NCBI GenBank assembly: GCA_964518475.1
Contig: CAZFGR010000001.1
Span: 288,001-352,000 of the forward strand
Direction of reading: 5' to 3'
Length of the DNA stretch: 64,000 bases
Source of the DNA: an uncultured Nitrososphaerota archaeon
GTDB taxonomy: Archaea > Asgardarchaeota > Njordarchaeia > Njordarchaeales > Njordarchaeaceae
Under the pieces are notes generated by a model that ran no database searches, was not told the DNA's origin, and saw only the letters and a program-made list of their open reading frames with translations. The position numbers and the translations under genes were made by a program. Each line of letters begins with the position of its first letter. The stretch's first letter is position 1. Shown here one piece after another: positions 1-64,000 of this stretch.

Positions 1-453
1 TGTTCCTACTTCATCCCACTCTGCCCATTTAATTTCGTTTCTGAAAAATCGATCCCTAATTTCCTTATTCTCCTCCGCAAAACCAGTACCATCGTTTTTT
101 CTGAAGCGAATCCCATTCCACTCTGGAGGGTTATGAGAAGCTGTTACGTAGGCTCCTCCATCGGCTTCTTCGCTTTTCCAAACAGCAAAGTAAAATGTCG
201 AGATCGGTAAAGAATCAAACATAACTACGTCAATACCCGCAGACACAATACCAGCTGCTGCTGCATGGATAAACAGTTTTGTTGATGTTCTCCCATCCCC
301 GGATATAAAGGCTTTTTTTCCACCCCACTCCTTTATGATATTAGCAAATATTGCTGCGGCTCTTGCGATAATATCTGGAGAAAGCGTCTTGCCGAAAATA
401 CCTCTAATATCATAAGCTCTAAAAATTGTTTTTAGGTAGTCTTGATACATCAT
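1..453 (-). CDS. Phosphomannomutase/phosphoglucomutase family protein (5' part; runs off the window edge; not in ORF track)
   Basis: Manual translation: MMYQDYLKTIFRAYDIRG...GDGRTS...VTASHNPPEWNGIRF (phosphoserine motif TASHNP); GGTGA SD 6 nt upstream of ATG 453. Confidence 0.92.
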   Translation of the reverse strand, partial: MMYQDYLKTIFRAYDIRGIFGKTLSPDIIARAAAIFANIIKEWGGKKAFISGDGRTSTKLFIHAAAAGIVSAGIDVVMFDSLPISTFYFAVWKSEEADGGAYVTASHNPPEWNGIRFRKNDGTGFAEENKEIRDRFFRNEIKWAEWDEVGT

Positions 454-479
454 TATTTTTCACCAATGGTTGATATAGA

Positions 480-1037
480 ATGGCAGAAATTTGGATTTTA
501 CGTTTAGGGCATAGAAGAAATAGGGATAAAAGAATATCTACTCATGTAGGATTAGTCGCAAGAGCTTTCGGAGCTAATGGCATTATCTTCTCAGGAGACT
601 ATGATGAAAACGTTCTTGAGAGCATAAAACGTGTTGTAGAAATTTGGGGAGGCCCCTTTGAAGCCATATATGAAAAAGATTGGAAACGCTTAATAATCGC
701 AAAAAAGGAGGAAGGATTCATAGTTATTCACTTAACAATGTATGGGGAGAATCTACCTGATATTATTGACGAGATTAGAAGACTATTTTACAAGATGAAT
801 AAATCACTGTTAATAATTGTGGGTGCCGAAAAAGTTCCAGGGATTGTCTACGAGTTAGCGGATTATAATATAGCGATTTCTAATCAACCTCATAGTGAAG
901 TAGCTGCATTAGCTGTATTCTTAGACTGGTTATTCGAGGGAAAGGAGCTTAAGAGGACTTTTAAGGATGCAAAATTAAAAATCATACCTTGCAAAAAGGG
1001 AAAGAAAGTTTTAAAAGCTTCAACTAATCCTTCGTAG
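480..1037 (+). CDS. trm56: tRNA (cytidine56-2'-O)-methyltransferase, archaeal SPOUT
   Basis: [52 protein letters not shown]. Confidence 0.95.
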
Positions 1038-1098
1038 ATAATTAGCTCCTTTTCCCTATGGGTACTAATACTAAATTAAAACAAGGAGGTGACTTATC

Positions 1099-2760
1099 TT
1101 CAAGCTTTGGTTAGTCACATCTGCTTTACCCTATGCGAACGGCGAGCTCCATATTGGTCATATTCGTTCTACGTATCTCCCTGCAGATATATTTACGCGC
1201 TTTCTTAAGATGAGAGGTTTTGATGCTTATCACGTATGCGGCACCGATGAGCATGGAACGCCCATACTAGCGCGAGCTATAGAGGAGAAGAAGACTCCCA
1301 AAGAAATCGTTGATTACTATTATCAAATAATCAAACGTTCATTAGAGAAAACCCATATACATTTTGATATATTCTCCAGGACAACGAAACCTCATCACTA
1401 CAAGATGACACAGAAGTTTTATGAAAGGGCAAAAAAAGCGGGCTACATCTACATGAAAGAGATACCTATTTTATATTGCGAAGTAGATAGGATAGCATTG
1501 CCAGATAGATTAGTAAAGGGAAATTGCCCATACTGTGGTGCCCCTAACCAATACGGGGATCATTGCGAAGTATGTGGTAGAACATATTCTGCTTTTCAAT
1601 TAAAGAACCCTCGATGTTCGATATGCAATAATCAGCCAGTAATCAAGTATAGCAAGCATGCATTCTTTGCACTAAGTGAGTTCTCAGAAAGACTGGAAAA
1701 ATGGGTAAAAGAAGAAGTTAAATTGACACGAGGAGTCAGAGAACACGTCCTTCATTGGATTAGAGAAAAATTACAGGACTGGGATATAACACGTGATATT
1801 AGTTGGGGAGTCCCTGTTCCAGATATACCTAATCAAGTATTTTACGTATGGTGGGATGCGCCAATCGGCTACGTATCGTTTACAAAAGAACTATTCGGTG
1901 AAATAGGTAAAGATTGGGAACGTATCTGGATTGATGGAGAGGGACGGATCGTTCATTTTATCGGCAAAGATATAATCTATCATCATGTGCTCTTTTGGCC
2001 AGCAATGCTTATGGCAAACGAATTTGCTCTACCCAATGAGATAAGAGTACGCGGTTTTGCTACTTTAGAAGGCCAGAAAATGAGTAAGAGTCGGGGCATA
2101 TACATCGGATTAGAGGAGTTCATGGATTATTGGCCCGCAGAGTACTTACGATTTTACTGGGCCTTGACTACTCCTGAAAGTCTTGACGATGGTGATTTTA
2201 GTCTCCGCGAGTATCAGGAAAAAATAAACAAAACATTGATTGGAGAAGTCGGTAATTTTGTTCATCGAGTATTGACATTAATAAAACGGGGAAATATACA
2301 AAGTGGATCTGTTGATAAAGGGCTACAGAATAAGGTTTTAAACCTCGTTAAAGACTATGAAACAAAAATGCTAGATAATAAATTCGACGCCGCTATAGAA
2401 GTAATGCTTGAAATTGCACGAATAGGAAACAGGACACTTAGCATTACTGAACCTTGGAAAAACTTATCGAGCGAAACTTCCAGAAAGGTACTCGTAACAC
2501 TATTTAACTTTACTAGACTCCTCTCCGTACTCCTTACTCCAATACTACCAGAATCCAGCAAGAAAATGCGTAAGATGCTTGGAATAGTCGAAGATGCGAA
2601 AACAGCTTATGAATTCATTTTAAATACTCTCGATACTGATGCTACAATAAGTATTATAAGAAAGTTTTTAACCCAGACCAAGAAGATAGAACCTCTCTTT
2701 AAGAAAATAGCAAAAGAAGATATAGAGAAAATCCGTCTAAAGCTCGGAACCTCCACATAA
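1099..2760 (+). CDS. metG: Methionyl-tRNA synthetase, short form without C-terminal tRNA-binding domain; true start upstream of the called ATG 1210
   Basis: In-frame upstream of 1210: (F)KLWLVTSALPYANGELHIGH (HIGH motif); zinc knuckles, YVWWDAPIGY, KMSKS. Start codon uncertain (see findings). Confidence 0.93.
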   Translation, partial: FKLWLVTSALPYANGELHIGHIRSTYLPADIFTRFLKMRGFDAYHVCGTDEHGTPILARAIEEKKTPKEIVDYYYQIIKRSLEKTHIHFDIFSRTTKPHHYKMTQKFYERAKKAGYIYMKEIPILYCEVDRIALPDRLVKGNCPYCGAPNQYGDHCEVCGRTYSAFQLKNPRCSICNNQPVIKYSKHAFFALSEFSERLEKWVKEEVKLTRGVREHVLHWIREKLQDWDITRDISWGVPVPDIPNQVFYVWWDAPIGYVSFTKELFGEIGKDWERIWIDGEGRIVHFIGKDIIYHHVLFWPAMLMANEFALPNEIRVRGFATLEGQKMSKSRGIYIGLEEFMDYWPAEYLRFYWALTTPESLDDGDFSLREYQEKINKTLIGEVGNFVHRVLTLIKRGNIQSGSVDKGLQNKVLNLVKDYETKMLDNKFDAAIEVMLEIARIGNRTLSITEPWKNLSSETSRKVLVTLFNFTRLLSVLLTPILPESSKKMRKMLGIVEDAKTAYEFILNTLDTDATISIIRKFLTQTKKIEPLFKKIAKEDIEKIRLKLGTST

Positions 2761-2788
2761 TCTTCAAAACATAATTATTCAATAAAAC

Positions 2789-3883
2789 TTGAGGGAGAAG
2801 AAAATGCGAATCAATTATTTACTCAAATGGTTAGATTCTCCAGTACCCGGGCGTAGAAGAAAGGCCTTAGAGCAACTCACAAAACATGCTATAAGAACAC
2901 CATCTCAAATAGACCAAATATATCCACGAATAAAGCAATTAATAAAAGATTCAGATTGGAGCGTACGGAGCACATTGTTAAAATCATTGACAGAGCTAGC
3001 TTTGGTAAAGCAAGAGATATTACCAGAGACTCTTGAGGTTATCAAAGAATCCATTAACGATGAATTTCCGAACGTAAGGAGCACAGCCATCTTTTGTCTG
3101 GCCAAATTAATTGCTAAGTACAAAGACCTCGCCCAGGATACACACACTATTGACACAGCACTAGAACGTTTAAGAGACGAAAATAATAATGTAAAAGAAG
3201 CAGCTTTAAGGTTATTATTAGAATTATCACGGATAAACTCGGATATTCTTCAGAAAAAATTCAATGAGGTATATGGTTTAGCAAATCACGAGATTGCTAG
3301 TATTAGAAAACGTGTATTAGAAGTATTTAACGAGAATTTCGAAAATATTCCAGAAGACCAGTTAGCAAATGTCATCTCGCTTTATTACGAAAAACTAAAG
3401 GATCCTGATTACTTTGTCCGCGAATATGCACTAAAGGGCTTTTGCCGATTGGTAGAACTCGATAAGGTAAAAATTGATGAGACTCTAATAAGAGAAGTTA
3501 GGAAGAGGCTCAGAGATCTCTACATTCCAGTTAAGAGAGCAACCATTGAGCTAATTAGAAAGATCTTAGACAAGAACATCTTTTACGCAGATAACTTTCT
3601 TGACATCATTTCTAATGAGATTTTATTAAAAGAGAAGAGCCTAAACTTTAAGCTTGAGGTCTTAAGGTTATTGTACGACTATATCGATAAAATACCCCAA
3701 GGGATCATTCATAAGCATAACATTCCGCGATCTCTAGATAAACTAGAGAAAGCTACTGTAGAAAAATCAGCAAAACGAGAAGAAATTAAAAAACTTGCTC
3801 GTGTAATTCTTGAACAGAAACTCGGATATACTGTTGAAATACGAAGAAAGAAATTCGGAGAACCAGATCAAAAAGAGAAATAA
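2789..3883 (+). CDS. HEAT-repeat (alpha-solenoid) protein
   Basis: Repeated L.D....VR..A...L units (DSDWSVRSTLL, DEFPNVRSTAI, DENNNVKEAAL, DPDYFVREYAL). Confidence 0.8.
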   Translation: MREKKMRINYLLKWLDSPVPGRRRKALEQLTKHAIRTPSQIDQIYPRIKQLIKDSDWSVRSTLLKSLTELALVKQEILPETLEVIKESINDEFPNVRSTAIFCLAKLIAKYKDLAQDTHTIDTALERLRDENNNVKEAALRLLLELSRINSDILQKKFNEVYGLANHEIASIRKRVLEVFNENFENIPEDQLANVISLYYEKLKDPDYFVREYALKGFCRLVELDKVKIDETLIREVRKRLRDLYIPVKRATIELIRKILDKNIFYADNFLDIISNEILLKEKSLNFKLEVLRLLYDYIDKIPQGIIHKHNIPRSLDKLEKATVEKSAKREEIKKLARVILEQKLGYTVEIRRKKFGEPDQKEK

Positions 3884-3895
3884 AACTACTATTCA

Positions 3896-5806
3896 TTATA
3901 CTCCTCCGAAGAATTTATCTAGCGTTACTCTCTCTTCCTCCTTCTTTTTGGCTCTTGTTTTCTCTTTCGTTTTCTTCTCCTTTTCTTCCTCTTCTCGTTC
4001 ACTAACTTTTTCCTCTTTTACCTGTGCACTCGGTATTGGTACGATGGATTCTACTCTCGGACCTATCTTGCTTAATGCGTCCTCATATGCTTTCAGAACT
4101 TCTTTCTCAATACTGCTTCTCTCTTTTTTTCTTCCAAAAACATATCTCATGAAAATACTAATTGTTTCCTTAGGAATCTGTAATCTAGCGAATAACCGGC
4201 CTATAATATCCGGTCTTTGTTGAGCAAGGTATGCTAAGAAGCGAAGCTCTCTTCTCGCTCTCTTCCTCGAAATATGCGTATACTTTGCGTATCTTTCTAG
4301 CAATGGTCTTAGTCCTAGTTTTTTAGTGCTGATTTCTTCCGTTTCCTCGGATTCCTCTTCTGCTTCTTCTTCTATCTCACCCTCCATTAGTTTCTTCATT
4401 TTATAAAGTTCTTCAACAATTGTGGGCTTATTTACCCTAATTTTCCTGAGCTCCCACACATTTTTCGCTTGCTTACCATATTTAGCCATAGCCGTTGCTA
4501 AGACGTTCATGGCATCTCTATAAGCGATTTTCCAATTCATTGTTCTAGCGCCGATTTTATAAAGATAGTCTGCTAGAGCTAATTCATTGTAGAAATTAAA
4601 GAGCCCTTTAGAACGATCTATAAATGCGTAAGCATTTTCCCAGACCCATAAGATTAATTCCCATGGATCCACGTCCGTAGCTGCGCTTAGATATCTCTGT
4701 ACTCGCGAGATAGTCTCATCTAAAGTTCTCCCTTTAAAGCCAAAGGCGTATCTTATAGCATCCTGCAAGCTAAGCATTTCTTCATGAAAGATATCTGGTA
4801 AGACACCCGTATGATAATAAACTTCTAATGCTTCCACGATTGTTCTAAAGTCGGGTGCGTATTTAGCTAAGAAATTGATTATTTGCTCTGGCACCTCCAT
4901 CTTCATTCTAGCCATTATGCGTTTGATCAGAGCTTTTGCTTGATATTCCTGAGGCCTATCAAAGAATACTGTTAAACACTTTGTCATGAGTGCTCTAACT
5001 TTCCTGTCATGAATAACATTAGCTGTTAGTATCAGAGGTAATCGAATATCATCAAGCAATCTCATGAGAGCCGAAAAACCACCACGATCATCTCTACTAG
5101 ATAATCCATCCACTTCATCTAACAGTATAATTCTAGGTGGTTTTGTTGGATCGCCTCCAATAATGAAACCTGCGCTTTTAAGGGCCTCTTTCACGATTTC
5201 TCGTACAATACTACCACTTCGTTTATCACTAGCATTAAATTCAACTACCATAACTCCCTCTTGCCAAGCTAAAGCATAAGCTGTTGATGTTTTTCCAGTA
5301 CCAGGAGGACCTACTAAGAGTAGCGGTTTATAAGGTGGAAGAGGTGGTATAGCGGGAGGTGTAATGCTCTCCTTCACTTGTGAGAGAAATTTTCCCCATA
5401 CTTTATCTAGCCACTTCTTTATCTCTCTAAAAGCTGTTGGTTTAAGAGTTGTTGTTAATTCCTTCCCTTCTTCCTTAAATAAGGTAGTATGGCTTGTTGG
5501 TATTTCACCTCTACTAGGTACCCCTGCCCATTTCTCGAATTCTTGTTGAAATAGTGATTTCCATTTTTGTAAATATTTACTTGCCCATTCCTTTCCCTGC
5601 TGTGTTTTAAGAAATTCAATCCATTTGGTCCTCTCTTCAGAATTCCAGATTCTAAAGATGTTCCAGAGAATTATCCATGCCCGCCACCAGTTTAATATCT
5701 GTGTTCTTTGTCTATTTGTTATTATAACTTCGTAAAGAGATCTCGGTCTAAAAAGCTCTGTCCATGGAATCCTTCTCTGTAACTGATGAGCCAAAGTTAT
5801 CACCAA
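3896..5806 (-). CDS. rfcL: Replication factor C large subunit with long insertion before Walker A
   Basis: PWTELFRP, GPPGTGKT, EFNASD, ILLDEVDG, C-terminal PIP-like VTLDKFF; adjacent to rfcS. Confidence 0.9.
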   Translation of the reverse strand: MVITLAHQLQRRIPWTELFRPRSLYEVIITNRQRTQILNWWRAWIILWNIFRIWNSEERTKWIEFLKTQQGKEWASKYLQKWKSLFQQEFEKWAGVPSRGEIPTSHTTLFKEEGKELTTTLKPTAFREIKKWLDKVWGKFLSQVKESITPPAIPPLPPYKPLLLVGPPGTGKTSTAYALAWQEGVMVVEFNASDKRSGSIVREIVKEALKSAGFIIGGDPTKPPRIILLDEVDGLSSRDDRGGFSALMRLLDDIRLPLILTANVIHDRKVRALMTKCLTVFFDRPQEYQAKALIKRIMARMKMEVPEQIINFLAKYAPDFRTIVEALEVYYHTGVLPDIFHEEMLSLQDAIRYAFGFKGRTLDETISRVQRYLSAATDVDPWELILWVWENAYAFIDRSKGLFNFYNELALADYLYKIGARTMNWKIAYRDAMNVLATAMAKYGKQAKNVWELRKIRVNKPTIVEELYKMKKLMEGEIEEEAEEESEETEEISTKKLGLRPLLERYAKYTHISRKRARRELRFLAYLAQQRPDIIGRLFARLQIPKETISIFMRYVFGRKKERSSIEKEVLKAYEDALSKIGPRVESIVPIPSAQVKEEKVSEREEEEKEKKTKEKTRAKKKEEERVTLDKFFGGV

Positions 5807-5880
5807 ATATTTCTAGGCATTCTCAACTTAACTAATTTATTAAGACCTTTCTGGCGTTTTAATATTATTCACAAACGTAT

Positions 5881-5900
5881 AAAAAGGAGAGAGAGAGAGA
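5881..5900 (-). terminator. Pyrimidine-rich (TC)7-CTTTTT tract downstream of rfcS, candidate terminator
   Basis: + strand AAAAAG(GA)7, about 55 nt after the rfcS stop. Confidence 0.3.
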
Positions 5901-5955
5901 CAAAGTCTAGATTCTCGGAGTCCTGGTCTATGTTCTGTACGACTAGCGCCACTTT

Positions 5956-6963
5956 CTAATGTGTCTTTCTTTTATATTTCGCACCTAAGTCAGCTATATA
6001 GGCTAGCAGAGCCGTTAATTGCAGGTAATCTGTGGCCCCCTGAGAAATTCTGAAGTCTAGGTCGCTGAGAAATCTTAAGAGACTAATTTTATCTTCGGAT
6101 TCTATGGGAATTACACCCCTATTAATTGCTCTGAAGAATTCTGCTAGTAGATCCTCTCCGGAGACTCCCTCTTCCACAAGTGCATTGATTAGTTGTTTTC
6201 TAGCCTCTTCGAATTTTCCTTCAAATGCTAGTTTTATCATCTCTTCTACCTTCTCAGGATAAACTAATCCCGCTGTTCTATATACTACTTCTCTAGTCAC
6301 AGGCACACCTAGATAGGCTACGCTTTGGAGAAGATTTATGGCCTTTCTTAAATCACCTTCGCTTATCTCCATAATAGCCTCTAGACCATCATCCCTTAAG
6401 TCAACGTTTTCTTGCTCAGCTATAAACCGTAATCGTTTAATTATCGCTTCTTTTGGTAATCTCTTGAATTTGAATACAGCTGTTCTTGATTGAATAGGTT
6501 CGATTATTCTCGATGGATAATTGCATATAAGGATAAACCTTGTTATGTCAGCATAGTTCTCCATTGTCCTTCTGAGAGCATGTTGAGCCTCTCTTGTCAT
6601 CATATCAGCTTCGTCTAGTATCAGAATCTTATATGGAATTTCCCCTGTTATTCTAGATCTAGCAAAGTCCTTTAATTTTGTTCGTACCATCTCTATACCA
6701 CGTTCATCTGACGCATTCAGTTCAAGAACAAAGTTCCGCCAATTTTCGCCATACAAGTCGTGAGCTAGAGCTAAAGCAGCTGTTGTTTTTCCCGTACCCG
6801 GAGGGCCTGCAAAGAGCATATTAGGGATATTTTTTGATTCAACAAATTTTTTCAGCGCTTGGACAACCTCTTCTTGATCCACAATCTCATCTAATGTTTT
6901 TGGTCTGTACTTCTCAACCCATAAAACCTCTTCCAATTCCATTTTGCTCATAGAACCCACCAT
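5956..6963 (-). CDS. rfcS: Replication factor C small subunit (no intein)
   Basis: WVEKYRP, GPPGTGKTT, ELNASDERG, ILDEAD, AQHALRRTME, IQSR. Confidence 0.96.
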   Translation of the reverse strand: MVGSMSKMELEEVLWVEKYRPKTLDEIVDQEEVVQALKKFVESKNIPNMLFAGPPGTGKTTAALALAHDLYGENWRNFVLELNASDERGIEMVRTKLKDFARSRITGEIPYKILILDEADMMTREAQHALRRTMENYADITRFILICNYPSRIIEPIQSRTAVFKFKRLPKEAIIKRLRFIAEQENVDLRDDGLEAIMEISEGDLRKAINLLQSVAYLGVPVTREVVYRTAGLVYPEKVEEMIKLAFEGKFEEARKQLINALVEEGVSGEDLLAEFFRAINRGVIPIESEDKISLLRFLSDLDFRISQGATDYLQLTALLAYIADLGAKYKRKTH

Positions 6964-7205
6964 ACCCTATCACTATGAGATTGAAAAATTATATCGAAAT
7001 AAGAAAATTATTTTATAACCCAAAAATTTTCTTATGAGATCCTTTCGATGATATAGTTACCGAGAAATAATTAGATGAAATTAGATTGATAATTCTTGAA
7101 TAGTATCACTAGTTAAATAACCAACTAGCTGTTCATATTTCGCTATTACATGATACTTAGGGATAGTTTCTTGGCCATCAACTGCTTGAAATAAAGGGAG
7201 TTCGA

Positions 7206-7550
7206 TTGTTCAATGAGCAGTTAACAGTAGACCTTTACGAAATAAAGTTCCCAGGCAAGATAGTTGGTAAGGAAGTTATAGATCAGGAAGCAAAACGATT
7301 GGGTATAGTCAAAAATATTCGGTTGAAAACCCCTCCATTACGACTATTTCTTGTAGTAAGAAATAAAGATATTGATGTAGAGATTCCATTTGAACACGTA
7401 GACAAGATTGGAAAAAACATTATAAAACTGCGTAAAGTGATGGATGTTGAGGAACTCTCCGTTGAAGAAGCAATAAAAATACTTGAAAATGTTAAGACAG
7501 AGATAATTACTGACGTTCATCTTTTAATAAATGGCAGAAAAGATATATAA
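7206..7550 (+). CDS. PRC-barrel domain protein
   Basis: IVGKEVIDQEAKRLGIVKNI...EIPFEHVDKIGKNII pattern. Confidence 0.7.
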   Translation: MFNEQLTVDLYEIKFPGKIVGKEVIDQEAKRLGIVKNIRLKTPPLRLFLVVRNKDIDVEIPFEHVDKIGKNIIKLRKVMDVEELSVEEAIKILENVKTEIITDVHLLINGRKDI

Positions 7551-7565
7551 AATAATAGTTAGAAA

Positions 7566-7931
7566 TCATAGGAATATCTGGAATTCTATCTCTGAACCAT
7601 CCGTAAGTTTCAACTTCTTTCTTAAATTAATCGGTGCGACGATTTCTATCACATTCTCTGGATGCACGCTTTTCTGAGGTCTTATCACTACAATAGGGAT
7701 TTCCCCTATTTTGCCAGTAGCATATCTTATTGTTCCATATTCCATAGGAGTATATGTATGAGGAAGAATCTCGCTCGTTTTTTTACCGTCAATTATAACA
7801 TTAAGTGTACCAGGAAATGGATGCGCTTTTAGCACCTTCTTGAAAAAATTCAAATATTGGGGTCTTGTAACATAGTATGCGCCTTTTCCAACGCCACTAG
7901 TCACACGACCTCGAATTTTAAGAGTCTTCAT
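7566..7931 (-). CDS. ribK: CTP-dependent riboflavin kinase (archaeal)
   Basis: GRVTSGVGKGAYYV, PFPGTLNV, IEIVAPINLR. Confidence 0.9.
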   Translation of the reverse strand: MKTLKIRGRVTSGVGKGAYYVTRPQYLNFFKKVLKAHPFPGTLNVIIDGKKTSEILPHTYTPMEYGTIRYATGKIGEIPIVVIRPQKSVHPENVIEIVAPINLRKKLKLTDGSEIEFQIFL

Positions 7932-8187
7932 AATATCATCCCATAAGATCTCTGATACGGCTATATCTTACAGTCGTATTACGTTAATATAATTTCTAAA
8001 AACTCTAGACTGGGGTCAAGAATTAATACTTATCTCGTGGATGGCGGAACGATTATTAATTTTCCGGAGCAATACTTAATATTCTTGATGACTAAACCTA
8101 GTTAATCCTCATATGATTATTGTTGCTAAAAATGGCCAACAATACTTCTTAAAAAACGTTTTTATAAAAATTGCATAGTGAAGTATT

Positions 8188-8928
8188 ATGCAAATAGTTA
8201 GATTCTGGATTAAAGTTCGTGATATTGCAGATATCGCTAGATTATTGTATATGCTCTCGAGCTCTTCAAAAAAATATCCTTATGTATTCTTAGAACAGTG
8301 TTCCAAAGAAATTTCAAGAATTGTTACTCTCGTAGCTTATCCAAAATTAATGCACCCTAGTCTCCTTTTGATATTTCTATACACTGATATCAAAAGACAT
8401 TATGAGTTAGAGAAGCGAGGCTATTTAAGGTATCTAGCGGCTCCTAGAGAAATGCTTAGCGTGAGGAAAAATATTGATGCCCTCGGATATTATATTCCAA
8501 TAATTAAATCGAAGAGATCATTAAGGCTGTTTATCATGGATTTTTCCGATAAGAAAACCGTGGTAAATCCTAAGAAAACGTCTCAAATAAATATTGAAGT
8601 GTTAAAATTGCCTTTCATAGAACATATGAGGTTGCTAATTGAAAAATTTGAATACGATAGAGTTGTCTATAAACTAGAGCAAGCTAACGAGACTTTTTTA
8701 TTTAGTTTTGTGGAAAAAACATCTCCAAGCGGCTCTCCTGTGCAAATATTAGTGAGTAATACAAATAAAGAATTAAAGACTCCATTTATCACCTTAAACC
8801 AGTATGGGGAAATAATAACATGCCGTGGGGAAGAGCATAGCAAGTTTACATATATTGCCTTAATAAATGTCGTAAAGATTCCAGAAGAATTAAGAACATT
8901 ACTCATGTCTTACTCTACTAGTTTCTAA
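8188..8928 (+). CDS. Hypothetical protein with apparent internal duplication
   Basis: 246-aa ORF; two halves ending YYIPIIK / YIALINV. Confidence 0.6.
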   Translation: MQIVRFWIKVRDIADIARLLYMLSSSSKKYPYVFLEQCSKEISRIVTLVAYPKLMHPSLLLIFLYTDIKRHYELEKRGYLRYLAAPREMLSVRKNIDALGYYIPIIKSKRSLRLFIMDFSDKKTVVNPKKTSQINIEVLKLPFIEHMRLLIEKFEYDRVVYKLEQANETFLFSFVEKTSPSGSPVQILVSNTNKELKTPFITLNQYGEIITCRGEEHSKFTYIALINVVKIPEELRTLLMSYSTSF

Positions 8929-9692
8929 ATGAATTTCCCTTTAATGAATCTTAGTGTTGTAAACGTTTCTGACAAAGAGTCTGAAAAAATGACAATTAAT
9001 ACTCTGAGATCTCTACGGATCTTGTTAAGGAACAATCTTGTGTCAATGAATTGCTCCCAAATACCACCTAAAGCAGGCACTACTCCCTCCTGATCCCATA
9101 TACTTACTGTTGGCCCAAAATATCTTTGCTCATATTTTGCTTTCTCATTTTTAATAAACGCTCTAACTTGATTAACGACGAAGACTGTGCTTCCTTTTTT
9201 TACTAAACTTCGTAAAATCTCTCCAACGATGCATATTGCCTTGTGAAGTTCATAAATGCTTTCTTCGCCCGTATCCATTAATTCAGCAAGAGCGTTTGGA
9301 AAAGAATCAATCACTATTATATTTTCTTCGCTAGACAAACTCTTTGTAAGATTTGTAATTTTATGAAGAAAATCCGATAAATCAATAGGCCTGTAAACAT
9401 AGATCCTTTTCAGAATGTTTTCAATTTTTTCTGAAGTCATTAATTCTTGCAACAATGTCAGTTCAAATACTTTATCCACATCAAAATACCAAGCGAGAAC
9501 TTTTTCATTCCTATAGAGATAATTTAGTATTATCTGTTGTATAAGTCTGGTTTTTCCCACGCCAGCAGGCCCACATATTTCAATAATTTCATTAAAGGGG
9601 ATGCCCCCTATGGAATCGATACTCGGAATTCCTATCTTTACTTTTCTCGTAATTTGTTTGCACAGATTTTTCTCGAAAATCCATTTAACCAT
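8925..9692 (-). CDS. RecA/Rad51-family paralog (RadB-like, no N-terminal HhH domain)
   Basis: GIPSIDSIGG, EICGPAGVGKT, IVIDS, VVNQV, PALG. Confidence 0.85.
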   Translation of the reverse strand: MVKWIFEKNLCKQITRKVKIGIPSIDSIGGIPFNEIIEICGPAGVGKTRLIQQIILNYLYRNEKVLAWYFDVDKVFELTLLQELMTSEKIENILKRIYVYRPIDLSDFLHKITNLTKSLSSEENIIVIDSFPNALAELMDTGEESIYELHKAICIVGEILRSLVKKGSTVFVVNQVRAFIKNEKAKYEQRYFGPTVSIWDQEGVVPALGGIWEQFIDTRLFLNKIRRDLRVLIVIFSDSLSETFTTLRFIKGKFI

Positions 9693-9836
9693 AAAAGCGT
9701 GCCTCTCTTAGTTTTGGTTTTAGTCTAATTTATATACGCATTGAAGCATGTTATACCTTAATCAGCGATTATAATAGTCAGCTCATGTATGAATTTACCC
9801 CTATTATTTAAGGCATCACTTTGAGGTGTAAAAAAT

Positions 9837-10385
9837 TTGACCAAGAATAATGAATTTCAGCGCGAAAAATATCTCCGGGTTGTAAAAATTAGACCTCTTT
9901 TCCCCATTCCATTAAGTCCTCTTCCTCCAACTGCTTCCCTTATGAATCCTGCTCTCCTTTCATCTTTAACAAGACCAGTACTTGAACTAAAATTAGAGGA
10001 TGGTAGTACTTTCAGAATGGGGGGTATTCCTTCTCATATAGCATTGGAGATTTGGGAATTATTAGAGACTAGAAAAGCGGGTATGGAAAATGTTGAGCGC
10101 GTAGATCCACGGCTCACATTATCCCAAGTAGTTGTTGAAATAGCGGAAGTTCAGAGAGTAAGAATATCCGATATTTTGCCTCAATACAACGTTTATGTAG
10201 CAGAAGTCGATATTCTCCCCGAAGGATTCGGCCGTCCAATAACTCTACAGATGGTGCCTTCTCACGCGATTCTCATTGGTTTACGGGCCAAAGCCGATAT
10301 TTATGTTGCTAAAGATTTGGTCGAAGATCAGCAGGAGGAAATGCAAACCGAGAGATCACGCGACGAAAGTTTCTACGATATTTAA
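9837..10385 (+). CDS. Bifunctional nuclease (DUF151)-like protein
   Basis: PRLTLSQVV, VRISDI...YVAEV, PSHAILIGLRAKADIYV. Confidence 0.7.
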   Translation: MTKNNEFQREKYLRVVKIRPLFPIPLSPLPPTASLMNPALLSSLTRPVLELKLEDGSTFRMGGIPSHIALEIWELLETRKAGMENVERVDPRLTLSQVVVEIAEVQRVRISDILPQYNVYVAEVDILPEGFGRPITLQMVPSHAILIGLRAKADIYVAKDLVEDQQEEMQTERSRDESFYDI

Positions 10386-10464
10386 GATCCAAAAACGCTG
10401 AAACTTTAGAGAAAATAAAATCCTCATTTGTTTTTCACTCAAAAAGTATTTTTCCACTAAAAGC

Positions 10465-10788
10465 TCATAGAATTAAACCTATTGATTGGATATTAATCGT
10501 CAATACTCGTATCATTATAAAAAACTGCACAAACGAGGTTGATAAACCAGAAATCTGCATACTTAGTATACTGTAATATAGAGGCTCCGTGACCATAACC
10601 CCTAAAAGAAGTCCCTCCATAGTGGGCATCAGCACTACTATTAAATTAAGTAGTTCAAGAATGCCCAGAAATATTCTAAGCTCTTTCTCTGGAATTGTTC
10701 TGATAAGCAATAAAATATCAACATGCCAGGAAATCTGAATAAGAACCAACATCGACGTACAAAAAACTCTCGCCATTTTTTCTCCCAA
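10465..10788 (-). CDS. Doubtful hydrophobic ORF or remnant of a decayed gene
   Basis: 107-aa ORF without recognisable motif; an alternative frame looks protein-like but has several stops. Confidence 0.25.
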   Translation of the reverse strand: MGEKMARVFCTSMLVLIQISWHVDILLLIRTIPEKELRIFLGILELLNLIVVLMPTMEGLLLGVMVTEPLYYSILSMQISGLSTSFVQFFIMIRVLTINIQSIGLIL

Positions 10789-10987
10789 CCAAAAATAATG
10801 TCGCTGACACTAAATATTAACGGTACAATAGCGTATTTTATTCCGCAAAATATAGGGCAAAACCTCTAGTCAATTTTAATGAAAACGTGACCAGAGAAGA
10901 ATTAATATTGCGTTTAAGCCATATGATTACTTCGTAGTAAAAAAATTCTTCATTCCTAAAAAATAATTTATTTACTGGGGGACAATC

Positions 10988-11851
10988 TTGGCGCTACCTA
11001 GAGGAGTAGAAATACGCCAGTATTTAATTAAACAACTTGACGAGATAATCAAAAGCGGTGCAAAAAATGTTCTTGTTACAAACCCTGATGGATTTGTCTT
11101 TCTCTCTCATGGAGATATCGACCCCGTGGATTTAAGCATTGCAGCATCCTTAGCTTCCGCTTTTCAGAACACTATACGGTATCTAAACAGTGATTTTTAC
11201 TACAAGTTAGGCTTACTTTTAAAGAAAGCAATTAAAATTAACGAGGTAAGTCTTTTCCAATACATACTATCCTATGGAGACAAAACATACGTAAGCATAT
11301 TTATTGAAGGATACTCTATAATATCCGTAGTACCCGACCCAACCAAGATCCAGGAAATTTCGGATCTATTATTAAAGACTATCATACAAGTAATGAATGT
11401 ATTTAGAGAGCTAAGAAAAAGAATCACTATCGAAAGTCCCGAAATTCCGGTAGGGATCACTAGTATTCCAACAACAACTCTTGAAGAAGTCCCGGTCGAA
11501 GAGCAAATCAATGAAAGCTTATTTATTGACCCAAAGATAGGATACCAGCACATACGTCAAGTAACCCTTACAGCACTAAAAGTGCTAGAAGAAAAAGGTG
11601 ATTGGTTATCTGCTCTTAAAGCATTCCAAGTAATTAGTCTATATATTAAAACACTATTGAAAAAGAACCCACAGTATACAGAAAATAATGTTATTATGAC
11701 TATTAATCGGTGGGTTGAGAAAACTGTTCAGAGAATCCAAACCCTTTTAAGAACTTATGGAAACTCTTCGATCGACGATAAGCGTAAACAAATTCTAAAG
11801 CAAGGCTTAAACCAGCTTCTTAATTATCTCCGTAGAGAGATTTACAAATAA
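10988..11851 (+). CDS. Roadblock/LC7-domain protein with C-terminal helical (MIT-like) bundle
   Basis: N-term GAKNVLVTNPDGFVFLSH...IAASLASAF; Pro/Thr/Glu linker; helical C-terminus. Confidence 0.7.
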   Translation: MALPRGVEIRQYLIKQLDEIIKSGAKNVLVTNPDGFVFLSHGDIDPVDLSIAASLASAFQNTIRYLNSDFYYKLGLLLKKAIKINEVSLFQYILSYGDKTYVSIFIEGYSIISVVPDPTKIQEISDLLLKTIIQVMNVFRELRKRITIESPEIPVGITSIPTTTLEEVPVEEQINESLFIDPKIGYQHIRQVTLTALKVLEEKGDWLSALKAFQVISLYIKTLLKKNPQYTENNVIMTINRWVEKTVQRIQTLLRTYGNSSIDDKRKQILKQGLNQLLNYLRREIYK

Positions 11852-11902
11852 TGCAAAATACAAGCAAAAATGTAGTGTTAAGAGAAAATTAGGTGAAGAA
11901 AA

Positions 11903-12505
11903 TTGCCAGAAGAAGGAACTGAAGATAACCTAGTACATACAAGGCTATTAGTTCCAAAAGAGAGAATTGGGATAATAATTGGAAAGAAAGGAGAAACTAA
12001 AAAAAGAATTGAGAAAGAGCTAGGTGTTAAGTTAAAAATTGATAGCAAAACTGGCGAAGTAATGATTTATGCCCCACAAGAAAAAGCAGATGTACTTCTA
12101 AAGGCTAGTGCGATAATAAAGGCTATAGCTAGAGGATTCTCTCCTGAAAATGCCTTATTACTAAAAAATGACGATTATACTTTGTCATTAATCGATTTAA
12201 CACAATATGCACCCACAAAGAAAGCTCTAATCCGTATTAGAGGAAGAATAATTGGAGAGAAGGGTAAAGCAAGATTATTAATCGAAGAGTTAACAGGTAC
12301 TAAGATATCAGTGTATGGAAAGACAGTAGGTATAATTGGTCCTTGGGACAAAGTTAGTCTAGCAGAAGAAGCTATAAGAAAACTTGCTGAGGGCGCTCGC
12401 CACTCCACAGTTTTCGATTGGCTTTATGAACAAAAACGTATCGAGAAAATGATGGCGCTAGATGAAAAACTTAGAAAACCTTATGAAGAAGAAAAATATG
12501 TGTAA
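11903..12505 (+). CDS. KH-domain pre-rRNA processing protein, Dim2/Pno1 family
   Basis: RIGIIIGKKGETKK, AIARGFSPE, RIRGRIIGEKGK, GARHSTV. Confidence 0.93.
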   Translation: MPEEGTEDNLVHTRLLVPKERIGIIIGKKGETKKRIEKELGVKLKIDSKTGEVMIYAPQEKADVLLKASAIIKAIARGFSPENALLLKNDDYTLSLIDLTQYAPTKKALIRIRGRIIGEKGKARLLIEELTGTKISVYGKTVGIIGPWDKVSLAEEAIRKLAEGARHSTVFDWLYEQKRIEKMMALDEKLRKPYEEEKYV

Positions 12506-12545
12506 AACTTTCTTTAGGTAATATTCTCAGTCTAACCTTAATTCT

Positions 12546-12989
12546 CTATCTTATAATTATGACGGAACAAGTAGCTAAAACCGCTACAGCAGCAGCTACG
12601 CTTCCTATCGGAGTTTCCTCATCTCCTGCCAATCCTTTTGCTCCTATTATTATTGCGTCGAAAAGCCCTTCTTCTGCTTCTTTTAAGATTTCTCTTGCAA
12701 TAGAAGACTGTGGAAAACGCACTTTACGTACTTTGTAATCTACCCTTATTCCTTGATTCTCTGTTTTATCCTTTACTTTCTCGAAGATTTTCTGTAATTC
12801 CTCTTCAGAAAAACCTTCGGGGACAACACTAAGGACGGTTATACTAGAACCGTACCTTTTTGCAAAATCAATTGCCAAATCTAGTGCTTTAAGTGAGGAT
12901 CCACTACCATCTACTGGAACTAATATCTTTCTAAACCATAGAGCTACAAAATAACTTTTCTCTGGCACATATTTTACTCCATTAGACAT
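12546..12989 (-). CDS. Universal stress protein (UspA family)
   Basis: RKILVPVDGS, IIIGAKG, IGSVA. Confidence 0.92.
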   Translation of the reverse strand: MSNGVKYVPEKSYFVALWFRKILVPVDGSGSSLKALDLAIDFAKRYGSSITVLSVVPEGFSEEELQKIFEKVKDKTENQGIRVDYKVRKVRFPQSSIAREILKEAEEGLFDAIIIGAKGLAGDEETPIGSVAAAVAVLATCSVIIIR

Positions 12990-14018
12990 CTAAAACCACC
13001 TTCTTAATATTCCTAGACTCTCATCTGTCTTTGAGATACTGTTTAGAGGATTTAGTTCTATTTCCATCATAGCTCTAACAGCATCAATATTTTCAGGTAC
13101 AACAATAGCTTCTTGATGAACACCATACATCAACCATACTTCATTCCCATCCGTTGTAATTGAGTCTTCCCATACTACTACTTCGTAGATATCATATCTA
13201 GGCCTTAAGATATCTCTCGCCCATTCTATGATATCAGCTGTACTATTAAAACCATAATTTTGTTGGATTAATAGAATCCTAGGTGTATGATTTAAAGAAT
13301 TAACGATATCTTCTCTCTCTACCTTCTTTTCTAACTCTATATTGAGAATGTGCATATGCATTCTTGTTGTAGGTACCACAACTGCTCCCGTAACTATGTC
13401 TACATCAGGAATTACTGTTTTTACATCTAGAGCATGATGACTTGGGAATGCTGCTGGATTTGGTACAATAGCTTCAATAGGACCCTTTTTGTATTCATGC
13501 GGGTCGGCTCCTCTTCTCACAATTATTCCTCGTACTTTCTTTATTGGTGATACTTCTCTTATGGCACAAATAATTCTACATAAGGCTGTAGTATTGCATG
13601 ACACTACACGCACATAATTTTTCCCGATAGCTTGACTATAATTGCAGAGAGCAGAAAACGATACTTCAGCAATATCTGCTTTTTCTCCACCCTGAAAGAT
13701 TGCCTTCTTATTATGTTTCTCGTAGAGGGGTTTATACTTCTCACCAATTCCCGCTGGTGTCGCATCTATTATTATGTCCACTTCGCTGATCATATCTTCT
13801 ACAGTACCTGCTACTCTAATACCAGCCTCTTCAAATTTTTTGGCATAGTCCTCCGAGGGAACATAAAGAGAAATTCTCTGTTTAATTGCTTGAACAGCAA
13901 TATAATCCGGCTTTGTCTTTGATACACCTATCAACTTCATATCACTTTGTTTCGTTACAGCGTACGCTATACGTTTACCTATCGTTCCATAGCCATTCAC
14001 AGCAACTTTAACTACCAT
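12990..14018 (-). CDS. gap: Type II (archaeal) phosphorylating glyceraldehyde-3-phosphate dehydrogenase
   Basis: NGYGTIGKR, FQGGEK, RVVSCNTT, PSHH, HQEAIVVPENIDA. Confidence 0.96.
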   Translation of the reverse strand: MVVKVAVNGYGTIGKRIAYAVTKQSDMKLIGVSKTKPDYIAVQAIKQRISLYVPSEDYAKKFEEAGIRVAGTVEDMISEVDIIIDATPAGIGEKYKPLYEKHNKKAIFQGGEKADIAEVSFSALCNYSQAIGKNYVRVVSCNTTALCRIICAIREVSPIKKVRGIIVRRGADPHEYKKGPIEAIVPNPAAFPSHHALDVKTVIPDVDIVTGAVVVPTTRMHMHILNIELEKKVEREDIVNSLNHTPRILLIQQNYGFNSTADIIEWARDILRPRYDIYEVVVWEDSITTDGNEVWLMYGVHQEAIVVPENIDAVRAMMEIELNPLNSISKTDESLGILRRWF

Positions 14019-14024
14019 CAGTAC

Positions 14025-15269
14025 TCACCTCCTCCATAAAAACTTTTTAGCGGATTCCGCTAAAGCATAAATAGCAGGAAGGCGCTCTCCAGCTAAAAAT
14101 AGAAGAAGTGCGCCCCCAGCCAGACTTATATGACCAACTTTCTTTCTTAAGTTCTCATCTAATTCATTCGCCACCGCTATGAAGTGGCCTCCTCCAAATA
14201 TTGTAAAAGCATCCGTTTTTAATGCCGCTTCCGCAAGTTTAATCGTTCCAATTTTAAATAATTCATGTTCCATCACACCAGCCGGCCCCCTCAAAACAAT
14301 CACTTTCGCATCTTTCATTAGCTCTGAGTATATCTTGATAGTCTCACTGCCAATATCCATTATAACCCCGTTAACCTTTGTAACGGGCATTTCAACCCTT
14401 TTACCATTCCTGTTAACTGCGACATCATAGGGTGTTTCTATCGGTGCTCCCATCATTAATACTCTTCTAGCCCGGGGTATCAGACTGATTAACCCCTTCT
14501 CCGTCAAGACTCTAATATTCTCCTTACCGATATTGATACCCTTTGCCAAGAGGAAAACTTCCGCCAACAGACCTGTGATTAAAATACGATCAGCAGCACG
14601 ATTTCTCACAAGAGTTTCTATGATCTTCAAGGAATCTTCAACCTTTGCTCCCCCAAGTACGAAAACCTTGGGTCTTTCTTCCTTACTTACTATTCTCAAT
14701 AACGCTTTTATCTCCGCCTCAAATACTCTTCCTGCTACTGATGGTAAAACCATCGGGAAACCAACCAATGACGGCTGACTTCTATGAGCTGCTGAGAAAG
14801 CATCAAGTACAAAAGCATCAAATAACGGTGCTAATTTTCTAACTAGGAACGTCTTTGCTTGTTTCTCTGGAGCAGCCTCTATTATCTCCTCAGAAATTAT
14901 TCGCGTATTCTCCAAAACGAGAACTTCACCATTTTTAAGATTCCTTATTTCGTTCCTAGCCGAAGGCCCAATTATATCATCAATAAATTTAACATCCATT
15001 TCAATAATTTCAGAAAGCCTTTTAGCATGAAGCTCTAAGCTAACGAATTCTTTTTCGCCTGGTCGTCCTTGATGAGAAATTACTACAACTGCAGAATTTT
15101 TATTAACCAACTCCTCTATTGTTTTAGCATGTGCTTTAATTCTTGTATCATCAATTATTTCTCCTTTTTCAGGGTCTACAGGCACATTAAAATCTACTCT
15201 TACGAGTACTTTTTTACTTTCTAGATCGAGATCATCCATGAAGGGGATCTTAGGTAATTCTAGTGCCAT
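14025..15269 (-). CDS. pgk: Phosphoglycerate kinase
   Basis: VLVRVDFNVP, SHQGRPG, AAHRSQPSLVG, GGAKV, GGGH, SLAGGA. Confidence 0.96.
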   Translation of the reverse strand: MALELPKIPFMDDLDLESKKVLVRVDFNVPVDPEKGEIIDDTRIKAHAKTIEELVNKNSAVVVISHQGRPGEKEFVSLELHAKRLSEIIEMDVKFIDDIIGPSARNEIRNLKNGEVLVLENTRIISEEIIEAAPEKQAKTFLVRKLAPLFDAFVLDAFSAAHRSQPSLVGFPMVLPSVAGRVFEAEIKALLRIVSKEERPKVFVLGGAKVEDSLKIIETLVRNRAADRILITGLLAEVFLLAKGINIGKENIRVLTEKGLISLIPRARRVLMMGAPIETPYDVAVNRNGKRVEMPVTKVNGVIMDIGSETIKIYSELMKDAKVIVLRGPAGVMEHELFKIGTIKLAEAALKTDAFTIFGGGHFIAVANELDENLRKKVGHISLAGGALLLFLAGERLPAIYALAESAKKFLWRR

Positions 15270-15498
15270 AAAATCTCCCCTAGAAGGGCTTGTAATATTA
15301 TTCCCTCCTAGAAAATCTGCTAAAAAACAGGATGAAGGGAGTAAGACAGTAGATCTAAAATCGATAAGAAAACATGAAATAAAAATTTACTATAAAGGTA
15401 AACTCTTAATGATTCTTCATGATCACGTTTTTCGTTTTCAATATCCTGACACAATATCGCTAGTATGTACGTGGAGATCTTTTACTCAAGGCGTCGCT

Positions 15499-15933
15499 TT
15501 ATAACTCCACACTTAAGACATATATATCTATCTCCGATAATGTAAGGGGTAAGCCAAATTTCTCTCTAAAATCATTGCTCATAAGTACTTTTGGTTTTTC
15601 GTTGTTCAGAACTCTTTTTAGGAAAGTATGCCATAACTGTTTATCAAGAAGTTCTCTTTCTACGAAGTGCCCTCTCTCAATTTCCACAGCCACCGTATTT
15701 TTCAGAAATGTCAAGCCAGTAATTTCTAATCGTGCCCCATATATGGCAAAAGTGCTAAAGTTTTCATCAATTTCATATAATCTCAATTCCCTATACGATG
15801 CTCTTGGACCAAAGAAATTTAACCATAAAATTACTCTAGTCTCTCGCAGAATTCTCTCATCATTCTTTAGAAAACCATTAACTAGCGTTTCTATTAGTTG
15901 TGCAGATTTTTTCCTTTTATTCTCTTCACTCAT
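15499..15933 (-). CDS. Hypothetical protein (start moved to ATG 15933)
   Basis: MSEENK start overlaps the stop of the upstream ATPase, consistent with translational coupling. Confidence 0.6.
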   Translation of the reverse strand: MSEENKRKKSAQLIETLVNGFLKNDERILRETRVILWLNFFGPRASYRELRLYEIDENFSTFAIYGARLEITGLTFLKNTVAVEIERGHFVERELLDKQLWHTFLKRVLNNEKPKVLMSNDFREKFGLPLTLSEIDIYVLSVEL

Positions 15934-17314
15934 AACAATTCGCCTTAAATCCCTTCTTTTCCAATAGATAACCAAATACGTATAAAAATGCTGAGACCGG
16001 AACTTGGGGGATACTCTCCTCCACAAAATTCGTGCGTGACAAAATCATAGGGGATACGTGCTCCGTATCATATAATGTACGTAATTTAGATATGTCCTTG
16101 TATCTAACTCTAGTCCGATATTTCACCTCTACACCTACACTTCTACCTTGTAGTAGCTCTATTAGAAAATCGATTTCTCCCGAGGATACTCTCATAAATT
16201 TTAGACTTCTGGAGAACATTCTATACAGATGTTCGAAAACAACATTTTCAACAAGATAACCTACTCTATCGCCCTTTACCCATTTTAAAATCGTTCTCTT
16301 CAGATTTCGACTTCTGCTTTGCAGAAATACAGCTAAGCTGAAAAATATCGGGTCTCTAAAATATATCTTATACTCATCATCATAGCCCAGTAATCCAACT
16401 ATGTATACGTCTGCGAGATCGTTGATGCATTGAATAAAGTTCTCTCGGATAATTTTTGCTTTCGATGCTCTAGACTCTAAGGTATATGGAATAGTTATGA
16501 GTTGAAGAATAGACACAAAAACCTCTTTTAAGTACTCCTTACAATTGTTTCTTACAGTCTTGTAAATCGAACGGTAAAGTCGTACAAGAGAATCCTCGCT
16601 AAAGAATCCATATTTTAGAACTTCCTCTACAAATGGAAATAGACCCCCACTAAGCAGGTATATTTCAAAAATGGATTGAAAATCCGTTAAATCCTCTGTA
16701 AATTCATCTAAAGATCCAGAATGCCCTCCTAATAATTTATGTAATTGTTCTCTTTCCTCGCCTCTTACCAATTTTTTCTTTCCATGTAGCATTTCGAAAA
16801 ATTCCATAAAGTTCAGCGGTAGTAACTCCACTCTCAAAAATCCTTGAAATAGATCTATAGACCTGCTATGGCAAGAAGCGATAACAAGCATTTCTGGTTG
16901 AGTATTTTCAATTAACTTTTCTAACCGTACTAGTTTCTGCTGATTAATAGTATTTAGATCATCAATTAAGAGGCAAATCTTTTTCCTAATTCTTAGAAAT
17001 TTGATTACTGCTAATAGATCTCTAATTCCAATAGTTTCTATATCATGCCCATGCAAATATATCGGTACTAAATCATTCTCAGTAATCAATTTCTTTGTTA
17101 AAAGCTTTAATAGAGTAGTTTTTCCAACTAGAGGAGGTCCTGTCACAATAGTATATTTGCTCAAAAAAATTGTTTTAAGTAGGCTTTCGTATCTTCTTTT
17201 AAATTTGCTATTTAAATATGTTCTAATATAAGTATCTCTTAAAATTCTCTTTGGATTCTTTATCCATGGGTTCCGCTTTAATAGTAATCTTCTAACTTCG
17301 GCCATGTTCTTCAT
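15926..17314 (-). CDS. AAA+ ATP-binding protein (AAA_14/DUF4143 type) with C-terminal PD-(D/E)xK-like domain
   Basis: NPW, GPPLVGKTT, LLIDD, PLNFMEF, YLLSGG, KIYFRDP, EIDF...VEVKY. Confidence 0.85.
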   Translation of the reverse strand: MKNMAEVRRLLLKRNPWIKNPKRILRDTYIRTYLNSKFKRRYESLLKTIFLSKYTIVTGPPLVGKTTLLKLLTKKLITENDLVPIYLHGHDIETIGIRDLLAVIKFLRIRKKICLLIDDLNTINQQKLVRLEKLIENTQPEMLVIASCHSRSIDLFQGFLRVELLPLNFMEFFEMLHGKKKLVRGEEREQLHKLLGGHSGSLDEFTEDLTDFQSIFEIYLLSGGLFPFVEEVLKYGFFSEDSLVRLYRSIYKTVRNNCKEYLKEVFVSILQLITIPYTLESRASKAKIIRENFIQCINDLADVYIVGLLGYDDEYKIYFRDPIFFSLAVFLQSRSRNLKRTILKWVKGDRVGYLVENVVFEHLYRMFSRSLKFMRVSSGEIDFLIELLQGRSVGVEVKYRTRVRYKDISKLRTLYDTEHVSPMILSRTNFVEESIPQVPVSAFLYVFGYLLEKKGFKANCYE

Positions 17315-17320
17315 TATTTA

Positions 17321-18685
17321 TCACTGAGAGTCTATTCCCATTCTCTTCAAGATCTCTTTTACTCTATCCGTAATTGGTATTGTTGCACGTTCGAATAATT
17401 CTTTAGGCTCTTTTTTAGTCGCGTCAATGATTATCTTTGCTCTAGGCGTACCACTCTGATCAAGAGTTGATCCTTTGGCTCTAGGTATTATAATAATGTC
17501 TCTTTTTGGGTGTGCTCTTGTAATTACTGCCCAATAAACCTCATTGCAATCGCGTATATTGATATCATCGTCCACTATTATAACTTTTTTTAAGCTAGGA
17601 TGTGCAGTTATTGCTGCTAATCCTACGTTTATGGGTTCATCTTCATGCCTTTTCCTAATAGATATAACGCATTCTAACCAACCACATCCCCAATTTACTA
17701 AGGCTACATCCTTAACAACACCAACCATCTTCGTTATCCGTAGAATGTGAATTTCCCTAGGCAAACCCATCAATGTTCTATGCTCAAAACCCGCAGGTAA
17801 AATTGCATGCAAAATCGGTTTCTCTTTTACAAGAATCTTCTTAATTCTAAAAACTGGCTGTTGTCTTACAGCATCGTAAGTCCCACTAATATCAACAAAG
17901 GGCCCCTCCGAAGCCCGCTTATTAGCTAGAAATTCGCCCTCTAATACTATCTCTGCTAACGGGTATTCTGTATCTACACTAGAACCTGCTACTAATTCGA
18001 GTGGCGTTCTATAGATTCCTGATGCAATTTCAAGCTCGTCAACATCTATAGGAACAGAAATAGCAGCGGCTAATGCAGTAGCTGGATCAACCCCAATTAT
18101 GACAGCGGCTTCTAAATTCTCATTTTTCTCCTCAGCTTTTCTGAGATATGTCCATAGATCTCTCTCAACAACTCTAACCACAACCTCTCTATTACTAATA
18201 GGCGTCATTCTATGATAAGACGCGTTTCTGATCCCTGTTTCCGGATCCTTAGCTATTACAATTCCAGCAGTAATGTAAGGTCCCTTATCTTTGAGATAAA
18301 ACCTAGGGATCGGAACCCTTGATAAATCTATATTACCCTCTGTTTGAAAAACTCTTAGAAAATCTTCTGCATCTCCGATTACTTTCGGTTTAATTGGATG
18401 TTCAATACCGTTTATTACACAGTTGAGTAATTCCTTTTCCGGAATTTTTAGCGCCGTAGATAATCGCATTCTATCTCCATAAATTCCAGTAGCTATTTTG
18501 AATTCCTTGCTTTCCTCAATTTTTTCAAATAGGATAGCATACTTATTTTCAAGCTTCTTTGTTAAAGCGGCAATCTCATATTTTATGGATACGTTCTCAT
18601 CGATTCTTATTAGCAATCCTTTATCTTCTAGCCTTTCTAGTACTTGTCTAAAATTTATCAAAGACTTCACCACATTAATGCTCAT
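17321..18685 (-). CDS. UbiD-family decarboxylase (possibly anhydromevalonate phosphate decarboxylase)
   Basis: DKGPYITAG, NASYHR, EIVLEG, EGPFVDISGTYD, VDDDI, WAVITR. Confidence 0.9.
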   Translation of the reverse strand: MSINVVKSLINFRQVLERLEDKGLLIRIDENVSIKYEIAALTKKLENKYAILFEKIEESKEFKIATGIYGDRMRLSTALKIPEKELLNCVINGIEHPIKPKVIGDAEDFLRVFQTEGNIDLSRVPIPRFYLKDKGPYITAGIVIAKDPETGIRNASYHRMTPISNREVVVRVVERDLWTYLRKAEEKNENLEAAVIIGVDPATALAAAISVPIDVDELEIASGIYRTPLELVAGSSVDTEYPLAEIVLEGEFLANKRASEGPFVDISGTYDAVRQQPVFRIKKILVKEKPILHAILPAGFEHRTLMGLPREIHILRITKMVGVVKDVALVNWGCGWLECVISIRKRHEDEPINVGLAAITAHPSLKKVIIVDDDINIRDCNEVYWAVITRAHPKRDIIIIPRAKGSTLDQSGTPRAKIIIDATKKEPKELFERATIPITDRVKEILKRMGIDSQ

Positions 18686-18761
18686 TTACTTTAGAATTCA
18701 TAGGAATTATTTCCAGTTGCAGTAATCTAAAACTCTAGAGTTTAATTTTCACTCATATATT

Positions 18762-18818
18762 TCAGCGCTACGGCAGGTTCATCATTGCTCTTTGCTCAGA
18801 GGTGGTACACATCATCAT
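18762..18818 (-). ncRNA. Box C/D sRNA A (16S helix 34, both strands)
   Basis: ATGATGA-TGTGTACCACCT-CTGA-GCAAAGAGCA-ATGATGA-ACCTGCCGTAGCG-CTGA; all four boxes canonical. Confidence 0.92.
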
Positions 18819-18922
18819 GTCATTAAATCACGCTAGACAAGAATAGAGAACCTTTTCCTTCCCTTAACCCAAAAGGCATGTTTATTATTTAAGTAATAGC
18901 ATGATGCTTTTAGCGGTTTTTA

Positions 18923-18975
18923 TCAGCCTACGGCAAGCTCTTCATCACGAGATCCGGAGGTGGTGCACTCATCAT
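18923..18975 (-). ncRNA. Box C/D sRNA B (paralog of A)
   Basis: ATGATGA-GTGCACCACCTC-CGGA-TCTCGTG-ATGAAGA-GCTTGCCGTAGG-CTGA; two 12-nt guides. Confidence 0.85.
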
Positions 18976-19006
18976 ATCACATAGCAATCATCATAGCATC
19001 GTCCTA

Positions 19007-19016
19007 TTTTATAAAA
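19007..19016 (-). promoter_or_regulatory. Candidate TATA box for sRNA B (palindromic TTTTATAAAA)
   Basis: About 30 nt upstream of the C box on the minus strand. Confidence 0.4.
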
Positions 19017-19175
19017 GGTTCTCCCTAGAGCACTAATATCCTTATATTAGAGATCTTCTTCCGCCGATATATTGATTAGTGCATGATAGCACAATCATAT
19101 AATGAGCTACACTGTAATGATGTGTTCAGTTGTAAGTGCTTATATGCATAGCAGTGGCTAATAAGTGATTGCTCT

Positions 19176-20078
19176 ATGAAGAAATTCTTCCTACAAATAT
19201 TTTTTAGAGAACAAGGATCTCGTGGCACGCTGCTCTACAAAGTGTTTTCTTATGATAGAGATTTACTAGCAGAGGGTCTTTATCCAGTAGGGTTAGATAA
19301 TATTAGTTATAATTACACTCCTAATTATCTAGAGTGGATTCACATCGTTAAGACCCCTTTTATTAATCCCGCAGGTGGGTGCGGAGCTACTAGCTATAAT
19401 AAATGTAAAAGATGCCCACTAGGATCACAAGAGGATCTAACAGTATGTGGTAGAGCACTTGTATATCTGCGTCCCTTTCCACATAAACGCGGAAAATTCC
19501 TGATTAAAGTAGGTGTGGGAGCAGACCTATTAAGACCTAGTTCCCAATCTTCTCCTTTCGCTATAATCTCCACCGATATAACCAGAAGAAAAGCCCTTTT
19601 TCTGGAAGAGTCTTTATCCAATATTTTTAATTTCGTAGTAAGGAATCCACGTGGAAGATTATTATGGTCTGATATTATTGCGAGAGGATTATGGAATGGA
19701 TTTGAGGAAGCTTCTTATCTCCTAGAGATATTACCGCAGATGTATGATAAAGTAAGAAATAACTACCCAGCAATTTACGCTTTATTAACCGATCCAGTAA
19801 TATTTATGCCCACTAAACATTTCTCCAGTCCTTTACCGACATGGATAGAGAAATTACCCATTAGAGATATAAGGAAATACGTTATTCGAGAACCAAATGC
19901 GATATACGGGGAAGTCGTAGCAAATCGGGGAGGATTACTAGTTATTGAGCATGAGGATGGTTTTTGGATATTCGAACCTAATGAACGGAGAATTTATGCC
20001 TTAGAGAAAATAGTTGGTCTTCAGGGAGAATCTACGATTTCCCACTTTGTTAAAAGAAAGATGATACTAAAGGAATAG
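19176..20078 (+). CDS. DUF2797-like protein with Cys cluster
   Basis: C....C..C, LVYL...IKVGVG, TRRKALFLEESL, GEVVANRGGLLVI. Confidence 0.6.
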   Translation: MKKFFLQIFFREQGSRGTLLYKVFSYDRDLLAEGLYPVGLDNISYNYTPNYLEWIHIVKTPFINPAGGCGATSYNKCKRCPLGSQEDLTVCGRALVYLRPFPHKRGKFLIKVGVGADLLRPSSQSSPFAIISTDITRRKALFLEESLSNIFNFVVRNPRGRLLWSDIIARGLWNGFEEASYLLEILPQMYDKVRNNYPAIYALLTDPVIFMPTKHFSSPLPTWIEKLPIRDIRKYVIREPNAIYGEVVANRGGLLVIEHEDGFWIFEPNERRIYALEKIVGLQGESTISHFVKRKMILKE

Positions 20079-20086
20079 GTGAGAGT

Positions 20087-20497
20087 ATGGTCTTATTTTA
20101 TGTGAGAAGGGAATTTCTTGATGCCTTGATTAAGGGAGAGAAAAAGGCAGAATTGCGCGTGGGAGAAAGCTGGATAAAAGTTGCTGAAAAAATTAGAACT
20201 GGAAGATTAAAACCTATAGCTATATTTAAGTGGAGAAATAGAGTTGTGGTAAGAGAGATTTACGATATCAAAGTTTACCCAAGTATTAGAAAAGCTCTAG
20301 CTAACGGCCGTTGGAGATTACTCGGCTTAAAAGCTAAAACATACCCAGAAGCCATCGATGAAGTTAGAAAATTGTATCACAAGGGTGCTAAAGGACATGC
20401 TGTCATGTTTTTTCTCCGAAAACCTAAGAGTTTCTCTAGAGAAGACGCTTTAGCCCTAGTGAAGCAAGTTGATGAAAATGCAGAATTAGAGAATTGA
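20087..20497 (+). CDS. ASCH/PUA-domain protein
   Basis: FLDALIKGEKKAELRV (GxKxxExR motif). Confidence 0.8.
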   Translation: MVLFYVRREFLDALIKGEKKAELRVGESWIKVAEKIRTGRLKPIAIFKWRNRVVVREIYDIKVYPSIRKALANGRWRLLGLKAKTYPEAIDEVRKLYHKGAKGHAVMFFLRKPKSFSREDALALVKQVDENAELEN

Positions 20498-20531
20498 AGT
20501 TAGTGATCTTTTATGCCATTCTCATTTCATA

Positions 20532-20589
20532 TCCGAGTGGTGCACGTTCAGCATCCGCGAAACGCGTCAGTGCAGGTTAGTCTCTTCAT
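20532..20589 (-). ncRNA. Box C/D sRNA C (16S helix 34, guide order swapped)
   Basis: ATGAAGA-GACTAACCTGCA-CTGA-CGCGTTTCGCGG(hairpin)-ATGCTGA-ACGTGCACCACT-CGGA; 12-nt guides. Confidence 0.75.
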
Positions 20590-20910
20590 CTAGCACCCAA
20601 ATTTTTGCTTAGAAAAAAGTCACTTAGTTTTTAAAAATTCTTCTCAATTTCTTGAGGAAACTTAATCCCATTGGATACACTACATGATAGGAGATACGGA
20701 GTAGTTCGTCTGAGACACGCTTTTATATGAAAGTCATACCATATGATAATAGTTAACTAATTTCTTAATAAAGATATTAGTAAGGATTAAGCTCACCTAA
20801 GCAATGTGTTTTACTAATAGCTATAGTAGGCAACTCATCGATCTAGTAGGCTTGACTCTTAGTTTTTAGCTAATATTATCGCTTAGAAAAACTCCGCTGG
20901 GGGATGTATT

Positions 20911-22041
20911 ATGAGCACTATTGATCTATTATCACGAATAAAACCTGTTACTCCTGGTCAGCAGAAATTAATAAATGCCTTGCTGGATAGAGAAAAAGAA
21001 ATAGTAGGCGTTTTTGGACCAACGGGAACGGGAAAATCATTGCTTACCGTTGCTTATGCATTAACTAAGGTTTCAAAGGGGGAATTTGAGAAATTCGTAC
21101 TATGTAGGCCAATGGTTGATGTAGTTACTAAAAAGGAACTAAGCACTGCAGAAATTGGTGAGCAATTTATACTATTGGCAAAACAGTACTTGCATGATAT
21201 TCTCTCTGGATACATTGACTTAAGAGCTATTGATGAACTAATTAACAGTGGAAAATTAGTTATCGCTGATCCCCACTTTTTACGAGGTAGAACCTTTGAT
21301 AACGCGGTAATATTCCTTGACGACTCACAAAATATGCCACCAGAAAGCGCTGGGGAATTGTTAATGAGAATGGGTACTAATAGCAAATTTGTAGTAGCGG
21401 GTGATCCCGTTCTCCAGAAGGATCTACCTCTTGAACGCGATGGAGCTACTATTATGCGAGAGGCATTATTAGGTGAGAAAGATGCTACTGTTATTGATCT
21501 TGGACTTAAAGATATTGTTAGACCGGGAGCAAGAAGAGGAGCAAGAATTCTTCTAGAAATAAGGATGCGTAAAAGAGTACTATCGGAAAAAGAAAAGGAG
21601 ATTCTTGAGGTAATATATTCTCACGCTCCCGATGCTGATGTTTTGACTGTTGTGGATATACGCGACTTAAAAGAGAAATACGGTATTCCTGCGGAGCTGC
21701 CAGATGTTTTAGCTATTAGTAAAGCAGGTATGGTTGGTAGATTGATAGGAAAGGGTGGTGAAAAAATATCCCGAATTGAAGAAGAAGTAGGTCTTCACAT
21801 TAGAGCAGTAGAGGTCGGATTAGACTTTAGGCCATTACTCCTAGCGATTCATCCATTGAGACCTAAAGTTGAAAGAGGAATCGAGGATATAGATTTAGCG
21901 GGTCCAAGCTTACTGATCCGTATTCAAGAAAGAATTGCTGGACCGTATTTCGGTCCTAAAGGTGTTCATATTAGATTCGTGAATGATGTTTTCCAGCGGA
22001 TATTAGGTATTGGTGTACGAACAGAAGTAGTTAGCAGATAA
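20911..22041 (+). CDS. PhoH-like ATPase with C-terminal KH domains
   Basis: GPTGTGKS, FLRGRTFD, DDSQN, AGDP.Q.D, GRLIGKGGEKI. Confidence 0.88.
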   Translation: MSTIDLLSRIKPVTPGQQKLINALLDREKEIVGVFGPTGTGKSLLTVAYALTKVSKGEFEKFVLCRPMVDVVTKKELSTAEIGEQFILLAKQYLHDILSGYIDLRAIDELINSGKLVIADPHFLRGRTFDNAVIFLDDSQNMPPESAGELLMRMGTNSKFVVAGDPVLQKDLPLERDGATIMREALLGEKDATVIDLGLKDIVRPGARRGARILLEIRMRKRVLSEKEKEILEVIYSHAPDADVLTVVDIRDLKEKYGIPAELPDVLAISKAGMVGRLIGKGGEKISRIEEEVGLHIRAVEVGLDFRPLLLAIHPLRPKVERGIEDIDLAGPSLLIRIQERIAGPYFGPKGVHIRFVNDVFQRILGIGVRTEVVSR

Positions 22042-22127
22042 TGAAATAAATACTAAAGATTTCACATTATCTACTGCTAAACAATGTTTTTTAACAGTTT
22101 TTAGAAATTGAGATATATTGATACGAA

Positions 22128-22170
22128 CTCCATCCTCATTCCCCTTACTAATACGTGATGGATGGAGGGG
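22128..22170 (+). promoter_or_regulatory. Hairpin overlapping the SD of the downstream micro-ORF
   Basis: CTCCATCC (22128-35) complementary to GGATGGAG (22160-67), extended by TCA/TGA. Confidence 0.45.
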
Positions 22171-22175
22171 GTATT

Positions 22176-22271
22176 ATGGGCAAATTATCTAATCTAAAAC
22201 GCCAAAGAAAACGCAGGAAAAAGAAAAAGCGTAAAAAACTTAAAAGAAAACTAAAACGGCGTAAAAGATAA
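22176..22271 (+). CDS. 31-aa ultra-basic micro-protein, probable eS32(eL41)/bS22-type ribosomal protein (not in ORF track)
   Basis: MGKLSNLKRQRKRRKKKKRKKLKRKLKRRKR*, strong GGAGGGGG SD. Confidence 0.75.
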   Translation: MGKLSNLKRQRKRRKKKKRKKLKRKLKRRKR

Positions 22272-22285
22272 GTCGTTAAAAAATT

Positions 22286-23503
22286 TTATTTCCTTCCTCC
22301 TTCCTTTAAATAGACCTCAATTGCTGCCCTAACCCCCGACTCCTTTACTGGAAAATCAAATTCTTTAAGAACGAGTTCAGCTATTCCCAGAACGGTTAGA
22401 ACCTCTCTTTCTGCTATTAAGTTCATATGAGAAACCCTGAATATCTTACCTTTCAGATGTGCTTGGCCACCAGCAACGAGAATTCCATGTTCTCTCATTC
22501 TAGATCTAAATTCCTTATCTGATATTCCGGGCGGATACTTTACTGCTGTTAGGGTATTACTCTCAAAACCTTTTTCTGGAAATAGTTCTAAACCTAAAGC
22601 CTCAAATCCCGCTCGTGTCATTTTTGCCATTAGTCTGTGTCTCTTTATCCTATTTTCAAGTCCTTCTTCGTGGATTATTCTTAATGATTCGTAAAGAGCA
22701 TAAAAGAGCGATACTGCGCCTGTAAATGGTAAATCTCCTTGTTTTTTCCATGTATCCCAATAACGCTTCAAATCTAGGTAGTACGCTAACCTGCCATTAT
22801 TCTTCTCTAACTCGTCTATAAGTTCTTCCCGAATAGCAACGAAGGCAAGACCAGGAGGTATACCAATGCATTTCTGAGAACCAGCAACTACGACATCTAA
22901 TCCCCATTCATCCATCTTAACATAATCGCCGCCTACAGAGGTTATTCCGTCAACAATTAATAACGCTCCATAATCTTTTACGACCTTAGCGATCTCTGGA
23001 GCTGGTTGCAAAACGCCCGTAGAAGTCTCGTTATGAGTCATTGTTACTACTTTAGCGTCTGGGTTACTCTTAAGCGCTTTTTCTACAATATCCGGTTTGA
23101 TAGCACGTCCCCACTCGACGTTAACTTCAATAACCTTCGCTCCCGCTGTTTTTGCTATTTCGGCAAATCTTTTACTAAATTTGCCTGCAATCAATGATAC
23201 TACTTTATCTCCTGGTTTAACAAAGGATCTAATAGCCGCATCCATTCCCGCTGTGCCACTACCCGTTAGCATAAATACTGGACCTTTTGTTCCGAAAAGA
23301 GGCTTCAACATTTTTTCAATCTCTTCTAGCAATGATCTAAACTCGGATGTTCGGTGACCATAAATTGGTTTTGCCAAAGCTCTTAAAACTCTAGGATGTA
23401 CGGGCACAGGTCCAGGAATCATCAAAAGAGTATTTTCTTCATCATAAATGCGAAACTCGCTCAAATTAATCGCCTGCAAATCATTTTTTAGATTCTTAAT
23501 CAT
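22286..23503 (-). CDS. Class V PLP aminotransferase (serine-pyruvate/phosphoserine type)
   Basis: LLMIPGP, GHR, GSGTAGM, HNETSTGV, DGITS, GSQKC, FRVSHM. Confidence 0.92.
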   Translation of the reverse strand: MIKNLKNDLQAINLSEFRIYDEENTLLMIPGPVPVHPRVLRALAKPIYGHRTSEFRSLLEEIEKMLKPLFGTKGPVFMLTGSGTAGMDAAIRSFVKPGDKVVSLIAGKFSKRFAEIAKTAGAKVIEVNVEWGRAIKPDIVEKALKSNPDAKVVTMTHNETSTGVLQPAPEIAKVVKDYGALLIVDGITSVGGDYVKMDEWGLDVVVAGSQKCIGIPPGLAFVAIREELIDELEKNNGRLAYYLDLKRYWDTWKKQGDLPFTGAVSLFYALYESLRIIHEEGLENRIKRHRLMAKMTRAGFEALGLELFPEKGFESNTLTAVKYPPGISDKEFRSRMREHGILVAGGQAHLKGKIFRVSHMNLIAEREVLTVLGIAELVLKEFDFPVKESGVRAAIEVYLKEGGRK

Positions 23504-23554
23504 TATTTTTCAATAACTGTATCTTGCTTAATGATAGAATACTATATACAGCAC

Positions 23555-25372
23555 CTAAGTGACTTCTTCCTTTATCTCTGCCTTTAATGCTTCGCATAAT
23601 CTATCACCAGCTTTTACGAGATTCAATAACACATGTTCGGACTCTGCTCCGAGAATTGAAAATCTCATCTGTAACTTGACTATTTGTTGCATAATTTGTC
23701 GGGAAGTTTCTTTCATCTTTCGAAGCGATTCACTCCTCAACATTAAAAGGGGTTTTACATCCTTCTTTCTGATTTTTTCAGTTGTGTGCATGATTAGTGA
23801 TGCATTAGCAATAGGATTATTATGAGGTAATAAGCCCAGACAGAGACATATACCATTTAAACATCTCGTAAAACCTTCAAGTATTTCAGGAAGGTCATCC
23901 ATGGAAAGAGTTCGTTTCGAAAGAGCTTGTTTAAAGATTTCCCGAGCAATGAGTAATTCCTCGCGAGCTATTATGAGAAGATCTTTTTTCTTAATGTTTT
24001 TATTCATTAAGACTTTTCCTAGCCTGTTTCCAAAGAATTCTTTAATAAATATATTCATTAGATTATCAACAATGTTTTTTTCTATCTTAACTTCGTGTTT
24101 AATAAACCAATATTTACATAAATACTTAGCGAGATCAGTTATCGTTGAGTATAAATCATTGGTTAGTGAAGATATTACTGACCTCGGAACAGTAAGACCT
24201 AGTTCTAACACCTTCCTAAAATACCTATTCAGCAGTAATTGTCCAAGCACTTCTCTCGACAATAATGCGTATTTCCCACTACCAACTTCTATCAATACTT
24301 TATCCTTAGGATTAATTAACAATTCAAACCGTTCCGCTATATCGCCCTTGGGGTAATAAATATTAAGATACAAAGGAACTTGAGCTACTACCTCTGTTTT
24401 TGATAATATTGTTTCCGATTTCAAGTCCTCAATGATATAATCAGTGATCTTAGCGGCCACGTCAAGAGATGCACCCGACGTTAAAATTGATAAGAATATT
24501 TTTTCCGGCAAGAATCTCTCGAGTTTACCTTTTCGATCCACGATAATTCTATCGCTTATAGATCTAATTCTCTTCAAAAAGTCTTGGAAAGGTCCTTTGC
24601 TGTTAAGGAAACGTATACTCTCTAATTCTCCCATTATTTCAAAAATGATTCTAGAAAGTTTTAGCCCTTTGTCCGTCAGAGCAATTTTTCTTTCCCTAAT
24701 TTTCAAAAATCCTAATTGCTCTAATTTTCTTAGAGATTCAATGCCTTTTTGCGACGGAATATCAAAGAACCGCATTAGAAGATTTAGTATTCCTTCTAAA
24801 TCTCTTCTCAGATTACTAATTAGTAGTACTTTAATGGGCGTATCTTCTTTTAGAATAGCACATAAATCTTTCACGGAATTGACTAGCATCTTGCACTTAG
24901 AAAACAATCTCTCAGTTTCCTTTTTCGAGGCATCATAACCAACGAGTTCTGCTATCAGATTTTTTGCCCTTCCAGATAATAATACCGAGTCATGTCTCTC
25001 TCTAAGCAAATTAAGCAGTTTTATTAATTTTTTTACATAGCGATTAATTATCTTGATTATAAAGATTTCATTCAATGGTTTACTTTTAACAGCATCTTCA
25101 TACGATAACTTACTAAAAAGAATTTTCGTAACTTTCATATTTTTTCTTTTAAACCACTCTTTAACAATAGAATCGACTTTCTTGATGGTCTCTTCAAAAT
25201 TGTCTCCTACCGGCATAACTATAATGTATAGGAGAAGATCAGTGTCAATGTAATGCTTGAACTTACCTCCAGTAACGTTTCTTAGAAAATCTTCCAATTC
25301 GTTGATATTTGCCATCGCATCTTCTTTTATGTCCTCTAATGAATACACAATGACATAATTATCTTCCTGCAT
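23555..25372 (-). CDS. Multidomain protein: ACT/ferredoxin-like + wHTH + tandem ATP-cone + HEPN-like
   Basis: LRKLEQLGFLKI..KIALTDKG (wHTH wing); IIVDRKGKLERFLPEKIFLSILTSG (ATP cone). Confidence 0.6.
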   Translation of the reverse strand: MQEDNYVIVYSLEDIKEDAMANINELEDFLRNVTGGKFKHYIDTDLLLYIIVMPVGDNFEETIKKVDSIVKEWFKRKNMKVTKILFSKLSYEDAVKSKPLNEIFIIKIINRYVKKLIKLLNLLRERHDSVLLSGRAKNLIAELVGYDASKKETERLFSKCKMLVNSVKDLCAILKEDTPIKVLLISNLRRDLEGILNLLMRFFDIPSQKGIESLRKLEQLGFLKIRERKIALTDKGLKLSRIIFEIMGELESIRFLNSKGPFQDFLKRIRSISDRIIVDRKGKLERFLPEKIFLSILTSGASLDVAAKITDYIIEDLKSETILSKTEVVAQVPLYLNIYYPKGDIAERFELLINPKDKVLIEVGSGKYALLSREVLGQLLLNRYFRKVLELGLTVPRSVISSLTNDLYSTITDLAKYLCKYWFIKHEVKIEKNIVDNLMNIFIKEFFGNRLGKVLMNKNIKKKDLLIIAREELLIAREIFKQALSKRTLSMDDLPEILEGFTRCLNGICLCLGLLPHNNPIANASLIMHTTEKIRKKDVKPLLMLRSESLRKMKETSRQIMQQIVKLQMRFSILGAESEHVLLNLVKAGDRLCEALKAEIKEEVT

Positions 25373-25415
25373 TTTCCTTTCATCCCTTAAGATCGGATTC
25401 TAAAGCTGCATAATT

Positions 25416-26315
25416 TTATGAAAATACTATGAGGTATTCATCTTCGTAAAATCTATCTATGTACACTTTTCCGCGTACTTTCAGAATTCTTCGCTGAGAA
25501 AGCATCTTACTGAGAATATTGTTTAATTTTTCAACATTTTGAGAACCTCTGAGCAGATCCATTGGGAAATTGACAAACAACGGTCTAATAGGCATGATAT
25601 GCCTAGTTGTCTTTGGCGGGAAAATTCTACGTCTCACAGCATTACAAACAACATCATCCTTAGTTACTTGAGGAGTAATTATAACGCACGTTTCTCTTTG
25701 TTTCACCGCCTGCTTAATTTCTTTTAAAATCTCATCAGATCTATAAGAAATCGCAACTCCTAACTCTCTATTAAGAAAAATTTCTAAATCCTTTATCAGT
25801 TTATAAAAGAGAAAGACGTCGTTTTTATCAGAGTAAGCTCCTAATACTTCGTTTTCCCTCCCAATATATAGTCCAAAAGCCGCTTTATGTTTCCTTAAAT
25901 CTTGTTCTAACATCTCAATAGAGACTTTCTCTAGTGAAATTTCTGAGACTTGCTTTTTCTCAAGGAAATTAATGATTTTGATTAGTTCTCTTTCTCTAAG
26001 TTTCCCCTCTATAACTCTGTGCCACCTTCCTATTTTAATTGCTGAATGATTATAGTCTACTAGACATGCCACAATGTAATTATATCCTAAAAGTCTAAGC
26101 GCTTGATATCGATGCATACCATCTAGTATTACATTGGAATTCTTATCTACAATAATAGGATGCTTGAAAACATTAGACTCTGTTAAGGAAATTATCAATT
26201 TATCAAGAAACTCTTGCACAATTTCCTCATGAATATAGAGCGCTCTTAGAGGCACAACTGCTAGCGCGGCTTCAAAAGGGTTTGCATCATCGCCTAAATG
26301 TACGGTTTTGAACAT
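25416..26315 (-). CDS. serK: ParB-fold free-serine kinase (SerK-like)
   Basis: IHEE, PIIVD..ILDGMHRY, LVDY...GRW, TKDDV...IFPPKTTRH. Confidence 0.78.
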   Translation of the reverse strand: MFKTVHLGDDANPFEAALAVVPLRALYIHEEIVQEFLDKLIISLTESNVFKHPIIVDKNSNVILDGMHRYQALRLLGYNYIVACLVDYNHSAIKIGRWHRVIEGKLRERELIKIINFLEKKQVSEISLEKVSIEMLEQDLRKHKAAFGLYIGRENEVLGAYSDKNDVFLFYKLIKDLEIFLNRELGVAISYRSDEILKEIKQAVKQRETCVIITPQVTKDDVVCNAVRRRIFPPKTTRHIMPIRPLFVNFPMDLLRGSQNVEKLNNILSKMLSQRRILKVRGKVYIDRFYEDEYLIVFS

Positions 26316-26487
26316 GCTAGAGACCTATTACTACTATTTAGTAGGCAGAAGGATTTTTGGGGAAAATGCTGAGTAATGACAATCCTAAAAAGATTTTATG
26401 GAAAAAACTAAGTTACTAATATGCATGATATTATATCACGAAAGATACATCCTCCATTAATTATTGGTACAGTTTTGAAGCTATTCC

Positions 26488-26961
26488 CTATGTTAAAAAT
26501 ATGATTCCACTTATGTAATTTGCTAATTTTTGTGCAAACAAAATATAGGTTAGCGCCAGAAAGCCAAATAACAGTAATGCAAAGCCAAATGCAAGATAGA
26601 GCCCCTGATACTCTACGTCAGTGAAGTGTTCTACCGAGCTTCTAATAATGAATGCTCCCAGAACACTCATCAAAGTCAGAGCTATCACTATTATTCCTTC
26701 ACTTAGCGTTTGTCGATTTAAATCTGGGATTATTAACTTGGGTACGCGTGGACCAATGATCGCTGGAGGGAGGTTAACAGCTATGTATATTATTCCACTA
26801 GCTAACACTGCACACGTTATAGCTAAAATTAGGAAAAGGATCCTACGGTTTCCTTCCTCTGCGAGATCGATCTCAGGCAATTCTAATTTATACTTTGGTC
26901 TATAGAAACCGGGTAACCAGGGAATCTTTATTTTCCGTTTCACCTTAACCAAGTTACCCAC
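26488..26961 (-). CDS. OSTC/DC2-like (OST3/OST6 family) 3-TM oligosaccharyltransferase subunit
   Basis: SGIIY..V..PP, NRQTLSEG, LGAFII..S, FGF..LLF, KLANY matching remembered DC2 motifs. Confidence 0.75.
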   Translation of the reverse strand: MGNLVKVKRKIKIPWLPGFYRPKYKLELPEIDLAEEGNRRILFLILAITCAVLASGIIYIAVNLPPAIIGPRVPKLIIPDLNRQTLSEGIIVIALTLMSVLGAFIIRSSVEHFTDVEYQGLYLAFGFALLLFGFLALTYILFAQKLANYISGIIFLT

Positions 26962-26965
26962 CTTT

Positions 26966-27898
26966 TTATTGTTCTCTTAATAAGTCTATTACGGTTTTAA
27001 TAACTACTTCCGCAGCTCTTTCTTGCGCCTCTTTTGTCTGCGCACCTATGTGAGGTGTTAAAATAACGTTTGAGAAACCAAGTAGCTTCCTGACGAAAGG
27101 ATTTTCTGGTTTAAGATTTGTATCAGCAGCTAGTCCTCTTATTTTGCCGGATTCAAGACCCCAAATTATTGCTTCAGGATCAAACAATTCCATTCTTGCC
27201 GTATTTATTAGCAATACTCCATCTTTCATTTTTCTTACTTCATCCCAACTTATCATATGCTTAGTCTCTGGTAGTAAAGGAACATGAATAGATATTATGT
27301 CAGAGCTCTCTAGAAGGTTTTCCATTGACACAAAATTAACATTAGCCCCTACCATTTTAGTCATTCTTTTAGCATTCTCTAGAAATTTATCATATCCAAT
27401 AACATTCATTCCTAAGGCATTAGCTATTCTAGCAACCCTACTACCTATGTTTCCCACTCCTATGATACCAAGAGTTTTGCCATGTAACTCTGTTCCCGTA
27501 CAGAAATTTTTTGCCCAAAAACCTCGTCTTAGAGCTTCGTCTCCGAAAATAATTTTCCTAGCTAACGCGATCATTAGTCCTATTGTTAGCTCGGCCACGG
27601 AGTCTGCTGTGGCTGCTCCCGCGTTAATAACCTTTATTCCCCGCGCTTTAGCAGTTTCAACATCTATGTTGTCTAATCCAACACCAACTCTTGCAATAAC
27701 TCTTAGTTTTGCCCCCCTCTCTATTACATCCTTAGTAACCTTTGTTCGCCCTCTTACAAGAACCGCGTCGTATTTATCAATTATTTTCATTAACTCTTCA
27801 TGAGATATATCGGGGCGGTAATCATACATAATTCCAGCTTCCTCTAATAGCTTCAGACCTTTCTCTGATATGGGATCTGTGATAAGGATCTTTATCAT
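26966..27898 (-). CDS. serA: D-3-phosphoglycerate dehydrogenase-like (start at ATG 27898)
   Basis: MIKILITDP, ARVGVGLDNID, GIIGVGNIG, INTAR, TPHIGAQTKEAQ; GGTGA SD. Confidence 0.85.
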   Translation of the reverse strand: MIKILITDPISEKGLKLLEEAGIMYDYRPDISHEELMKIIDKYDAVLVRGRTKVTKDVIERGAKLRVIARVGVGLDNIDVETAKARGIKVINAGAATADSVAELTIGLMIALARKIIFGDEALRRGFWAKNFCTGTELHGKTLGIIGVGNIGSRVARIANALGMNVIGYDKFLENAKRMTKMVGANVNFVSMENLLESSDIISIHVPLLPETKHMISWDEVRKMKDGVLLINTARMELFDPEAIIWGLESGKIRGLAADTNLKPENPFVRKLLGFSNVILTPHIGAQTKEAQERAAEVVIKTVIDLLREQ

Positions 27899-27911
27899 AC
27901 AATTCACCAAG

Positions 27912-29549
27912 TTATACAAATAGTTCGGATACATCTTCCCGCGCTTTTTCTTCGACCTTGGGATACATTGATTCAATTTTTATTGATAATTTCTCATACA
28001 TGACTAAAAAATCTTGTCCACCATGACTCGCTAACACTTTTCTTGTTTTTTCCGTTAATCTTGGTGCTGTGAAGAAGAGAAGCCTGTGGATATAATAAAA
28101 GAATATGTTCCGTAACCACTCGTTTTTACCCCAACCATTCTTCTCCAGATATTCGCATGTTTCAACAAAGTCTTTCATTAAGTGATTTAATAATTTAATA
28201 ATGTCTCTCAGCCGTTCTTCATTAATTTTCGAAATATCCTCTATTTCTAGTATTGGTAAAATAGTTTCAAGAATAAATGGTACAGGCTCGCCCATTAGTA
28301 GGCGAATTCCAATAAGTGCTAAAGGATCCCTTCTCGCATGCTCGAAAAGTATCCTAAAAACTTCAGGTTTTCTAATAATGCTAGTTCTCAACATCACCTT
28401 TGCCTCGAAGTTCCAGTTAGCTATTTCTTCTAAAGCGTCTTGTGAGATAAGCATAGTTGATCTAGGAGATAACCTATCATGAATAGATAGTGGCGGCGGG
28501 GTCAACGGAATAGCTAATAATATTATATCCGGTGAAACTTTTAGAGAAATCATGCTAGTCGTCCCAAAAATTTTCAGAGCATTCTTTAAGTAAAGATTCC
28601 CCACTCCCCTCAGAACTTCCAGCACACCTTTTATGTCATTCTTTTCAATTAGTGCATAAATTCTCGCTACTTCCTGTAGAAGAACTTCTCCGAGATCAAC
28701 GCTTTCTTCAACAATATCTATTTTATTTAGCCCTTTTTTAAGCATCTCGACAATTTTTTCTATATCTTCGCCCTTTGATTCATCATTTTTCAAGATAACA
28801 ACCCTAGATAACGCTTCAAAAAGAGTGGGCAGCATCAAAAGAACTAATTTCTTATTCATTCGGTCATAATTATCTATTCCCATAAGAATATTGCCCAGCG
28901 TATCACTTAGTGTCTTTCCTTTCTCCAATAGAGGCCGTATTCTCTCTGCCAACTCTTTTCTATTCTTCTTATCCATGTAGCTTAGAGTTTTCTCGAGAGC
29001 CTTTGCATGAATAGACAACGCTAAGTCAAATAATTCTTTCATGTTGATTTTTTCTAGTAATTCGTAAAGTTCCTTATCATCTACTGCTCTTAGTAAAATG
29101 TTAAAAGCTTCTTCTTCAAACTCCCCTCTTTCTATAAGTTGTTGAAGTATTTTTGGCCCGCCTCCTTTCCACACTACATATAGTGTAATCAGAAGAAAAT
29201 AGATCGATAACCATTCAATAGTGATTGCTTTTGCATAAATAGGTAATTCTAGGGCGAAGAGACTTTTAACGATCTCTTTGGTTTCAGCAAGCCATGCTGC
29301 CACTAGATCTTTTGGGACGGTTATTTTTTCCTTCTCGCTCTTTAGTAACGGCTTAAACCTTGCGACAACGAGTTTTAATACTTTTTCCTTAACGTTCTGG
29401 AGCTCCTGGAATTTATCAATACTTAGATTGATTATCTCATTGACATTATTGTCCAAGAATTCTGTTAGTAGCTTTAAGTCCTGAATAGTAGTTATTGTTG
29501 GGTAGAGCAAGTACTTGAGAGAGATTATAATTTCATTATCTATTTTCAA
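27912..29549 (-). CDS. Large all-helical hypothetical protein (likely TTG start 29549)
   Basis: Long ORF; GAGGTGA SD upstream of TTG; no motif recognised. Confidence 0.7.
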   Translation of the reverse strand: MKIDNEIIISLKYLLYPTITTIQDLKLLTEFLDNNVNEIINLSIDKFQELQNVKEKVLKLVVARFKPLLKSEKEKITVPKDLVAAWLAETKEIVKSLFALELPIYAKAITIEWLSIYFLLITLYVVWKGGGPKILQQLIERGEFEEEAFNILLRAVDDKELYELLEKINMKELFDLALSIHAKALEKTLSYMDKKNRKELAERIRPLLEKGKTLSDTLGNILMGIDNYDRMNKKLVLLMLPTLFEALSRVVILKNDESKGEDIEKIVEMLKKGLNKIDIVEESVDLGEVLLQEVARIYALIEKNDIKGVLEVLRGVGNLYLKNALKIFGTTSMISLKVSPDIILLAIPLTPPPLSIHDRLSPRSTMLISQDALEEIANWNFEAKVMLRTSIIRKPEVFRILFEHARRDPLALIGIRLLMGEPVPFILETILPILEIEDISKINEERLRDIIKLLNHLMKDFVETCEYLEKNGWGKNEWLRNIFFYYIHRLLFFTAPRLTEKTRKVLASHGGQDFLVMYEKLSIKIESMYPKVEEKAREDVSELFV

Positions 29550-29764
29550 GCAGAATTCACCTCTCACTCTTAAAAGAAAAAATACTAACACTAATGCATA
29601 TAAGTTACTCGTCTTCGGGAGATATTTGCTACTCTTCGTTATTTCTCTAGCCCCTACAGCGATAAATACATAGTTCATATCTTTGTTTTATTCTTAATCG
29701 AACTATTGCGTGCAGATAACACAAAGATATATGATACTTGTTGTGCCAGGTTTTAAAATAGGGG

Positions 29765-30880
29765 TTGAGTAAAATGCCAGAAATAAATAAGGATGAAATA
29801 TTCCAGTTACTCAAAATGATATGTGAAACGCCTTCTCCTTCTGGTTATGAAGATTCTGTCAGGGAGATTCTAGTCAAAGAAACAGAGAGATATGCTGACG
29901 AAGTATGGATTGACGCCATGGGAAACCTAATTGCTAAGAAGGCGGGAGAGGGAGAAGGTAAAATAATGATATCAGCGCATATGGATGAGATAGGCCTCAT
30001 GATTAATAGTATCGATAAGAATGGCTTCCTAAGATTTGTGCCCGTTGGAGGTTGGAGCGAGAGAATACTCCCGGCCCAGAGAGTACTGATAAAAACGCTT
30101 GAGGGTAAGATCATTAGAGGAGTCATAGGCGTCAGACCGCCTCATATAGAAAAACCTGAAGAACGCCAAAAGGTTATACCAATGAACTCATTATTTATAG
30201 ATATTGGAGTTTCATCGGAAGAAGAAGCAAAGAAACTTGGGGTAACTGTTGGTTCTATTGCAGTATTAGAACGCACTGTTGAAAAACTGGGAAATCCAGA
30301 TATAGTTACGGGTAGGGCCTTTGACGATAAGATTGGCGTCGTGACTGCTGTTGAGACTCTTAAGGTGCTAGGAAATACAAAAGCAGATGTTTATTTCGTA
30401 TTCACAGTTCAAGAAGAAGTGGGACTAAAAGGGGCTAGAACAGCAGCTTTTGGAATCCATCCGGATGTTGGTATAGCAATAGATGTAACAACAGCAACCG
30501 ATGTTCCAGGAACTCCAGAACATGCTCAGGTTGTAAAATTAGGAAAAGGTCCTGCCATAAAGATTATGGATGGACGCTCAGGCAGTGGGCTTATAGCACA
30601 TCCAGCAGTTCGTGATTTATTGATAAAAGTCGCAAAGGAGGAGAACATACCCTATCAGCTAGAGATCCTCCCGGGCGGTACCACTGATGCTTCAGCTATT
30701 CAGATAACAAGAGAAGGTATTCCAGCAGGTGCTGTTTCGATACCGACACGGTACATACATTCGCCAGTTGAAATTGTGCATTTAGAAGACGTTGTTAATG
30801 CCGTTAAACTCCTCGCGAAAACGATAAGTAGGATAAATCGCGAGTGGATCAATACTGTTCTTAAGCGAAAAATAAAATAA
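29765..30880 (+). CDS. M42 family (TET) aminopeptidase
   Basis: AHMDEIG, AFDDK, QEEVGLKGA, IDVT, GGTTDA, TRYIHS. Confidence 0.95.
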   Translation: MSKMPEINKDEIFQLLKMICETPSPSGYEDSVREILVKETERYADEVWIDAMGNLIAKKAGEGEGKIMISAHMDEIGLMINSIDKNGFLRFVPVGGWSERILPAQRVLIKTLEGKIIRGVIGVRPPHIEKPEERQKVIPMNSLFIDIGVSSEEEAKKLGVTVGSIAVLERTVEKLGNPDIVTGRAFDDKIGVVTAVETLKVLGNTKADVYFVFTVQEEVGLKGARTAAFGIHPDVGIAIDVTTATDVPGTPEHAQVVKLGKGPAIKIMDGRSGSGLIAHPAVRDLLIKVAKEENIPYQLEILPGGTTDASAIQITREGIPAGAVSIPTRYIHSPVEIVHLEDVVNAVKLLAKTISRINREWINTVLKRKIK

Positions 30881-31056
30881 ATAGCCCTGTTCTTTCCTCA
30901 ATTTTCTTCCATAACTAATTTTTCTCCAAAGCGAGTTGTAATTTCTCACCCGCAGAATATTAGGTAGCAACTATTCGTCACTATAAACATTTCTTCTATG
31001 ATCAGTTGTTAATGCTAGTGTTGAATAAATCTAAAATTCTACAACCGGGGGAAAAA

Positions 31057-31644
31057 ATGCCACTAAGATGGATAGGAAAACACCTAATGATTAAAAGCAA
31101 GTTCACTAAGGATATCCTGACAGGCAAGAAAAAAGCGACAATTAGGCTAGGACGAGTAAAGGTTCGTTCTAACGAGTTTCTAATTCACTCTGGAGGAAGA
31201 ATAATTGCGCGCGCCAGACTTAAAGACGTCAAATACAAAAAAGTTAGTGAATTATCCGACGAAGACGCAAAACTAGATGGTCTAAGTTCGAGGGAAGAAC
31301 TAATCGATGAATTAAGAAACTACTATGGGGATTTAAAAGATGATGATATTGTAACGATCATAGAGTTTGAAATTATGGAAGTCCTTAACGAACCAGAAGA
31401 AAAATACATTGCTGGAATTCCACCATATAAAATCGCCCAATTGGCTTTACAACACTTAAAATTATCCGATAAAGAAGAACTCATACTGCGAACACTTGCA
31501 TCAACAAGAAGCATCAGAAAGACCGCTAAAAAAATGTTTGGAAAACTCTCCATGCGATGGAAGGTACGGAGCGTGGTAAGAAAAGCAGCAAGACAGTTAT
31601 TAGAGGCAGGTATTATAGGTGAAGAACAAGAAAAAGGCTCTTAA
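31057..31644 (+). CDS. ASCH-domain protein with C-terminal HTH-like region
   Basis: ILTGKKKATIRLG, DAKLDG; SIRKTAKKMFG. Confidence 0.85.
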   Translation: MPLRWIGKHLMIKSKFTKDILTGKKKATIRLGRVKVRSNEFLIHSGGRIIARARLKDVKYKKVSELSDEDAKLDGLSSREELIDELRNYYGDLKDDDIVTIIEFEIMEVLNEPEEKYIAGIPPYKIAQLALQHLKLSDKEELILRTLASTRSIRKTAKKMFGKLSMRWKVRSVVRKAARQLLEAGIIGEEQEKGS

Positions 31645-31778
31645 AATTCTCTGAGAAAAGACCTGGCCATGAAAACTTGTTTTTGACGCTTATATTGCAT
31701 ATTGGAAGACCTATTCATACATGTAAAACGAGCCTAGTTTTTGATATAGGGATTCTATAACTATAAGATCATTAAAGA

Positions 31779-32603
31779 GTGGTGATTATTATGGAAAAGC
31801 CAATTATTGCATTACTAACCGATTTTGGATACTCAGATGGGTACGTTGGGGCAATGAAAGGCGTCATTCTATCCATTAACCCAGAAGCTATAATAGTTGA
31901 CTTAGCTCATAACCTTCCTAAATTCAACATAAGATACGCTGCATTTGTCTTATATTCGACTTTTGATTATTTTCCGCTAAACACTATTTTTGTAGGTGTG
32001 ATAGACCCAGGTGTAGGCACCGCTAGAGAACCAATTATTATGAGAACCAAAAGATATTTCTTTGTCGGTCCTAACAATGGACTTTTTAGTTTAGTTCTTG
32101 AGAAAGAAGAGTTGATTGAAGTAAGAAAAATTGAGAATCCAAAATACATGTTACCAAAAGTATCCACAACATTTCACGGCCGGGATATTTTTGCACCAGC
32201 TGCTGCTTATCTATCTAAAGGAGTTCCAGTAGAGAGTTTTGGATCTCTTCTCCCTTCTGACGCATTTATAAGGATTCCCTATAAGGTGGCAACTATTGAT
32301 GAGCAAAATCATACATACATTGGAGAAATTTTAGCAATAGACAGTTTCGGTAATGTAATAACTAATATCCCTGGAGACGCTTTTCTTAGAAATGAAAAGT
32401 ATTCCTCCAAATTCATTATCGAGATTCGTGGACATAAGCATGTTACAAGATTCGTTAAGACTTATGGTGAGGGCTCGAAAGGAGAGCTAATACTACTGAT
32501 TGGGAGCCATGATTTTGTAGAGATAGCAATCAATCAAGGCTCAGCTAAAGATAGAATTCGGGCAAACGAAGGTAATGAAATAATTATCACGCGGATAGAA
32601 TAG
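31779..32603 (+). CDS. SAM hydroxide adenosyltransferase (DUF62, chlorinase/fluorinase family)
   Basis: LLTDFG, VIDPGVGT.R, GPNNG, STTFHGRDIFAP, IDSFGN. Confidence 0.93.
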   Translation: MVIIMEKPIIALLTDFGYSDGYVGAMKGVILSINPEAIIVDLAHNLPKFNIRYAAFVLYSTFDYFPLNTIFVGVIDPGVGTAREPIIMRTKRYFFVGPNNGLFSLVLEKEELIEVRKIENPKYMLPKVSTTFHGRDIFAPAAAYLSKGVPVESFGSLLPSDAFIRIPYKVATIDEQNHTYIGEILAIDSFGNVITNIPGDAFLRNEKYSSKFIIEIRGHKHVTRFVKTYGEGSKGELILLIGSHDFVEIAINQGSAKDRIRANEGNEIIITRIE

Positions 32604-32618
32604 CTTACTCTTTAGCTC

Positions 32619-33509
32619 TTATTCTTCTTTTTCGAGATCTTTTATACTTGCGCCTCTCGATAATTTAATGAGTATATCTCTCATTTTGATAGCATCTTGT
32701 TCTAATACAGGGGACTCCGATATTATCACAACTTTACTAGATTCTAACTCAAGCAGAATCTGTGCAAGAGGAATGAATTTTGGTCCCATACCTTCTCCAA
32801 ATGCTCTGTGGCATCTCTCTCCTTTATCCGTAAATTCGACTTTTGTAAAATGTATATGTAATCGCCTTAATGCTTTAGCTCCAAGCTCTGTTTCGATTTT
32901 TTCAAAGATTTTCTCATAGTCTCTTCTAGTATTAAGTGTTCCCCCCTCCCTAGCATGTATGTGAGCAAAGTCTAGAACTGGAATTGCCTTCTTTACTTCT
33001 TTCACAATTTCGATAATTTCATCCAGACTTCCCACTTGAGATTTTTTCCCCATAGTTTCGGGTCCAATAAGAGGCCTTAATCGTTTTTTCCGCGCAGCTC
33101 TCTCTACGTCTTTTAGAGCCTCAATTACAAGATCTAGAGCCTCCTTAGGCTTTCTTTTACCATAGTAACCAGGGTGTAATACAACAACCTCCGCATCCAT
33201 CCAATGTGCTACCTCTAGAGCCCTCAATAGCCTCTCTTTAGATGCTTCAATTACATTTTCCTTCTCTGAACTAAAGTTTATTGCGTATGGGGCATGGAGC
33301 GATAATACGATATCGTTCTTCTTTGCTTCCTCTTTTAACATGCTAGCTTTTTCTTTTGTAATATTTATTTGCCGAACCTGTTGCACCTCCAGAGCGTTTA
33401 GTCCCATTTCTCTTAGTGCCTCTGGTACTTTTGTTAGATCTCCAGTAAAGCCTATGGGCTTCCCCGCAGGTCCAAATCGTATTCGCCATAGAAGATTCGA
33501 AATTCTCAT
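32619..33509 (-). CDS. nfo: Endonuclease IV (AP endonuclease 2 family)
   Basis: RFGPAG, SLHAPY.IN, HPG, ETMGK, DFAHIHAR, HIHF, ISESP. Confidence 0.9.
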   Translation of the reverse strand: MRISNLLWRIRFGPAGKPIGFTGDLTKVPEALREMGLNALEVQQVRQINITKEKASMLKEEAKKNDIVLSLHAPYAINFSSEKENVIEASKERLLRALEVAHWMDAEVVVLHPGYYGKRKPKEALDLVIEALKDVERAARKKRLRPLIGPETMGKKSQVGSLDEIIEIVKEVKKAIPVLDFAHIHAREGGTLNTRRDYEKIFEKIETELGAKALRRLHIHFTKVEFTDKGERCHRAFGEGMGPKFIPLAQILLELESSKVVIISESPVLEQDAIKMRDILIKLSRGASIKDLEKEE

Positions 33510-33679
33510 TTTTAACGCCTTTAAATTGTTCTGAAAACCAAAGCATTATCTATAATTTCGATCTTAGCGTTTAACTATATGTACATGATTATTTTTGAAG
33601 GGACTATATTCTAGATTGACGCAGCTACGATTCTATTTATAATTATATTCATTTTTAATGACAAAACTTATGTATTCAT

Positions 33680-34765
33680 ATGTATTCATACAGTGGTACT
33701 ATGAGAGGAGGCACTTGTAAAATGCAAAATGCTGATTTAGACAATGTAAAAAACGTGCTTATTGCTTCATCATTAACAATTTTATCAGTTCTACTATTGT
33801 TAGTGGGAGTTAACATAATTTACAACTTTCAATTTTCCCCAAATATTCTGAGAAATACATTCGCACTTAGTATATTACGATTAGGCCTGGGTGTCTTACT
33901 GATAAGTTTAGTAGTTTTAGCGTTAGGTTTAATAACAGGTGCGTTGGAAAATTATCAACTTGCCTTAAAGATTGGAACAATTTTTATTACCCTAGTAGGG
34001 ATAGGCAATTTCCTCACTTGGCTATCAGAGAATCTGTCTTCCATTTCATCACCGTCACTACAGTTGTTACCGATAGCTAGTTGCATAGCTATTGTTGCGG
34101 CAGGGATTTATGGTCTAAAACATTCGGGGACAGTTTCAGAATCCAAACTGAAGCCAACAATTGCGGTGCTCTCTCTTATTTTTGTAGCAATGCTTATTGA
34201 AGCCTCTTATAGATATCTACAATCAGCCCCTCCAATAAATGACTTTGTTAGTATAATCTACTATTTCAGTACCAAATTATTCGAGACTAGTATAACAAAT
34301 ATTCTCTACATTCCCTTTGGTGGATTTCTAGCATTTTTTAGCCTAATTTTCGGTTTGCTAGGTTTTATAGTTGCTCAGCGAAAAAGCGGTTTGAGCCACA
34401 GTATAGTAGCAAAAGTATTTCTAGCGTTCTCTTCCATACTCGTGATTACTGGCGCACTTCTTTCAACGGTTATTAACGTTCCAGAATTAATAAGCAAAGT
34501 GCTCGTGGATATTATTGGGGTGGTGAATTACGATTCAAATTTGATGAAAATATTTTTATCAATAATCCTTGCCACGGATTTCTTATTGTTAATAGTTTCT
34601 ATAAGCTGGACGTTCCTAATCCACTATAAAGTAACTCCGCTAGTAAGGGAAGCACCTACGCTGGAAGAAACCATTGAAGAGACGGCTATTTCGGAGGAAA
34701 TATCAGAAGAAAAAGAAGAGGAAATATCGCTTGAGAATCTAGAAGACTTCGAACTGAAGATTTAA
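33680..34765 (+). CDS. Polytopic membrane protein with acidic C-terminal tail
   Basis: About 8 hydrophobic segments; tail EETIEETAISEEISEEKEEE. Confidence 0.75.
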   Translation: MYSYSGTMRGGTCKMQNADLDNVKNVLIASSLTILSVLLLLVGVNIIYNFQFSPNILRNTFALSILRLGLGVLLISLVVLALGLITGALENYQLALKIGTIFITLVGIGNFLTWLSENLSSISSPSLQLLPIASCIAIVAAGIYGLKHSGTVSESKLKPTIAVLSLIFVAMLIEASYRYLQSAPPINDFVSIIYYFSTKLFETSITNILYIPFGGFLAFFSLIFGLLGFIVAQRKSGLSHSIVAKVFLAFSSILVITGALLSTVINVPELISKVLVDIIGVVNYDSNLMKIFLSIILATDFLLLIVSISWTFLIHYKVTPLVREAPTLEETIEETAISEEISEEKEEEISLENLEDFELKI

Positions 34766-34791
34766 TATACATTCGAAATCAATAAGTAGTC

Positions 34792-35250
34792 ATGAGGCTA
34801 GGAAAGTTGGGTGGTACGTTGATATTTATCGAGACAGAAAAGGATCATTATTCAAAATTTTTCTTGATAAAAGGGAATAAAAAAGAAATAAACAAATTAT
34901 TAAAGGCAGTGAAAGCGATTTTCAAAGAGCCCTCTACAGAAAAGTTTCTTACTCAGATAAACAATCTCTTTGAAGAACTAAAAAATAAATGCATAAAAGA
35001 TGTAGAGAAATTCCCCTTTATATCCGCGAATCCTATAGGAGAAGCAAAAGCTATTGTACTCAACTACAATAGACTTCCCGAGAATTTATACGCTATAACA
35101 ATTTCTAAACGCGTATGGCAAAATCCTAAAGATCCTAGTGAGAAACAAATATCTATTGAAACCCAAGTAATAGATCATAGGGGTATTCTTACGTCTTTTC
35201 AGCGTGTATTAATTATGAAAGGTAATGTCTTATTTGATGCAAAATTTTAG
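34792..35250 (+). CDS. Hypothetical protein
   Basis: 152-aa ORF, typical composition. Confidence 0.65.
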   Translation: MRLGKLGGTLIFIETEKDHYSKFFLIKGNKKEINKLLKAVKAIFKEPSTEKFLTQINNLFEELKNKCIKDVEKFPFISANPIGEAKAIVLNYNRLPENLYAITISKRVWQNPKDPSEKQISIETQVIDHRGILTSFQRVLIMKGNVLFDAKF

Positions 35251-35253
35251 CTC

Positions 35254-35763
35254 CTATCTTTTTTCTTCAAAGATTTCTTCTAAGAATTTATATACCCCGT
35301 CCCAAGCTTCCTCTAAATTTTTCCCAACAATTATTGCATCTAGATTTTTATATCTTGATTTCTTTATTGGGTCGGGTTCTTCATCGATACCAGCAAAAGC
35401 TGTAAGAACTCCAGGAAATAGTCTTTTGAAAATCTTAGCCGCTTCTTCAGCATCATCAATAGTTGATCTTTTAGCATTACCATCAACGAAGAAAATTACA
35501 AAAGGTTTTTCTCGAGGCGATGCTCGCTTATAGATCACTACCCCTACACGCTCTAACGCTCTTTTAAGAACGTTTCTTTTAATTCCGGAAGTATCTAATA
35601 ATCCTCCTTCAATCCAGGATCTTAGTATTTTTCCCCTATCCACTTTATACGCTCCTAGGAGCTTCACATCTTGTTGAAGGAACTCTTCTTTGAATCCATA
35701 CATTATCTCTTTCTCTAAATCATTCCTAATCGATTCCTTAGGCTTCTTCTTCAAATCTAACAC
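35254..35763 (-). CDS. Hypothetical protein
   Basis: 169-aa ORF in apparent operon with nnr. Confidence 0.65.
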   Translation of the reverse strand: MLDLKKKPKESIRNDLEKEIMYGFKEEFLQQDVKLLGAYKVDRGKILRSWIEGGLLDTSGIKRNVLKRALERVGVVIYKRASPREKPFVIFFVDGNAKRSTIDDAEEAAKIFKRLFPGVLTAFAGIDEEPDPIKKSRYKNLDAIIVGKNLEEAWDGVYKFLEEIFEEKR

Positions 35764-35770
35764 CCACGTA

Positions 35771-36094
35771 TTAGGGAATATTCTTCCTCAATAACACTTT
35801 TCCTTTACATAAGACATTGATAACTTTTATTTTTTCTGGGATCCCTGTGATCCTTATCTCAAACTTTTTAACCGCTATACACTGAACACAAATCTCCCCG
35901 GAATACTCTAATTTTATTTTGATATCAAGGCAATCGTTTATTACTTCATAGCTAACTAAAACCTTATAGCATGGATTAGGTAAGTTGATTATCCCTTGTA
36001 AGATTGTTTCTCTTCTATTAATTGATACAGCGTCGATTTTTTCCTCCACGACATTTCCACAAAATGTTTTCTCCTCAATGACGTTTATTTTCAT
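35771..36094 (-). CDS. Small beta-rich hypothetical protein (PNPCY, ICVQC)
   Basis: Overlaps the nnr stop (ATGA coupling). Confidence 0.6.
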   Translation of the reverse strand: MKINVIEEKTFCGNVVEEKIDAVSINRRETILQGIINLPNPCYKVLVSYEVINDCLDIKIKLEYSGEICVQCIAVKKFEIRITGIPEKIKVINVLCKGKVLLRKNIP

Positions 36095-37629
36095 GACTCA
36101 GTAAACCTCCTCACGAAACTTAGCGCTTTTGGAACGTTTTCTATTACATCAGTTGCAAGCAATTCATAACCTTTTTCTTTGTACGCAAAATCACCAGCAA
36201 GTCCAGTAATAAAAGTTCCAGCAACCGCTGATCTAAACAAATCCTCAGAGATAGCACAAAACGCGGCTATAACTCCCGCCAGCACATCACCCGTCCCACC
36301 AACAGTCATTCCTGGATTACCCGTTAGGTTATACTTGATCCTCTCCCCATCAGACACTATATCTATTCTCCCCTTTAATACGATTACCGACTTTACCTCC
36401 CTAGCTTTCCTCTTGACAATTTCTCCTCGCTCTTTCAGTTCTGTAGGAACTTCTTCATTAAATAATAGGTAAAATTCTCTAGCATGCGGAGTAAGAATCT
36501 TCTTTCCACCTTCCGGTAAACCTTTTCTAGCCGCGCTTTTAAGCGCATCTGCATCAATTATTAACGGTTTCTCCATGTCACAAAAAATCCTTATCAATTC
36601 TCCTGCCGCGTCCAAACTTTCTTCAGTTAGTCCTATTCCCGGCCCTATAAGTATTACATCAAATTTTTCAATAAATCCTGGATCCGCGAGCTCCTTTATG
36701 TGATCATGACTAAGGTACTTGCCAGGCAGGCTTTTCACTATTAAATTTGGTGAAAAACTTCTTATTATGTTTCCGACAGCTTCTGGTGCAGCTATTACTA
36801 CTAGGTCAGCTCCAGCTCTGAGAGATGCTAATCCAGCTAAAGCAGGAGCTCCCGAAAAATCTTTACTTCCTCCAATTATCAAAATTCTTCCAAAATCTCC
36901 TTTATGACTCCACTCATCTCTCCTAACAAGTTTTCTTATGGCCAGTACATCTCCGGGCCCGGCGAATTCTTCTGCTTCCGGGGGTATTCCTATCTTTTTG
37001 ACTACGACCTCTCCTCCAACTCCCTTTTCAAGTCCCTTTTTAGAGCTATGAAAAGTTATTGTAATATCTGAATGAACAATGGGACCAACAGCTTTACCAA
37101 TATAGCAATCTAAACCGCTTGGAACATCAATAGAGATTACCAGAATATTCTTTCTTTCCTTGATCTCATTTATTAGAAAGATCGCTTTCCTAGGTAGTCC
37201 TCTTACTTGTCCTCTCAAACCCACACCTAATATAGCGTCAACTATTATTTCAGCGTTTTCCAGATATTCCTTAATGTTCAATAACTCTTCGGAATCTCTT
37301 ACTTCGATAAGTTTAACTGAGAGAGCTAGATTCTTGACAATTTCTGCATTCTCCCTAGCGGCTGAGCTCTTAATCCATTCTATTCGTCCAAGGAGGATCA
37401 CTGTAACATCATACCCGTAACCAGCAAGATGTCTAGCGGCTACGAAACCGTCGCCTCCGTTGTTTCCGAGTCCAGCTACGATCACTATTCGTTTTTTTGA
37501 TGGAAATTTATTCCATATGAAGTCTGCTACTGCTTTTCCAGCATTTTCCATTAATAGTCTAGTGTCAATGCCTAAGAACTTGGAGTTAATATCTAGTGCG
37601 TATACGTCTTCCGGTCTTAATAACTTCAT
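36091..37629 (-). CDS. nnr: Bifunctional NAD(P)H-hydrate epimerase/dehydratase (NnrE-NnrD)
   Basis: LMENAG, GNNGGDG, IDVPSG, HKGDFG, DADAL, TPHAREF, GGTGDVLAG. Confidence 0.95.
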   Translation of the reverse strand: MKLLRPEDVYALDINSKFLGIDTRLLMENAGKAVADFIWNKFPSKKRIVIVAGLGNNGGDGFVAARHLAGYGYDVTVILLGRIEWIKSSAARENAEIVKNLALSVKLIEVRDSEELLNIKEYLENAEIIVDAILGVGLRGQVRGLPRKAIFLINEIKERKNILVISIDVPSGLDCYIGKAVGPIVHSDITITFHSSKKGLEKGVGGEVVVKKIGIPPEAEEFAGPGDVLAIRKLVRRDEWSHKGDFGRILIIGGSKDFSGAPALAGLASLRAGADLVVIAAPEAVGNIIRSFSPNLIVKSLPGKYLSHDHIKELADPGFIEKFDVILIGPGIGLTEESLDAAGELIRIFCDMEKPLIIDADALKSAARKGLPEGGKKILTPHAREFYLLFNEEVPTELKERGEIVKRKAREVKSVIVLKGRIDIVSDGERIKYNLTGNPGMTVGGTGDVLAGVIAAFCAISEDLFRSAVAGTFITGLAGDFAYKEKGYELLATDVIENVPKALSFVRRFTES

Positions 37630-37690
37630 TGCAGTAACCTTAGCTAACTTTTTATATTACTCCCAGTACTGAGCTTATTTTAGTTTAGGG

Positions 37691-37745
37691 ATGATGATGC
37701 GAACAGCCGGCGAAGCACATAAATGAGCGGAATGATTTTCACTGA
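37691..37745 (+). ncRNA. Box C/D sRNA D (23S A-loop, Um2552 equivalent)
   Basis: ATGATGA-TGCGAACAGCCG-GCGA-AGCACATAA-ATGAGCG-GAATGATTTTCA-CTGA, flanked by AGG/CCT stem; guide antisense to GGCUGUUCGC. Confidence 0.8.
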
Positions 37746-37841
37746 CCTCTGCGTATGAACACTATAAATATATCAGAAGATTCTATGTAGAATTTGAACA
37801 CCACCTCTTTTCTCTTAAGAAACCCGACAAGGTGAGGAGAT

Positions 37842-39188
37842 TTGTCTAGCAAAGCAAGAAGAAAAGTAATCATAATGGGTGCTGCTGGCAGAGACTTCCA
37901 TAACTTCAACGTATTTTTTAGAAATAATCCTGACTATGAAGTTGTAGCCTTTACAGCTGCTCAAATACCTGGGATAACGGGACGTAAATATCCTCCCGAG
38001 CTGGCAGGCCCACTGTATCCAGAGGGAATTCCTATTTATCCAGAGGAGGAACTACCAGAGCTTATAAAAAAGTATAATGTAGATCTCGTAGTTTTCTCGT
38101 ATAGTGATGTCTCTCATCAGTATATTATGGAGAGAGCAGCTATTGCTCAAGCTAATGGCGCGAGTTTTATGTTATTAGGTCCAAAGGATACAATGTTAGA
38201 AGCAGAGGTTCCTGTTATTGCTGTTGGAGCCATAAGAACGGGTTGTGGAAAATCTACAGTAAGTAGGAAAATTGCACGGATTCTTAAAGAAAAAGGCCTA
38301 AAGGTAGTGGCTGTCAGGCATCCAATGCCTTATGGAGATCTAAGAGAACAAATCATACAACGATTCGCAACATTTGAGGATCTAGATCGCTACAACGTCA
38401 CTTTCGAAGAGAGAGAAGAGTATGAGCATTATATAGAAAACGGTTTCGTTGTCTATGCTGGTGTTGATTATGAGAAAATCCTTCAGGAGGCACAGAAGGA
38501 AGCAGATATTATACTCTGGGACGGAGGTAACAATGACTTTCCTTTCTATCGTCCAGACCTATTCATAGTGGTGGCTGATGCTTTGAGACCTGGCCATGAA
38601 TTAACTTACTGGCCGGGATCTGTTAATATTAGAATGGCTGACGTCGTAATAATAAATAAAGTGGTTGAAGCAGATTTAAAGGCTGTTAAGCAAGTTGAAG
38701 AGAACGTCAGAAAGGTGAACCCCGAAGCAAGAATCATCCTAGGGGCATCCGCGCTTTTCGTGGAAAAACCAGAATTAGTTAGCGGCAAACGAGTTATTGT
38801 TGTAGAGGATGGCCCTACCGTATTGCATGGTGAAATGCCGTATGGCGCTGGATATGTAGCTGCTCTTAGATATGGTGCTAAAGAAATCATTGATCCTAGA
38901 AAATATGTTAAACCAGGAACTGATCTTGCCAAGGCCTACAAAGAGTATCCCCATATGGGTCCCGTATTGCCTACTCTCGGATATACGGAGAAGGAGAAAA
39001 AGGAATTAGAAGAAGTAATTAATGCTATAGATGCTGATACTGTCGTAAGCGGTACTCCCATAGATCTGTCTAGAGTATTAAAAGTGAATAAGCCAATTGT
39101 AAGAGTTCGTTACGAATTAGTAGAAGTAGGCAGACCTACACTAGGACAAATAATTGATGAATTCCTAGAAAAGCATGGTCTTAGATAA
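37842..39188 (+). CDS. cDPGS-like P-loop protein; probable arginine synthetase (ArcE) family
   Basis: MGAAGRDFHNFN, RTGCGKS, RHPMPYG, EEREEYE, WDGGNND, VEDGPT. Confidence 0.75.
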   Translation: MSSKARRKVIIMGAAGRDFHNFNVFFRNNPDYEVVAFTAAQIPGITGRKYPPELAGPLYPEGIPIYPEEELPELIKKYNVDLVVFSYSDVSHQYIMERAAIAQANGASFMLLGPKDTMLEAEVPVIAVGAIRTGCGKSTVSRKIARILKEKGLKVVAVRHPMPYGDLREQIIQRFATFEDLDRYNVTFEEREEYEHYIENGFVVYAGVDYEKILQEAQKEADIILWDGGNNDFPFYRPDLFIVVADALRPGHELTYWPGSVNIRMADVVIINKVVEADLKAVKQVEENVRKVNPEARIILGASALFVEKPELVSGKRVIVVEDGPTVLHGEMPYGAGYVAALRYGAKEIIDPRKYVKPGTDLAKAYKEYPHMGPVLPTLGYTEKEKKELEEVINAIDADTVVSGTPIDLSRVLKVNKPIVRVRYELVEVGRPTLGQIIDEFLEKHGLR

Positions 39189-39341
39189 GCAACAGAATCT
39201 CTATTTTATGCTACCTTTGTAACTCTTTTTCTAACATTCTTTTTCTTCATTACGTGTAACGATACTTTCTAGAGTTTCGTTCCAGTGAGAGATAGCTAAT
39301 TTTTATTTACCAAAACATTGGAATATCAAAAGAAATTAGAA

Positions 39342-57919: not shown

Positions 57920-58618
57920 ATGAAAGCTCTAATTCTTGCGGGTGGATTTGGTAAGCGACTAAGACCGTATACAGAAAACATCCCCAAGCCATTAGTTCGT
58001 GTTAAAGGAAAACCTATTCTTGTTCATCAGATTGAATGGCTAAAAAAATTTGGCATAAGAGATATCGTTTTAGCAGTAGGTTATTTAAAAGAAAAGGTAA
58101 TTGAGGAAATTGGTAGCGGAAAAAACTTTGGTGTAAGAGTAGCTTATGTAGTAGAGGAAGAACCACTTGGTACAGCAGGAGCGATAAAAAACGCCGAAAA
58201 TGTATTGCATAATGAGAAATTCTTTTTCGTATTGAACGGAGACATTATCACTGATATCGATCTCAATGTAATCATAGACAAAATCCTGAATAGCGGACAC
58301 AATGTTCTTGGGGTACTTGCTTTAGTTCCTCTTCCAAGCCCCTACGGAATTATCGAAATTGATGATGAAGGAAGAATATTGCAATTTAGAGAAAAACCAG
58401 TACTAAGGAATTATTGGATCAACGCTGGTGTCTATTGCTTTAGGCCAGAGATATTTGAGTATTTACCAGAGAAGGGAGATATCGAAAGAACAGCGTTTCC
58501 AAAGTTGGCAGAAGAAGGTAAACTATTAGCCGTACCTTTTGAGAATGTCTTCTGGAAAGCCATTGATACGCATAAAGATATAGAAGAGGCAGAAAAACTT
58601 TTAGAAAGAAAAAGCTGA
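57920..58618 (+). CDS. Sugar-phosphate nucleotidyltransferase (mannose-1-P guanylyltransferase-like)
   Basis: LAGGFGKRLRP, PKPL, EPLGTAGA, NGD, FREKP, INAGVY. Confidence 0.92.
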   Translation: MKALILAGGFGKRLRPYTENIPKPLVRVKGKPILVHQIEWLKKFGIRDIVLAVGYLKEKVIEEIGSGKNFGVRVAYVVEEEPLGTAGAIKNAENVLHNEKFFFVLNGDIITDIDLNVIIDKILNSGHNVLGVLALVPLPSPYGIIEIDDEGRILQFREKPVLRNYWINAGVYCFRPEIFEYLPEKGDIERTAFPKLAEEGKLLAVPFENVFWKAIDTHKDIEEAEKLLERKS

Positions 58619-58636
58619 TGACTTAGGACTTTTCAC

Positions 58637-59239
58637 TTATTGTTTTATTCTTTGTTTTCGCACCATCCTTGTTTTTCTTAAATTATCTTCGCGAATTAAT
58701 TGTTGCAGACCATTAAGTAGCTCATGTAACATCTCTATATCCTTAAAATTCTTTACAAGCCCCTTCTTAAGCAATTCTTTACCGCATTCTCTAACTAGCA
58801 TATTTGAGTCCAAAGGTTCATTATTCTTTTTTACTTCATCGAGTAATATCGCATAATAAGCCAAGGCAGCAAGAGTCCTAGTATTGTATTGTGATAGTAT
58901 TTTAGCAAGCTTCCAAAGCTTGATTCTCTTTTCAGAACTAAGCATATGCGAAATAAGTAGTCTTCCTCTCTCTGTCAACACCAATTCTCCATTACTTTTT
59001 TCTGAGAGTTCCCCCAAAGACAACAATGCATTTACAGCATTGTTTACGCTTGCCGCTTCCACCCCATCATTATATATCTCCAGTACTTCTAGTTTTTTTC
59101 CGAGATTACTTTCTCCTAAACAGTATTTCAGAATGATCAACATGGCAGCTAATGCCCTTCTAGTTAATACAGAGCCCGTCCCTAAAGTTGCGTGCACAGA
59201 GACTATAATCTCAGCTATGATATTTGCTTTAGTTTTCAT
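58637..59239 (-). CDS. Winged-helix protein, possibly YwgA/SocA-like
   Basis: VNALLSLGELSE...LVLTERG. Confidence 0.55.
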   Translation of the reverse strand: MKTKANIIAEIIVSVHATLGTGSVLTRRALAAMLIILKYCLGESNLGKKLEVLEIYNDGVEAASVNNAVNALLSLGELSEKSNGELVLTERGRLLISHMLSSEKRIKLWKLAKILSQYNTRTLAALAYYAILLDEVKKNNEPLDSNMLVRECGKELLKKGLVKNFKDIEMLHELLNGLQQLIREDNLRKTRMVRKQRIKQ

Positions 59240-59536
59240 TTAAAAGCCCCATCTATTATTTTCCAGAAATCGATAAGTTATTTGTTTAAAAAAGAATGTG
59301 ATAGAGAGCTACAGATCAGCGTATTATCCTACTTGAAATTGATCACTGACTTTAGCATTAATCATCTTTATTTATTCATTTAGAAGCTCGCGATCAAATT
59401 TATAAGTGATTATGACCTTGACCTAAAGAAACAAGAATCTAGGTTTAAGTAGCATTGATAGAATATGAAGAAGTTTATAACATCCGTTTGCTCAGAATAA
59501 GCACAAAACACAGAAGCAAGTATAAAAACTAGAAAT

Positions 59537-59640
59537 GCCGGGGTCGCCTAGTCCGGACCAGGGCGCCGGTTAAAGATAGGCGAAACTTGAGATCCGGTGG
59601 CGATTACGCCTCGCGGGTTCAAATCCCGCCCCCGGCACCA
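59537..59640 (+). tRNA. tRNA-Ser(TGA) with 15-nt intron at position 30/31 (59570-59584), encoded CCA
   Basis: GCCGGGG/CCCCGGC acceptor, long variable arm GGCG/CGCC, T-loop TTCAAAT; BHB with CGCC/GGCG helix; spliced arm CCGGA-CTTGAGA-TCCGG. Confidence 0.9.
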
Positions 59641-59658
59641 TTACTTATTAACCCTTCG

Positions 59659-59709
59659 ATGATGCGTACGGCCCCATCTGAGTTTCATGATGTAAGCTGG
59701 CATTACTGA
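59659..59709 (+). ncRNA. Box C/D sRNA G, directly downstream of tRNA-Ser
   Basis: ATGATGC-GTACGGCCCCAT-CTGA-GTTTC-ATGATGT-AAGCTGGCATTA-CTGA; two 12-nt guides. Confidence 0.8.
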
Positions 59710-59713
59710 GCTT

Positions 59714-60283
59714 CTACGTGTACTCAACAGAGACTGTTTCCTTTCTTTTTTCACTTATGATCTCCTCTTTTTCAACTATGAGCTTATTATCCACATCAAT
59801 CATTGAACTCAGAATTAGTAAAAACCAAGCCTTATCTCTAAGAGAAAATACATGTAAGCGATGCGAGAGAACTAGATAATAAATCTCAACTCCTTGTCTC
59901 CTATCTTTCTGTTCCTCTCCTTTGTAAGGCCTATGAAGAACCTCCACATCTACTCCCAGAACCCCAGTAATATTGCCTACTATCTTAGGAATAGACTCCT
60001 GAGAATCTATTGGAATTCGTCGCGATATGTTTATTACCAACGCCCTTTCCTTGTCATTGGGATGGGGTTGAATAGTTATAAGAATTGGTGGAAAATGGAG
60101 ATATCGCGGGGGTAAAATAATGAAACGACTTGTTTCTTGTCTAATAACGTAACGTTTATAATTCTCCTTAAAGATGTCTCTGAGAATTTTTTCCAACTCA
60201 TCACCAACTTCTGTTATATATGGAAACTCCTCAAGACTAACACTCCTAAATTTATCATCTTTCTGGGGCTGCTTCGACCTCAT
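59714..60283 (-). CDS. Hypothetical protein
   Basis: 189-aa ORF, alpha/beta pattern. Confidence 0.65.
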   Translation of the reverse strand: MRSKQPQKDDKFRSVSLEEFPYITEVGDELEKILRDIFKENYKRYVIRQETSRFIILPPRYLHFPPILITIQPHPNDKERALVINISRRIPIDSQESIPKIVGNITGVLGVDVEVLHRPYKGEEQKDRRQGVEIYYLVLSHRLHVFSLRDKAWFLLILSSMIDVDNKLIVEKEEIISEKRKETVSVEYT

Positions 60284-60385
60284 CTAGCATGCCTCAATAA
60301 ACCAATCTTGCTCCAAAATATGTATATAGTGTTAAAATTTCTTGTATAGGAAAAAACTGTTAAGAACTTATGTAAGGTGATTCTT

Positions 60386-61060
60386 ATGTCCCATGAAAAA
60401 AGAGGCCATCCATTAACTGAGGCAGAAACTAAAGCACTTCTCGAAAAATACGGAATCCCCTTCCCTAAAAGAGCTATAGCTAAGAGTAAGGAAGAGGCAG
60501 TTGAGAAAGCTAAGGAAATAGGTTTCCCAATTGTAATGAAAATCTTAAGCCCAGACATTATCCATAAAACAGATGTTGGGGGAGTTATATTAGACATAAA
60601 GAATGAAAATGAGGTCGCAACAGCATGGGACAACATGATGAACAATGTTAAGAAAAAAGCTCCATCAGCGAGAATCGAAGGTGTGTTATTAGAGGAAATG
60701 ATTAAAGGCGGTTACGAAGTAATTATTGGAGGCCTGCGTGATCCCGTATTCGGTCCTGTTGTAATGTTTGGTGGCTTGGGGGGAATTTATGTCGAACTTT
60801 TTGAAGATGTATCATTTAGACTTGCTCCAATAGACGAGAGAGAAGCTGAAGAAATGATGAAAGAAACTAAAGGTTATCAAATCCTAGCTGGTTATAGAGG
60901 AATGGAAAAAGGAGATTTAGAGGGACTCAAAAAACTTTTAGTAAAGGTTTCGCAAATAATGGCAGAACATTCAGAGATACTTGAGCTTGACTTGAACCCA
61001 GTGCGCGTCTTTCCAAATCGAGTCGTGGTTCTAGACGCTAAATGTATCGTCAGTCGGTGA
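60386..61060 (+). CDS. acdB: ADP-forming acetate/acyl-CoA ligase beta subunit (ATP-grasp)
   Basis: IGFPIVMKILSPDIIHKTDVGGV, DPVFGP, ELDLNP; GGTGA SD 5 nt before ATG 60386. Confidence 0.92.
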   Translation: MSHEKRGHPLTEAETKALLEKYGIPFPKRAIAKSKEEAVEKAKEIGFPIVMKILSPDIIHKTDVGGVILDIKNENEVATAWDNMMNNVKKKAPSARIEGVLLEEMIKGGYEVIIGGLRDPVFGPVVMFGGLGGIYVELFEDVSFRLAPIDEREAEEMMKETKGYQILAGYRGMEKGDLEGLKKLLVKVSQIMAEHSEILELDLNPVRVFPNRVVVLDAKCIVSR

Positions 61061-61293
61061 AGATATTGAAAAATGCTTACTTATTTCCATTCTTTTTAAT
61101 ATTATTCGCATGGTTATTCTTAGTCTTGATTATTCCAATTATAGCTAAATTCTCTCTTACAATTATAATGCCTCATAGACTCCTAACAAATATTGCTAGA
61201 GTTCTAATCCCATTAATCACGTTCTTACTTTTCCTATACCTATGGTATAAGTTGGCTGAAATATATATAAACAGACTCTCAACACCTCAGTAA
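61042..61293 (+). CDS. Small two-TM membrane protein
   Basis: Two hydrophobic segments; overlaps the acdB stop. Confidence 0.6.
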   Translation: MYRQSVKILKNAYLFPFFLILFAWLFLVLIIPIIAKFSLTIIMPHRLLTNIARVLIPLITFLLFLYLWYKLAEIYINRLSTPQ

Positions 61294-61402
61294 AAGAGGA
61301 AATTTTTACCTTATAGGTAAACTAGTCTGTAATAGTGTAATTATTTTTAAGAAGAAATCTAACTCATAGCAAAATCGATTATCATTCATGAACTTTGTTG
61401 CA

Positions 61403-61451
61403 ATGATGAAAAACCCCTTCTCTGATCATTGATGAGGGTTCCGAGTACTGA
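61403..61451 (+). ncRNA. Box C/D sRNA H (targets not identified)
   Basis: ATGATGA-AAAACCCCTTCT-CTGA-TCA-TTGATGA-GGGTTCCGAGTA-CTGA; two 12-nt guides. Confidence 0.88.
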
Positions 61452-61524
61452 GCTTTTAATTAACCATATTCTATAAATCTCAAATTAATTAGGGTTAAGA
61501 AATTGGGTCTTTTGGAGGAGATAG

Positions 61525-62700
61525 ATGAAAACCGATCTGTTCCTGATATATTTTGAGACCTCTATTATTCGGGCGTGGCCTCTAGATCAGAAAGGACTCC
61601 CCTTTTTAAGTCTTCTTGGAAAACCTCTGATAGTACATGTTCTTAATAATTATAGAGAAGCGCTAAACATAGGTGACATTTACTTACTCCATAATAAGCG
61701 ATTAGATAGCAAAATAACTGAGGTTCTCTCACAGCATAGGATAAATACTCAACAAATAAGCCTTAAAGAACTTAAAAGCGAAAGAGATATCCTAGCTAAT
61801 CTATTAGAAGTAATCGCACCAGAATCCACATCCGATACTATAACCATTGCATGGGCACATGATATAGTTGGTAGCTGGTTAGTAAAGGATTTCGCAGAGA
61901 TAAATAAGGGGCACAGTTTTTTCCTATGTTCTAATAGAGGCAATCTAGGTCCCTTAGGTGGTATATGGGTACTAGATAGATCCACGATAGTAAATCTTCA
62001 AAAAAAGATTACAACAGTAGAAAAGGATCCTTGGAAGTCTATAGTTCCATCGATTAAAGTTAATGGATATTCGATTCCCGTTTATCCATGGGAGTTTTTT
62101 CTAATATTTCATAAATTCTTGGAAAAAACAGTAAGCAACAAATATATTCATCCAGCGGCGAAAGTAAGCAAGTGGGCTTCAATAGAAGGCCCCGTATATA
62201 TTGATGAAGAAGCAACAGTGCTTTCTTTCGCAAGTATTAAAGGACCAGCATATATTGGAAAAAATGTAGTAATCGGCGACCATACTCTGATAAGAAATAG
62301 TATTATTGAAGAAAACTGCGTAATAGGATGTCACATGGAAGTAGCTAGAAGCATTATACAACCAAAAACAGAAACTCATTCCGGCTTTCTAGGTGATTCC
62401 ATTCTAGACGAAAAAACTCATTTAGGAGCAGGTTTTATCTCAGCAAATTTACGGCTAGACAGAAAAAATGTGCGCGTAAAAATAGGTAACAGAAAAATAG
62501 ATTCTGGCCTGAAAAAACTAGGGGTGATAACGGGTTTTCAAGCAAATTTCGGTGTTTCTGTGTCAACTATGCCTGGTATCCTCGTAGGAAAACGTGCAAT
62601 AATAGGTCCTGGAACCATTCTTTTTGAAAATGTACCTGATGACACTATAGTATACAGCAAATGCGCTACCATTATCAGAAAGAAGGAATCTAAGGTTTAA
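61525..62700 (+). CDS. GlmU-like protein: degenerate nucleotidyltransferase domain plus left-handed beta-helix
   Basis: LLGKPLI, YPW, IEGPVYID, IKGPAYIG, HSGFLGDS, ANLRLD, KKLG; GxGxR loop absent. Confidence 0.8.
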   Translation: MKTDLFLIYFETSIIRAWPLDQKGLPFLSLLGKPLIVHVLNNYREALNIGDIYLLHNKRLDSKITEVLSQHRINTQQISLKELKSERDILANLLEVIAPESTSDTITIAWAHDIVGSWLVKDFAEINKGHSFFLCSNRGNLGPLGGIWVLDRSTIVNLQKKITTVEKDPWKSIVPSIKVNGYSIPVYPWEFFLIFHKFLEKTVSNKYIHPAAKVSKWASIEGPVYIDEEATVLSFASIKGPAYIGKNVVIGDHTLIRNSIIEENCVIGCHMEVARSIIQPKTETHSGFLGDSILDEKTHLGAGFISANLRLDRKNVRVKIGNRKIDSGLKKLGVITGFQANFGVSVSTMPGILVGKRAIIGPGTILFENVPDDTIVYSKCATIIRKKESKV

Positions 62701-62760
62701 ATTTTGCAGAGAGAAATACTCCTCTAGTTTCCTTCTTCCAGTAATAACGATGCATGATTT

Positions 62761-62976
62761 TTAAAGTTTAAGAATAAGCTCGGCTGCCTTTTTCACATCC
62801 TCTTTCATAATTGTTCTCCTTTTAGCATGTTGTGCCAATTCAACAGCTACCTTTGCGATTTTTACAACTATATCTTCAACAATTTCTCTCATAGTTTCTA
62901 CGGCCTCTTTACTTACTCTCTCAGCTCCTGCTTTATATATTAGCCTTCGAATACCCGCTAAAGACAAGTCCGCCAT
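62761..62976 (-). CDS. Archaeal histone (HMf-like)
   Basis: IRRL..KAGAERVS, HAKRRTIMKEDV. Confidence 0.95.
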   Translation of the reverse strand: MADLSLAGIRRLIYKAGAERVSKEAVETMREIVEDIVVKIAKVAVELAQHAKRRTIMKEDVKKAAELILKL

Positions 62977-63014
62977 GATGTTTCCCTCTCCAAATTATCT
63001 TGCTTTATATCATT

Positions 63015-63494
63015 TCATTTAGAAACGCATATTTTTGTATTTCTATGCTTCGCAAAAGAAATAGCTTCATGAATAATTCTGCTTAAGAAAGACTTTGTTA
63101 ATTTCTTCTCATTGGTTATCTTTTTAGCAATCGCTTCTAAAATCTTGAATAAGGCATCTATATCAGCATTAGCGGTAGCCTCTAATACAACATAGTTTAT
63201 ACCGATTCGTCCATCGATTTTTGATTTAAACTCCTTTAGTAGCACCCTAGTGTTATCTCTCAGAATTATCTCTTTAGCATATTTTCCAGCAATAGCTAAT
63301 TCGACAGTAAACGCACTATTGCTTAATAGTTCAGTCACTAATCTGCTTCTACGATTGTAATAATATTTAATAATCGGTCCAATGGCATCATCAAATTCTA
63401 TAATAACTATTCCTCGTCCTCCTAAAGCTTTAAGAGATCTTCTCACAGAATCACTAAGTCTAAGTCGTTCTGGCTTCATTATCTTTTCTAACAT
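63015..63494 (-). CDS. uDENN/NPRL2-type longin-like protein
   Basis: GIVIIEFDDAIGPIIKY (FDxxxGP hairpin motif). Confidence 0.55.
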   Translation of the reverse strand: MLEKIMKPERLRLSDSVRRSLKALGGRGIVIIEFDDAIGPIIKYYYNRRSRLVTELLSNSAFTVELAIAGKYAKEIILRDNTRVLLKEFKSKIDGRIGINYVVLEATANADIDALFKILEAIAKKITNEKKLTKSFLSRIIHEAISFAKHRNTKICVSK

Positions 63495-63680
63495 TCTAGT
63501 TTACCCCACTCAAAATAAGGGAAAAATCACTTTTCTACCCCCTAAGATCTATCAATTTACTAAAAATATCAGATATTATCATGAAAATACTTCTACGTAA
63601 CTTCAACAACATTTTTCTACAGTTTTCCGATGCATCATTAATTTCCAGAGAAAATCAAAAAAGAAGAAGTTGGAAGGTAT

Positions 63681-63795
63681 TGGCGCCGGGGGGCGGACTC
63701 GAACCGCCGACCTCCCGGTTTCTGCCAATTTGTAGCTTACTTATTTAGTTGTGCATGATAACAGCCGGACGCTCTACCAGCTGAGCTACCCCGGC
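63681..63795 (-). tRNA. tRNA-Asn(GTT) with 39-nt canonical 37/38 intron (63720-63758), encoded CCA
   Basis: GCCGGGG TA GCTC..GAGC, TCCGG-CTGTTA/A-CCGGG, TTCGAGT T-loop; BHB CTGT/GCAG. Confidence 0.93.
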
Positions 63796-63837
63796 AACCT
63801 TTTTCTATTACATAATACCCTCTACTAATTGGCAGAG

Positions 63838-63858
63838 GTTATAAATTTAACTTTCTTT
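63838..63858 (-). promoter_or_regulatory. Candidate BRE/TATA promoter of tRNA-Asn
   Basis: Minus strand AAAGAAAG-TTAAATTTATAA about 45 nt upstream of the tRNA. Confidence 0.45.
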
Positions 63859-64000
63859 TACTCGATCTTCTCGCTTTATTTCTATTTCCTAGGTACGGAT
63901 TTTTCCTATATTTAGTTTTATTTTAATCAACGGGAGAATAAGTATGTGAGAGTTTGTGAGGTTCTATTTCTTGGCGACGAACTTTGATGATCTTGTAGCT

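Follow-up and report, generated by a model that had tools for sequence, protein, structure and literature searches.

The GTGYACCAC motif occurs five times in the 64,000-nucleotide stretch of DNA analysed here (hereafter the window), against 0.09 copies expected, and none of 100 shuffles reached five. What do these repeated elements encode, and which RNA would they act on? A first-pass annotation had reported four sRNAs carrying a GTG(C/T)ACCAC guide, and complete box C/D units (C, D', C' and D boxes) indeed begin at exactly the starts that it gave, enclosing four of the five copies. With a probability of about 0.85, we regard these units as four bona fide archaeal box C/D sRNA genes, named A to D, which form a small superfamily (A/B, C and D) and would guide 2'-O-methylation of two stretches on the two sides of 16S helix 34 (h34); from the sequence we infer their expression, the methylation itself and a chaperone role. 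The fifth copy (GTGCACCAC at 51802) was rejected as an sRNA: it has no boxes and lies antisense within the ORF at 50888-51979.

Four box C/D units in the window

Units A to D are 53-58 nt long, with guides of 12-15 nt and spacers of 4-12 nt. sRNA A (18762-18818, minus strand) reads ATGATGA, TGTGTACCACCT, CTGA, a 10-nt spacer, ATGATGA, ACCTGCCGTAGCG and CTGA. Its C box (18818-18812) is followed by the D' guide (18811-18800, UGUGUACCACCU, predicted target G1050) and the D' box (18799-18796); after the spacer (18795-18786) come the C' box (18785-18779), the D guide (18778-18766, ACCUGCCGUAGCG, predicted target A1191) and the D box (18765-18762). On the same strand, sRNA B (18923-18975) has the order ATGATGA, GTGCACCACCTC, CGGA, TCTC, GTGATGA, AGAGCTTGCCGTAGG and CTGA. 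Here the first half consists of the C box (18975-18969), the D' guide (18968-18957, GUGCACCACCUC, predicted target U1049) and the D' box CGGA (18956-18953), and the second of the spacer (18952-18949), the C' box (18948-18942), the D guide (18941-18927, predicted target C1192) and the D box (18926-18923). Upstream of sRNA B, about 36 nt from its C box, lies TTTTATAAAA (19007-19016, minus strand), which on a reading of its letters resembles a TATA box and is possibly a promoter for sRNA B, or for B and A jointly.

In sRNA C (20532-20589, minus strand) the guide order is swapped, the unit reading ATGAAGA, GACTAACCTGCA, CTGA, a 12-nt spacer, ATGCTGA, ACGTGCACCACT and CGGA. The C box AUGAAGA (20589-20583), the D' guide (20582-20571, GACUAACCUGCA, predicted target G1197) and the D' box (20570-20567) are separated by the spacer (20566-20555), which could form the hairpin CGCG-UUU-CGCG, from the C' box AUGCUGA (20554-20548), the D guide (20547-20536, ACGUGCACCACU, predicted target G1051) and the D box CGGA (20535-20532). 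The last unit, sRNA D (48418-48474), is on the plus strand and runs ATGATGA, TAAAGCCCCGCCTTA, CTGA, an 8-nt spacer, ATGATGA, TGTGCACCACCA and CTGA. It comprises the C box (48418-48424), the D' guide (48425-48439, UAAAGCCCCGCCUUA, predicted target about G1182), the D' box (48440-48443), the spacer (48444-48451), the C' box (48452-48458), the D guide (48459-48470, UGUGCACCACCA, predicted target G1050) and the D box (48471-48474).

Each of the four units thus contains internal D' and C' boxes around a short spacer, along with a pair of guides of about 12 nt. Their terminal C (RUGAUGA) and D (CUGA) boxes, capable of forming a k-turn, are canonical in A, B and D; sRNA C has AUGAAGA and CGGA. Genome-wide, A at position 5 of the C box goes with G or C at position 2 of the D box (12/18 versus 2/42, Fisher p ~1e-6), and the AUGAAGA/CGGA pair fits this covariation. 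Most C-type orthologues within the genus retain the pair; G001 has CAGA. The genome, of 38% GC, contains about 60 box C/D units with GC-rich guides, fibrillarin and Nop5 genes that adjoin each other, and two genes of the L7Ae family.

Box sequences (RUGAUGA/CUGA), C-D'-C'-D order, guides of about 12 nt, a length of 50-60 nt, N+5 complementarity to rRNA and a genome with L7Ae, Nop5 and fibrillarin genes are all shared with the archaeal box C/D sRNAs (Rfam sR families and snoPyro_CD, RF00095; Omer, 2000; Dennis et al., 2015). Unlike members of the Rfam sR families, none of the four reaches a gathering score, and a search of the window at Rfam gathering thresholds returned no snoRNA family; these families are guide-specific and the h34 guides are new. 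The best match is to sR11, which at 24.6 bits against a cut-off of 39 is sub-threshold and covers the full-length box architecture. sRNA A gives full-length, sub-threshold matches to both sR11 and snoPyro_CD.

Predicted targets on the two sides of helix 34

We assigned targets by the N+5 rule, taking the nucleotide opposite the fifth guide base counted upstream from box D or D'. The reference was the 16S of G005, the sole same-genus 16S at hand, whose bin has 12% contamination. On this 16S, the predicted targets on the 5' side of h34 are the three consecutive nucleotides U1049 (B), G1050 (A and D) and G1051 (C). The 5'-side guides pair over 10-12 bp, which is at least 9 bp with a Watson-Crick pair at N+5 in all four, and the D' guide of sRNA B forms 12 of 12 Watson-Crick pairs. 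On the 3' side, the predicted targets are A1191 (A), C1192 (B) and G1197 (C), and the D' guide of sRNA D pairs with GAAGGUGGGGC, directly 5' of the h34 3' strand, at about G1182. All eight guides address two 16S stretches, 1045-1057 (5' side of h34) and about 1179-1204 (3' side of h34 and the nucleotides just before it). The two segments lie about 150 nt apart on the two sides of h34 (772 versus 926 in the G005 16S), making these RNAs long-range dual guides.

The stagger proposed by the first-pass annotation, with targets U-G-G on the 5' strand and A, C and a nearby G on the 3' strand, was therefore reproduced on a same-genus 16S, together with the swapped guide order of sRNA C. Its assignment of a second guide for this region to the first three sRNAs is correct and has to be extended to sRNA D, which is likewise dual. 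On the 3' side, the guides of A, B and C each have one mismatch, as read on the G005 16S. In the D guides of A and B, which expect CUACGG where G005 has CCACGG, an A.C mismatch adjoins the target nucleotide; in the D' guide of sRNA C, the A.C mismatch is internal, at guide position 8.

The genome's own 16S was not found in its assembly. If the guides target h34, the cognate 16S should contain GGUGGUGCAC and ACGGCAGGU; as predicted from the guides, it would read GAGGUGGUGCAC on the 5' side and GCUACGGCAGGU(U/C)AGU on the 3' side, and a cognate 16S reading GCUACGGCAGGUUAGU would give perfect pairing of the 3'-side guides. Exact searches of the genome and metagenome contigs for the guide-predicted strings GGGGCTACGGCAGGTTAGT and CYACGGCAGGTTAGTNTGCC gave no match, nor did any genome or metagenome contig searched match a 16S with the predicted GGUUAGU. 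We also aligned contigs from four DNA runs, among them the probable source sample, to the G005 16S (depth about 1000, variants listed from 10% upwards), where the h34 bins were swamped by other organisms.

Assembled with L7Ae, Nop5 and fibrillarin, each sRNA would direct 2'-O-methylation at the paired nucleotide, the predicted pairs being U1049 and C1192 for B, G1050 and A1191 for A, G1051 and G1197 for C, and G1050 and about G1182 for D. All four RNAs compete through their 5'-side guides for one 12-nt site, so three adjacent riboses could be fully methylated only by successive visits. From the standard secondary structure, we take 16S 1046-1057 to pair with about 1203-1211 and 1189-1200 to pair with about 1058-1067. 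The targeted segments are then not mutual pairing partners. Instead of bringing together the strands of a single duplex, the RNAs would therefore obstruct both sub-stems and tie the h35-h40 subdomain together at its two ends. As the two guides of each RNA pair at sites that flank this subdomain, the RNPs probably also hold the two segments together transiently during 30S head assembly. A chaperone role for h34 dual guides is plausible and is already a hypothesis of Dennis et al. (2015).

Guides and registers are conserved in relatives

Boxes and guides are kept in six genomes of the genus, with each family in its register. Pairwise identity among them is 0.88-1.0 for the boxes and 0.83-0.94 for the guides, compared with 0.25 for the spacer and 0.35-0.47 for the flanks, so drift affects the spacers and flanks but spares the guides and boxes. 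Identity is 78-93% for the sRNAs versus 66-72% for flanking coding DNA, and the N+5 register is constant within each type in every species compared. In G002, the orthologue of sRNA A differs in its spacer but not in its guides, and the orthologues of sRNA B in G002, G004 and G001 keep the U1049/C1192 register. The C type is present in 6/6 genomes of the genus and, according to model R1, in 12/14 genomes of the order. Guide changes between genomes, among them those in the orthologues of sRNA D (G004, G006 and G001), preserve pairing: C and U alternate opposite G1053, and in the D' guide of sRNA D, G changes to A opposite U1183 and C to U opposite a G of the following G run.

More guides match same-genus rRNAs than those of more distant relatives. 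In G010, of the same order, whose 16S is on a contig of at least 396 kb, the C-type RNA forms 9 and 10 Watson-Crick bp with its own 16S. In G020, of another family, the 5'-side guide of the C type, GAUGCACCUCCU, matches the genome's own GGAGGUGCAU, and in both genomes the two C-type guides pair with the cognate 16S over at least 9 bp with pairing at N+5. Taken as a comparison of genomes, this conservation of the orthologues shows that the guides and registers of the h34 sRNAs are under selection.

The mismatches on the 3' side allow a different reading, in which the D guides of A and B and the D' guide of C no longer direct methylation in this genus and serve as imperfect tethering arms; the sRNAs would then methylate the 5' side only and beyond that act as assembly chaperones. 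Consistent with this, each 3'-side guide is mismatched once against the same-genus 16S, the mismatch of A and B adjoining the target nucleotide; five species nonetheless share an identical mismatched form, ACUAACCUGC; and Lui et al. (2018, PMC6009581) propose that degraded partners in dual guides may still aid folding. We nevertheless consider this unlikely. The G005 16S may differ from those of other species at these variable positions, and G020 has CUACGG. In G005 itself the C-type guide differs, with a G at position 8 that pairs with C1200, and no A/B-type RNA was found there, a pattern that fits guide-target co-evolution rather than decay. Furthermore, the same guide is fully complementary to the cognate 16S in G010 and G020. 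Methylation directed at both sides of h34 remains the preferred, predicted reading.

Growth of the h34 guide family

The family would have grown through local duplication, shifts of register by one nucleotide, replacement of guides and circular permutation. Duplication with register shift, as initially proposed for these sRNAs, is supported by A and B as neighbouring paralogues with a single-nucleotide stagger and by the permuted guide order of C; the methylation hotspot said to result is a predicted one. Unrelated sRNA scaffolds could instead have gained h34 guides independently, the conserved target constraining the guide sequence. A, B, C and D are without similarity outside boxes and guides, the target forces guide similarity, convergence is one of the possible origins in Dennis et al. 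(2015), and in G008 h34 guides are joined with unrelated partner guides. However, missing spacer similarity is uninformative on origin because C/D sRNA spacers diverge fast even between clear orthologues. A and B are same-strand neighbours separated by 104 nt and have both guides in common, each offset by one nucleotide. The genes are also clustered elsewhere: G002 has A, B and C inside 340 bp, G003 has a C and an A/B-like unit within about 100 nt, and G006 has three h34 sRNA genes within 18 kb on one contig. Separate origins thus appear improbable, somewhat more so than the loss of 3'-side methylation, and we favor duplication with divergence.

It is very improbable that the sRNAs act on an RNA other than 16S (mRNA, tRNA or another) or are non-functional box-like sequences: although sRNA D overlaps the 5' region of a gene called at 48452 or 48497 to 49333 and the exact complement of the sRNA C D' guide occurs once more in the genome (contig C58), the eight guides all point to the same two 16S segments, only boxes and guides are conserved, cognate matches exist in G010 and G020, and no conserved alternative target was found.

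Comparison with known archaeal guides

The closest parallel in design is provided by sR15 and sR17 of Nanoarchaeum equitans, proposed folding chaperones in which one sRNA has two guides on distant 16S segments of one helix of the 3' major domain (Dennis et al., 2015, PMC4644070, Fig. 5, Table 3). These address h30 and h28 with one RNA per helix, whereas h34 is addressed here by four paralogues, and the h34 segments do not pair directly with each other but lie diagonally across the helix (lower 5' side, upper 3' side). The Pyrobaculum sR56/sR57/sR45/sR12 superfamily (Lui et al., 2018, PMC6009581) belongs to a different phylum and has different targets; compared with it, the h34 shifts are of 1 nt and give three consecutive predicted sites.

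A guide ..AUGCACCU.. to the h34 5' strand is shared with sR6 of Sulfolobus acidocaldarius, sR49 of Pyrobaculum calidifontis, sR120 of Methanopyrus and sR310 of Ignicoccus. By our own reading of the sequences in Dennis et al. (2015, Additional file 1), all four place N+5 on the G1050 equivalent, and these data, with one RNA per species, contained no guide with N+5 on U1049 or G1051. Unlike in the h34 sRNAs described here, the partner guides of S. acidocaldarius sR6 and P. calidifontis sR49 read as pairing nearby downstream, off the h34 3' strand. In the open literature searched we found no dedicated C/D sRNA study of this probably Asgard lineage.

Correspondence with eukaryotic h34 methylations

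In yeast, h34 is methylated under the guidance of snR55 (Um1269), snR40 (Gm1271) and snR56 (Gm1428), and the human sites are Gm1328 and Gm1490; human and plant counterparts are listed for two of the three yeast methylations. With C1274 = C1054 and A1427 = A1196 as numbering anchors, yeast U1269, G1271 and G1428 correspond to 1049, 1051 and 1197. They coincide with the predicted targets of sRNA B, of the D guide of sRNA C and of its D' guide, respectively. The annealing sites of yeast snR40 and snR55 also overlap, as among the h34 sRNAs. Unlike in yeast, where three separate snoRNAs are used, the single RNA C covers two of these sites, and the predicted G1050, A1191 and C1192 are without yeast counterpart.

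Of the 151 sampled genomes of the phylum, 52 matched the G1197 guide and its boxes at E <= 0.05, most of these matches being uninspected. Two inspected matches in family f9 (model R3) resemble coding sequence and are probably false. The matches in family f12 (model R3) were considered as half-size single-guide C/D RNAs, an interpretation rejected on finding a normal upstream C box and first guide. Coupling of the G1197 guide to a 5'-side h34 guide occurs in at least families f1-f3, f11 and f14, with weaker such guides in f20 and f21. The h34-bridging dual guide may thus be an ancient RNA of this phylum (probably Asgard), from which the eukaryotic Um1269, Gm1271 and Gm1428 would descend, with single-guide snoRNAs arising by fission. 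We hold this scenario to be doubtful, as conserved targets can arise convergently, here by independent targeting of a functionally critical helix.

The h34 sRNAs clearly exemplify a type of guide-RNA family known from other archaea, and the conceptual gain is modest because the principles involved, namely hotspots, circular permutation, duplication with drifting targets and chaperone guides that bridge a helix, have already been published (Dennis et al., 2015; Lui et al., 2018). They provide a concrete, predicted modification map of the decoding-site helix h34 in an uncultured, probably Asgard lineage and add h34 to the helices with known helix-bridging dual guides. Since three of the predicted sites equal yeast h34 methylations, the map could inform which rRNA modifications predate eukaryotes.

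Four box C/D sRNA genes share a guide motif

The window contains five copies of the motif GTGYACCAC, where chance would give 0.09, and four of the five copies are enclosed by complete box C/D units, sRNAs A to D, with the box order C-D'-C'-D. sRNA A (18762-18818, minus strand) reads ATGATGA / TGTGTACCACCT / CTGA / GCAAAGAGCA / ATGATGA / ACCTGCCGTAGCG / CTGA; sRNA B (18923-18975, minus) reads ATGATGA / GTGCACCACCTC / CGGA / TCTC / GTGATGA / AGAGCTTGCCGTAGG / CTGA; sRNA C (20532-20589, minus) reads ATGAAGA / GACTAACCTGCA / CTGA / CGCGTTTCGCGG / ATGCTGA / ACGTGCACCACT / CGGA; and sRNA D (48418-48474, plus) reads ATGATGA / TAAAGCCCCGCCTTA / CTGA / TTTTTCAC / ATGATGA / TGTGCACCACCA / CTGA. The units sit exactly at the starts given in the first-pass annotation. 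The fifth copy, at 51802, was rejected as an sRNA: it has no boxes and lies antisense within an ORF.

We applied a custom box scanner to the entire 2.33-Mb assembly and obtained about 60 good candidates at up to two box mismatches, A to D among them, and 82 loci at up to three; the guides of the candidates are GC-rich relative to the 38% GC genome. Searching the window against Rfam gave no match at gathering scores. Below threshold, archaeal sR models match end to end at all four loci, which is what a known architecture with new guides should produce.

A perfect extra ATGATGA (18988-18994, minus) lies 12 nt upstream of the C box of sRNA B and downstream of a TATA-like element, and sub-threshold sR1, sR17 and sR14 matches cover 18951-18998; it may be a duplication remnant or an alternative 5' unit. 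In sRNA C, the spacer between the D' and C' boxes (20555-20566, minus) can fold into a small hairpin, CGCG-UUU-CGCG. The sRNA C orthologue in the same-genus genome G002 (stretch L013) has the spacer CGC-AUAA-GCG, and the remaining orthologues have a short, stemless spacer and a canonical AUGAUGA C' box. sRNA D directly precedes a protein gene on the plus strand. ORF callers put the start of that gene at 48452, within the C' box (ATGATGATG), whereas the ATG at 48497, which follows a GGGGA, appears to be the true start.

Predicted targets lie within and beside helix 34 of 16S rRNA

No 16S gene was found in this assembly (G000), and the partial 16S of the same-genus genome G005, the best available, served as stand-in; more G000 guides match the rRNAs of G005 than those of more distant relatives. 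The GTG(C/U)ACCAC guides of all four sRNAs pair over 10-12 bp with GAGGUGGUGCACGG on the 5' side of helix 34 (h34). Counted from C1054, their N+5 nucleotides, the predicted methylation sites, are consecutive: U1049 (B), G1050 (A and D) and G1051 (C). The second guides of A, B and C point to A1191, C1192 and G1197, respectively. The staggered targets claimed in the first-pass annotation, U-G-G on the 5' strand and A, C and a nearby G on the 3' strand, are thus reproduced on the G005 16S. The D' guide of sRNA D had been taken as unrelated but pairs just 5' of the h34 3' strand, through positions 2-11 (one G.U) with GAAGGUGGGGC and N+5 at about G1182. All eight guides therefore fall on 1045-1057 and about 1179-1204.

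Against the G005 sequence, the D guides of A and B each meet an A.C mismatch (CUACGG expected, CCACGG present), as does the D' guide of sRNA C at guide position 8. The first of these two mismatch positions varies among archaea, and the relative G020 carries CUACGG. Both 16S genes compared from the order, G005 (L007) and G010 (L003), have the same compensatory base-pair change within h34, GCACGG combined with CAGUGUGCC in place of the usual GCAUGG with CAGUAUGCC (L001, L006), converting U1056-A1204 to C1056-G1204; the GUGCACC guides of G000 match the C1056 form.

Guides and registers are under selection

The sRNAs are 78-93% identical to their counterparts in the five other genus genomes matching the region, compared with 66-72% for flanking coding DNA. 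Pairwise identity in the alignment is 0.88-1.0 for boxes and 0.83-0.94 for guides, against 0.25 for the spacer and 0.35-0.47 for flanks. The register of each type is constant from species to species: B (U1049 + C1192) in G000, G002, G004 and G001; A (G1050 + A1191) in G000, G002 and G006; C (G1051 + G1197) in all six genus genomes; and D (G1050) in G000, G004, G006 and G001. The guide substitutions observed preserve pairing: C alternates with U opposite G1053, and the D' guide of D shows A for G opposite U1183 and U for C opposite a G of the G run that follows.

The genes also cluster: A, B and C lie inside 340 bp in G002, C adjoins an A/B-like unit in G003, and three h34 sRNA genes lie inside 18 kb of one contig in G006. 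Between the sRNA genes of the window, 19176-20497 (plus) holds two ORFs of 300 and 136 aa, syntenic with the sRNA cluster in the genus; neither has a Pfam match on record, and the adjoining genes are UbiD-family and PhoH/KH.

At the level of the order, a sequence model detects the C type in 12 of 14 genomes. G010, from another family of that order, carries its own 16S on a contig at least 396 kb long; its C-type RNA (AGATGATGA / CTTCTGACCTGCT / CTGA / TTAT / GTGATGA / GCGTGCACCACT / CTGA) forms 9 and 10 Watson-Crick bp with that 16S, with N+5 at G1197 and G1051. In G020, of a different family, GGAGGUGCAU replaces GGUGGUGCAC in the 16S and GAUGCACCUCCU replaces ACGUGCACCACU in the C-type RNA, paired changes that at the sequence level are guide-target covariation.

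A half-model of the G1197 guide between its boxes (E <= 0.05) matched 52 of 151 sampled genomes, all of the phylum, in many families, with only the best loci inspected. Among the inspected loci, family f14 has dual h34 RNAs with unpermuted order (G1050 + G1197), f20 and f21 have weaker partner guides to the 5' side, and f12 has complete sRNAs in which the partner guide differs. Two f9 matches appeared spurious on inspection. The A/B type is found only in the genus, plus fragments in f3 and f4. The relative G008 has h34 guides recombined with unrelated partner guides and also a permuted A-like RNA.

Box covariation and modification machinery

Among the roughly 60 candidates of G000, 12 of the 18 units with A at C-box position 5 have G or C at D-box position 2, compared with 2 of the 42 with the canonical U (Fisher p ~1e-6); the covarying changes are U to A at position 5 of C/C' boxes and U to G or C at position 2 of D/D' boxes. 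sRNA C, with its atypical terminal boxes AUGAAGA and CGGA, obeys this rule, by which A.G or A.C would replace U.U in the k-turn or k-loop.

Genes for the enzyme complex are present: fibrillarin and Nop5 are adjacent on the window's contig, and the genome has two L7Ae-family genes. The genome also has Ras-family GTPase genes, at least eight of them full-length, and two EAP30 (ESCRT-II) genes that pass the cut-off, which together suggest an Asgard archaeon. The window's DNA is found in metagenomes from sediment and hydrothermal vents.

Other sRNAs nearby

Two further C/D sRNAs, at 57276-57329 (minus) and, outside the window, at C1:356384-356437 (minus), carry the D' guides AGGAGGUGAUCU and AGAGGUGAUCCU, complementary at adjacent nucleotides to GGAUCACCUCCU, the anti-Shine-Dalgarno region at the 16S 3' end. 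Their D guides share the core UCCUUUA, which is that reported for Pyrobaculum sR56/sR57 (PMC6009581). Judged by sequence, they are a second register-shifted paralogue pair with predicted long-range dual targets. A candidate at 59659-59709 (plus) begins 21 nt past the tRNA gene 59537-59637, with which it may be co-transcribed, and both guides of a canonical sRNA at 61403-61451 (plus) match same-genus 23S rRNA over 10 bp each.

Proposed mechanism and relation to known systems

By the established C/D RNP mechanism, each sRNA would steer fibrillarin to the ribose facing guide position 5, producing up to seven predicted 2'-O-methyls within or beside h34, three of them adjacent. Since the 5'-side guides cover the same 12 nt, they would have to act sequentially, and A and D would be redundant at G1050. 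In the standard 16S secondary structure, the pairing partner of 1046-1057 is about 1203-1211 and that of 1189-1200 is about 1058-1067, so a bound dual guide would block both sub-stems and tether the ends of the h35-h40 subdomain. Such tethering would by analogy extend to h34 a model of Dennis et al. (2015), who described N. equitans sR17 (h28) and sR15 (h30), dual guides that each address opposite strands of one helix, as chaperones.

The same study reports methylation hotspots as well as duplication, rearrangement and drift of sRNA genes (PMC4644070); its 16S hotspots are h3, h18 and h27 and do not include h34. In its sequence table, four species were found to have a guide against this 5' strand of h34, and in our reading of those sequences N+5 is the G1050 equivalent in all four. 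The pattern described by Lui et al. (2018; PMC6009581) matches the relationship among A, B and C exactly.

In yeast h34, Um1269 (snR55) and Gm1271 (snR40) have overlapping annealing sites (PMC5464676), and Gm1428 is guided by snR56 (PMC2794176). On the published equivalences C1274 = C1054 and A1427 = A1196, they correspond to positions 1049, 1051 and 1197, the predicted targets of B (1049) and of both guides of C.

The literature searched contained no dedicated study of C/D sRNAs in this lineage. sRNAs A to D are themselves new; their class is well known, and the evolutionary and mechanistic ideas behind the family have been published before. The chief remaining interest lies in the exact match to eukaryotic h34 sites and the G1197 guide across the phylum, a coincidence that could reflect inheritance or convergence.
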